NCBI GenBank assembly: GCA_047495785.1
Contig: JBLDXI010000017.1
Coordinates: 1,798,001 to 1,862,000, forward strand
DNA from: Lepidodermella squamata
Taxonomy: Eukaryota > Animalia > Gastrotricha
Reading direction: 5' to 3'
Length of the DNA: 64,000 nt
In this document: piece by piece, positions 1 through 64,000 of the stretch
Layout of the letters: the number at the start of each line of letters is the position of its first letter
How positions within the stretch are numbered: the stretch's first letter is position 1
Program-made: the position numbers and the translations under genes
The notes under the pieces: model-generated
What the model was told of the DNA's origin: nothing
Databases searched by the model: none
What the model saw: the letters and a program-made list of their open reading frames with translations, nothing else

Positions 1-619
1 GACATCAGCCTTTCGAAGCTGATAATGCAGTCTAGCCAAACTATTGAGGTCATAAGTGACGCCTGGCCACCGAATAAAACTTGACACCCGACATCGCCGA
101 ATAAAAAATCGTCATAAAGCCTGCAACAAATAATTGTGTTTTCGAAAAAAATCGATAAAATATCGCGAACCGGGTAACACCTTTCATCGCCCCAATAGTC
201 TGAAAAAAACAAGAAAAATTGAGGTGGAACGACGAGTTCTTAGCCTTACCGTAACTGCGATATTACAGATTGTGTGAGTGATGATTAGGAGCAGAAATTC
301 AGGGTTGACCCGCCGCCTGTAAATCGTTGAACTGAAAAAATTTCCCGGTTTTTTTTATTACAACTGACCTTCGAAAGTTAACAACAGCGAAGACATTCGA
401 CGGAATGCTGACCATCCATAAAATGAAAGCAATAATGAATTCGACATGGGGTTCCGGGGCCGCGTCGCCCCTATTCAACTGTTGCTGGAATAGGAATAGG
501 CAAGCAAAGGAATCGATCGAGTTTGCAGTCTCATTGTTTGTCCCGACTTGAATTGGCCAGGTATCAATATCACGGTTGTCATAGGGACAAATCCAAGACT
601 GGTTGATTGAGGATGACAT
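1..619 (-). CDS. Class A (rhodopsin-like) GPCR, 5' part (N-terminus to TM3), runs off the window edge
   Basis: Spliced exons approx 619-369, 331-250, 199-172, 121-1 with GT-AG introns. They give TM1 FIIAFILWMVSIPSNVFAVV, TM2 EFLLLIITHTICNIAVT, and ECL1/TM3 DFLFGDVGCQVLFGGQASLMTSIVWLDCIISFERLM (xFGxxxC and E/DRY-like ERL). Confidence 0.8.
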
Positions 620-2584
620 CAATTAAAAATAAAAACAGCAAAACTGTTGCGAAAAAAATCTTGGATAATAAAATATCAGCGCAATTCAAAAATTAATAAA
701 AGAAGCCAGCTAAAAGTATCGAATAGAGTTTAATATAAATATTCGTCGTCTCAAGTTCGAAAATTTGACCTCCGTCAAAATACGCAATCACATGAGTCAG
801 TACTGGCAACACGCTAGGGATTATCATCGTTTTCCGCTTAGCAGTTGCGGAAATAAATGTCTCTGAAAACGAGTCGTAACGATTTAGGATTAGCCTAATA
901 TCAATAACACGAATTGTATTGCTAATTTCACGGCGAAACTGGCTTCACGTTTTCAACTTTGGTGGCGATAGAAAACGGGCTTCATAACTAATTCAGATTT
1001 TGTGTTATATTACGTCTCAGTTTACAGCGTCATTATATTCGATCGCACACGTAAAATAAATGTGATTGATTTTCAGCGTGCAAGGTGTGCTGCGCTGAAA
1101 ATTTCGCAGTCTACGCCGGAATTGATTGCCTCCAGCCAGAGTGATTAAAACTAAACCGATCAACTGATTGTTTTTTTCGTACAAATATCCGGAAAATGAA
1201 CGTCCCTTGAACTAATGCGCACTACAACCGCCGCCTATCGAACACATTCTAGTTATGTATAATAATAAAGTATAACTTACAATTCAGGGCTTATGAGTTA
1301 ATTCTTAATTCCAAGTATAGACAAACTTGAAACTTCTATTATGAGAACTTTCAGCAAGCTTTCATGACCTCTTTTTTTGAGAAACCCTCGACCTTCACGA
1401 GAGAAGCCATGGAAGTTTGAGTCGATTTAATTGAATGAAGCTTTTCCAACAATAGAACTACAGGATTAATACGATTCAATTTTGAACAGGTTCATTAAAA
1501 AAAATATGTACAGCCTTGATTTAAAGGTTCTAAGGCCAAGGGTTCTATGACTTCTAGGAGCAAAAGATTGAAGATTTAACAATTCTCCAAATCAATAAAA
1601 TTAGAAAAGATTTAAGAGCAAAGATAAAATGGAAACGCAGTAAGAACAATTAATTAAATAGCAATAAATTCACGGTTAATATTTATGACCAAAGGACAGG
1701 AAGTTTAGAGCTAACAGATAAAGGCAATCGATAAAATAGCGTGCATTTTTTCGTTGAAAATGGTGCTGTAGACACTTTTGGTAAACCAGTCCAGCAGTCG
1801 ATCTTGATGCTCAACTGGCGTTATAGATTAAATCTCGAACGGATACGTATACGAAGTTGGTATTTATGGCGTTACTACTTTTCCAGGGTGGCGGCCTGTT
1901 TACTTCAAATCGAGACCCGACTTGATCGCTTCCTCTTATTGCGCCCACAATTTTGTAAAAATAGGTCATCACCGGCGATGTTTGGGAACGTAAATTTCTC
2001 AATTTCCTGGAGATGAATGCTAAATTTCAACTAAAAAAATAGTATTCAGGTGGCTCTTTTGTCAAGGCTTTTGTCCTCCTCTTGTTCAATACGGGCGTCA
2101 CTATATGCTTGCGAAATGCCGGAAACTGCTTCATTTTTTAAATGCGGACAGGTGAAAATCCGTGATTAATTATGGTGATCAAAAAATGCACGTCACACTA
2201 TGAAATCGAGGCCTTTCTGAGCGAATTAAATTTATATTTATACCCAATTTCGCCATGAAAGGCTCTCTATAGGTAACACGTGCTCGGCAGGTGACTGACC
2301 CACAGACTTAATCATCTTAAAAATAAAACACGAAAAAACCAGGTCAACTTTTTTTATTCGATTCCAGCCGTCAAAGGCAGTAGGCAATAATTGCAATGAA
2401 ATGTTATATAATGAGTAACAATATCAACTCAAGCCGTTTGATAAACTGCTGTGGCGTATTTTCTGTACAATGTCGTCATATGAGTTTTGCCTATATTTAC
2501 ACATATCAACAGGGTATAATATCATATCTCAGATTTTTCCTCAAACAAAAGTCCAGTTTCAGTTCAGTAGTCAAAATTTCGATT

Positions 2585-5500
2585 TCAATGTCCGTTCGGG
2601 GCTTCGAAAAATAAAACACGGTGACGCTCGAAGTCGGTGACTACAACGACCGGGCCCTGGTGAGTCTTGCCATTTGCGCACTTCTCTGCCGCGTCATTAT
2701 TAGCAGTCGAGGCGGGAATTACGGCAACTCCCGACGCTGAGAAGGCCGGGCCGTACGAGGCAGGCGGTGCGAATCGAGCAATCGGCTCACCTGTCGGTGC
2801 GAAAACCTAAAAAATAGCAATGCAATATAAGCTCAAAGATAAAAGGATAATCTTATTAGGCTATTTTTAGAGAATATTTCTAGGGATTAAACAAGGAAAC
2901 GAGTGGTTAACCTGGACCAAATTTAAATGAACTTTTCAATTGGACAAAAAAATATAACAAAGAAATTTAAAAAATCATTTAATGTGAAGAAAATATTCTA
3001 AAAATTCAAAATAATTCACTAATTCTTCACGTGTCTGAAGTTGACGATCCAATATTTTTAAACATTATCGAAAATATTCAATTATAATTATTCCACCATG
3101 CCAACCACGCTCGATTTCTGTCATCCTAGCTGCGATCTCGGCTTTATTTCCAGCTGGCCATCCGCAGCAGATCGCGATCTACAACAAGGTCGTGCTGTGG
3201 ATTATCGACCGAGGCCATGCATTCAACGAAATCAAGGCCGGCTCGTTCATCGAAATAATGGCCGAAGCTAACTCGCTCTGGGTGCCATTTTCGCGTTCGA
3301 CTTTGGTGGCCTGCCTCGATGGTTGCGCACCAAAGGTCCCACAGGGACGGAGTCCCCAATAAGCGATAGAGTACGGCGCATCAGCTACTGCTGATGCGGA
3401 AGGGGTTATAGGAAATTTTGGGGAAACTCCTAGGGAAACTCCTGTGATAGCTGTAAAATTCCAAAAAATACAAAAAAATCGGCCATGTTTCAAAACCTCC
3501 AATAACTTTTCTTCAAGCATAGCGAACAAACTACTGATTTTTAAACAATTAAAAACGAAAAAATCGCTCTTCCGGTTACGCAATTGCGCAACTACCTTGA
3601 CCTAACGGCGTAAGGTCACCGTAGCCGGTCGACACCACCGCGCGCTGTCGCGCGCGCACACGACCACACACGCGTAATCACCGGCGCTCATTATAACCGC
3701 GCGCACCTGTGGCTGCGCAACTGCGCCATTCTTTTTATTGTATCGCCGTTAAAAACTTTTTATGAATTACCGGCTGCCTCCCTCCCCCGGGGGAGGGAGG
3801 CATCAGTTATCTTTTTTAAAAAACGTGATATTTTACTCCGGTTTGGAGGGTGGGGGAAATAAACACCGGCCGATCTTATTTCATCAATAACTTCACCAAA
3901 AATAGTCCGATTTTGAAAATTTTTGCGGCAACCGGCAGCTGGTGCCCCGTTTTTCTAGATGGAGGCGCGAAAAAAACGAAGTTTTCCGGGGCCGGCTAGG
4001 CCCCTCCAAAATCTCACTCTGTGCGCCCCGTTAAACGCGACGCCGAGTTAAGCGGTTAGGCACTTCCCCCATAATTGGGCTACGGAAAAAACTATGATAC
4101 ATACGAACAAGCGGAAAAAACCAAAAAATTCGCCTTTTCGCTAAGTATTACTAAAAGATTGTTGAGACCTATCGACCATACGGCTGATTTTTTATGAATT
4201 TAAATTACTTTTTTGATTTTTTATGCAAATTAAATATTCATGAGCTCGTGAGGTCATGACCCGGTTAGCGGCAACGGCGTTCGCGCGCCTTAATTACCAT
4301 CAATAAAATTTTATTACGCGCAAACAACAATTTGTGTCTTCCACCTTAAAACCAGGCTGCCTCCCTTCCCCAGAGGGGGAGGGAGGCATCAAAAATCAGA
4401 TAAAAAGTGTGAAGAATGCTGCATCGAATGGTGCAAATTTTACGATTTTATCACCAACGGTTGATTTTTTACAAATTCCCAAAGGTGCGCGCACTCTAAA
4501 AATTGAACTTGAAAGAGCAGTGTGCGAAATTTTCAAGACACGAGTGACACCCTTTAAACTGCGGAATTTGTCGTGACAAACTAAGATTTTCAGATTCTAG
4601 AAGGGACAGCCAATTTTTTAATACCAAAATCGTCTCGAAATTCACCAGAATAATGGAGATGAAGCGTTCGGAGCACAACTAATTTTTTTATTTTTTTGAG
4701 GAGGTTATTTTCGACGCACTATGCGCCTCAATATCGTCCTTTCAGAAATTTTGTGTGCATATTCTCTTTGCATTAGCTTGTAGGCCAGCATTTGCTGATT
4801 CGTTCAAGACCAAATTTGACCATGTGGTCCTCATCCTGAGCGCGGTATTAATTGCGCGGGAAAGCTTGTCCTTTCTTTGAATTTTTCAGTGTCCATTCTC
4901 GCCCATTTTTGGGATTTAGACTAAAGTTTAGATATCCAGGTCATACAGTTCAATCTTAGTAACAACTGGCTTAGGTAGCGAAGCAACGCTGAAGGCTGGT
5001 ATGGCATGTATTAATGGTTCCCTATACCTGTTCGCCGAGAAGGTTTGGCGAATTGACATGAGCAATGGTGTCAGCTAGTTGCTAGCTGGGCCTATTCCGT
5101 TCTCTGAGCTGGCGATTTAACGAGGGAGGGGGTTGATTCTCCCCTACTTTTAGGAGGGGAGATAAGAGGGGTGGTAGTTCACGAGCATTATTCAGACTTT
5201 CGCCACCCCATTTTAGTTATGATACGAAACACAACGCAACTGGTATTTTCTATATCTGGATGTTCTTGGCGACAACCTGCGTATGCTGATCGGCAAGCTT
5301 CTTCGTCAAGCTGAATGTTTCTCGACCTCGTTCTATCCCAGAGGTCCCGGGTTCTAGTCCTCCTTTTACCCCATTTTTCCTAGTCCTTCCTCTTGTTCAC
5401 GGCTCAAAGACTTGTCTCGGCTCCTGAACTCAAAAGGCGTTGCTGTAGATCGTTTTGTTTTGAAGTGTTTCGGCTCTCTCCAGTTCTCGGCCTGAAATTT

Positions 5501-8500
5501 TCACCATTTGGAAAAATGGTCATTGTGTTAACTTCCCCGTATAAAAGTCAAGCTGAGAATGACGCGAAGTCGTTCTTGTTCGAATCTTGGGTCAAACAGA
5601 GACTGCTGATATCTCAGACTTCCGAGCAGATAGTTTGAAGTAGATTACGATATATTGAAGTTGATGAACTCGCCGAGTTTGAAGGGTTTGTTGAAACTTA
5701 AGCGAAGAAATTCCCGTTTTCGCGTCAATATTCACCTTAATGCAAAGGCTTACTAGCATTCTAGCAGAAATCAACATGGTTTAAGAAGATTGTTTGCCCT
5801 TTGGCTTTTCATATTTTACTGAAAAGGCCACAGTTCCTCCTTTTGCTTCCTTTTGGTTTCGCGAAATCTTTTAGCGGTTCGGCCCAATTTTTACCACATA
5901 TACACCGACAATTATTTCACTCGCCTCAAGAGCTTCACGCTCGGGATTGCTACCACACGGGAGCTATTCGTGATAATATGCTATCGGGTTGCCCTCAAAC
6001 TCAAAAAGGAGGTGAAACGGACACCACGGGGTACTATTGACACCAGGGTCCACTCTCAGTCAGGCATCGTGTTTATCCGCTGGATGAACAATTCAATTTT
6101 AAATTATTGAATTCTTATTATTTATCATTTAAGCGGGTATCTTATAGATAAGCGCTCAATCCGTAATTTCTGCTTCAATCGTGTATCAATCGTGTCTGTC
6201 TTCGATCTCGTTTTCTGTAATCATGGATCGTGTATGTTTTTTAAACAAAGAATGATAAGGAAAATAATAATTTTCTGTTATAACCATACAGAGAACAAAG
6301 GCTGCAAGAAATCTGGCGCTTAGCCGATTACTGTACGAGATCCGCCGTTGCAGCGATCCAAATTGCAGAAGGCATCAAAGACTTGGCAGACGAATTGATT
6401 TCGATAATTCGTCTTCCTGCGAATCCGGCAGCTCCGTAACTGTTACCAGCAGCAAGTATGGTATAAAACTCCTGGCCAAGGTGGATAGGTGGAGTCGTGA
6501 GCCTTGCAATCCGGTAAAAATCTTACAGCCCTACGCGATCAGCCGTTACAACGAAGCTATGGGTGGCACCGATCGTATGGACCAAAATCGTTCGTATTAT
6601 CGGTAATTTTGTAATGTTGAGCTTTAAATTGGTCTCAAAGCTACATATATAGCGATAGTATCGATTCGAAGTTGAGTGATTGATTGATTGATTGATTGAT
6701 TTTGAAGAAAATTGTGATGAGTAGATGACACATCAGCTGTTTTTCAATTTAATTCAATTTCTTAGAGTGGCTTATTTATACAGCTCAAAATCACCCAATT
6801 TTTCAATTATATTAAGGTGGATGAATCATAGGATTTTTTAGTTTTTCTTCGTTTTCACTAGGAATAAAGAGGATACCCATGTTATTTTTCATGAGTAGAT
6901 TTCTGCTCCAATCAAATTTTCAATTAAAAGCCGATGAGGCGGAGAATTTCACGTCAGAAACGCAAAAAAACCTAGTAAATTTTGCAAAAAAACATACCCG
7001 AATTTCCTTATTGCCGGAGTCAGCGCCGAGAATGTTACCAACCGGGTCGCAACCGGTACGGCGGACCAGTGAAATCGGTTCCTTCGGCTGGATATGAGCA
7101 GCCACCAAATGACTAGCCGATTCAAGATCGCCCTGGCCGACAATCGCCTTCTTGAAAACCGACCGGCCTTCATTGGCCGTGAAAACGACGAAAGGAACGC
7201 GGGAAACGCGGGGTTCAGCCGCCGTTGCCGGGTCTTCAAACATCGAGTGAACATAGGCCGAGTTGGGGTTCCGATCCAATTTACATTCAAACGTCACCTC
7301 GCCAGTTTTAATCGAAAACGCGACAATTTTATCCCGGGTCGAAGTGTACAGCGTTTGTTTAGTCGACGAAACCGCCAGGCCGTAGATGCGAATTTTCCCG
7401 GTAAAACGGGCGAAAACGTCCGGGACAACTTTTAGCCTCGATTCCGGTGCGACCTTGTCGGGGTTGAAGGCGAAAATTCGACTAGGCAAATTATCGCGGT
7501 CAATCACGTAGATCCAGCCGTCCTTATCGGCCCCAATATCCCCGACCAGCTGGATGCGGCCGCGGTGGTCCGGGTCGATTAGCACATACGTCGCCACCTC
7601 ATTGGCTGCTGGTGAGAAAATTGTGATTTTATGCCCGGTGTGGACAACAGCGACCTGCCGGCGGGATGGCAACGAGCAAATACCGACCGGTCGGCTGAAA
7701 TTCCGCCGGTCTTCACTGCCCAGGCTTGAAACCATCGAGAACATGGCCATGCGCGAGTATAATGCGGCGTTATATTCGGCGCTTTTCGCAGCCACCTTAA
7801 CAACATCTGCCATTTCAACTTTTTTAACCTCGGGTTTAACGATGATTGACTCGATTTTAGGCGGGGCGGTTTTTTTCGGGGGTGCCTGCAGCTCGAAAGG
7901 CTGCTTATTTTCGTAATTATTATCAGGTTTAACGATGACGGACTGAATTTTCGGGGCAGGTGCGGATTCTTTTTGAGCAGGTTTCGGTGGGGGTTTGAGT
8001 TCAAATTGCGGCTTAGCTTCCAGCGGCTTCACGAACACCGGTAATTCGTTGGAGGGCGATGGGGTCGGCTTGGGCGGAGGAGCCTGGCTTTGCAGCTGGT
8101 TCATCGTCAGCAGCAGGGGTGATGGGGTAGCATGAGGCTGCTTGGCCGAAAACGAGCCGAGGCTGAGTTTCGAGTAATTCTCGAAAAATGCTGCGGCCTC
8201 GGGAGATTCTTTGAAGCCTTTGAAAGGTGCTGAAGTATCGGTCAACGCAGAAATCTGAAATTTCGGGGAAAAAAATAAAAATTTCGTTCGACTGTTAACA
8301 AGTGGGAAATGGAGTTCGGCGAAATTTTCGTGAGATATTGATGTAACTTCCGGATCAATGAAATATGGGTTGAATGATGTTAAAATGAAGCTAATAGCCA
8401 TCAAAGTTGCAGAAAGATAGGTGAAAAATCAATCGGAAAATGATAATAGAAATTACTTGCACCACTAAAAACCACTACGTAGAAAAATTATGGATGTTGG

Positions 8501-10437
8501 GTTCCACGACGGCTGATATCGGAATAATCCCTGATTTGTAAAATCGATACTTTGAATCGATATCGGCTGTGCAGGCTGAAATATAACTCAATATCGCTTC
8601 GATATCTGTTGACGAAACTGTCAGTAGCCGAGGTCGAGGTCGTGGCATATTCCCCAGCTCTGTTTCTGTCGACGAAGGAAACAACGGAGGACTGACAACT
8701 CGAATGACTCGCCGGGATTGAAATGTGGAAACAGCTGTCTAATTATTCATCAGAAATCTTCATCTTAAAGTGTCGGAATATACGTTAATAAAGTCTTTCC
8801 GATAAAATAATGCAAACCGCTGCCATGGTTGAAGAAAAACGTGTTGCTGTATGCCGTACACGAGAACCCAAAAATACATGTTTGTTCTCATGTCGACCTT
8901 TCATGGGCTGAAGAAAAAACTAGATCGTTCTTCGAGGCATGGAATCCCCGAGTTCCTCCTGAGCGCAGTTATTGACTACAATATCTGCAAGTGTATCAAG
9001 ACCATGCTGATCAGGCCTACTACCAGCCGACGCGTAAATCACACCGCTGGGTTTGCAAACTGGCTATTCACTTCCTTATCAGTCGAGCGGTGGTGAATGT
9101 GTAGTCGAAAGTGAGGAGAAATCAGAATAATAGTGATTTATTCTTTCTAATAACGAATAACGACGATTCCGAATAAGGGAGTAATTTTCTTCCCTTCCCA
9201 ATCCTACAGTCTTCAATCAATAATTGATTCGATATACGAATGGTGTAATACTGGCAACTTGGAATTGTGTTCTCTACTACGGTTATCATATTCACAAAAA
9301 TGTCATTCATCTCAACCATATAACCTCAGCTAATTGTGACAGATCTAGGAATTACCGTAGAAACTAATCTGACGTTCTCGCAACAGTGCTCAATTATATC
9401 CAAAAAAGCCTACCAAAAAGCCTTCTTTTCTCAAGTTCAACCTGAAAAGACGACTTTAAGACCATGGGTCCTTCAATCTTTTAACTTCTCAAACTCGATT
9501 TTCAAAGAAAAATTAGATGGAAATACTGAAATTACTGGAATAAGTTTTGAGATTAGTCAGGAAACTAGGAAAATTCGCCGAACTCGATTTTTCACTTGTT
9601 AACATAACCATTAATGAAAATTACCTCTTCACTTAGTTTCGAAACTTTTTTGAATAAATTGACAGCTTCAGTGTTGCTAACGCTGAAAAACGACGTGGCA
9701 TTGACCGTCGAGCGCAAAGCCGCGTGCTCCTGGGCCTTGGCGGCGCACTTGCTCTTGAAATCAGCCGACAAATTGCGCATGCCATCAATTTTCTTATCCA
9801 CCGCAAGTTGCGCTTCATCAACCACCTGGTTGGCAGCAATACGAAGTTTTTCGTTGATTTTGCTAAATTCTTCAATAGAATTTCGCTCAATCGCGAGGCA
9901 AGTCGCAGCGATTTTATCGCTATCCGATTTCAACATGCGATCGGAAAATTTTCGTTCCGCCTTAAAAAATTGGAAAAATACATTTTAAGATGTCAATTGA
10001 TTTTTGCTAACCAATGTGATTAGTTCTCGAATTTTTTGTATTTCAGTTTCCGAAGCCGGCGCGGTTTTAGTCGAGTTTTGAGCTGGCTTGACCACTTCAG
10101 CCAAACTCGGCGATTTCTGCGGTTGATTATCGTCGTCCCAATCCAAATCGTCCATATCCGAGTCGTCGAGACTGAGATCACCGAAATTGCTCAGGGCATG
10201 CACAGGCGGCTCGGCGGGTAGGACCGACTGGTTGAAGGGCGTTTTTCGGCGGCAACTCGTACATTCGACCAGGATGAACGCGTTCTTCTTCGGCTGCTGT
10301 TCGGCTGATTTCGCCTGCGTCAGTTCCCACATGCAAACGCTGCAGAACGAGTGATTGCAATCCAGCTTAAAATGATTCGCCGAATTTTTCACGACTTCGG
10401 TCGAGCAAAGGGTGCACTTCTCCTTCATAGTGGCCAT
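2585..10437 (-). CDS. TRIM-like gene A: C3HC4 RING, coiled coil, Pro/Lys linker, NHL-like beta-propeller
   Basis: Exons 10437-10013, 9960-9625, 8254-6998, 2806-2585, all phase 0. RING CTLC..CNHSFCSVC..CTSC. NHL-like blades FSRPVGIC, GDIGADKDGWIYVID, DPVGNILGADSGNKEIR|VFAPTG, VVVTDFERHRVLFF. The last exon is missing from the ORF track. Confidence 0.8.
3150..3310 (+). mobile_element. hAT-like transposase fragment inside the last intron of gene A
   Basis: Plus frame reads IYNKVVLWIIDRGHAFNEIKAGSFIEIMAEANSLWVPFSRSTL, resembling the hAT N-terminal motif (I..WI....PF..V....F..L...LNP....PSR.TL). Confidence 0.55.
3775..4388. repeat. Two copies of a GC-rich palindrome (3775-3802 and 4358-4388)
   Basis: TGCCTCCCTCCCCCGGGGGAGGGAGGCA is a perfect 28-bp palindrome. 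The second copy is TGCCTCCCTTCCCC-AGA-GGGGGAGGGAGGCA. Both are preceded by acc(a)ggc and followed by tca. Confidence 0.85.
5305..5365 (+). pseudogene. Possible degenerate tRNA-derived (SINE-head-like) sequence
   Basis: GAGGTCCCGGGTTCTAGTCC resembles a variable loop plus T-arm/B-box, with a weak A-box-like AAGCTGAATGTT upstream. No complete cloverleaf can be drawn. Confidence 0.25.
5850..6605 (+). mobile_element. Degenerate piggyBac transposase remnant 1
   Basis: FYHIYTDNYFT (DNxFT catalytic region), IFIRWMNN, and QPYAISRYNEAMGGTDRMDQNRSYYR (YN..MGGVD..DQ motif); disrupted by frameshifts and insertions. Confidence 0.8.
6678..6701. repeat. (GATT)6 microsatellite
   Basis: gattgattgattgattgattgatt read directly. 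Confidence 0.9.
8840..9100 (+). mobile_element. Degenerate piggyBac transposase remnant 2 (distinct from remnant 1)
   Basis: VLMSTFH, AVIDYNICK, then after a frameshift DHADQAYYQPTRKSHRWVCKLAIHFL, matching piggyBac V.LLST.H / DYN..K..VD..DQ...Y...RKS.RW..KL..H. Confidence 0.7.
9336..9425 (+). mobile_element. LINE (CR1/L2-like) reverse transcriptase C-terminal fragment
   Basis: VTDLGITVETNLTFSQQCSIISKKAYQ matches the KDLG(V/I)...L.F..H...I..KA motif of non-LTR RT. Confidence 0.65.
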
Positions 10438-10592
10438 GATATATCAAGTAAAAAACACTAGACGAAAAATTTGGAACGATTGCCAAATATATATTGAATT
10501 GTCAAATTATATCAGATTGATTATATGAAGATTCATCCCGCACAGAACAACTGAAAATGTTTTAAAAATGTTATTTTTGATTTCCAATCGTA

Positions 10593-13500
10593 TTACGCAT
10601 CATTTGGTTTCAAGACTAGAAGGCGATTGTTGGCGAACTCAGCAACGACGATCAAATTGTTGGGTAGGAAGACGACGCCACACGGCTCAAATCTAGGGTG
10701 GATGGCGTGGGGGTAGAACATGCCGGTAGAATGGCCATTTCGATCGAAAAACTAAAAAATAAATCGAAAAAATAAAAAAATATTCAATTTAGAGAAAAAG
10801 AGAAAAACTAAAATATGCCTCATAATTGCTGTGCAAGGTGAGTATGTAATGAGTTATGCGGAATTCGTATCGGATGTGAGGAGTTTAATTAACCATTTCG
10901 GAATTTTCAACCGCCTTTCGAAGATGTCTCTTTCTTCAGTTAATGAGAATAAAGGTTGTGTAATGTTCTCACGTGGTAATGTCGGTCGTCCAACTCAGCG
11001 CTTTTTAGAAAAATTCAGGAGAAGGAGAAGAAACTGAACGCGACAAGCAAGGCTGGAAAAAGCGAACACGTTGTCAGATATGCTATCACGAAAAAGAAAT
11101 CGGGAAAGCTTCGTCCAAATATTGTGTTACTTGCAGCACTCCAATGTACAACCAGCGTTACCGACCTACTTTGACACGGAAAAGTCAAAGAAATAGACGC
11201 TGTAATGGTGGTGAACATAAAAAGGGGCAAGAACGAATCTTGCCTTGTACGCTGAGAGACAAAGCATTTTATTCTTGGATGACTTGGATGAGAATGAGCG
11301 CTTAACATTGACAACAAAAGGAAGCTGGAGTCGAAGCCGAAGGTCTTCACGCGGAAGGAGTTCATGCAGAAGCAAATAAGCCTTGCGACTGCCCGAGAAA
11401 CAACTGCGCAAACCGTCGAATTTGTCACAAATCCGTTCATCAAAGTTCGAATTTCGAAGTAAATTAACTCTTATGTAAAGAAATTAAGATTCATTATAAC
11501 TTTTTCCTAGTAACTTTTTTGCTTGCTAAGTGTTCAAAGTGTGCAGTGTGCAGCGGAAGCGCCAACGCCTCCATCCCCGCCCCGCTTGGATTGCCTCTCA
11601 TGTCGTCCGATCGTGGCGGAGATTTGGTCGTTATGGGCAACTTCATATTTAATCAACAGCGCAAACTAAAAAACGGCTTCAAGTCTGCTGTCAAAGCGGT
11701 GGCTGCAATGCCACTATTGTCGGACGAATCCAGGGAAACGTATTTGTACCCAATGCCTCCGAAAAACCTACGGTACACAACCACAACCCGCTGCCGGCTT
11801 CGAATATCGAGCAGATCGCCATCAATCGGCGCTTCGTCGTTAGTTCATTGCTATAATCTGGAGTGTGTTGCTTTCAACTTCATTTATAGGAGCTGGTCGA
11901 TGCTGGGTGGACAGATGTTGCCGCCATCGTTACTGAGGCCGGGAAACTGATCAGCTGCCGGAAGTACGTGTCAACTGCTTCTAGCTAATGATTGGTTATT
12001 CATTCGCTCATTATTCATCCTTGCCTCTGCTCATTATCGTTATTATCGTTTTCCTACAGACTATGTCGCTAACTTTAAGAAGCGTCCCGACTTTCTCGAA
12101 TTTCCCGTGCGTTCACCAACCAACAGCGACGCTTTCCCGCTCGATAGCAGTTGGTCTACGATGACTTGCGTTAGTGACCGCCCATTCCATCGAGTGGCCG
12201 TCATGGATCAAATCATGCAGAATCCCGAGTGCAACCGTAAAGGGCAAAAATATATGCCTCTTCTACGGATACGCCCTGATCACATCCTGCCCGATCCTCT
12301 ACATATGCTCGCTCGTCTCACTGAGACTTTGATTAAATTGGTTCGTAAATAATAAATTTTAGTGAATTTCTCATGTATAAAAAATATATGAAATTTAAGA
12401 CGCTTCAGCGGCTACTCGAACTCGGCCTGACTGCGGATGCTGATCGCTAACACAAATCATCGCTAACCGAGTTTCACCATTCTAAGATTAAGCTATTATA
12501 ATTTTCTGTTATGATTGCCTCTCATGTTCTCCGAACGTGGCGGCACCGCCGCAGCAGAAAAAAGCGAAAAGAAGCCTCTATAATTACTGCAGATGAACTG
12601 GCTCAAGTGGCTATTGGAAAGCAAAACAGTTGAAACGCTGAAACAGTGATCACCTCCAAATCGAATTTTCTTTCTATTTGTCGTAATTAGCTGAGTGTTA
12701 CGTACTAGTGTCCCCGGTGATCTGTGCCAAAAGTGTCCCAGATAACACCACCTTACGGTATATGGGACATGTTTCTTTTATTTTAATAAGACATTAAAAA
12801 CTCGAAATGTCAATCAAATTTAGTTGAAAATGAAAATGATTTGAAAATGTATATAATTTATTTGTTTCTCTTCCCCGCGAGTAAACGTCTGTACCCTTTC
12901 GGGTTTTGAGGAAGGCGAAGGCAAGGCAAACCTCCCCGACAGCTCAAACTTAGTTTTGGAGTTGAAAATATTTAAAGCATTCAAAAAATAGATGAACAAA
13001 AATTAGCATTACCAACCTCAAGGCGGCCTTGATCTCTATCAGCAACAACAAAATTTCCCTCCGAATCGAATGCGAGGCCGCGAATGCTCTGCATATCTTT
13101 CTGCGTCAGCCGCTCGTCATTTCCATCGATCAAATTTTCAACGCGACCGTCTCGCACAATCAGCTGCTTCCGTATAACAAATCGTTTTTTCGTGAAGGTG
13201 ACCCTTCGATCATGGGGCGAAATTTCCTGCAGGTACAAGAAACTGTACGGGCGATGGATCAAAGCTCGGACTTTCGTTGCATCCTTCAAATCAACGCATC
13301 TCACGCCGTCATCAACCGCGAAAAGCATCTCATTAGTCGAGTGAACAATGCCTAGCCCCCACACTTTTTCGCCGTTGAACTGTAGGAACAGCTCGGGGGT
13401 AGCAGGGTCAACCGAAAATTTCGTAAAATCAGCTTTCATTTTGTAAATTCGAGTCCGAGCCTGGTCCGTGAAGTAGAAATGACCGTCGTGATAGTTGACA

Positions 13501-15089
13501 TCACCTGATAGAATCAATCGATCGTCCAAATCAGTCATCACTCTGAAGGTATTTAAAACATCAAACGTTTCACCCGAAACCACCTTAAAATTTAGGAAAA
13601 TTAAATAATAAAAAATTCAAATTGCGAATTCTTACGGTAATTCGATTTTGATTATGGACCATAACGAATCGATCGTTTCCGATTACGGGGCACTTAGAGA
13701 TCCAGGATGGTTTCATGAATTTGACAGACAAATTCGAAAACGCCGATAAGACCTTGAAAATCGACATGTTGCCGTAATTCGGCGACGTTTTCGCGTTGCT
13801 CGATGACGATTCCACCGGTGCACTTGGTTTTGCGATTTCAGACTCCCAAGAAAAATCTTCCATTGGAGGAGTCGGGGCTGAAACGGGCGGTATCACTTGC
13901 TTCGATTCTTTGGAAAATGTGAATTCCTCCGCCTCCCAATCAAGCGATTCCCGGCTAGGCTTTATAGGATTCTCTTTGCCGGTTTTTTTCTCCTCCTTAA
14001 TATTCCAATCCTCTTTCGTGGGATTTTGTTCAACACGTTTTTCTGGCACGGCAACAGGCTTTAATGTATTAGGGAGATTTTCAGAAATTTTCCCAAATTC
14101 AAATTTTTGGCCCCTCAGCAACTTTTCGGCTATCTCATGAATCAAGTTTTCCAGGTTTTGATTAAATTCCTTATCATCAACATTGAAAATATCGGCTGTC
14201 ATTGGTTTCGGCGACTGCGGCTCTTCGGCCTTTTCCACAGCTTCCAATTGCTTTTTGATTGATTTGTAACTCTCAATAACTTCGTTAATAGGGGTAACAG
14301 AGAAAACAGCCGGATTTTTCAGGTCATTAACCACGAGTTTCGTGCTTTTGAAATCGCCGTATTTCGCACGCGCCTCGACGATATCAGAACTCAGCCGATC
14401 GCGAGCCTCATCGACAAGCGTGTTTCGAAGCGAAAACAAGTGATCACTCAAAGTTTTTATAATCAAACTGATTCGCTCATCGATATGATACGCCAGTTGA
14501 TCAGAATCTTCGCCAAGACGTTGAGAAATTAGGCGGAAATCTACCCGGTTGCGAACTTCAGGCAACAAAACGCTTAGCTAAAATTATAAAATTATAAAAT
14601 TCGAAATTAAATTAAAATATTAACCTCACCTGGCGAGTCATGTCGAAAATTTCAGATCGAATGACTTCTTTGTGACGCCTTTCGCAATCGGAACAAATTG
14701 TTTTCGAGCAATGAGGGCACGGTCGACCCGGGTGAATTCGATGTTGGCAAGGTAGGTCACTAACAGGGCCACCAATCGTCGAATCGCCGCAGATCGACAT
14801 AAGTCTCGACAAAGCTAAATAATTAAAAATATTTTAAAATTTGCTTTTCTTTATTTTTTCGAGTTTTACTTCTTTTAGGCGGCTCCAAGGTGCACGCTGA
14901 ACCGCAACTCGGGCAGGTGAGGGAAGACCCAGCACCCATCCTACTACTACTACGGCCTTCGTTAGGGCCTAACTTGGTGATACAATCCGGGCAAAGGTAA
15001 TGAGAACAAGGCAAAAGTCGGGTCAGGGTAACGTTATCCTGGCTTTCCCAACATTTGACACAGACTGGATCGTCGGCACCTGAGGCCAT
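10593..15089 (-). CDS. TRIM-like gene B: RING, B-box, coiled coil, NHL-like propeller
   Basis: Exons approx 15089-14870, 14814-14630, 14577-13636, 13583-13017, 10751-10593. RING CVKC..PCSHYLCPDC..CPSC; B-box CQH..CPHCSKTICSDC..H; NHL IRGLAFDSEGNFVVADRDQGRLE|FFDRNG..IVVAEFANNRLLVL. Confidence 0.82.
12230..12352 (+). mobile_element. Transposase relic, RAG1/Transib/Chapaev-like motif
   Basis: GQKYMPLLRIRPDHILPDPLHMLARLTETLIKL resembles the P......D.LH region of RAG1/Transib-related transposases. Confidence 0.45.
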
Positions 15090-15288
15090 CACTAGCCTAT
15101 AGTAAAAATCTATGACAAAACGAAATTTCTCATTAATAGGTGGGTAAATATTATTTGAGTAAGTAACCAAGCCATTTCACGTCGTAGCAAATGATCATTT
15201 TTTGTTGAAAAAGGAGCTTCAAGAAGAATTTACCAATAAACAACATGCTTATTATTGTCAATTTTCTGTTGATTATCCAATCCTCCTT

Positions 15289-18200
15289 TTACATCGAAAT
15301 CAGAATAATCTGATTCGTGCTGTGCTCTGTGACAGCGACTATCGGGCTCGGCCCATCGATCAGCGCTATTCCACGCAGATCCGGAAGGCCTAGAACGAAT
15401 TCGACAATAACAGACTCTCGAGTGATAACCTGAAAGAAAAATTAAATAAAAATTAAATTTTTAAGGTGGAGCAAAATATTTTACTTCGATTTTGTTGAGC
15501 CTATTTAAAACCAGAACATTGCCGACAGGGTCAACAAGAGCGCCTCGAATGTCGGCTCGAGCTTCGTTCGGCGACTTGACTTGCATCAGAGCTCGGGCGG
15601 AATTCGAGTTCAAATCGAAACAGTGCAACTCCTGGCCGGCTTCAGTCGTGTAAAACAGCTGCCCAGACGATTCGACAAACCAGTGCAATTTCGCGTTCAA
15701 ATGGCCGGCCGAACTGCCTTGGTACACTTTGTACGTAAACGCTTGCTGCGTTCCGTCTTTCAGCGAGAAACTCTGAATCTCGTCGTCGATGATAGCGAAA
15801 ATCTCGCCACGAGATACGCTCAACGCCAAACCGGAAATTCGGCCTTTAAGCTGGACGAGAACAACCGGCGTGACAGAGTTCGGAGTGGAATTCGATCGAT
15901 TATCGCCAATTTCAATCTTGTAAATGCAACTGCTACGCCCGGCTCGAGCAGCTAGAAGGAAAATTTAAAAATTTAAAATTAAGGGGGACTTTAAATTTTG
16001 GTTTGTCCTGACAAATGTGGTTCCAAACTCTACTATACAGCACTTGATCGAAAAAACTGTTGACTTGGCCTTTGAAAGCTTCAGCCTGCCTCATATCTCG
16101 CAAATGCTGGCCCATAGTATCCTTTGCCGTAAATCATAAATACGCTATATACTCGTGGAGTTTTGCCGAAATCGTTCAGTTAAAGCCAGCCTCAAAATAG
16201 CCTAAAAATAACTAATTTTCAATAAATCTGGATGTTGCGATATTTCGAGACTGTTTGCTGATCTTGAGAAAGTTATGTATTTGCCTCAAGGAACCTCTCA
16301 ATGCGTTATAGTCGCGATTGTCGCCAACTCCCTAGCAGCTCACAAATTGGCTGGAATGCAGACGAGCTTTAGCAAATCAGCCTCTACATGCTACAAATGT
16401 GTTCTATTACGCAAAGATATACATAGAAGGTTTCTTGAGTCTGATCTTCGAAGTGTTGAATCGATTTCGATTCGCGGCATCCCGGCTACCCGGAAACATT
16501 TAAAGTTTAATCAATCCGTAATTTCTGAGCTATTCGATGACCTCTGGGTCAAATGACTCGACCGTACTTCAATTCTTGCATGAAGTTCTGAGCAGAGTGT
16601 CTATTATAGTGAAGAGCAAGATTCGGAAATCACATTTAATGACGTGTTGTCAAGCATTCTGACCTCTCATGACGTCGCATCCCCGTCGCATTTCGTCATG
16701 TGAAAACAGCTACCAACTTTCATAGACCGCAAAATCATCGCTCGATTTCTACACAATTTGGCCGCGATGACGATTTCGGAAGGAGTAATGGTCAAACATT
16801 TTGAGGAATGTCTCGATAATGTAGAAGATATATGTCGATAATGTATAGTATTGGCAGAAAAATGTTTTCCAACATTTAAATCAAACATTGCGAACGAGGA
16901 TGGAATTGCATCGGTGGTAGGGGGAAATGTAAAAGGGAGAATCTATATTTTCCAAGATGGCCATATCCGAAGCTGTAATAGTACCAAGTTGCAGACGAAC
17001 CTTTGGTATCTAGGTCGATACGACGGCAGCTGATTCTGAAGGCAATTTAGAGTTCAAGGTCGAATTGTTCGGTGATTTGAATTTAATCTGACCCTTAACA
17101 GTGATAACTAGGTTTATTAATTACACAGGCGAATACTGTCATCCAGAAGGTGTTTAAGTCCGACTTCCAATCAAGAGCCATAAAGGATGAAGTTGGCTGA
17201 GAGCTGAAGATGGCCTCGGCAGCTTACAATGGTCGCTGCATCTACCTGCGTCTTAGTGGCAATCACAACGAGCCGGTCGTATCGATGAAATAATAATTTT
17301 TCTCAATATAAGTGTCAATAGCCTCGTAAGAAAAGTAGGAAATACGTCGGCGAGGATTTGGCTTATAATCGAATAAATGTTTGACGGATCTTATTCCACT
17401 TCAACCCTGACACAATATATTTTCTGAAAGGTGGTGACTTGAGACAAATCCAAAGAACCCATCGAAATGGATTTCTGCTAAAATTGGTCGGCTGACTTCC
17501 ATTTTGCCCCTGAAAATGGAAGTTGGCCGACCACCCCCAGCCGACCAGGTCTGGGTATGGCCGACCATCTTGTGGTCTATCTCATTAGCTGTGTTGAGTC
17601 TGACAGGAACAATATCGAGTGACACAAACTTTTGGACTGAGTTAGCTATGGCTCGCTAAGGTTTTTCTAAAAAGGGTCCGCCAACTTCATACGACCATTA
17701 TACAAATTCGAGTTTTTACTCAATTGGGTAAGCAAAAATAGAAAATCAGAGTGTTAAAATACGTACCAAGGTATAATGTTCCATTTTCAGCATCCGATGC
17801 GACATCTCCAGTCAGAAGCAAATCCGAGGCAGCCTGTCTACTTCGAATTTTCAAAGTATCCACCAGTTTTCCATTCAAATCCAATAGCTAATTTAAATAA
17901 AAAAGACATTTCGAAAAATCAGCGCTAACATTTTGGAAATTACACTAATTCTGCATGCATGGACAACGGCGATGTGGCAATCGCCTTTGAGTGAAACTTT
18001 CGCCACACCGGTTGGAGTACGGATAGCGTCTCCGAATTTGTCATCACCGCTGAATTTCGCAACAATTTTCAATCTCGCGTAGAATTGAGAACTGTATTTT
18101 TCAACAGTTGCAACTGATTGAAAGACGGGACCAGATTTGAGAGAACTCGGCTGATTTTCCTTTTCATTCGCATGCTTGAGATTGAACAACTTTTCAGCGG

Positions 18201-18816
18201 ATAAAAACAGGCTCAATAAGTTATTCCGATCTTCGCTGTAGTGGAATCGGAATTCGTCGAGAAATTGCTGGTCTTCAGCGGTTTTCACCACCTTGTTCAG
18301 TTTTTCCATCAGTAGTTGACGTTGAGCAGGAGTTAGTGAACTAAAATCTGCTGATTTAGCTTCATCGAGCACCGAAAGAAGCGACGCGGAACGTTTTTCG
18401 GCTTCGGCCTTCGCGGCTATGAGCATTTGATGCCGCTCATTTCGACTTTTCGAAACAATATCTTGGCGAATCTTCGCAACTTCATTCTGAACTTCATTTC
18501 TCAAGTTTTCCACAGATTGCTTCAAAGCAGTCTGATCTGAAGGTCCATTTGTTTTGATCGCTTCTAGCTTCGCTAAGCACTGAAAATCACGGAAAAATTG
18601 TTAGGGAGGACTATTTCGAATATTTTTCCAACAAACCGAGGCAAAAATTGTTTCCATTTCTTTCTTGATACAAAAATTATGAATGAGTTCGCACTTTTTA
18701 CAAAATTGATCACCGCAGTGGTCACATTTGATTTTTTGTTCATTGTGATAGCAAGCATGAGCCCCTTCTTCGGTGTCGCTGTCGCTATCGTAGCCAGTCT
18801 CGATGCGTAAAGGCAT
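15289..18816 (-). CDS. TRIM-like gene C: B-box, coiled coil, NHL-like propeller (no RING)
   Basis: Exons approx 18816-18637, 18579-17944, 17887-17767, 15951-15485, 15429-15289. CYH..CDHCGDQFCKKCELIH; IRTPTGVA; DIRGALVDPVGNVLVLNRLNKIE|VITRE..LRGIALID..VAVTEHSTNQIILI. The frame is preserved across all junctions. Confidence 0.8.
16275..16460 (+). mobile_element. CACTA/EnSpm-like transposase fragment in a gene C intron
   Basis: IVANSLAAHKLAGMQTSFSKSASTCYKC resembles the AD.LAAH.LGGF..SF....CR.C motif of invertebrate CACTA-type transposases. Confidence 0.55.
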
Positions 18817-18905
18817 TATTCTTAATATTTCAAACTCAAGCCACTAAGTTTTGTTGAAGGGAATAGAACAGAGATTTAATGAACAGATATATTTAAGGTA
18901 GCTAT

Positions 18906-19555
18906 TTAGATTAGGGTAAATAATTTTTTCGCCCCCAGAAAGTCACGAACAGATTTTTTATGATCAACATTTTCAAAAAAATTCAGCTCATTAATATCAT
19001 CAAGATTTTTCAATAACTTGTCCAATTTTTCGATCAAGAAATGCCGCTGAGCTTGATTGAGATTGACGATATCAGTAGACTTGGCTCCGTCTAAAACTGC
19101 GACTAATGAGGCAGCCCGCTCTTCAGCCAATTTACGCCCTTCAATCATTATTCGATGACGCTCCTTGCGATTTGTCGAGACGATGTTTTTGCGTACATCT
19201 GCGACATGACAATTGATGTCGTCTTGCAAATTAATTACAGCCCCGTTCAGCGTAGCCTTCGCAGCATCTGTAATCACATCAGAAACCTTCGCGCTTTGAA
19301 GATCCCTCAATTTTTGAAAGCTCTGTATAAGAAAAAATCTTCAAAAATCCACCCTAAAAATAGGAAAAATCAAACCGATTCCAACATGGCTTCCATTTCT
19401 TTCTTGATTCTGAAATTGTGAATTAGTTCGCACTTTGTGCAAAACTTCTGTTTGCAATGTGAACAGGCAACACTTTGATCTCGATGGAAACACACATGAT
19501 GCTGGTCTTCCTGGTCCGAATCAGAGTCGAAACCAGTTTCAATTCTGAGCGACAT
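18906..19555 (-). CDS. TRIM-like gene D: short B-box + coiled-coil paralog of gene C, no NHL
   Basis: Exons 19555-19376 and 19322-18906. MSLRIETGFDSDSD..CSHCKQKFCTKCELIHNFRIKKEME is nearly collinear with gene C. The ORF is open and stops at FLGAKKLFTLI. Confidence 0.75.
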
Positions 19556-19650
19556 CTCAAAAAACTAAAAAGATACAAAAACCCAATTATGCATCAATAC
19601 TATGATTGCTAATTCAACAAGATCAAAAAGAAACGGTAAAACAGCATAAA

Positions 19651-20369
19651 TTAATTATATTGAAAAATTCTGTCACAGGAAAGAAACTTTTCAACGAAAA
19701 CTGGACGGTCTAGATTTGGCAGGAATTCAAAATCGCCCTCGGGTTCGTCGAGCTGGCGTAAAAAAACACAGTGAACTATTTATCGAATAAATTTTTAACC
19801 AACTATTCGGATAAATTTGTTCAGCTCAGCGGCCAATACGTTAGCCATCGATGAATCCAAGTCATTCAACGGAATGGATTTTGCTTCTTCAATGAATTTC
19901 CGATAACTTTCTTGACGCCCCAATGCGAAATAAGCGCCTTGTTTCAAAATTCGATAGCGTTCATTTCGGTTGAATTCGGAGATCTTGTCAGCAACTGCGA
20001 TTATTTTTCCGCCGAATTCGCGCTGCTGTTCGGCGAGCTTCTGCTGGATATTTGGGATAGCATTCACAGCATCTGCTTGTCTCAACTTCATTTCGTTCTT
20101 TCAGAAAAATACTCTTATAGCCCTCGAATTAAGACGTAAATAAACGAAATAACCAACCGATTCGAGCATTGCGTCAATTTCTTTCTTCAACCGGTGCTTA
20201 TGGGCAACGATGCACCCCGGGCAAAATTTAAGCATGCAATGTTCGCATTTAATCGTTTTAAAGCGATTGTGGGTACAGTTATCAGTCTTCAAGTCCTTCA
20301 GTAAATCAGCATCGTGAATTTATTACGAAAATTCAGCCCTAAAATCAAACCTACCATGCCGTTCTCCAT
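19651..20369 (-). CDS. TRIM-like gene E: short B-box + coiled-coil paralog, no NHL
   Basis: Exons 20369-20355 (MENGM), 20295-20158 (CTH..CEHCMLKFCPGCIVAH), 20097-19804, 19752-19651 (LDEPEGDFEFLPNLDRPVFVEKFLSCDRIFQYN*); all phase 0 GT-AG. Confidence 0.7.
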
Positions 20370-20585
20370 TCCGCAATCCTCCTTAAAACAAATAACAATC
20401 TATTTCAGAAAATCGGAAAATAACGCGGATAAAGGGTAAAACTTTATTATGGTTAATAATTGCCCCTGAAAATATTACGGGAAGATCGTTATTATTCAAA
20501 GCCCTATTATAGCAGTTAGGTAGTTAAAGATGAGCATTAAAACATGAGTAAAGATGTTGAGCCAGTTAGTCAGTAGTCAGATCTT

Positions 20586-22444
20586 TCAGCCAGACATGGT
20601 ATATATCATAATTCTGTTGCCCGCAGTATCAGCAACGGCGACCATTGAAGAGAAAGATTCTTTGAACGTAGATGTATCAGTCTGACCCCCACTAATCGGA
20701 ATACCAGCAGGCAAAACCGCAATGCCGCGCGGGTCCAGAGTGTTAGAAGCCGGCGCCAGTTCATCATGAGTGATTGGCAAAGGAAACGTCGACACAGGTA
20801 AGTCGACGGCGTATCGGTAAAACACCTGAAAAAAATCATTTAAGCCCCGAAATTTGCGCGAATCAACTAACCTGAAGAGAACGGTCATCACAAAGAATCA
20901 AATTTCCAGTCGCGTCAACGCAAGCAGCTCCAATCGGGACCTCTCGATGATTTTCGTAGTGGCGGCTAGATTTTATGATCTCAGAATTTTTACGTGAGTC
21001 TTCGCCAGTTGGGAAAGCTCGCCAATAAACCATTCGCCGATTTTCGTTCGAAGTGTAAACCAGGGTGATACCGTCAGGGAACACATCCCAGATACAAGGC
21101 TCAAAATTCGATGGAAAATTTGCAATTCTTCGGAAAGTCGGTACCCCAGAGTCCAGCGAATAGGCCGAAATAGTATCGCCGTCAGCAGTGTAGAGCCAGC
21201 GAACCTTTTGGCCAAGAGCTAGCCCGTTAAAACCACGATCCGTCCATGACTTTGCGAAAACTTTCGGAACCACAGTTTGTCGGTCAGATTTCGTCAAATC
21301 GTCATCGTAGGGGATGGTAACGATGTAGGTTTTGCGCGCATCCCCGACCACATACAGCTTGTTTTTATCAGCCGCGATGCTGTGAAGAGGCAAATTAGCA
21401 GGGTCATTCAACGGGTGCTTGACGTGAAAAGTCGTGATAACACAACTAGGTCCAACGGTTGCACATGACATTATCTGTAAACATAAATTATGATCAAAAT
21501 ATTAATGGGAATGATAATTCTTACGCTTATGCGATATTCGCCGTGCAGAACTCCAATTAAATGAGATTCAGGTAATGAGCAAATGGCATGAGGCAAATAA
21601 AGTGAGTCGCCAAAAGCGTCGTTTCCTTGATAAGTTGAAAGCAGATGTATCTTTGTATATGAAACATCAGGGCAGGAGTCAGATCGTTGACGAGCCATAG
21701 GAAGGCACACACCAGCTTGTGATACGTTCACAGCGCCAAGTTTCAGTGCATCGAAGGATTCAACTGCGCTTTCCAGCTCTGAATTCAAGTCAAAGCCGAC
21801 TCGAATCCGATGATGAACGCTCAGAAGCCGTTCAATATTTTGGGTAGTATGAGTATGCAGGGCCAAATCTTTAGAAAGTTGACCTAGTTGTTCAAGAGTC
21901 AAATTTTCAACGTTCTCGGATTGATAACTTTTCAGCTTTGAGCGCAGCTCTTCCGTTTCAGAATCCAGCTTCCCAAAATCGATCGTTGAAAACGTGGACT
22001 TCAGGCGATCTTTTTCAGCATTTACAGCATCTTCAGCCTCGCCCAGGATTTTACTGCCCTGAGACCACAGATAGGACGAGAATCGTTCGACTATGGCGTC
22101 TATTGTGGAGCCAATTTGCTGCTTGATGAGGAAGAGATCCTCGTCAAGAAATTGCGATGCATGCTGCATCTTCATATTGAGAGCTATTGATGGGATATCA
22201 GGAAGCTGAAAACGTCAAATTGAAACCAAATGACTAAATTTAGAACTAAAAATCTCACCAAATTAGTCGACGCCTTGACGACTTCATGTAGAACAAGATC
22301 TTTATGTGCACCAGCGCATTTATCACAAAAGTTAGAATTGCAATGATCGCAATGCAATAAATTTACAGCATGGTCGAGATGCGAACACTTTGAGAGAAAG
22401 GACTGACAGAGAGAACTTTCAGCAGCTGCTGCACCAGTCTCCAT
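20586..22444 (-). CDS. TRIM-like gene F: B-box, coiled coil, NHL-like propeller
   Basis: Exons approx 22444-22259, 22205-21525, 21474-20872, 20825-20586. CSH..CDHCNSNFCDKCAGAH; LYLPHAIC; CVDATGNLILCDDRSLQ|VFYR; LDPRGIAV..VAVADTAGNRIMIY. Confidence 0.82.
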
Positions 22445-23391
22445 GATCAGCTCAAGAAATCGCAAAACAATCAATGTCTAAACCCGCAGAAGGCCAGAAA
22501 GCATTAAATATTTGATGAGCAGATGGGATAGCGGTTAAAGTCAGATCGTCAGAAAAATGACGACTACGACACTGAAAGGTCTAGAGCAGCTGAAAGGCTA
22601 GAGCTAGATATTTCAGATATGCTAACTACATATTTTCTCACTACCTGCTACCTAACACCTGGCATGCGAAAGATTTTATTTTCTGCCTTTCGTGTCACAG
22701 ATGCTCGCCACCTGAACTTTCAGTTCAAAAACATTGTACTGTGGCCTTTTCTCGAAATGACAATCCCATTACACTTCACACTGATCAAGAAAGGATAATT
22801 CATTCCAGCAAAATCAGTACAGCACCAACAGCAGCGATTCCAACCAAAGAAACCGCAGTAGGTAAAGCTCGAAACAACAGCCGGCCATAAGCGCCAAAAA
22901 CCAAAAATCGCGGCGTGGCGCGCCGTTCATAACGTGAAGGTCGCGAAATAAAAAATTGCGCTATGAACAGCTGTATATTTTTCATTAAAACTCTGCTTAA
23001 ATTTAATACGATTAGAGCCTGTTAACTCTGGTAAATTGGTAAAAAGTTTAGCGTCAAGTCATGCGAATCGCGGCGGCCGAAGGTCCAAGGTGCGATCATT
23101 TATCGTTAGTCGATGATCGGTAAGTCGTCAGATGTTGGCAAAATACTTCAGGCTTTCATCGATGAGACCAACAAATAGGCCAAGAAGACTGTAGGGACTA
23201 AAAGTCGGGGTCTTAGAACTCTAAATTGAGAGCAACGATAGCGGCAGAAAATATGTCGATGTTCACATGATGTTCACTGAAGCGTAAAATTGGATGATTC
23301 AGCCAATTTGATAGTAGAGGATGATTTATCCTTTCTCATATATCTCATTTATCAATTTTGGTCAACCGAAAGAGCTTGATTTACTTTGGAA

Positions 23392-26156
23392 TGGCACCAT
23401 CCGTCATGCTCAAATTTCACCTCACAACCGCTCTATTAATTATGAGTCTTTCTGCAAATGAAGGTAAGATGAATGAACAGCCTGATATCTACAGACCATA
23501 ATTTCAAAGAAAATACCAGTTTTGGGTGCCGAGTCTCATTCTGGGGTTTCCTCGCCAAGCCACGCACACACCAACGAAGAAAAATTAGTCCGCCGACTGA
23601 TGCGGCCGTACGAACGCTCAATGAGACCTGTTTACAATCACACGGAAGCAGTTACTGTTCGAATGAGCGCAACTTTATCGCAAATAATTGACGTGGTACG
23701 AAGTTTCAACTTGCGGAGGTTTCTCTTTCCATTAGTCCTTTTTATTATTTAGGATTTGAGGCAGCAGAAAGTCATTGCAACCATCTGGCTCGATCATGTA
23801 AGCGTCATTGTTTTCGTGTAAATCAATTATATCATTGAATTTCCTCTTCTTTAAAGGAATGGTAGCTTTTGTGATTCGGTCCTGGGTGAGATTTCAAAGT
23901 CGCTCATTTTTTCAGGATAGATCAAAGACTACGCTGGAACCCTGACGATTATTACGGCGTCAAAGTCATCAGGTTGCCTCATTCCATGGTCTGGCTACCT
24001 GATGTCGTTCTTTACAACGCGTAGGCCCAAAAATAGCTTGCTAATAAATTTTTTCTATATTTTGTCTGTACTTGCTATAGGGCGGACGACAAGTCGAGCT
24101 ATCAAGACAGCCTGGTCATTATTTCGAACGATGGAACGGTTTTCTGGCCTCCGATTTCCAACATACATAGTTTTTGTCGAATGGATGTTACATACTTTCC
24201 GTAAGTTTTAACTTGATTATCACATTCATCTGGTTAACTGTTTTAAACGCAGATATGACGATCAATTTTTCTACCTGAAATTCGGCTCATGGAGTCATAC
24301 GGGCGATTTAGTCAACGTCGAGATACGCAATGATGGTGTGGATTTGAGCAATTACATACCGAATGGTGAATGGGACCTTGTTGAAGTTCGCGCGACTCGT
24401 AATGTCATCTTTTACCCATGTTGTCCGGAACCTTTCCCTGACCTGACTTTTTGTAAGATTACTGAACTAACCATATTTTCGTGAAATATGGATATCAATG
24501 TCGACAGATTTCCATATCAGGCGACGGCTGTTGTTCTATATACTGAATATTATCCTGCCGACTACAACGCTTTCAGCTTTGGCACTCCTTTCGTTTTGTT
24601 TACCACCTCATTGCTCGGAAAAAGTGATTTATTGAATTCACATGATGACTAACTAATTGAATTCATTTCCCACTATTATCAGGTTACATTAAGTTTGACA
24701 GTTCTTCTCGCCTACACTGTATTCTTGATGACAGTTTCTGAAAATCTTCCTCGGACATCTGAGTTCCTGCCAATATTTTGTAAATTTTCCTACTTGAACA
24801 CATTCTGTTATAATTGTCTTATTTTGTCCTAACCTAGCTGTCTTCATCACTTTAGTCATGACAGTGACGGCTGCGTCGACGGTTTGCAGCATTTTTGTCA
24901 TTCAAGTTCGTTATCAGGGGAGAACAGGGAAGGAGCCGCCTGGGTGGTTGCTAATTTTAGCCAGACGAGGCATAATTGGTTCAGTACTTCGCCTTTTGAG
25001 GAAGTTACTCTGCTTGATTTTCGGCTGCGGGATGTGGCCTATTATTACGGCGGATGACGATGGCAATAGCATTGCGAATTCTCACGTATCGCCAGGGGCT
25101 GACACAGGGATAGGCGTCCGGAAAGGAATCATGGATAGAAACGAACCTTTCTCCATTAAACAGCCGAGGGGATTAGGTGTCGGACGAGACGAGCAAGAGT
25201 ACATGTTTGCAGTAATCGATGAGTGGGAAGACAACGAAATTCAAGAAGGCGAAAGTCACAGAGTCGCAACTTCCCTCACGGGAAACGCATCAATCGATTG
25301 TGAGCTCGATAATGCGAAATTCAAGTCGAATTTAATTCGAGGGAAAAAAATCGGCAAACGATTTGCCAAACCAAATGCCTCGCCACGTCTGCCAGGCTAC
25401 CTCAACTCGATGGACACGATAAGGGGCGATGAGGCTGAGATTGAGGAAGATGTTGACATTGAACTTCACGAAGATGAAGAAGACTGTCATTACGAATCAC
25501 TTGAAAACATGAGAATGGATAACTTGCCCGATCTCGAGGATTTCGGGGGAAGTTCTACGCGGCTAGAATCCTCAGTTCACCCGTTGAAAAGAGGAACTCG
25601 GAAACGAATCTTAGCTTACAGACGTAGTCCGATATGGGATAGATCGAACTACATCTGTAAAGCCGATGCTTCTCGTTATGAGCGGAATTTAACCAGTATG
25701 CTGAGAACATTGGCAAAGCAGCACCGATCGGAAAGCCGCGACAACGCGATCGAAAAATTGTGGACGGAAGGTCAGAAACGCACTGAGTTTTGTTGTTTTT
25801 TCGAACTTATGTGTTTTTATTTTTGTAATTTCCGATGCGCCAACACAGTTTCGACGATGATGAATCGTTGTTTCCTATTTATCTTTTTGTTGATTAATTT
25901 CGCTGCGACCATCGTCGTGCTAGTCATCATTCCGATGGCTAAAAAGGGCGCTTCAATCGATACGTTTATCAAATCGCGAAATCTCATGAATCACAGTATG
26001 GCAACGACAAACGGCGACTCGGCGGTGTCGCTGTCGCATCACGAGGATGACGAGACAGCTGAAGTTGCCGCGGGCGACGATGACAATGCCGTTATAGAAG
26101 ATGGCTCGCCGATCGATCAGCCTTATTATTATCACGTTTTGCGCAGATTTTTTTAG
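23392..26156 (+). CDS. Nicotinic acetylcholine receptor alpha-type subunit (pentameric ligand-gated cation channel)
   Basis: Signal peptide, [63 protein letters not shown], loop C YPCC, TM1 [30 protein letters not shown] (cation-type M2), TM3, long intracellular loop, TM4; about 10 exons. Confidence 0.95.
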
Positions 26157-28497
26157 CGGGTAAACAATAAAAAAATATAATTTGATTCTTGCGGTTATTC
26201 ATAGCGCACGAATGATTTTCTTGCTTAATTTTATGTCTCCCACCTGTCAAGTTACCTTCCAAATTTTAGACGATAATAAAACTAGGCATATGTGCGGTGA
26301 AATAACGTATTTTGGCGTAATTATAACTTTCGATGGGACTTGAGATAAACTATAACTTCATAAGCACTGGAATTCTCGATGCCTTCGTTTATTGGAAAGG
26401 TTTGAAATTTGAGGAAATATCGGCTTCACGTACTTCCGGAATGTTTGGATTAAATTACAATATCTAGATGAATTGCGCAGGTTTGAACAGAGTCTGGCTA
26501 TCTGATACTTCCAACGCATTTTTTCTCTGCTGCACTGGTTTTATATTTTTTGTCATTCACTGCGCGATTTCAAAATATTACAGCCCAGATTTTTTAGGAC
26601 GACTCTTTACACTAATTGAGATGAGTCAAAACAAAAGCTACGCAGACATGGTGCTAATCTCATCTGCCCCCAATTCATCAAATCTGTAATGAGATTATCC
26701 TACTTTCCAGCCGCTCTTCTCCTCAAGTAGATTCGCAGCGATTTTCGTTGGTTTCTATTTTAGTGCCACTGCTGATATTATAAAATGATTTATAATACAG
26801 TTCTGTGTTGGATCAACTAATATTAATAATAATAATAAAAGCGGCCAATTATTTATGTGCGATTATTTTTAACCACGCCGCATTTATCATCGACCTTCGC
26901 CTCGTCCGTTATCACGTGTGCTGCGTGCTATCACCTGCGCCTGTAGTTTTAGTACTGCTTGCATACATTTTTATCGCTGTTTTTAACCCATAGCCTCGAG
27001 TGCTGTTGTTTTCGAATATGCGTGTTGCTATTAGACGCAGACGCATTAATAGCCTACATGTGGCCGGCTTCGTCAATTTGCGTGCCCTCAGTTGGCTTAA
27101 TTCTCGCCATTCTCCTTTCAAACATTTTATTTAACCTTTTCTTACAATTTTTCTATTCAACGCGACGTGGGCCAGCCTGTACCTTCACCGCAATATTTAC
27201 CTTGCTATTCCTTGAATAGATGTTCTTTTCAGGAATTATTTAGGTATACGCTGAAAGCTTAATAATTATAAATGAAAATCTTATAATATGGGAAAAGTTG
27301 CCATTTTAGCGACACACTCGTCGGAGATGGGAATTATTTTTAGAAAGTTTTCGCACTTTTAATTTTTTTTTTACTATCATATATCATGCCATTTTCTTAC
27401 TGCGCCGCGTATGTTTTATAGCATTTGGACACGAATTAAAACATTTCGCATACACACACAGTTGTCATTTAATTTCACTCTCTCGCCGCACTACGCCCGC
27501 ATCGCGCGCCGGCTATCGATCGCATGCGCATAATATAGAATAAGTCGGAAAAATAAAGCTAGCTGCTTTATAAAGCTTACTGTTTGATAAAGTCACCTCA
27601 AGCTGTCTGGATCGTTGCTGCATAAATATTGAGAGAAGCTTTCCGCGTTTTAATTTGCTGAGTGCAGATTTTACATACACGATTATTTTTACACTGAATT
27701 TTGAAACTCGCCTCATTGCAAGCTTATCTCTTTTTTTTTACTGCTAAATTCATGCTCCGTTGGGGTAAATCTTGTTCCATTTTTGTACCATTTCCTCTTG
27801 TCTGACCAAATGAGGCCAAAAAATTATCTACTGTAAAATGACCGATTTTTTTATGCCCAGCTTAATGCGATTTTTTATTACCGGTTTGAGGTGTGGCGTT
27901 ATCGCTTGCCTCATCGAATATTTTTGCCAACCTTCGGCGTGAATTAATAATTTATAAGACAAGAACTAGCATTGCTTGTTTTCACCTCCGCCAGCGGAGA
28001 TGTTGAAAAAAATATACTCAACACATTTTTACATGGATTGTAAATGTTTATGTATAGGCTTTTTCGGTTGTAGGTATTACGTTATGTGAGGTCTAGGGCG
28101 ACGCTAGGCTGAAAGCAAGCACGAACGCAGCTAATATAATACAATATTGTGAAAATGAAGCGGCAGTAGTGCGTATGTGTATGTGCCTGTCACTCAGATG
28201 ATGCTTGTATTTTACTGCTGCGCTCGGTACAAAGGCAAGCAAATATACACGCGTAGCTTCATTATATTGCTGCTGTTTAGTTTTCATTTCACATATAATT
28301 TTTAAAATTTGTGTCGTTCCATTTATACAACATAATTTCACGTCTTGTGCCACTGAGGTTCAAAGGTGGCTGATGGAACCAAGCCCTAATATAATTTGAA
28401 ATTTGAAATTTTTGCTTTAGAAATAATTTGTTAAATTATTATTATAGTTGTCTGTAAATGAGAACATGCTTATCTACTACATTTTTTATTCTAATAA

Positions 28498-31400
28498 ATG
28501 CATCGAGCGCATTTGAGCAGCATTGACGATAACGTCGTCGAGGAACCGCTGCCGACCGCCGACGCCTTAGTCGATCAACGCCGCGATCATCACGTTGTGA
28601 AATTTTCATCCCAAATCGATACTTTGCCGCACTATAACAACAATAACCGTCATGCAAATATGATGACCGAAGTTGGGTCGAAGCAAGGCGCTGCGAGTAA
28701 TGGCGCGCCGCATCCCGACGATGGTGTCATCGAGGTCAGCGAGTCGCCCGAGCCGGCTGAATATGACGATCGGCGGCTAATTGTAGCTGAAGACGACAGC
28801 AGCAAAGCTGAAGCTATGTCGCCTAGTTATACAAATCACGCGGCGATCGATTTGACGAACAGCAGCCTCAATGCTAGCTACGAACATCCTTCCTCTGCTT
28901 CTATGCCTGGAGGCGTTCAAATTTCAATCGCCGACGCTGCTAATCCAAACGGTCCTAAAACTGATTGTGCAGTAAGCTTTTGTTTACATTTCATCAGCAA
29001 TATAGTTTTAAGGTGGAATTTTAGCAATTATTAAGCGCTACCTAGTTGTTATCGATCGCTATATAGCAAAAACTAGGCGATAAACATATTTTCAAGTGCT
29101 CATTTGTACTAGATTCACCGGACAAAAAAAATCGATAATAAATGTGCGTGCATTATTTGCTTTTCAGATATGTGGAAATCCGGCCACGGGAACCACATTC
29201 GGCTTCGATAGCTGTAATCCGTGCAAGGTAACCCAGCGCAATAATCAAGCCGAAGCAAAATCATTCGACATATCATTAATGCCTTCAATTTTTCAGCTCA
29301 TTTTTACCATTTTTTCGCTCCCCACGAGGTAAATCTCATCAAAATTAACCATTTTTACCATTTTTTCAATTTTTTTGCAATTTTTTTGATGAATTTTTAA
29401 ATAACTTTTTGTGAGGTTATTTCCCTTTATTTTTCCGGATTTTTCTCGCTGTTTTTTTCGCGCATGCCCAGAAGAACTGTTAGTTGAGGTTTTGCGCGAT
29501 TAATTTTTCAGAAATTTTTTCAACGGCATCGCTTTGACCGCATAAGCGAGATACGCTGCGAGTTGGGCGGCCGTTCTGTTTGCGATTTGTCGAAGCGCCG
29601 GCCATGCACGAAATGCCGCCTGCTACGATGCCTAAGGTTGTCGAAGCAAACATCAGCAAGTTTCGTCCGCGATGCTGTAATTGTTTAACCAGCGTTTGTT
29701 ATTCGAAATTTATTATTATTATTTTTGATTATAGGAGAAAAACAACAAGCAAATTCATAAGCACATCAATGTAATATCGCGCCTTCGCTCGTTTATTAGC
29801 GAGCGCGGCACTGACGGCTACACAAATAACACGGGCAATAACGTCAACAACGGCGTCAATCCAGATCTCTGCGAACTAGCCGGCACCGGGCCGTTATCGC
29901 CAAGTGCTATCAGCTTTTCGTCGTCGTCGTCGAGCAGTGATGATGAAGAAGAAGACATCTCGAGGAGTTCATCGGCCCGGCCCAGCCAGGTTCCAATGCC
30001 GTCGTTCAGGCCGCAGGTGTCACAAATGCCGGCAAGTCCGCGTTTTATGGCGCCGTCGTCCGTGCCGGATCCGTTATCGGCCTACGCGCCCCCACCCCCG
30101 CCACCACCGCCGCCGTCTTATTTTTCTCAGCAATTAAAAGCTCAAATGCTCAGTGAATCACCGTTTGCTCCGCCTGCATTTTTGAACTCGCCATCATCTG
30201 CATCTCAGGTAAATTTCTGATTTATTTTTCTGGCCAAAAAAATCAATCTAAAATCGGGAGATTGTCCTTTTTCTGACAAAACACGTTTTCCGTCTTCCTA
30301 AGGCTACAATTTTGTGTAGAGCTCTTAATGCGACAAAAGCTACGCCTTGGTCTACCATTTTTTTTTCATGCTAAAAGCCAAATGCGCTTTTAATTAACCC
30401 TTCCGAAAATACGACCGCAGTGCGCGAGATGTTTTTTTTTGTGAGGCTGATATTTGTTGCGTCTTATCGCGTCTTATCGCATGCTGTAGCCGGCGACTAT
30501 TTGTTCAGACGTGTACGGCTACATTATTTGTCACGTGGGACAACGGAAATTATCCAGTACAAAATATTGAAAGATAAAAATTCCTCCTTAAAAAATCCTT
30601 TTTTTAAATATTTTTCTGTTTTTTTTTCAGTATCCGCAACCAGCTTCGTCTAACGAAGAACTGCGCGCGAGAAGTGCATTCGTTCGTCTCGGATCTTTGA
30701 ACCGGCTGATCTATGACTTTCATCAACGCGGCGGAAATAACGGCAACATCGAGGCGCCGTCGTCGAGCGGCCACTCGCCGGTGATCAGGCCTTCACCCGT
30801 AACGCCCAGCCGTAATATTATTAGTCAGCACCCTATTTTCGCATCATTGTCACCCGCTACTGCTGCTGCTGCTGAAACATCATCGCCTTCGTCGCCGCTG
30901 CCGCTATTCCCCGGGCGAATAATGGCGTCGTTGTTGCCATTCACACGGCCGCCGGTTGTGAACACGCCGCCCTCTGCAAATTCCATCAACCCAGCTGCCT
31001 TGTTAGGCCAAAGCGCGCGAGCCCAACTCGCCGCCGCTACTACGTCACCGTCTACCTCGTCGGGCAGCAATAGCGAATCACTGGCTGATATACCGCCGAA
31101 CCTTCTCGCCGCTCAAATGCTGATGATGTCGTCGGATCCAAATTTTAGCAATCGCGAATTTATCGCGCGAAGTTCAGACGCCATTGCGTCGACGTTCAAC
31201 ACGTTCTGCTCGGCTTTTGTCGCTGTTGTCGGTGCCTTGTCAGAGTCGGAGAAAAATAACCTGATAACACACGGATTTCACCTCAACCCATTCCACTCGC
31301 CTAGCATTTCTGATCTAACTGTCGCGTTTCAGTTGTATTTTGCTGTTTTGTTAAATCCAGAATCGATGGTAAAAAAAACTAAATTTTTGCTTTTAAATTT

Positions 31401-31933
31401 TCAACATTTTTTCCTATAGATTTCGCGTGAAGTCGTCCTGTTGACGCAGGCACAAAATCCAACTTTTGCCGAGTTGGCATTTCTACCTTCGCTTCAGTTG
31501 TGCCAAGATAGTGTCGAGGGACAACGTAAGTCTTTGCAGTTTTTTAGAACTAACAACTTTATTTTTGAACTAAAACAACCGATCAAACCAAGCTAAATTG
31601 TTATGAAAATCTATAGTTTGCATACACTAAGGCTTGATTTTGCTTGAATTTCCGATCCCCTGATGTTAGGAAAAGCAGATAAATTCCATGACACCACATC
31701 GCAACACGCAGAACACCTGGGGTGCTGTTATTCTCGAACTTGTTATGATAATTTTTCATTTATTTTTTGTGAGCTCGTTTGACGCGATTTATGCTCTATA
31801 TTAATATAATATTACGTCAAATTATTGCGTGTATATCAGTCTAATTGGCGATGGATCGACGATGAAGATCTCAGGGATAAATGAATGGCAAGCGTTCCCG
31901 ACTTTTTTGTTAGGACTTGATAACAGAAATTAA
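28498..31933 (+). CDS. Divergent nuclear receptor 1 (P-box CNPCK; remodelled LBD)
   Basis: Exons approx 28498-28971, 29169-29228, 29512-29677, 29734-30208, 30632-31368, 31420-31525, 31914-31933 (last exon tentative). DBD CA|ICGNPATGTTFGFDSCNPCK|KFFQRH..CELGGRSVCDLSKRRPCTKCRLLRC. Confidence 0.82.
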
Positions 31934-33960
31934 CTGTCGTGTTCATTTCTTGTTGCGGCGTGACATTTTAGCCGACTTGAAAGCTGACGATGATGATAAA
32001 AGGCGGCGGAAACCGAGTTGCAATCAAAATGGCGGCGCCGTTTTTCCAAGCAATCATTCGTCTCCGGTTGCGTCGTGAAACTCCGTGAAAACCCGGCCTT
32101 GAAACGGATCGGCAATTCTTCGAAAAATCGGAAGCGGGCTACGCGGTTCCGATGTTGATTAGCGAGGAAGAAGAGACTAAATTTAGTAACATAGCAGTAA
32201 AATATTTTCTAATTAGCTAAATTCAGCTAATTTTTTAAATTACAACTAACACTGCTTCCATTTTCGTGTATCTTTACTCTTATGTGATGAATAGTCGAAA
32301 ATCATAGCGGCTATTTTCTATCGGCGTTGTATCAAGTTGTCTTTCGATGATGACGTCTACTTCATCCAAAACAAAAACTTCGATTGAAAATAAAAGAGTG
32401 ATAAGCAATTTTTAACGCTAACGCATCCATTTCACCCATCATGCACGCACGCACACACAGACGCATTTTTTTCATTCGTGGTAGTTGTGAATTGACTACT
32501 GGTATATAGGTCGGAATCATCGCTGAGAAACAGACGACAGACGTAAGCTCTACTTCGGCTATTCGGCTAATTCAGGCCGATATAAAAAAAGAACACCTGG
32601 GATTAATGTTGACCTTATCAATAGGGCGCTTCGATGCAAGTCTGTATGTGCCGATTTTGATCAATTTGCACAACATTCGGCGAACATTCACGAATGCATT
32701 CCGTCCGAGTACCGATAACTGAAGGATGATTGCTGAAAGCTGCTTTTTCCTCGTCATGCACGTTGAGTCTAGAGACTGAAAAACGATATGTATAGGAGAA
32801 ATTATTCTGTTCGCTGGATGTTTAGTTTTCGTGCTTCAATTTTTTCAAGTCAAGTCGTTGAAATTAAGAGACCAATAATTATGAAGACCATATTACTACT
32901 GTCTGGTGTAACAAAATTGCCGATTAATATCGGCCGATCTTCAATTTTGTTTCACGCAGCCTATATTGTTGCTGTTGTTGTTGATTGTTGATTGCTATAT
33001 ATTATGTTGAAGCAACTAATCACAAGTCTTTTCAGCATCTGCTCGATGTGAGAAAATGTTGTTTGTTTGTTAATTTTTTTCGAAAAAAAAGTATGAAGCC
33101 TATTGCATTACTTGTCGTGGATGACTGACTATACGTGGATCCGCAGTCTATCAACTCATCTATATTTTGCATTGTGTACTATTTATCAAGAATACTGCAG
33201 TTTGATTACCTTCTAAAATGTAAAGATGGAATCATTCGCAAGATGCGATCGATTTAATTTGCTGCGTGCGCATCACTGTACTTTTCTTCTATTCGGTAAA
33301 GATAAAGATAGCTACTTAAATATTACGTTTTATTGTTGAACTATTGATGAGATGTGATGATATGGATGATGAACTTTTCTATGTTTCAAGGGCATAAGGC
33401 GACGGAGAGAATAAATCACAACTGAGTTTTAGCAATTGTTTTCCTCATGTTATAGAAATCTAAAAATATAAGAAGGGCTAATTAAATTAACTGGAGCCGA
33501 TTTCCCGACAAAATGACGGTGTATTGTTTGTTTTTCGAAATAAAAAATATGATGTGAAAGGGGACATATCGCAGGTTTCGCGCCGTAACAATGCGCCGGA
33601 AATAGAAAGAAATGGCGTAATGCCTTAGATGCGCAAAAAAGTGGTGTTAATATGCACGCGACAGACCTGGCGACGATGGAAAAAGTTGGTTTTACGCCAC
33701 TTGATTCTATTTACGGCACAGTGTTATTGCGCGCAACCCGAGATATTCACCCGATACGAGAAAGCAGCTGTGATTCATGGAAGTATTATGGATAATTTAT
33801 TGTTCAATAGAGGATGCATAAGCCGAGACATTTTTTGGCTAGAAATGGTTGGTGTTTACAATTTTAATTTTCAATATAGCCCAACGTGCACGCAATGCTG
33901 GCTACCGTTACCGTGAAAACGTTTTTGTCACCTTTTCTAATTGGGTTCAATTCGCACTTG

Positions 33961-34337
33961 GTACCCGTTTTCGACCTTTAGTACTTGAAGGGGTTCCGGC
34001 TGCGGATAATTGAAACTTTTTTGCTAAAAATATTCGATGTTTTTAACTGATTAAGGCTCATACTTCACCTGGTTGGAAAAAGCGATTCCACTGGATGACG
34101 TTTTAGGTGATAAAGTCGCAGCGGAACCTTTAAGAAAGGTCAGGTAGCTCAAGATTCAGTTGTAATGATAAAATCTAACAAAAATCAGCTTTTTTCACAG
34201 CAAATAAGATAAGGCCAGATCGTTTTTTCCAACCAGATGAAGAATGAGCCTTACTCAGATAAAAACATCGAATATTTTGAGCAAAAAAGTTTCAATTATT
34301 CGCAGCCGGAAGTCCCTTGCAAGTCAAAATCGTGTAC
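33961..34337. mobile_element. MITE / foldback element with about 105-bp terminal inverted repeats
   Basis: 33983-34086 (acttgaaggggttccggctgcggataattgaaac...ctggttggaaaaagcgat) is the near reverse complement of 34219-34324. Weaker pairing extends out to the flanking gTAc on both sides. Confidence 0.8.
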
Positions 34338-37300
34338 TTTTCTGCTGTTTTATATCCATAAAAATTACGCAGAATTTTAAAGATCATCGACTCTGAACAG
34401 TTTTGGAATTTGGAATTAGATTCCTCAATCCTCCGCCATTGGTTTTTCTGCATAATTTGTTCATAATTTGGTTCTTCTGCAGGTTAATTTTGCTGATCTA
34501 CCAGATTCGTTATACTCGAAATATTTTACGTGAGTTCTCTGATGCGGTCTCAAGTTTAGATTGAAAAGCATAAATTATTCTCAGATACCCCATGGCGAGG
34601 CGAGAGAAATGTCCAACTGCGTTTCCACGATGAAAACGGGCCAGGCATTTAATATAAGCGAGCGAATGAAACATGTGAAAATAGGCCAAGACGGCAAACA
34701 AATTTAATGACGATGATTTCATTACATTTCTGTAGAGGGAAAGAGAAAGCTGGAAGTGGAACTAAATTAAGCACTTGAAACATATAAGCTTAGCGTCACA
34801 AAACACAGCGTTGCAGGCGTCGTGAAGCAACAACATGAAAACAATAACACAACTGCGTCCATGCAAAACCGTTATTTTTCAATAGCAGCTCATTGCATCG
34901 CCTCGCAACATGCTCGCATCCGAGCGCGCGGTAGCAAGGTTTTTCGCCGCCAGATTTACCACTGTGATTCTTGTGAAATTGATGGGTGAAATTTACTTTT
35001 CGCATTTTTGATCCGTTGTGCTGTTTTATTGCTCAAATTTCCTCTGCAAATGTAGTGATTTTGACCCGGGCCCATGAATCCATGCGTCCATGAATGGATC
35101 CATTATTTAAGCTCTTATTTGTCAGGTTAGCTTTTAGCGGAACCAAATTTCAATAGTTGGCACCAAACGCGAGCTATCAAATAGTGCCATTTTCGAATAA
35201 TTTTGACAAATAAGCCGGCTTTATACCGTAAATTATTAAAATTTATTCAGATTTTTTAAATTAATCTTTAAATTCCTGAAAATTTCGAAAAAGCCTATTG
35301 AGTAATTAAAATTTGGTTCCGCTATTATTGAGACCCGTAACGTCAAACGTGGTGCCAAAATGGGGTGACTTGGCATAGCAAAATCTCGAAAGTGGCTTAT
35401 ATAGGGGTACCATTTGATAGCCGCCATATAGATTGCACCCGAATATGACGTGGTTTTAATCATTTCGATTACACTAGCTCAACCGCAAAGTCATCAAAAT
35501 TCTGTCGAAAATCAAAAATCGAATTTTCAAATGAACTTTACATGCCCCTAGTTATAACAGGTAATGAAACGGGTTAAGCTAACCTTTTATAGGGCTATCA
35601 TCGTGAACTGCGTAGCTCTCCAAGTCGCGAACTTAACCGCTTCCTGTCGCCTGTGAATGGATCGGCTCATGCGCGGTTTTTTATCCCGAGGAGGAGGCGA
35701 TGATTGCGATGACGTAGTAATAATTAATGCGTGCCAGACCTGGCCATTATTTGAGGCCTGACCTTTATTATTTCGATTGACTTTCGGACCCCGTCTTATA
35801 TTTGAGGCCGACTTTTAAACGAGGCTGACTAACTTTTCGGGCAGTACGGTATGCACGAACATCCGGATCCATTTTTCGATAGGCTCGAACCACTGCCTAA
35901 AATTATAAGCCTATCGCTTAATTTAGATGAAACCATTTCGTGCCCTTTTCTTTTCGTACATTACTGCAGAACACGAACGATATGATGCTGTGAACGGCGC
36001 AATACCTAGGTAATTTTTGCAGCCAACACTGACTGTTAGTAAAACTAGACGTCAGCAGGAAGAGCGCACGCGTATGATGATATCGAAAATGACACGCGTG
36101 TGTTTTATGAATGATGGAGCGCAGCCTGTGTGTTATAGGTACACGATAATTCTCTAAGGGTTACGTTCCGGGCAAAGCGCGGCCTCACCTTTACAGCCGC
36201 AGCCTAGTAGCATTTAGCATCCTCGCAAATTCAAAGTAACTGATTCTCACTGCGTGCTAGGTGATGAGCGGCGATATATAAAAGTTATATGTAGTAATAT
36301 AACTATTACCTGCTCAGCTGCTGACCGACGCTCTCATTTTGTTTCACGAATCGCCCAATAAAATAAACAATATTTAGGCAATTTGTCCTTTGTCTGCAAC
36401 ACGCCCGCCTACTATTATTATCACTGCTGCTCTGTCGCATCATCTCGCTGTCGTTTTCGATCTCACGTAACGCGTTGATGCTATATGCCGCGCCTCGCCT
36501 CGCCTCGTCTCAATTTTGATATAACTTTATAGCAGCCACCAAAACACAGCATGACATCAGGATTTTATTGTCCGTCAATTTCAAATTATTTCCGGTTGAA
36601 TATTGAACACCTGTGCTTTTGCCGATAAAATTTCCTGAAAATCCCTATTCGAAAATCTTTCCCCTATTATACTTTTCACTACCTATTTTTAAACTTTTTT
36701 ATTGCCCCCAGTTTTCAATCACATCTGGCTTTTTATTTCTTTCTCTATGGTTTAATTTTAATTTAGGGTTTTCGTTGTACATTTTTGGGGTCACTTTGAG
36801 ATTTTTTAACGTTTTTCGGTATAATTCAAGCACTCGCAGAAATCCTTAATTAAACATGTTCCCTTATCATTTTTTGTATTGTAGAATTTCAAGTAGAGCG
36901 GCAACGGCATGCAACCGGGACAATGAACAGTAAACAACGCATAACGTCTCTGCATAAAGTCTGTATATTTTAAGACCAAAATTCGTTTGATGTCACATGC
37001 GCTTGTTGTTACTGAAAACCCTGAAAACAGTTTCGGACTGATGTTTAGACAAGTTGGCCCACGTTTCGGCGTGTTGCTCGTGTACCTAGCGTAACCAGCA
37101 CCCGTTAACAAAACAACAAATATCTTCATCTCTTCCATTATCTTGCACGTTCAGGTGCTCTTGCTTGTTGTTTTTCCGTTTCATATATAGCAAGTCGCCA
37201 GAGCGGGAGAAAATCTCCCCCAATCACCCATCCGCCTTGGATGACGAGGCGCCGATCTATAATACATTTGCTCTCATTTAATTATAGACTTTACGATTGA

Positions 37301-37356
37301 AAAAAATCAGATTTTTTTTAATTTTACAAATATATTGTAGAACTAAAATATTATAT

Positions 37357-37485
37357 GGAAATTATTATAGGGAAATATTATAGGGAAATATTATAGGGAA
37401 ATCCGGAAACCGGATAGGAAACCGGCCGTCAAGACTCGCGAAATTGATTATAATCAATTTCGCGAGTCTTGATGGCCGGTTTCCT
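37357..37485. repeat. Tandem 13-mer (GGGAAATATTATA x3) followed by a 70-bp near-perfect palindrome
   Basis: 37416-37485 AGGAAACCGGCCGTCAAGACTCGCGAAATTGATTA|TAATCAATTTCGCGAGTCTTGATGGCCGGTTTCCT has one mismatch and no loop. Confidence 0.9.
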
Positions 37486-37953
37486 CTTGTTATCAATCTT
37501 AGTCGAGGCGAGGATGGCGAGGATTTATTGTCAATTTTACCATACTTTTTAGGCGGCCTAAAAATTTAGCGTGAGCGCGAGAGGAGAGACTAAAATTTAA
37601 ACTTGGCGTCATTTTACAATTCTAGCTAATTTTTCTCCTCTCGCCATCGGCGTCTATCACATGTGAACTTCATATCAAGCTCATCTGAGCCAAGTTTTCC
37701 GGCAAATTTTATGCTACGCCGTTGCCGAAATTCGATACCGCGCTGCCTCCTTAATGCAGGATCATATGTTGCGTGAGATGAATCATCTCATGAAATGAAA
37801 TTTCGCCTTATATTTCGGGGTGAACTGCGGTTTTATATTTATTATAATTTTCAGAGAGTATAGGTATTTAATCGCATTTATTAATTTTAAGAGAAAAATA
37901 ATGCTTCGAATCAATCGCTGATCCAACCGCGCGGCCGTGGGGGAAACGAGGAT

Positions 37954-39766
37954 ATGGAGAGGGGCAATTCGTCGCACGACAGATGTCGGGTAAAATTTAG
38001 AATTTTAATATTTTTAAATTCGTCATTATTTCACTGCCAACTTGTAGGTATGTGGCGCTGCTTCAATCGGCGTAAGATATGGCGTACTGTCTTGCGGCTC
38101 TTGTAAGGTACGTTCCAGTTTCTAATATATTTCTAGCTTTTGGGACACCCGTTGCCAAAAATAGTGCGCGGTGTACCAAATGTAACTAGTAAACACGCTA
38201 TATGAAGCCCCGAGTACTGTTATTTATAGAAATTCTTTCAACGCAACAATGCGCGCAACATTGAACAAATGCGGTGCGAGTCGGGCCGCCGGCTTAAAAA
38301 GCCTTGTGATATGCTAAAGAAAAGGTCGTGTGCTAAATGCCGTTTGGAAAAGTGTTTCGCTGAGGGTATGCGCATCGCAAAATCATCGGCTAAAGCAGAG
38401 CCTCTGGTAAGCTTTTACTCTCAGTTTTTTCGATGTCCAACTCTTTCATTTATTCAATCAGGGCGAAGGAGCTACCTGCGGATTAGCTGAAAGTACCAAA
38501 GGCTCGCTGCGGAAATTTATAGCCGAGCGAAAAATTGGCGAGGCGAGCACTTCGACTGCCGCCGATGCCCCGGCTAGTAATGATGAACCCGTTAAAACCA
38601 GCTCTGAAACGCCATCGACCAGTGTACCAGTTGAGCCTTGCGATTATAACAATATCAAGTATGAAATCACCCTGCGCCAAATTATGTACGCTGCCACTGA
38701 TGCGTCTCGCGTCGGCTTCCAACGACCGGTAAAATAAAAAAAATCTTCCTTAATTTTTTATAATTTAAATTTTAGGTTGGTGTCGCGGGATATTTGTGCA
38801 CTGAAGGTATACCGTCGAATGAGGAGGCATTTTTCCGTCTCCTCTCGTGGTCGATCGATCGAAGTGTTAGGTCTTACCTGCCATTTGCCACTCAAATTCC
38901 TGGGATAATGAATATAACGTCGGTGCTTGACCGATGTTGCCTGATCGACAATGCTTACGTTTTGTCGTTTTTCTTATCATGGGCTCAAAATGCCGATCAG
39001 AAAGATGCTGTTTTTGCGATGACTGGCCGCTACTACGCTCAGTTGATCAACTACTGGCCTGAGTTGGAGGAGGCAACGATGTATAGCGGCCAACTAGCGG
39101 CTGCTCTTCAAGAATTTAGGCCGAGCTTCAACGATTTTCTCATCTATTTAACATTCATCCTCTGCCACGCCTTGCCTGAATACCGTACGTAATTTCCATG
39201 TATAGGAATTTATCGATTTACCAATAATTTTTTTAGGAATTCTCGATCCGACTACCGTTATGGCTTTGAATGAACTATCCGAGGACATTCTCATGACAAC
39301 AAAAGCTTATTTTCACCAGCAGAACTCGAAGCCGGAAGAAATCGATCGGAAAATGACAATGTTGTTTAAAATGCTCGATATCTCGAAGCGGCAACGTGAC
39401 GGCCGTCAGCGGGCTATTGCGAAAATGGCCCGCCGCCGCCCTGACCTAGCAGCAGCTTTGCTGACACCTGTTGCCGAGGTAATCTGCGACAAGTTTCCAA
39501 TGGAACGCAGCCAAACTGAGGCGCCTTCCATTGCTCCAAGCTCGAGCAGTTTGAGCCAATCGATGCCGAACATGTTCCGAACTAATAGCGCCTCGCCAGA
39601 TCGTCAGCTGCAACGAGGCCAAGGCCAACAGCTGATGCAAATGATGTCCGGAAGCACCCTTGAAGTACTGGGTGATAGCAGCGGTTCTTATTACAGCAGG
39701 TCACGGGCTAAATCGATTGCTCAGGATATGCTGAACAATTTTATCAGCACAGTTTCAGTTGGGTAA
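37954..39766 (+). CDS. Divergent nuclear receptor 2 (P-box CGSCK; recognisable LBD)
   Basis: Exons approx 37954-37989, 38048-38107, 38229-38406, 38462-38728, 38776-39188, 39237-39766. DBD CR|VCGAASIGVRYGVLSCGSCK|KFFQR..CESGRRLKKPCDMLKKRSCAKCRLEKCFAEGM; LBD signature FATQIPGIMNITSVLDRCCLIDNA; H10/H12-like RKMTMLFKML..TPVAEVIC. Confidence 0.9.
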
Positions 39767-42700
39767 ACGTGTTGTTGTCGTCTCTTATCTCCCACGCTCT
39801 CTCCTCTGCTCAATAATTCATCCTCTTAATGATGATATTTGCTCATGATTAATTTTTTGTCAACGTATTTTGCTGATTCTTTGGCGTTCGATTTTGTGAC
39901 TCCGATATTATACAAAGAAATGTGTTTCGTCTTTTTTCATTATACGGAAATTTTTTGAATAAAAAGGATATAGTATCTCATTGAGGTAACGCATTTTGTC
40001 ATTTGACCTATTTAACTACGTCATCAGAAAATAAATTGGGTCAAGCTATTTCGAGTGCGCGCTACGTTCTACTTTCAGTTAAGCGCGTAATAAAGTGTCC
40101 GTAAAAATAAGTGCGGGACAAAAACTTTGTATTCATGTGATATACTGCGTGTAAAATGGATACCTGCGTCCTTTTTAGAAATTATCAATACAATTCGTCG
40201 GCCCGAGGGACCACCGCGGTTTTGTTTTTATCAATACTTATCTCGCGTCATGTATGTTATTTCAGGCGGCGGATATACCAGGCATTAGGACATGTCAACA
40301 TTACACTACTGCTTTCCTTATCGATTCATTAAGCACCTAGCAGCGCAGCAGTATGTCTGCGAAAATAACTCTAAAAAAGGCTATAAATTTTAGGTTATAA
40401 GGACATTTCCAAGTGAATGTGTGGATTGCGTCACTGCGGTCGCAATAAATAGGTTGAAAAACTGCGAGCTATTGATGAGTAAAACACCGCAATAGGTACC
40501 TACGTAAAATAATAGCAGCTTAATTATTTTCATTTTCTATTATTCTCAAGCCATCGTTATTTGCAGCAGCAATTTCTAATTTTTGCGCATTGATTTTTGG
40601 ATTTTTTTAATTGCAATATTATTTAAATCCAATAATTCCGGTGGTAGATACCTGGACGTGTTCCTTTTCCAATTTCGTATTTCCTGAACCGGTGACGGCA
40701 TTATATTTTTTTTAGCTCTGTACTCAGCAGCCTTTTACGGCAAACATTGTGTTATTTTATTCATCTACAACCCAGTTTTTTCACGGTAAAAACAAACGTG
40801 TGCGCATGCTATGTAGTATATGCGATTTAAAAAAACGTGTGTAATATGTCCGAAAATGGCCAGGTCGCAAAATTGTCTGTGCGGCAGGGTAAAATGCATG
40901 AATCGTCAGGATACCGTATAGGAGGCCTAACTCCGCCCATTTATAGCCAGAGCCATTTCTATAAAAAATAGTCACGTCATTTCATAGAATCGTAAATCCT
41001 ATAGCGTTTAAATTCCTCCACGTAATAAGGTTTCTTTGACACGACAATCAGCTTATTAATAACTTTTTCAGCTTAGAATTGGACATTTCCGCTAAATATA
41101 TACTATAGCGATGATCACTTTAAACCCCGTTAATTCGCTGATAATTTCCCTGATACCTTATTTCGAGCTCAATTAGAAACTCCGCAATACTTCAATGGGA
41201 TATACCCCGAAATAGCAGGATGTGGGAGTTTCCGTTATAAATAAGAAATACGTGGCAATCCGGATAAGGAGCAGTGTATATCATGCTGTCTTTCCGTGAA
41301 TTTCTGTTATTCATATTACTAATATGTGACTCAATCTGCGAGAAATTCCCGCGAATTCGCGTGTTATTTGAGACCGCTCTGCGATAACTCTCCTAAACTT
41401 GTCCGAACATAATGCTATGAACACAACTAGTCTCATTTCATGACGTTTTCTCCTGTAGGATTTCAAGAGATAATTTCAGATTTTTGTTAGCACCTGAAAC
41501 AAACTGCTATTTTTGGCCTGGGTTTTTGCACTGGGGCATCAGGCCACGAGCGGGCGCATTTTTTATCACTTTGTTTATTTCACATTTATACTCCAAGGTC
41601 GCGACAAATTTTATGCGTGGTATATTACAATACGCATATTCATGCTTTTACTACTAGAATAGCCATTTAAGACGTCAAGCTTAATACTATTTATGCGTGC
41701 GCAGGTAAAAAAAGTATTAGCGCGAGAGGACGTTTCGTTGAAAAAACTCGCTGTTTTTAGCTAAAATTGTCCAAACGACCTCATGTTGAAATAGTTTGCG
41801 TTTGTCTCGCGAATCGATTATGTCCTAATTTTAGTATCGCCAGGTACACACGTCTGTCCGTCTGTGAGCAAAAAAATCGATGATCGAGCCTGTATAAGTA
41901 GGGGAAATTTCAGATATCAGCGACATGCATTTCCTTGAACATTTTATGTCTTTCGCCTACGAAAACTCTGCGTCAACATGTGGGTGACTTGAGGTATGCC
42001 TGACTTGTTTTTAATAAAGACATCTGATATCATTCACGGAATCTTCTTCAGATCTTTAAATGACACCCTAACGTACGTCCGTTATCACGCATTCGCAAAA
42101 TGTCGGCAATTATTGCGTTCGAATTTTAGTGCCATCTTTTTTATTACATACAATAGGGAATTGCTGTCCCTGATTGCGCGTTCGCCTTTTGCTTGGACAA
42201 TATACACAGGCGGGAATGTAGGTCAGGCAAAAAACAAATACGTGCATTTGACCCGGCTTTTCCGTGTCTACTCATCTTTGTAATTGAACTGTCCTACTTT
42301 AGATGCTAACCCAGCGCTATTTATAGATTTTATAGATTTTATACTGGCTGCTTCTATTATTCTGATTGAATGAAAGTCGTTTCTCGACTATAAATTTACG
42401 CTTATCTTTGGTGCCATCGAGCACCTTTTACGGCAGGAAGCGTCAAAACTACGCTTCCAAATTAAGGTTTATTAAACGCTCTGCAATTCATGCGTAATAG
42501 TAAGGACATGCATTAGACATAAGCAGTGACAACGCTTATTTTTGTATGCCAACGCCGCGCGCTCGAAATTTTTATACCGCGGCTCATTGTAAGCGATGAG
42601 AAATAAACGTACGTTTTATCACCCAGTACTTTCCGCGTGTATAGGTATATTATACGTTCATGTTCAAGCTGAGAGTGCGTTAAAAAAATCGTCATGCTGG

Positions 42701-43911
42701 ACACGTTCATCTAGAATTAGGTCATTTCCTTTCTCAGCCGCGTTAAAACGGCTGGACGGGATGAAAATTGTCAATTAGTTAAATTATTGCTTCACCTCGA
42801 AAACAGCATCATCATCATCCACCAAAATTAACAGCCATGTGTTCTTGTTTTTCTCGTTTAGCCATTACAACACCTGCTGATATTTTCGACACTTGTGACT
42901 ATTTTTGTTTTTATCATCGTCTACTTTTAGCTTATTATTTATCTCGCAGATGGAGCGTGGCGGCTGATCTTCATCTCCCAAAATTATCTGCTAAAAATAG
43001 ACGGCTATACCAAGTCGAAAATCATCCGAAATTATTTGGACCGATTTCGACATTTTCACGACTAAAAATAGCTGCGGAAAATTTTGCACCGCGCTTAACG
43101 ATCGGTGTATATGAATATAATAACATACGTAAAATATTGGCGTTGTTAATTAAGCAAACGCACCTTGTCGTATTAATTATTTACGACGCTTATTTTTTCT
43201 GCGCACTCCATGACATTGTTTCGCAGGTGCGCGAAAATAGCATTTGACGATTTTTCCAGTTCAGTTTTATTCGCTTACTTCATATCTGTAGCAATTTCAG
43301 TGAAAATGGGCTTGGTTTTTCGCGCTTTCTCAGCAGCTGATAAAATTGTTATTTTTAGCTCAAGTTCTCCGCATAAAATTAATCCAACACTCCCTGCCAT
43401 TACACGATTTTTAGTAGAATTATATTATGTATAAGTGGCAATTTACATTTAAAACAGCTTTTTTCGTATAGCATTGTCGCTTAGCTAAACAAATTTTGTC
43501 TTCTATACTTGGAAAAACTTTAGTTGCCACGCGCTTGCACCCCTGTATGGCACTCATTCCTTTTTTATAACAGCGTCGATTTTACACGTGAACAAAAAAA
43601 AATTATTTGACCCTACAAGTGTGGACAGACAATTTCGTTGCGCGCGCGCACCTCTATACTATACCCATACCTGGGAATAAAATATAGAAAGTATAATGCG
43701 CGGCGGCGTGAATCATATGCACACACATTCACGCGTAAATTGTCGGTGGTTAAATTTAGATCGATGTTTACCTGTTGGGCTACGTGCATTTTTTAATACA
43801 CATACATGTAATACACAGACATATTTATAGATTTTTTATTACAACTTCGCAAAAACTAACCAACTCAGTTCGCGAGGAGGAGCAGAAAAAAACTAGAGTA
43901 GCCAATTAAAG

Positions 43912-46581
43912 ATGAGACATCCGAATGACAAGTGTTATGTGAGTTAATTTCCTGAGTTAGCAAAAAAATTATTTAACATTTTTTTAACCTTAAAGGTATG
44001 CGCCAATGCATCGACCGGAAGCGTTTTCGGCATGGCAGTGTGCGCACCGTGCAAGGTGAGTAAAAAAACCATAAGTAGGTCAAGCATTTTTTGTAAAAAT
44101 TTCAATTACAGAAATTTGTGTGGCGCCATCGTTTCTCAAACCTTTCATCCCTTCGATGTGAAGTTGGCTTCGGGCCCCAGCGCAATAATTGCGATCTGAC
44201 ACGGAAGAGGTCGTGTACCAAGTGCCGGCTACGGCGGTCGATTGAAGGCAACCGGCGATTGCGGCAATTTCTCGAGAAAAACTCGCCGGATTCGATAGCC
44301 CCAGCTAAGACTGTAGTCGACCCTACTGTCACTGCCGTTCACGTCAAGGCGATGGATAAGCTTCGCGGTTTCTTGGCGACGAAGAAGCCATCATCGACGC
44401 AACTCGTCGACCAACCGCCGATGATGATGATGGACTCTGATGATGACTCAGCGATTTTGTCATCGGAACGGGACCGGCTAGGTTCCGCTTCAGCCGGGTC
44501 GACGGGGCAGGACGACAGCCCGCGAAAGCCCCTACACGGCAATAACGCAACCCTAACCCCGCAATCGAGTGATTCAGACAGCGTGGGATTGTCTTACCTA
44601 GGCTTCCCGCACCAGCATCATCGAAATGTAGTGGAAGAAGCACCGGTGTTCAATAACGGGCGGTTGCCGCTTCCGGCGCATGTCAACGCGTCATTTTTCA
44701 GACACCCTGCGCCCGAACCGTCATCGCTGCCGAACGACGGCGAGAATAAAAACGCGCAGATCTACCAGTACCTCATGTGGGCAATCAACTTTATCCAGCC
44801 GACATACTCAGCTTTCTCAAATCGCTTTGCCGGTAAATTATTATCACAACAACTCTCTCCAATTTCCCTTCTGTCTTTTTTGAACCCGCATTTTTTCTGA
44901 GAAGGGTCGGAATTCTAAATCATTAGGTACGATGGGGCAAAATTTGTCCATTGCAAGTTCTTCATACCGGACACTTGAATCGATTATGTACCCGCGTACC
45001 CGACATTTCCTATATCGATATTCGCGCTAGCTCACGTGGTGAAAAATTCCGATAAATTGATAATACAGCCAATAAGGATAGCAATTCGCGAAAATTCCTA
45101 CCCTAATTAATTTCGCTGAGTCTTGGCAAGGATGAATTCCTCAAACCTTCGACGTGATTTTCTCATGGTTCGCCTAATTTTAGAAAGGGATGTCTAGCGC
45201 AAGGATTTCAAGCAACCTTGCAACATAAGGATGGTTGTAGTGACAGTTTTCTGTGATTGAGGTGAAAAGTCGATATTAGTGTTCCTTTTTCGTGCTTCAT
45301 GTGGCTCGATATTTCCTCCGCATTGAGCTGTAAAATTCCAAATTTAATCTCATGCCATCGGCAATCGATGTCTCGTGCGGTGAAAGAGTCATTTTTAGCT
45401 CAATTAATTATTCAAATATTTGTAGCTCCTATCGAATAGCTCGCAATGAAGACTTCGGCTCTTAAATTGCAGAAATGAAATTTTTAAGGAGGCACTTTTA
45501 TTATCGCTATTTCCAATATAGCGTGCAAAATTGCGTTCTCTCACCTGGATACGAAAGGCGCAAAAAAATTCGATCTTATAGGTCATACAAAAAACCTATC
45601 GATTCCTGCTGAGTCATCTGATCACAAAGTATTGACCTAATTAATTGGATTTCGAAATCAAGTTTCAAATACATGGGCTGTATTTTTCACCTGTAAAATA
45701 ATAATTTACCCTCTGATTTTTTAGTAGCAAATGCCTATAATTTCCTAATAAAATATCATCGACATGGTTCGATGCTCGCATAGACTTGGTCATTTTCAGT
45801 TGGTTCAGAATCGATTGATGAAAAAAATGAGATATTAGCGTTGAGAATTGATGAAAAACTGAAAAAAAGTGAACAGATGAACTCTCAATCATTCGGTTTT
45901 TTCACAAATTCCACGAGCAAATAAACTTGAATCATTGAGAAATGGAATATCCTATAAATTTATAAATTGGGCCTATGTTTATTCTAAAATCAGGAAACTT
46001 TCTGAATAATTCTTAAAAATCGGCATTCACTCCATTTTTTTCTGGCCATATGTAATCGATGATTTACATATTTTTCGAATTTTTCCGAAATTAGGAATGA
46101 TGAGTATGATCCGATTTTATTTTTTATCTATTTGCTTTCAGAAATATTTAAAAACTGCACTCAAGAAGAGTATTGCCAACTCTTGCTGCTATCGGCCAAA
46201 AACAGCGGCGCAGATCTAGGCAATCTAGGCGAAGCGATGCTGGCTGTAGTCACGAAAGGTGCCTCGCTGCAGGAGCACGATCTCCGGAAGCAGCAGCCGG
46301 TGCAGTTGCCCGACGTGCTAAACGCGTTCAATCTATACTTTTCAATCGTAACGAGCGATTCAATAACCAGTAACAGTAGCATCACTCCGGCGATTCTGCT
46401 CGAAAATATTCGAAACAACCCGTGCTTTGTCCAACTCGTCAACATACCAATGCAATTAGTGATATCAAACTCATCGACGGACAGTAATTCTATGCTACAG
46501 GTAATTAATTAAAAATCGAAATTGATTGAAAATTATTTTTTCTTTTTTTTACAGCGATTCGCAGCCATTCTAGGCAGATGA
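43912..46581 (+). CDS. Divergent nuclear receptor 3 (P-box CAPCK; remodelled LBD)
   Basis: Exons approx 43912-43938, 43996-44055, 44112-44832, 46142-46500, 46555-46581. DBD CY|VCANASTGSVFGMAVCAPCK|KFVWRH..CEVGFGPQRNNCDLTRKRSCTKCRLRRS; the C-terminal part aligns with receptor 1. Confidence 0.82.
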
Positions 46582-47589
46582 GACAATAATAATTCGGTTT
46601 AATTTTCCTGGCTATATAAAACGGGTTAATGAATGTAGATTACTTACTGCTGCTCGTTGTCGATTCTGTTTATAAACAGCTAATAGTCTAATAATCTTCA
46701 GAAATTGCCATTTTGTTCGAATTGGAGAATTGCCGATTTTTTCACCCTCATTTTCTTTTGTGTCCAAGCCGGAGAAACAACGCAAAGTGGACAGTCTTTT
46801 TATTTTCAAATTTTTTTGCTGAAATTTCAAAAGCTTTCTTTCTCGAATCATCGGTATATATAAATGTATCTATACGAAAGTTATAACGCAAATTTCCTCT
46901 ATCGCATGAGGTCGGATGTTTTCTCTCGTGCATGTTTTCAGATCTTTATTTTTCTCTCTTTGAAAATGCTGCAAAAAAAACCGATAAAAAAATCGCCCGT
47001 GTCTCGGATGATCTTGAATAAACTGCTAAAGCAATTTGTTGATTTTGTTAACGAAAAAAAACTATGATTATTGTGAAATGCAAAGAATAAAAAGTGTTAA
47101 CTTAATAAAATCAAGTTTTGACGCTACAACGAGTTTCGTCTTTTTATGGGCTGGGGAATAATCACTTAAATATATGAATGGCTGAGAGATTGCTGCAAAC
47201 ACGCGGTTTTAGGTATGAATGGCGCGTTGAAATTCACCCTTTATTGTTTTGTTTCAATAACAAGAGACACCCGCCTCCCCACGCAGCAATAATGCGATGT
47301 CACCAGCGGCAATTAAGGCACATGCTTTTATCAACTTTCCGCCAACGTAGCTATGTTCAATAATGAAAGCTAAAACACACAACGCTGGTGTTGTTTATAG
47401 AAATAACGAAATACCCAGCTTAACTGGGACAAAAGGTTATACCGAAAATATTTACACAGGGCAACTTATTTTACAGCTGAAAATGAGCGCGGTAATTGTT
47501 TCAATTAAGGTGTAAAAAAAGTTATTATTTTCCACTTATACCTATGCAAATTTTTCTGTAACATATATACGCCAGATAGATTTTAGACG

Positions 47590-48189
47590 ATGACGATGAA
47601 TTTTGCGTTTGTTATTGTCAACGTGATATTCGTACTCAGCGATGCAGCTATGACAGGACCTTACGCCGGGTTCTTCCCTCATAATTCTCCCATTGCTAAA
47701 ATTTTCCTGTCGAAAACTTCTAATCAGCTTCAGCCCATCGCCGATCAGTCTTCGAGCAATCCTAAGGACGATAATGACGGATATTACGATGACTATGAGT
47801 CGTATTCCTATGAGTATGATGACGATTTCGGCCCAGAAGGTGTTTTCGGTCAATTAGCGCGTGATATCGAGAAAGCTAACACTCCAATCGCTAGGACTAC
47901 AACGATTGACGCCGGGGATTACTACGACAGCTATGAATCGGAGGAATACGATGGTGACTACGACGAGGCAGATCAGGATTCGGAGGATTATGACGCCAAA
48001 GTCGACTCTGAGCTACCTCAAGTTACCAAGTAAATGCACTAGAGATATACCGAATTTTTAATCCTAATTTTTCTCCGATTTTTTAGTCATAAAATTCAGA
48101 TGGAAGACAATTACGGGCTACGGCAGAATTGGGCGACTGCTTCGCATCCGAAAATTTTGCTGATTCATGGATCGAATAACGATGTTTGA
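47590..48189 (+). CDS. Secreted acidic Asp/Tyr-rich protein
   Basis: Signal-like MNFAFVIVNVIFVLSDA; two YYDxYES-containing acidic blocks; exons 47590-48029 and 48087-48189 join in frame. Confidence 0.75.
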
Positions 48190-49363
48190 TTATCGTGAAG
48201 TAACATAAGCAAAAGGTGATGGATTGCTTTGTGAATAAAAGAGATCGGTGTTTCAGATTGATAAGAGGCCTTGATAATGAATTGGCTCAATTTATTGGTT
48301 ATTTCTGAGAATTCTAGCTAATCGAATTCCAATCCTAGTTGCTGTTAGCTGTACATTACTTCAGAGGTCTGAAGATCCGAGAATCATTGCTGCCGGGAAA
48401 TTTTGGGGTCAGCGGGAAATTTTCTTTAATTTATTTCGAAAGCAATTTTAGACCATTTCCACAACTAAAAAAAGAAAAAACGTCAGCTGAAGGTGGCCAA
48501 TAACTGGTATAATTTGATGATACTTGGTGATTCCAACGGGAATTTCCGGTATTCTTTAAAATTTATCATCAAAATCACTGAACAAAAATTGATAGCCGTT
48601 GTTGCAGAGATATATTGCCTAATTTTACCTCAATTCCTATCACATTTCGAAAATTCCCGTGAACTCGCGAATTGCAAAATCGATGAATACAATTCTTGAG
48701 AAAAAATCCGTCCCGATTTTTAAAAGTTTTCAAATTTTAATTGTTCAAAGCTTCGAACTGTTTTTCGCCGAGATCAACTCGGCCGTTTTATTACGCGTCA
48801 CCTCTAATCTGACTTTATAGCCAATACTAGACTGATACTTGACCTTTTTTCAACCAGCCGGCACAAGTTGTTTCCTACACTGGTTGGTCACATGATTTTT
48901 TCATGGACGGTTCACCGTAGGTTACCGGAATGGAGGATAATCTTCCCGAGTTCTAGCGCTCATGCATTTGACCGCATGTTAGGATTATAAGGGTTAATAC
49001 CTTCGACTTTTTTGTATTCCATAGCTTGTAGGAAAAGCCAAATTAGGATTATAGCGCAGTTTAAATGTCCAGCGAAATTCAGTCTCTCGAGAAAACTATA
49101 TTCCGACGCGTATGAGGCTAATATGGTTGCTAATCTCTACACGTAAGAGATTTTCAGATACATTTTATTATCAGCCGTAATTGAGGCAAAAGGTCAAGCC
49201 ATGCGGCGAGTGGGAGCCGCACGATAGGCGTTGGTCAAACACCCTGAGGCGTCACAGCTATTCATCCAGTTGCGCGTGATGCCTCTACTTCGAGTGCTGA
49301 GATGAGACGATTTAATAAGTCATCCAAACAGGAGCAAGAAAAATCCTATAAAATCTTTACGCC

Positions 49364-49376
49364 AGGTCATTGACCT
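49364..49376. promoter_or_regulatory. Perfect IR1 nuclear-receptor response element AGGTCA-T-TGACCT
   Basis: Read directly; it lies between TATAAAA (49347) and the ATG at 49431. Function is inferred only. Confidence 0.45.
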
Positions 49377-49430
49377 AGGTATGATGCAGGTATAAGTCAC
49401 GCTCTTTTTTCCTATCTAGACGGATTAATT

Positions 49431-49667
49431 ATGGTTAAACTTCGTGCCATTGTAATTTTCATGCTACTCATCGACGCAATTTCAACGACCGAACCTCGAA
49501 AATCGGACCGTTCATTGTTGGAAATTCGATCGACCGACAATTTCAACCTGCGAGTTGCGCCGTACATCTACCAGTCTCGAGAACTCAAGAGGAGTATACA
49601 AAACCGCGGGCGAGCTAAAAAACGTGATAACACCAGATCAAGCCATCAATATCTGCCTAGAATTTAG
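49431..49667 (+). CDS. Small secreted basic protein / possible prepropeptide
   Basis: Signal-like MVKLRAIVIFMLLIDAIST, dibasic sites KR and KKR, AATAAA at about 49721. Confidence 0.6.
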   Translation: MVKLRAIVIFMLLIDAISTTEPRKSDRSLLEIRSTDNFNLRVAPYIYQSRELKRSIQNRGRAKKRDNTRSSHQYLPRI

Positions 49668-50481
49668 CAGAGGTGTGAAGATTTTTTGTAGAAAAAACTG
49701 TCGTATTCTAGTGATATAATAATAAAAGTCACATTCTTGTCAAGTTATTCATCTTCAACAACCGTACTATTTTTTGTGTGTCAGATAAAGGTGTGTAATG
49801 GAGTTGTTAAATACTGGTCAGTGAAACGCCATATTATCGTGTTTTTTGCATTTTAATGATAGCTATTAACGTTCGAACTCATCGTGAACCTGAGCGTGCG
49901 CACGCTTCATCATGTGGTCACTTTAGCGACGAGCGAAAAAAAAATAAGAATTAATGCAATAAAATGATGGCTGGCACGAGCAACGTATTATAAATATTAT
50001 ACTTTTCGATATATAGGGGGCTGTATAATAACAACTGCCCAGCCTAAAATATCGTGCGCGCGAAATTGATGAGAGTGAGCAACAGAAAAAAATCTGCGAG
50101 GATACGTGTATTTGTCAAGTAGCCGCTACAATGGCTCGTGTCGTGTGTTAAAATAATAACTGTCAACGTCACTCACGCTCTGGCCGTTACCTCTGCGCTC
50201 GTTGGCTACTCGACGCCTTGACCATCAAGCGCGGCGAGATGATGGTGGTAATGCGCAGAAAAAAAACTACCACCCTAAAAAAAACAACAACAGTTTATGG
50301 ACTCACTTGAGATTTTATGAAGCGACGAGATGAAGGCTTGTGATTTCGATGCTCAACTCAACGGCAAGCTATTATAATTACCTGCGTGAAAAAATGTTAC
50401 GTCACGTTTTGATCACCATACTTAATTGCTGTAGTAATTAATTTTGGCATAATCTTAATTGTTAATTAGGAATATTTTATA

Positions 50482-52714
50482 ATGCGATTGCCTGGAGTTG
50501 AGTTATTTTTATTATTTTCGATCTTCGCCCTCGTCTCATGTGGAACAACAAGACGATCTCAGAGGCGAAGTACTACAACCAGGGCGAGGCCAGTGATGTT
50601 TTTCGCGAATGATGGCGTTCAGCCAGCCCAGAGCAATCCGGCTGTTGAGGAACCGAATAATTCCGGAAATAATGCTGCGGCTTACAACGCCAACTTTTTG
50701 GGTAACCTCAATCAGTTGGTACAGCCGGACGCGGGCCAGGGAGCACCTCAGGCTGCTCAGGGCGCCCAGGGTGATCAACAACAGGTCGCTGGGCAGGAGC
50801 AACAACAACTCCCTAGTAACGTCATCATTCTCCTCGACGAACTCGGCCGTCCAGTTGGAGCTGCACCAGCTCAGTTAATTTAAAAAAAAAATTTAAATTT
50901 AAATTAATTAAATTTTATTAATAGCCAAAATCGGCAAATTGGTATCGCAATTCCTGGCGCAGATCAGTATCAGCAGGAATTGTTGGCTAAGCTTCAGGAT
51001 GCTATGCGTGCTCAACAGGCGGAGGAGCAGCGCCAGCAGCAGATTATTTTACGCCAACAACAGCAACAACAGCAAACACAACGTCAACAGCAGAGGCAAC
51101 AGCCACAAAGCGGCCCTTATTCGAACCCGCAAATGCCGCCATATCCACAGCCAACTGAACCCTATGTTGCACCCGATGCCTCCATGGCCTTGCCTTACCA
51201 GCTCGCGCAACGTAATCCGCCTCGTCGCCAAGCTCAAACTTTCCAGTAATTTTTAATTATTTAAATTACATTTTAAAATTTTAAAATTAACGTTTCATCT
51301 TTCATCTTTCAGTTTTTCTCAAATTAATTTGTTCAGGTTTTTTCACGATTTTTAATGTTGACCTAATTTTTTGTAGAAGCCCGTATCAATTAACTCCAGG
51401 CAATTCGGGCGGCTTGAGAATCATCGCAATCAACGAGCGTGGAGTTCCAACTGGCATCATTCAGCCCGACGAAACGTTAATTTACCTTGATCGAAATGCT
51501 CTCGACGATCCTTCAAATGTTATTTTAAACAATAGAATTCAATACTTGGAGAATCAAGGCCCGTCACAGCAACAGCAACAACAGCAGCGACTACCGGCTG
51601 ACGCTCCTCTGGCTTTCGCTAATTACCCAGGGGCCGTTTTGCCGCAAAGCAGTACAACGACTGAGCCGCCAATTCCGAACATTCGCGATAATTTGCCGCT
51701 GGCTCTCGGCAGCCTTGTCAACACGGTTGTAGCGGCGAATCGCGACAACAGCGCTGCTCGCCGTAATGACCAAAGGCTTGATGATCAACGAACAAGTGTT
51801 AGAGACAGGGTAAATTTTAATTCCTATATTTTTCTTTTCAAATCATCTAGGGTTTACGAAATATTTTATGGGAATATTCATAACCCGCTATTTAGCCTGA
51901 ATTTTTATTGTTAATTAAATTTTTAATGTATTTTAAACCTCGGAAAAATGAGCTATGAACTGGGAATTTTCGTCTTTTAAATTTTAAATTTTAAACTTTT
52001 ACGATTTCAAAATATGCGATCTCTCAATAATTGCCTGATGGTATAATAAAAATACTAAAAAATGTTCAGTGAGAATGCACAAAATCCGCGGAAATTCGGT
52101 CTAACCAGGTAAAATACCGAAAATCACCAAATTGTGTCTCATCGGGGTTTTTCGGGAATTTTTCGAAAAATCAAGTTTTCTATGTGGTGCAGTTGCAAAA
52201 ACTGATGGGAAATTTTAAGAAAAATTCCACCATAAAATGAAAATGAAAAAATTATTCGGGCAAATTAAAAGGGTACACTTCAACGTTATTCCTTTATTTT
52301 TATTCTTGTAATAGCTACCGGCGTTGAGTGATGTGTGGCAGGACACCCCTAGGGAAAACCAAGCTCCTTATCAATACATTCGCCCAGCTGCGAATCTGCG
52401 TCAAGGAACCACCATGATCGACGATGTCCCAATAGTAACCCCTCCTCCTTACCGCATCGACGACAGCGGCCGGTACCAGCCTTTCCAACAGCAGCGGCAA
52501 CAGCAGCAACCGAACGGCGGCGACCCATACGCTGATAACGCAGCGGTTCCAGCGCGGAACCGGTTCTACGACAGCCAGTTCAACAACCAGCAGCAAATGC
52601 CGGCGAGGAATAGAGGCCAGCAGCCGATGGCGCCGTACGACGGGCAGCCTGATGACGACGGAATGGCAACGCCACAGCCGCAGTTTCAACGCCAGCAATA
52701 TCGGCCACGGCCCC

Positions 52715-52745
<31 letters not shown>

Positions 52746-53311
52746 GTACCCGATGCAGCAGCAGCAACAACAGCAGCAACAAAACGGTTTCGGTTTCGGT
52801 GGGAATAATCCTTTCTTGAACTCGAATTCTCTTCTCGATCGGGCGAATGGTTTGTTGGGTCCCAACTCTGGGCAGCAGCAAATGCGGCCGCAGCAACAAG
52901 GTCAGCAGCAACGGTTTGGAGGCGCCCCTCAAGGCTCTCCTCAGGGTGCTAATTTTGGCCAGGGAGGAGAGTCGAACGGCGGCACTGACTCGCTATTTGG
53001 CGGTGATTCAGGTATGAGCTCATCAAAAAGGGGAATTTTCCTATAATTCCTAATTTTTTCTAGGCATTGGCGGCTTTTTGACTAATCGGGTCGGTCCAAT
53101 TATCAATCGCATGTTCGGAAGTTCGATTGGGTCCCAACAGCAGGCTCCGCAACAACAACAACAGCAACAACAACAGCAACAACAACAGCAGCAACAACAG
53201 CAAGGACCACAACAGCAGCAACAACAATCGATGAACGGTAACAATAACAACAGGCCGCCTGTGAATACTGCATTCGCTCGAAACAGCCTACGTCGGCCTA
53301 TCTTCGATTGA
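50482..53311 (+). CDS. Large secreted Gln/Asn/Pro/Gly-rich protein with polyQ tracts
   Basis: Signal MRLPGVELFLLFSIFALVSC; exons approx 50482-50873, 50925-51245, 51377-51809, 52315-53011, 53064-53311 join in frame; CAA/CAG runs at about 52714-52781 and 53150-53227. Confidence 0.85.
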
Positions 53312-54283
53312 AAGAAAAAATCAACACATTCTATAGCTTTTTTCTACTCATCGTCGTAGCTTTGATTAAACTCCAACTTTGTACGAAAACTTGTGTTTTT
53401 CACGCGAAAAAAAACGTCCAGCTTAAAAAAATAACGCAAGAGCGAAAGGCCAACTATCATAATTGCATGGGTGGTAATGCTGTCCGAAACTCATCTTTTT
53501 TTATGCACCTTGATGAGAGTAGTCACAGGCGTGCCAAAAATTGCTGCATTTCATATTTCTTCTGCTGTAAATAGCAATTTTGTTATAAAATGTTAATGCC
53601 GGTTTTGTTGTTCACGTGTGATTTTATTTAAATATATCTTTTTTTAATATTTTTGTTGAATGTGTGCGTGTACGTACCCCACAAGGAGCGCTTTTGTGGT
53701 TAAAGAAAAATAAAAATCTTAAAATGATGAGCTTATGCGGTTTTTTTAATTGATAGCCGTATACGTTATTACGGGCTCGTGGTTTAAATGCGTTAATAAT
53801 TTACCTCGATTATTGTTTTACAGCGCTCGAGATGATGAGGATAGAACACAAGTATATGTCCCGCGTTTGTAAGTCACGAAAATTACACAGCAACCGTAAA
53901 CAAGTTTGCGTAATAACAAATGCGAAATAATAGCCCTTACTAAACGAGTATTGCTCTAATTTTTAGCCTTAACATATAAAATTTTTCCCAGGGTCTACTA
54001 TCCCATTCGAGGTAACGCGCACTGCGCCATTTTTTTGGTTTCGCGAAAATGTGTCAAATAAGTATCCGCGCGTGACCTCTATAAAAGTGCGCGCGTGAGT
54101 CTCAAGATGGCCGAAATTATAATCAGATGCGCATCGGTAAAAACAATCTCATCAGCGCGGTGTAATCTCGTTTTAATTATTTTCAAAATAAACAGGTATT
54201 GCAGGACGCGGACTAGTTTTGTACAAATTATTTCAATATTTTGTTGCACATTTTTATTATAGTCTCGTTTTCTTTTTTTCAAA

Positions 54284-55174
54284 ATGATTGGCTGCCGTTG
54301 TATCGCCTTAGCTATGCTTGTTTCGGCTTGTCAAGCCCAGTTCTTCTACCCAACGATATCTAACAATAATTTTTTCAAAAATTTCTGGCCAAATTACGGC
54401 GGATCGAACAAAATTGGCAATAGCCTGCAGCAACAGTCTAATTTCCAGCAGACGACAACCGTGACACCTGGGCTACCTTTGGCTTTCCAGGTTCAAGATC
54501 AGGCAAAACTCGCAAATTTCGTTGTCTTGCCTGCCGTTAGCAAACAGCAGGACGTTAATTCGTTTTTCCCGGCCTACAAACCTCAGACGTGAGTTACATT
54601 TTGTTCCTAGAAATGTCGCAGTGATATCTACCCCCTTTGTTTTTCAGTTTTACTTCTCTATTAGGCGGTAACGAGTTCTTCCAACCTCAGCAACAGCAAA
54701 CCAGGTGAGAGGATTAATTTTAAATTTTAAATCGTTAAAATGCTTTAATTTTTAAAGAGAGAAACCAAAAACGTCGTGCAAATAAAATCAAAACATTGCG
54801 CAGCATGATTTAAAACGTTGCGCTAGTGCGTAATATGCGTCGCGCTTTGTTTAATTTGCGCGCACCTTTCTGTTTTGCGCGACGTTTTGATATTATTTGC
54901 GCGGCATTCGAATTATTTTGCGCGACGCATGTCTAAGGCCATTTTTAAATGTTCCAACGCTATATTTTTGTCTTCCATCGCCAGATATTCGGCTCCAATG
55001 TTGTTTCAAAGCTTTGCTCAACTTCCGAATACTTGGAACCAAAATACGCAGAATAGATTGCCCAATGGACCTGTTGCGTTTGCCCCGCAAGCGAACTTCT
55101 TCGGCAACAACCAGCCGGTAAATTTCCGAGGCTACAATGGTTTCAACGGAAACGGGCTGCCATTCCAAGTCTAG
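54284..55174 (+). CDS. Secreted Gln/Asn/Phe-rich low-complexity protein
   Basis: Signal MIGCRCIALAMLVSACQA|QFF; exons 54284-54588, 54648-54703, 54985-55174 in frame; TATAAAAG at about 54080. Confidence 0.8.
54765..54930. repeat. Imperfect inverted-repeat / MITE-like insert in intron 2 of the 54284 gene
   Basis: aaaacgtcgtgcaaataaaatcaaaacattgcgca pairs with ttgcgcgacgttttgatattatttgcgcg. Confidence 0.55.
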
Positions 55175-55472
55175 GACCTGAACAAATGTATAGCAATGTA
55201 TTGAAGAATCTCATTCCTCAAGCACCATCTATAACTTTTGGTTTTTCCGCAATTTTAGCGAGAAAATCCGCATTTTTTATAATCCAATTTATCGAGCAAA
55301 TTTTGATTTTGAATCAAGTAAAATTTATTGACAAGCAAAACTGTTAATATTATTTGCACGGTTGTAAAAAAACACAAGATTTGATTTTTGTATAATATAG
55401 CTTGGAGTTGAGCCTGAGGTAAAGTTATTATGATGATTGAGATTTTGCATCGAAATCAATCGCATATTGCCA

Positions 55473-56837
55473 TCACCGTTTTTGCCGCTGAAAAACCGTC
55501 CTCAACGGTGGAAACCATTCTCCCATAGGGACGTTGTAGTTCATATTTTGCCGCTCTTGATTAGGGTAAGTCTGGAAGTTTCGCTCCCTAAATTAAAAAA
55601 TTTAAATTCAAAATTTCAAAAATTTCAAAGTAATTTAAATTAATTTAAAAATTTAGATTTAATTTTTAAAAATTAAGATTGATCTAGGAAACGCTATTCA
55701 ACTCACATTGATTGCTTTTGTGGCATCGACCCAATTGACGATGGATAATTCTGGAAATAATTTTCAAATGTGCCCTTGATTTCATGGATAGAAGACGCAG
55801 ATGGCGGTGCGAAAGGCAGCTGAGGCTGCGGCTGAATTCGGCCATTATTTGGCGATGATTCACCGATACTCGACTTCAACATCGGTATATTAAAGTTATA
55901 GCCGCCATTGTCTTGCTTGAAAGATTTCAAGTATTGAGCGAGGAACGATTCGCTAGCTGACTCGATCATTTTATCGACCTCAGGCATAGTTTGAAGCCAA
56001 GCCGGCGATGCGAAAGGGGCTTTGGTTGTAAATTCCCTCGCTTTTTGGTACGAATTATCAGCTTTCATCCTAGGATTGGCGATTTGAGGGTAGCGTCTTG
56101 GCTCGTTTTCCAGGGATATTTTCTGCGGCCCAACTTCGGGAGGATCGATAGCGATGAACAGCGGTTGGGTTGTTGTAGTAAATTCTGCAGCCTTTTCGGC
56201 CGTTTCCAACGGTAGCTGATAGCTGAAAATTGGCGAGCTTGTCGTGGCAGCCGAATGTCGGATTAGATTAGGGTTGACAAAAGCTGGCAGAACAAAGTTA
56301 TTCTCCGAAGGGAAATGCTGATAACCAGGTCTAAAGTTGGCCATCCTCGGGCTAGAAAAATTATAAAAAATAAAAAATTCCGCCTTAAAAATTAAATTAC
56401 GCGAAATTATTATTCGGTTTCCAGTATTTCTGAGGCTGTTGAGCCTGGGGAAATTCTAGGCCTGGCTGCGGAAAGTTGAGACCGAAAATCGGCCGGTCGC
56501 TCTGGCGAAATCGATAATTAGGAACTTTTCGCTGGGAACTTCGTCTAGGTGGAGGTACAAATCGAGGCCGATCGATTATGTCCTCGTCAGCTGCGTTTCT
56601 AACATCACTGCTTCCGGTTTCGAATTTCGACCACGGTTTCGGTTGATTGAGCGCATCGTTCAATCCGCCTTGATAGGTTGACCACGATTTCAACTTCATA
56701 AAATCTGGAAAAATCTCGGACAGCGGAATCGCCTTGGTGGACCTTGGTTTATGAGAACGATACTGTTCATGTTGGGAGGTTCGAACACTATTCAGTAACA
56801 CGGCTGCTAACACTGGAATGATTTTCTTAAAATTCAT
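55473..56837 (-). CDS. Secreted Pro/Gln/Phe/Asn-rich protein
   Basis: Signal MNFKKIIPVLAAVLLNSVRT; exons approx 56837-56401, 56351-55707, 55587-55473 (ERNFQTYPNQ..FQRQKR*) in frame. Confidence 0.78.
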
Positions 56838-59231
56838 TGCTCTAAAAAATATTCTTGAAATTTGCGCTGGAAGATTGTTCATAAAGTAACGCTTGTTATC
56901 TTGAAATAAACACCGCACTGGCCATGGCATAACAACAAAATTTAAGTTAATGACTCGAGCCGGCGGGCAGAATTATCTTCCGTCTCATATGTTTGGGTAT
57001 GAAATGTGTCTGCTTTTTTTGCTAAAAGATGAGCGCATAACTTATCTAATATACAGCGTATATTGCGTTTATATCATTGTTGTTTTGCGGAATTGTGAAA
57101 ACACAGGTAACAGAAAATTCAACAAATGAGCGGAATAATTAGTAGCCGGATTTTTAATACTTTTATTCATCGTACGCAATGGAAAAACAAACGATAAATG
57201 TTACGCCGTCACGCAAAAATCGACTCGCAATCACATGAAACACGTAAAATTTTATCGCATCATTATTTGGGACGCTAAAACAAAAAGGTGTTAATACAGG
57301 TACTAATATTGTGGGTTTGTTGTGTTATATTGACATTGAGGTGGTGAATATTTTATGAGTATATAATTCCAGATTATGATGATGGACTTGATTATGAGGA
57401 TGCTATAACGCATTTCAACCCGCAATCACGACAACATTCCGCTTGATTCAGCATCGGCTCTTGTCGATGGAAAAATTGACCATTTACCATATACCATATA
57501 TTTATTTATTTATTATTGTACAGAAGTGATTGATTCAAGGTGTTTAATGAAAGATGAAAAAATAAACCAAAAAGTATTTTATCACTTTACACCACAGAAG
57601 GCCTGTGAAATCTACCGATTGGGAATCGGCTCGGTATCATTTCGGATTGGGATCGGTATTTTTTGGTATTTTTACCAGGTATTTTGCCTTTTTCAACTGA
57701 TTTTTCCATTCTGTGTAACCAGCTACGTAGCTGATGATATGTCTCATGCAAAATACCCACAGGCCAGAAGATCGGATATTGCCTCACATTTAATACTTTT
57801 TCTCTTCCTTCGGTTGGGTCACTTTTGCGCTGCGATATCAAAGCAATATCAATCAGGGTTCCTAAAGAAAAATTGGCCTCAAGTTTTACTAGCGAAAATG
57901 TTCATTTCAGAAAATGCGCGCTCAAGTTTTAATAATCGGCCTCGTTTCATTTGTTATTAATTTTCTTACAGCATACGCTCCATCGATATTCATAAAATGG
58001 GTATTTCGAGGCCAAAAAACTTGTAATTAATAATTAAAATCATAGTTGATAGTTGCAGAATCAGGCCAGGGTCTAGACCCCATCAACCTGAAGCTGTACG
58101 ACTTTGAGGTTTTCCGTCTTTTAGGTAGAATTGGAGCATCCTAGTGACCAGTGGTGGAAAACTAAAAAAGTCAAAATCAACAAGATCTTGGCAAAAGGTA
58201 AAAAGTTGTTATTTGCCCTAGTAAATACAATTCTTGCGAGATTCGCTGGAAGATTTTGGAAATTCACCTTATCGATTCCTGACGATCTCTGAGTTTGATG
58301 TGATCAGTGTGACCTCTCCAGATTCCTGAACCAATTGGTAACTGGGCTTGCCAATGATTCTTTACAAGAGATAATACCTATGGACTTGGGACTTCGAATT
58401 CGAGCGGTATTACTGCTCTTAGACTGCTCTTCAACCATTCGTGAAAAATGAGAACCAAATTTTGAGGCGGTTTCCCCTAAACTGCTGGGTGAATGTCATG
58501 TTTTCGGTTCCAAACTAATTGTGAATGAAATATCTGTCGATTAAGGCTATGGCTCATGGTCGTCGTACGCACAGTTATTGCTGTAGACCCCCTGGCAAAT
58601 ATGTATATGCAACACCCTGTAGCTCTGTAAGGTAACTCTGACTATCAGTCGTCGCGATAATTCTCATTATAATCTCGCTCGCTTACCTATCTCGTGAGTT
58701 TCATCTAATATTTGAATAAAACTTGAGTAGGACGCACGGCTTTGTTCGCTCATATGCTATCTCATCATTTTCACAGAAATCTTGCCGAGCGGAAAATTGA
58801 TGCGCGAAAAACACGTGCGACGTTATATTTAATGAGAAAAAAATTGAAAGCGCTTTGAAAATTTTATTAAACTGTGTGCTAAATGCCAAGCAGTTGGTAA
58901 ATGCTGCTGGCGTGAATGGCGAACATTAGGCAGATGAAAACGGCTAAAACGGCCTGGGAAGAATTGACAGCGCTCACGAATAATGTCGAGAGACAACTAA
59001 AAACAGTAGACTTTTAGATTACAAAAAAACATGTTTTCGCATTAGATGGGTTATTAAACACTGCCCGCTACTACTACTACTACGACTATTATCTTCTGCT
59101 AAGACTGCGCGAGCGCGCGCGATAATAAATGATGCGCAAATAAGATTCTCTCACTTTGCGCGCACGAGTTGTGGATAAAATAGCTCATATAATATAATCT
59201 CGCTGTTTTTGGCGCACTACCTAATTGCTCG

Positions 59232-60417
59232 ATGTTGATTCATCGATTGTTGATACTTCACGGCGCCTTGATCGGCGTCTTCGCGCAACCAATGCCACCT
59301 ATTGACGACGCTAACATCTTCAGCCCTAGCATCCTACAGGTAAAAAAAAATCATAAATATCCTGAATAAAATAAAATAAAATTATTTAGGGCTTAACATC
59401 TTTCGGTAAAACGTTCTTCGGTCAAAATAAGGCCGAAATTCGGCGAAATGCAAAACGCGTTTTAGCCAACGGTTTTCCTTCTATGGTGGACAATTCGAGA
59501 CGGGCAATCGATAATTCGGCTGATAATCAGATCAGGAATAACAACCTCCCGTTATCATACCAACCACCGCCCAATCCTCCGGTTCAACCCACCAATAATC
59601 ATATCCCATCACCCCCAGTGGTGAATAAGCCTCCGGAACCGCCGAATGAAAATTCCTTGCAATTCCCAGCTTCAATATGGCAACAACCGGGCGAGCCGGG
59701 TTCCGACGGCCCGCTGCCGGTTCTCCAGGCGCCACTGCCGAATTTCGGTCTACCGCAAGTTGCGCCGCACTTTCCGCCGAGTAAGCAGATAATAGTCAGC
59801 AATCAGCCTCCTCAACTTCCAGTCACACATGGCGCGAGCAATCTTCATAGAAGGACGGGAGATCTCGTACCTCAATTACCGACTACGTTAATGGGTCAAA
59901 ATGATCAAATACCCATGATTGAACCTCAACGGTAATAATAATTTGATAATTCTCACGCTTCAATTTTATTCCTTATATTATTTCAGGTCAAGTGGAACGG
60001 CTCTAAAATCTAGCAAACAAAGACGCTATCCAAATAATGCTGGGTAAATTCCAAATTTAAAAATTAAAAATTTAGTGAATTTTAATTAAATTTCAAATTT
60101 TTATTTACTGCAGTTACGATGTGAATTCTGTGCGTTACACGAACGGTAACGCGTGGCAACAACCGAGTCGTTACATTCACCATCAAACCGCTCCAGTAAC
60201 ACGGAATTTCGGTAATTTTAACCAACCCAGTACCCTATTTCTGGTACCGCCGCAGCAGCAATCGAATTATCGCATGAACCAGCCTCGAAATACGCGACGT
60301 AACAACAACAGGCGATTGAATAATTTCAACAGCCCGAATAATCAACGGTTTTATCAAAGGAATAACATGCCGCTACGTGTAAATCGGCAAAGAATGGCGA
60401 ATTATTGGCAGAATTAG
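59232..60417 (+). CDS. Secreted Pro-rich protein with Asn/Arg/Gln-rich C-terminus
   Basis: Signal MLIHRLLILHGALIGVFA|QP; exons approx 59232-59339, 59390-59931, 59987-60043, 60114-60417 in frame. Confidence 0.8.
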
Positions 60418-60619
60418 TTTAACATATTTACATAATTCCCCGCTATCTCATCAATTAGACAACACTTTGCTTGCTCATCTTCATCAATTTTTGTTGTCAA
60501 TTTTGTTTTTATTACATGCGCACCTGGTTGCGCTATTATGTCTCAAAGCATGTTGTTTTTACCTCTCGGGCTTGAAAAGAAATAAAAATGTTCAAATTTT
60601 TGGAAAAAATACCACGACA

Positions 60620-60943
60620 ATGACAATAACCGCGGTGATTTTTTGCCTCGTTATTTTGAAATCTACTGAAGCGTGTATAACTCCCTCGTCGTTCTGGTCC
60701 GCTGGACACGTTCCCGATGACGACGGAATCCGGCATTGCCCATGCAGACAGCAAACCCAAGTAGAGGCGGCGTGTAAATTCTACGACGAAAATCGAATTT
60801 CGACGTGGGTTTGCGAAGCAGAACGCCGAATTCAACGCTGCCGTTGCCACAACACCACGTGGGCAGATTTCAAGAAGTACTGCTTCTTCGACGGGACATT
60901 TGACACGTTCATATGCGATCCTTTCGAAATTTTAGACACTTGA
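60620..60943 (+). CDS. Small secreted cysteine-rich protein with two tandem 4-Cys modules
   Basis: Signal MTITAVIFCLVILKSTEA; nine Cys in the mature part; AATAAA immediately after the stop. Confidence 0.75.
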   Translation: MTITAVIFCLVILKSTEACITPSSFWSAGHVPDDDGIRHCPCRQQTQVEAACKFYDENRISTWVCEAERRIQRCRCHNTTWADFKKYCFFDGTFDTFICDPFEILDT

Positions 60944-61354
60944 CATATTTTAATAAAAAATTTCGATTAAATTGATAATTTTGACATCAATTATTTTTTT
61001 TAGCTTGTAAATCTACCCCATTCTTGTTTTATTGTTATGGCGCTGCGGTTTTGTTCCGGAAAAAAATGGAACAAAAAAAGAAACAATGAAGAGATTTGCG
61101 CGCTTTAGCGTTAATTGCGCAGTGCGCAGAGAAAACTGAAAAATTATATGCTGTTATTAGGAATTCTACCCGCTAGAAGAGCGCACATGGCGCCAGTATA
61201 GTACCAGCGGAGCTTGCTCGCTGAGAAATAATTTTACCTGCCGACTTTTAATGGCTAAAAATAACATTATTTTTCCGTAAAATAACTTACATTCGATACA
61301 CTTTTCAGTGCGTCGTGATGATGGAATGAAATTGTCTCGTCATCCTTTTGCGAT

Positions 61355-63480
61355 ATGATTTTGCTGTTGTTAATCGTGCTGACTTCTTCATCAATTTCGA
61401 ACGCTGCTGGCGCTAACAATAGGAGGAAAGTTAACTTGCTCAATGGAGATCGTGACAAGTTTTTCTCGATGATTTTCGGCGGAATCAGCTCGCTTATCGC
61501 TGCGGGTAACAACAAAACACTCGAGTCTCTATCGAATTCGACAAATAATGGGAACAAAAACGGCAATAATTCAAACTTCGAACGAACTAGAACTTGGTCT
61601 TCTGCTGATAGCGATTCTCCGCTTTACGCCCACAGCCAGGAAAGATTTGAGCAGACCTTCCAGCGGGGCAACCGATTTGAGCCTATGGTATTCAATAACC
61701 CAGGCTTTCGGGAAGTTACAACTTCGAAAGGAATTTTAGTGGATAATCGAAACAATATTCGGAATGTCATTGTACCAATACCTGAAGTTGTGCGATTCGA
61801 AACAACTACATCAACATGGCGTACTCGGCGTCTTAGGCCAGTAAGAATATCAACTGCTGGAACCACCACTACTACTACAGGACTCCCAATCGCTTTTCTG
61901 AACTTACCATCTCAAGGTCAAACTTCGAATTCACAAGATGTGGTGAGGCCTCTTGTTGTGTACGACTTTTCTGGCAGGGACAGTCCGCCTTTAGCCACCC
62001 TACCTGGTTACCAGGCTGATAAGCAAAAGCCATTGCCTATGGCTGTCGAATTCGAACCAGCTATGGATACATCGAACTTTGCCGTTGTAACAAGAGAGGA
62101 TGCTACAACGCCGCGAATCGATCCACCTAAATTAATTCAGAATCGGGAAGGCCCGCCACGGGCCGAAAAACAACCACAAGGTTATAACCAGAATTTCGAG
62201 AGGAATCGATTTATCAACTCGAATTTGATGAATGTTTTCTTTATGCCGCCGATGTTCAATCCGGCGGAATTTGTTAATTTTAACCCATTTGGATCTCAGC
62301 AGGCAATGATGCAACCTCAGCCGATTCTGGCTGGGAGTGCGACTTTTTACCCGGACGGGCCAGTTTCGATTTACCACTGGAGTCCTAATGGCCAGATTTA
62401 CAGCGCCGGTTACGTGCTGGAACCTTTAAACGAGCCATTCACCTCAACTACAACGTATCGGCCTAACAACAATTGGAAACATCCGGTTATTTCGAAACCG
62501 GATTTTGATAGTGGTGAGTCATCAGATTACAGTTACTATGATAACAGCGGCGAAATTATAACAACAACGACTACAACGGTCAAAACAACGACTACGACGA
62601 CGAAGCGGAAAAGGCGGCGAAAAACGACGCCAGTGTCTGTGATGACTCATCGCAGGGTTCGGCCAGGTTTCAGGCCACAGCCGGCTGTGGTCCGGAAAGC
62701 GGTATTAGACTCATCCGCTGCCGAGATCGACCCTGATTTCGATCGAATTCTAGAGAAATACCCAAGTAACTATAAGATGACCGTTAACAAGTGAAAATTG
62801 GGGTTTGGCGAAATTTTTGACAACGTGAGATTTTGATGCCGCTTTCAAGATCAATGAATGAGGAGTCGAACGATATAAAAAATAGGGTTCAAAGTTTACG
62901 GGTGAAAATTGGCAATGTGCGCGCTAAAAAAATGCTGTTTATTATTGCATCAATTAGTGATTCATCGCGCAATAAATTCTCATGTTACTTTATTGTGCGC
63001 GGTCGAGATTTTATTAGGTAATCTGAGGTGAGGAATCTTGGTAGAATTAAAAAAAATCGTTAGAATCAAGCTAGTGATTCCACGTAAACCTGAATCGATA
63101 AGCCTTTTGGGATCTCCCGACTATTTAGGTGGATGGGAGCCTCCTATAGAGGTCTGAATTTTAAAAATTCAAAATCCTCAAGAAAAATTGACTTGAGAAT
63201 CGTCCCTCTTCAAGTCCTTTTGCCATTTGCTGGAAAATACAGAAAATACGCCAAACCCCATTTGTCACTTGTTAACGGTCAAATAACTCCGATTTAATTT
63301 TGATTTTTTTTAAATATAGGTATTCAAGAGGTGCTGGAAGCTTCACCATCTACAATCAACATGAGTAAATCGGTTAAAAGCCGGATTAGTAACCAGGCCG
63401 CTCCGTCGGTAATTAAAATCAGCCGGAAGCGGAAAAACTTTACGGAGGATGTCGAGGAGATAGAATTTCAGCTATCTTAA
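61355..63480 (+). CDS. Secreted Thr/Asn/Pro-rich (mucin-like) protein, two exons
   Basis: Signal MILLLLIVLTSSSISNA. Exon 1 61355-62765 (A|gtaact) joins in phase 1 to exon 2 63320-63480 (SIQEVLEASP..IEFQLS*). The ORF-track stop at 62794 lies inside an intronic TIR. Confidence 0.82.
62778..63281. mobile_element. MITE with 33-bp TIRs, same family as 8293-9604
   Basis: TGACCGTTAACAAGTGAAAATTGGGGTTTGGCG (62778-62810) pairs with CGCCAAACCCCATTTGTCACTTGTTAACGGTCA (63249-63281). Subterminal 62825-62885 aligns with 8330-8390. Confidence 0.85.
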
Positions 63481-64000
63481 TAAAATTATCGTAAATATAT
63501 TTCGACCCAATAAAAATATTTTGAAAACATTTAACAGGTTAACCTTGAAAAGGTGTCAAGTGGAGCTCGCGTAATTTTTTCGCGCATGTCAGATTCCTGT
63601 CAAATTTAACACTTCAACCGCGTAGCATAAAAACGTAAATATATCATCGAAAAAATAAAATCGCGTGATTTTCCTGTTGATTAACAAAAATAATTGCAAA
63701 ATTTTTAATTATTATCCATCCATGTACATATATATTTTTCGCAATTTTTCGCAAATAAATTAGTTGCAAAAAATAACAACTTGAATTACTAAATCCGGGC
63801 CACTTTTGAGTTATCATCATCATTATTTTATTGACTTGCCGCGCTTTGTTTATCCCCCTCGCATATACTTCCTGTTGCTGTTGTGCGATGTTAATGATGT
63901 TTTTTCAATTATCGCGCTCGAAATGCACATGTACAATCCCTTTTCATTCACAACTTTTATCAATGACCAACATAAAATTTTCAAACTAGTAACTAAACCA

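Follow-up and report, generated by a model that had tools for sequence, protein, structure and literature searches.

Gene content of the locus

The window, a 64,000-nucleotide stretch of Lepidodermella squamata contig JBLDXI010000017.1, contains eight genes (G1–G8) between positions 47590 and 62794. Seven of them (G1–G4 and G6–G8) lie on the + strand and G5 alone on the − strand. A ninth gene, G9, is located 1.2 kb beyond the end of the window in the same orientation as the seven + strand genes. The gene models were built by hand from the sequence (Table 1) and contain GT..AG introns of 49–505 bp, with the frame kept across every one. The predicted proteins range from 78 to 696 residues across the run, and the GC content of the window is 38–45%.

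Hexamer coding scores, with training on sequence from elsewhere in the genome, place the modelled frame ahead of the other five in 18/18 scored exons (chance ~1e-14). An earlier note on this DNA had described a cluster of eight genes at these coordinates, and the in-frame models and exon scores bear it out. Its span ended at 63480; the eight genes stand, but G8 ends at 62794 and position 63480 belongs to a separate 39-codon ORF that lacks a signal segment. This ORF is out of frame with G8 and probably represents a small gene or exon of its own.

Some models leave details at their ends. The G1 protein would stop at 48033 if its 57-bp intron stays in. Two more in-frame ATGs (56930 and 56882) lie upstream of the signal-giving ATG of G5. 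G2 is the weakest gene of the set, and the length of its ORF has by itself a chance probability of ~0.01.

Table 1. Modelled exons and ORFs of the gene run. Positions are those of the window; ‘best frame’ denotes the highest of six hexamer coding scores.
Feature	Positions	Strand	Description
G1 exon 1	47590..48029	+	147-codon ORF; donor GTAAAT at 48030; score +0.36, best frame
G1 putative exon 2	48087..48197	+	36 codons through TGA; AG acceptor, in frame; best frame
G2 single exon	49431..49667	+	78 codons; score +0.07, best frame; TATAAA at −84
G3 exon 1	50482..50873	+	signal-like start; best frame
G3 exon 2	50925..51245	+	preceded by 51-bp GT..AG intron; in frame; best frame
G3 exon 3	51377..51809	+	least repetitive part of G3; best frame; single copy in genome
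G3 exon 4	52315..53011	+	polyQ runs; CAA/CAG repeats; best frame
G3 exon 5	53064..53311	+	polyQ run of 18, then stop; best frame
G4 exon 1	54284..54588	+	signal-like start; best frame; single copy
G4 exon 2	54648..54704	+	57-nt phase 2-2 micro-exon, model only; GT/AG, in frame
G4 exon 3	54985..55174	+	best frame
G5 exon 1	56401..56837	−	signal-like start at ATG 56837; best frame
G5 exon 2	55707..56351	−	P/S/Q/N/F-rich, least repetitive member; best frame; single copy
G5 putative exon 3	55473..55587	−	38 codons and stop; donor GTGAGT, AG acceptor; best frame
G6 exon 1	59232..59339	+	predicted signal peptide exon
G6 exon 2	59390..59931	+	best frame; single copy
G6 exon 3	59987..60043	+	57-nt phase 2-2 micro-exon, model only
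G6 exon 4	60114..60417	+	best frame
G7 single exon	60620..60943	+	107 codons; best frame; single copy
G8 single exon	61355..62794	+	479 codons; best frame; single copy
Coding-like 39-codon ORF	63361..63480	+	without signal segment; score +0.30, best frame

Predicted secretion and protein composition

The N-termini of all nine proteins pass a home-made signal-peptide rule in which an uncharged hydrophobic core of 8–13 residues is followed by small residues at −3/−1. The rule is crude, with background ORFs passing at 27%, and secretion of the nine products is predicted from this heuristic only. No later membrane span is indicated in the nine proteins: every 19-residue window after the signal-like segment has a Kyte–Doolittle mean of 1.0 or less. 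A Pfam scan of ten ORFs and exons at E-values up to 1 returned nothing below E = 0.01 or reaching the gathering score, and G9 has no Pfam domain. The rule (at its 27% background), the hydropathy and the Pfam scan agree with the earlier description of signal-like starts followed by neither a domain nor a membrane anchor.

The compositions listed in that description are also recovered, namely an Asp/Tyr polyanion, an Arg-rich protein, four Q/N/P/aromatic chains (G3–G6), a 9-Cys module and Thr runs. After its signal-like start, G1 is a polyanion rich in Asp, Tyr, Glu and Ser (D 13%, Y 8%). G2 is a small Arg-rich basic protein (pI 11.2, R 15%). G3 (696 codons; Q 21%, P 10%) contains polyQ runs of up to 18 residues and has a single Lys versus 51 Arg. 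G4 comprises 183 codons (Q 14%, N 13%, F 12%), G5 is rich in Pro, Asn and Gln, and G6 comprises 336 codons (P 14%, N 13%, Q 9%, pI 11). The nine Cys of G7 are located past its signal-like segment. G8 combines six Thr/Ser runs of 4–6 residues with basic patches, and no tandem repeat was found in its DNA. The earlier reading of this gene as mucin-like holds for the Thr runs and fails for mucin. We rejected that assignment because there are only six short runs and no Pro/Thr/Ser tandem-repeat domain; ‘mucin-like patches’ is the most that the G8 sequence allows.

Across the run, Arg far exceeds Lys and aromatic residues make up 6–17%. Gln, Asn, Pro, Gly and Ser together account for 31–53% of eight of the nine proteins, the exception being the Cys-module protein G7 (19%). 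The predicted pI of G1 is 4.1, compared with 9–11 for seven others. A charge–hydropathy (Uversky) plot indicates disorder for six of the nine proteins, and the others are at the boundary. Single-sequence AlphaFold2 models have pLDDT values of 46 (G7) and 41 (G5 exon 2), which are weak evidence for disorder since no alignment was used. From their composition, we infer that the nine proteins, with the exception of G7, belong to the intrinsically disordered or prion-like low-complexity class. G5 exon 2 weakly matches a retroviral capsid-like protein in the PDB (best E 0.027, 17.5 bits), which we treated as chance; the matches are all variants of one protein, and G5 has no Pfam Gag match and no confident fold.

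Copy number, relatives and kinship among the genes

The eight members searched (all but G2) are single copy in the 121-Mb genome (121.2 Mb in 151 contigs). No relative of G8 was found among 1.84 billion representatives or in the other searches, and no homologue of G7 or G5 exon 2 in the searches run. Database searching is in line with the orphan status suspected earlier, in that G5, G7 and G8 have no relatives in it. This status is partly expected because the phylum very likely had no earlier sequenced genome: the first genome for Gastrotricha dates from 2024, and the published L. squamata genome has 122 Mb, 157 contigs and a GC content of 43% (PMC11660948). In a language-model search, G8 is weakly near enamelin (0.76), which we take as a lead only.

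A recent or de novo origin from repeat-prone DNA, with some of the genes perhaps lacking a function, would explain the orphan status, simple composition and unbiased codons without a conserved role, and the single-copy state fits it. The CAA/CAG microsatellite-like tracts in G3, the mere 78 codons of G2 and effective codon numbers (ENC) near 61 are in keeping with such an origin. However, it does not readily account for ORFs of 479 and 696 codons, for the four in-frame introns of G3 or for the right-frame hexamer signal in every scored exon, and missing relatives are expected given that there is no second genome of the phylum. We consider a de novo origin highly improbable.

The members were described earlier as not obviously paralogous, and an all-against-all BLASTP comparison agrees. 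The only likeness detected among them is a 33-residue motif common to G8 and G9 (39% identity, E 2e-4). Taken together, the data support real genes with secreted-looking, domain-less, low-complexity products that are not mutual paralogs.

Gene structure gives some indication of a deeper relationship. Phase 2 is found in 9/12 modelled introns, compared with a rough genome background of ~31% (P ~0.002), and G4 and G6 have in common a penultimate micro-exon of 57 nt with phase 2-2 boundaries. Of the window genes, all but G5 lie in the same orientation as G9. With the G8/G9 motif, these features would fit tandem duplication of one ancestor followed by divergence past recognition, leaving a kinship betrayed by gene structure only, like that of the vertebrate SCPP cluster. 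The phase-2 count is, however, post hoc and taken from hand models, in which donors that overlap a stop codon (xx/GTAA, xx/GTGA) are the easiest to spot and may bias the count toward phase 2. Three members are intronless, and BLASTP reveals no similarity beyond the one motif. Such an array of cryptic paralogs, although compatible with the explanation that we favor below, is unlikely.

Genomic neighbourhood and regulation

Downstream of G9 are trypsin, CAP, propeller and astacin genes. The nine genes open a stretch of 38 kb or more that is filled with other secreted-protein genes. Signal-like coding ORFs are ~5 times denser there than in a 200-kb control (Poisson P ~2e-5 for the 38-kb zone), and 0.8 Mb away is a second run of signal-like genes whose composition is ordinary. 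Codon usage in the cluster is unbiased; ENC values of 52–61 are the same as in control genes, including the TRIM-like and nuclear-receptor ORFs nearby. Such values speak against bulk expression of the silk type. No common motif was found in the promoters, and no k-mer survives multiple testing.

The nine genes could simply be neighbours in a fast-evolving region of secreted genes, each working alone and without a joint product. Individual roles might then include components of mucus or the gut lumen, defence peptides and surface coats, beside the proteases and CAP proteins. The continuation of the run into genes of very different kinds is what this explanation predicts, and the second run, the lack of a common promoter motif and the unbiased codons are in accord with it. 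The low-complexity character, on the other hand, is peculiar to the nine genes and missing from the run 0.8 Mb off, and their complementary charge and common Arg, aromatic and Gln/Asn composition would be a coincidence. We regard independent neighbours as a serious but somewhat unlikely alternative; if expression proves unrelated, the locus would be one more fast-evolving secretome region.

The cluster had been placed ~1 kb from a trio of nuclear-receptor genes, and the measured distance is 1008 bp. Direct control of the cluster by these three upstream receptors, as a regulator–effector module, is suggested by this proximity only. RGKTCA half-sites are unenriched in the cluster (1.61 per kb versus 1.59–2.09 elsewhere) and absent from 6/9 upstream regions of 500 bp, a weak test because the receptor preferences are not known. 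With no k-mer common to the promoters either, the proposed link is not upheld, and we give it almost no credence.

A candidate set of external-material genes

We favor a reading in which the products of these nine lineage-restricted, single-copy genes for disordered proteins are matrix parts of an external material that an epithelium or gland produces, and we put the probability of this whole statement, guess of a shared material included, at roughly 40%. With that guess set aside, confidence is good in what the sequence shows: the genes with their frames, composition and copy number, the missing relatives, and a neighbourhood of secreted-protein genes. Each product would consist of a cleavable-looking signal peptide followed by a largely disordered low-complexity chain. 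Candidate materials are cuticle or scales, pharyngeal lining, egg shell and glue. Assembly might proceed by many weak contacts among Arg, aromatic and Gln/Asn residues, with acidic G1 as a counter-ion to the basic Arg-rich chains; both this mechanism and the joint function of the nine products are conjectured from sequence. The shared-material reading is plausible. It is weakened because known material loci are mostly arrays of paralogs, and the genes described here are not detectably related. Also counting against it, a 15-billion-protein collection contains no exact match to G1, G2, G7 or G8.

We found no papers that deal with proteins from the cuticle, scales, egg shell or adhesive of gastrotrichs, and the locus provides a short list of matrix-gene candidates in a species that is emerging as a model. 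The locus is unusual in that its genes cluster without detectable paralogy. It bears on the origin of secreted disordered proteins and on whether gene order and structure can retain a kinship that has been lost from sequence.

Comparison with known systems

The vertebrate SCPP cluster encodes enamel matrix, casein and salivary proteins and adjoins the acidic SIBLING genes. Paralogy of its members is demonstrable, and they have SPARC-like ancestry, phase-0 introns and phosphorylation motifs of the form Ser-x-Glu. The L. squamata locus is likewise a physical cluster, encoding secreted-looking, predicted disordered Pro/Gln-rich and acidic proteins with unrelated-looking sequences, but its introns are mostly phase 2 and BLASTP kinship is limited to the G8/G9 motif. 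We therefore rejected assignment to an SCPP-type cluster and retain the analogy only.

Disordered low-complexity proteins that phase-separate are strongly over-represented in the secretome of the Caenorhabditis elegans pharyngeal cuticle, and they are proposed to build the apical matrix in this way (PMC9629831). These are taxon-restricted proteins with signal peptides and an almost entirely low-complexity, prion-like Gln/Asn/Pro/aromatic sequence, which the gastrotrich products resemble with their predicted signal peptides. They differ in forming multi-member paralog families defined by oscillating pharyngeal expression, whereas the proteins described here are single copy, mutually unrelated and known from their genes alone. 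We rejected membership in the nematode APPG and IDPA-C families, as protein searches that included nematode proteomes showed no sequence similarity for G5, G7 or G8, and G1–G4 and G6 were compared with Pfam.

In flatworms, the sister phylum, temporary adhesion involves the giant proteins Mlig-ap1 and Mlig-ap2, in which Cys is abundant and long repeats accompany vWD, EGF, TSP-1, lectin and TIL domains; charge interactions drive cohesion and release (PMC6410801). They are secreted and lineage-restricted, lack database homology and have strongly basic regions, features that recur in the gastrotrich products, for which secretion is predicted. The products described here are, in contrast, domain-less, 78–696 residues long and almost Cys-free except for G7. 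We rejected adhesive proteins of the Mlig-ap1/2 type on the basis of these sizes and the absence of such domains in the Pfam scan.

In sandcastle-worm cement and other complex-coacervate glues, a polyanionic protein is co-secreted with several polybasic ones. The cement polyanion is rich in phosphoserine, and the polycations are rich in Lys, Gly and DOPA. The charge pattern of G1 versus G2–G6, G8 and G9 is similar, as read from the genes, although the anion of the gastrotrich set is of the Asp/Tyr type and its cations are rich in Arg. A bolder version of the favored reading would make the locus the protein toolkit of a gastrotrich material such as the scales, egg shell or duo-gland glue, in which a sulfotyrosine-type G1 would condense the disordered Arg- and aromatic-rich chains of G2–G6, G8 and G9 into a solid. 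This version is decidedly unlikely; if true, it would mean that an animal can make an exoskeletal or adhesive matrix independently of collagen and chitin, from genes without relatives outside the phylum. By sequence count, 11/14 Tyr residues of G1 have at least three Asp/Glu and no Lys/Arg within five residues, a putative sulfation context.

Gene models and coding status

Clusters of lineage-specific genes for secreted disordered proteins are a known theme, of which this locus is a variant; unusual here is that the cluster is built from single-copy, mutually unrelated genes. Its eight gene models in the window (G1–G8) were built by hand from a direct reading of 47.4–64 kb and are predictions. 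A ninth gene, G9, lies just past the window end. All modelled junctions of G1–G8 are GT/AG and the frame is open through to the stop in every model. Introns in the window are short (GT..AG, about 50–57 bp), and its GC content is 38–45%. The assembly, here 121.2 Mb in 151 contigs, was published as the first to be sequenced from the Gastrotricha, at 122 Mb with GC 43% and, before NCBI filtering, 157 contigs; its annotation used one adult transcriptome, SRR1273732 (PMC11660948).

Coding status was assessed with a dicodon score trained on 86 long ORFs from elsewhere in the genome. The modelled frame ranked top of six in 18/18 scored exons (chance ~1e-14); the short G2 and the putative final exons of both G1 and G5 are among them. 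Together with the in-frame models, this ranking confirms the cluster of eight genes that the earlier note had placed at 47590–63480. An ORF as long as that of G8 would arise by chance with a probability near 1e-12. The least secure gene is G2, since for its 78 codons alone the corresponding figure is ~0.01. The start of G5 is putative, with two in-frame ATGs upstream of the one that gives the signal peptide. A coding-like 39-codon ORF at 63361–63480 (+), also inside the range of the earlier note, carries a basic KRK patch and lacks a signal segment. Being out of frame with G8, it probably represents a small gene or exon of its own.

Modelled genes of the cluster and secreted-protein genes downstream. 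Positions without prefix are those of the window; C17 is contig JBLDXI010000017.1, and L005, L006 and L007 are stretches of C17 outside the window
Feature	Location	Strand	Description
G1	47590-48029, 48087-48197	+	hand model; last exon putative
G2	49431-49667	+	hand model
G3	five exons, 50482 to 53311	+	hand model, 696 codons
G4	three exons, 54284 to 55174	+	hand model
G5	56837-56401, 56351-55707, 55587-55473	-	hand model; last exon putative
G6	four exons, 59232 to 60417	+	hand model
G7	60620-60943	+	hand model
G8	61355-62794	+	hand model, 479-codon ORF
G9	L005:41-838 = C17:1862041-1862838, 41 bp beyond window end		265 codons, signal-like start, no Pfam domain
Other secreted-protein genes	L005:1200-9100, L007:260-7500, L006:200-4600		trypsin, at least 3 CAP-domain, Cys modules, propeller, astacin

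Putative secretion signals and composition

The N-termini of G1–G9 contain an uncharged hydrophobic core of 8–13 residues followed by small residues at −3/−1. The signal-peptide-like starts described in the earlier note are thus present throughout, as judged by a crude rule that also passes 27% of background ORFs. In none of the nine does a 19-residue window after the signal segment reach the hydrophobicity of a membrane span, and a Pfam scan of the cluster genes found no domain, in keeping with the description of products without a recognisable domain or membrane anchor.

The compositions listed in that description also agree with the models. G1 is acidic (pI 4.1), with acidic, base-free surroundings for 11 of its 14 tyrosines, and G2 is strongly basic (pI 11.2). 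G3 contains 21% Gln, with a longest polyQ run of 18, and avoids lysine to an extreme degree (51 Arg versus 1 Lys in about 673 mature residues); Arg also greatly exceeds Lys in G2, G6, G8 and G9. G4 is rich in Gln, Asn and Phe, and G5 and G6 are basic and rich in Pro, Asn and Gln. G7 has nine cysteines downstream of the signal segment, and G8 has six short Thr/Ser runs. Predicted structures of G7 and of G5 exon 2 were of too poor quality for a fold search.

Clustering and extension beyond the window

A signal peptide is reported for about 17% of ordinary Caenorhabditis elegans genes (PMC9629831), and with this figure as the base the probability of nine such genes in a row is near 1e-7. In the 38 kb from G1 onward, 13 signal-like coding ORFs are listed versus 3 expected (P ~2e-5), the same crude scan having returned 16 in a 200-kb control. 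Eight ORFs with signal-like starts, all inside 19 kb, form a second run 0.8 Mb from the cluster (C17:1,030,878–1,050,396, or L011:878–L012:10396 in further stretches of the contig); their composition is ordinary rather than low-complexity, and several look paralogous (‘REGF.QDC’ motif).

Intergenic gaps in the cluster are 202–2394 bp and nearly repeat-free. The only transposon-like content of the long gaps is one dispersed repeat of ~120 bp (58495–58625). It stands alone in the 2.4-kb gap that separates G5 from G6 and has three other copies, at 79–80% identity, on contigs C24, C9 and C7.

The next 28 kb past the window end were also examined, and the cluster runs further than the earlier note had proposed. 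G9 begins 1.2 kb past G8 and is single-copy. Beyond it lie genes for a trypsin and for several CAP-domain proteins with Thr-rich stalks, repeated small Cys modules that start ‘PACG...P..NG’, a PQQ-like β-propeller protein with a signal segment, and an astacin whose HExxH is intact. The low-complexity genes thus open a wider stretch of secreted-protein genes.

Kinship and homologue searches

The genes had been described as not obviously paralogous, and this holds: in an all-against-all BLASTP of exon peptides, the sole similarity was a 33-residue motif common to G8 and G9 (39% identity, E 2e-4). Whole-genome searches of G1 and G3–G9, in which multi-exon genes such as G3, G4, G5 and G6 were searched exon by exon, returned each of the eight as a match to itself only. 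Paralogs elsewhere in the genome are rejected for these eight genes, and second gene copies of the bdelloid-rotifer kind were not found among them. Taken with the BLASTP result, the self-only matches indicate that the cluster is not a tandem family.

Orphan status is borne out by the wider searches for G8, G7 and G5 exon 2. G8 had no match, itself included, in a word-indexed protein search, none by phmmer among 1.84 billion representatives and none in JGI metagenome contigs; neither G8 nor G7 matched the PDB by sequence. Protein and metagenome searches found no relative of G7, and sequence searches none of G5 exon 2, whose PDB match to a capsid is at chance level (E 0.027, 17.5 bits), so that a capsid relationship is rejected. 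The exact sequences of G1, G2, G7 and G8 are absent from a 15-billion-protein collection. A language-model search gave G8 only weak neighbours, namely enamelin and unnamed arthropod proteins, whose scores (0.76–0.87) are leads only. As the phylum has no second genome, an apparent lack of relatives is to be expected of low-complexity proteins that evolve fast. TTAGGC arrays, the nematode telomere repeat, were not found in the genome; nematode SL1 RNA was not found either, in a search that gave no signal anywhere and so says little.

Tests of a possible shared function and regulation

The reading holds as regards clustering, orphan status, disorder and a secreted appearance of the products, and it is plausible that these build one material or are made by one gland. 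The case for a common role is circumstantial and rests on spacing, orientation, charge and composition. Eight of the nine genes share the + strand at tight spacing, and one polyanion stands against seven polycations. Members share an Arg, aromatic and Gln/Asn make-up, a composition that in phase-separating proteins generally favours condensation. The best documented apical matrix built from such low-complexity disordered proteins is the nematode pharyngeal cuticle (PMC9629831). A literature search found no published work on gastrotrich matrix proteins.

Codon bias, used as a proxy for expression, is absent: ENC values are 52–61, the same as in neighbouring TRIM-like and receptor ORFs. Silk-like expression is not indicated by codon usage. 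No 6- to 8-mer common to the promoters of the nine genes survives multiple-testing correction. GCGC-type words were rejected as a shared promoter motif, being present throughout the window. Intron 2 of G4, unusually long at 280 bp, contains 2.6 copies of a GCGC-rich unit of 21–24 bp (54873–54930), and TGCGC/GCGCA words resembling this unit are common throughout the window. Nuclear-receptor half-sites are not enriched in the cluster, and the proposed link to the three nuclear receptor genes ~1 kb upstream of G1 is unsupported.

Intron phase

Among the modelled introns (47590–60417; G1 and G3–G6), 9 of 12 are in phase 2. In a rough genome background of ORF-bridging short introns the fraction is 28/91 (31%), relative to which the local excess has P ~0.002. 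The excess is a lead. The genes could share a concealed origin, like those of the vertebrate SCPP cluster. The excess could also stem from selection for a stop on retention: the phase-2 donors read xx/GTAA or xx/GTGA, with the slash at the exon boundary, and a retained intron gives an immediate in-frame stop. Modelling without RNA could also have introduced a bias. In the hand models, G4 and G6 each contain one 57-nt micro-exon of phase 2-2.
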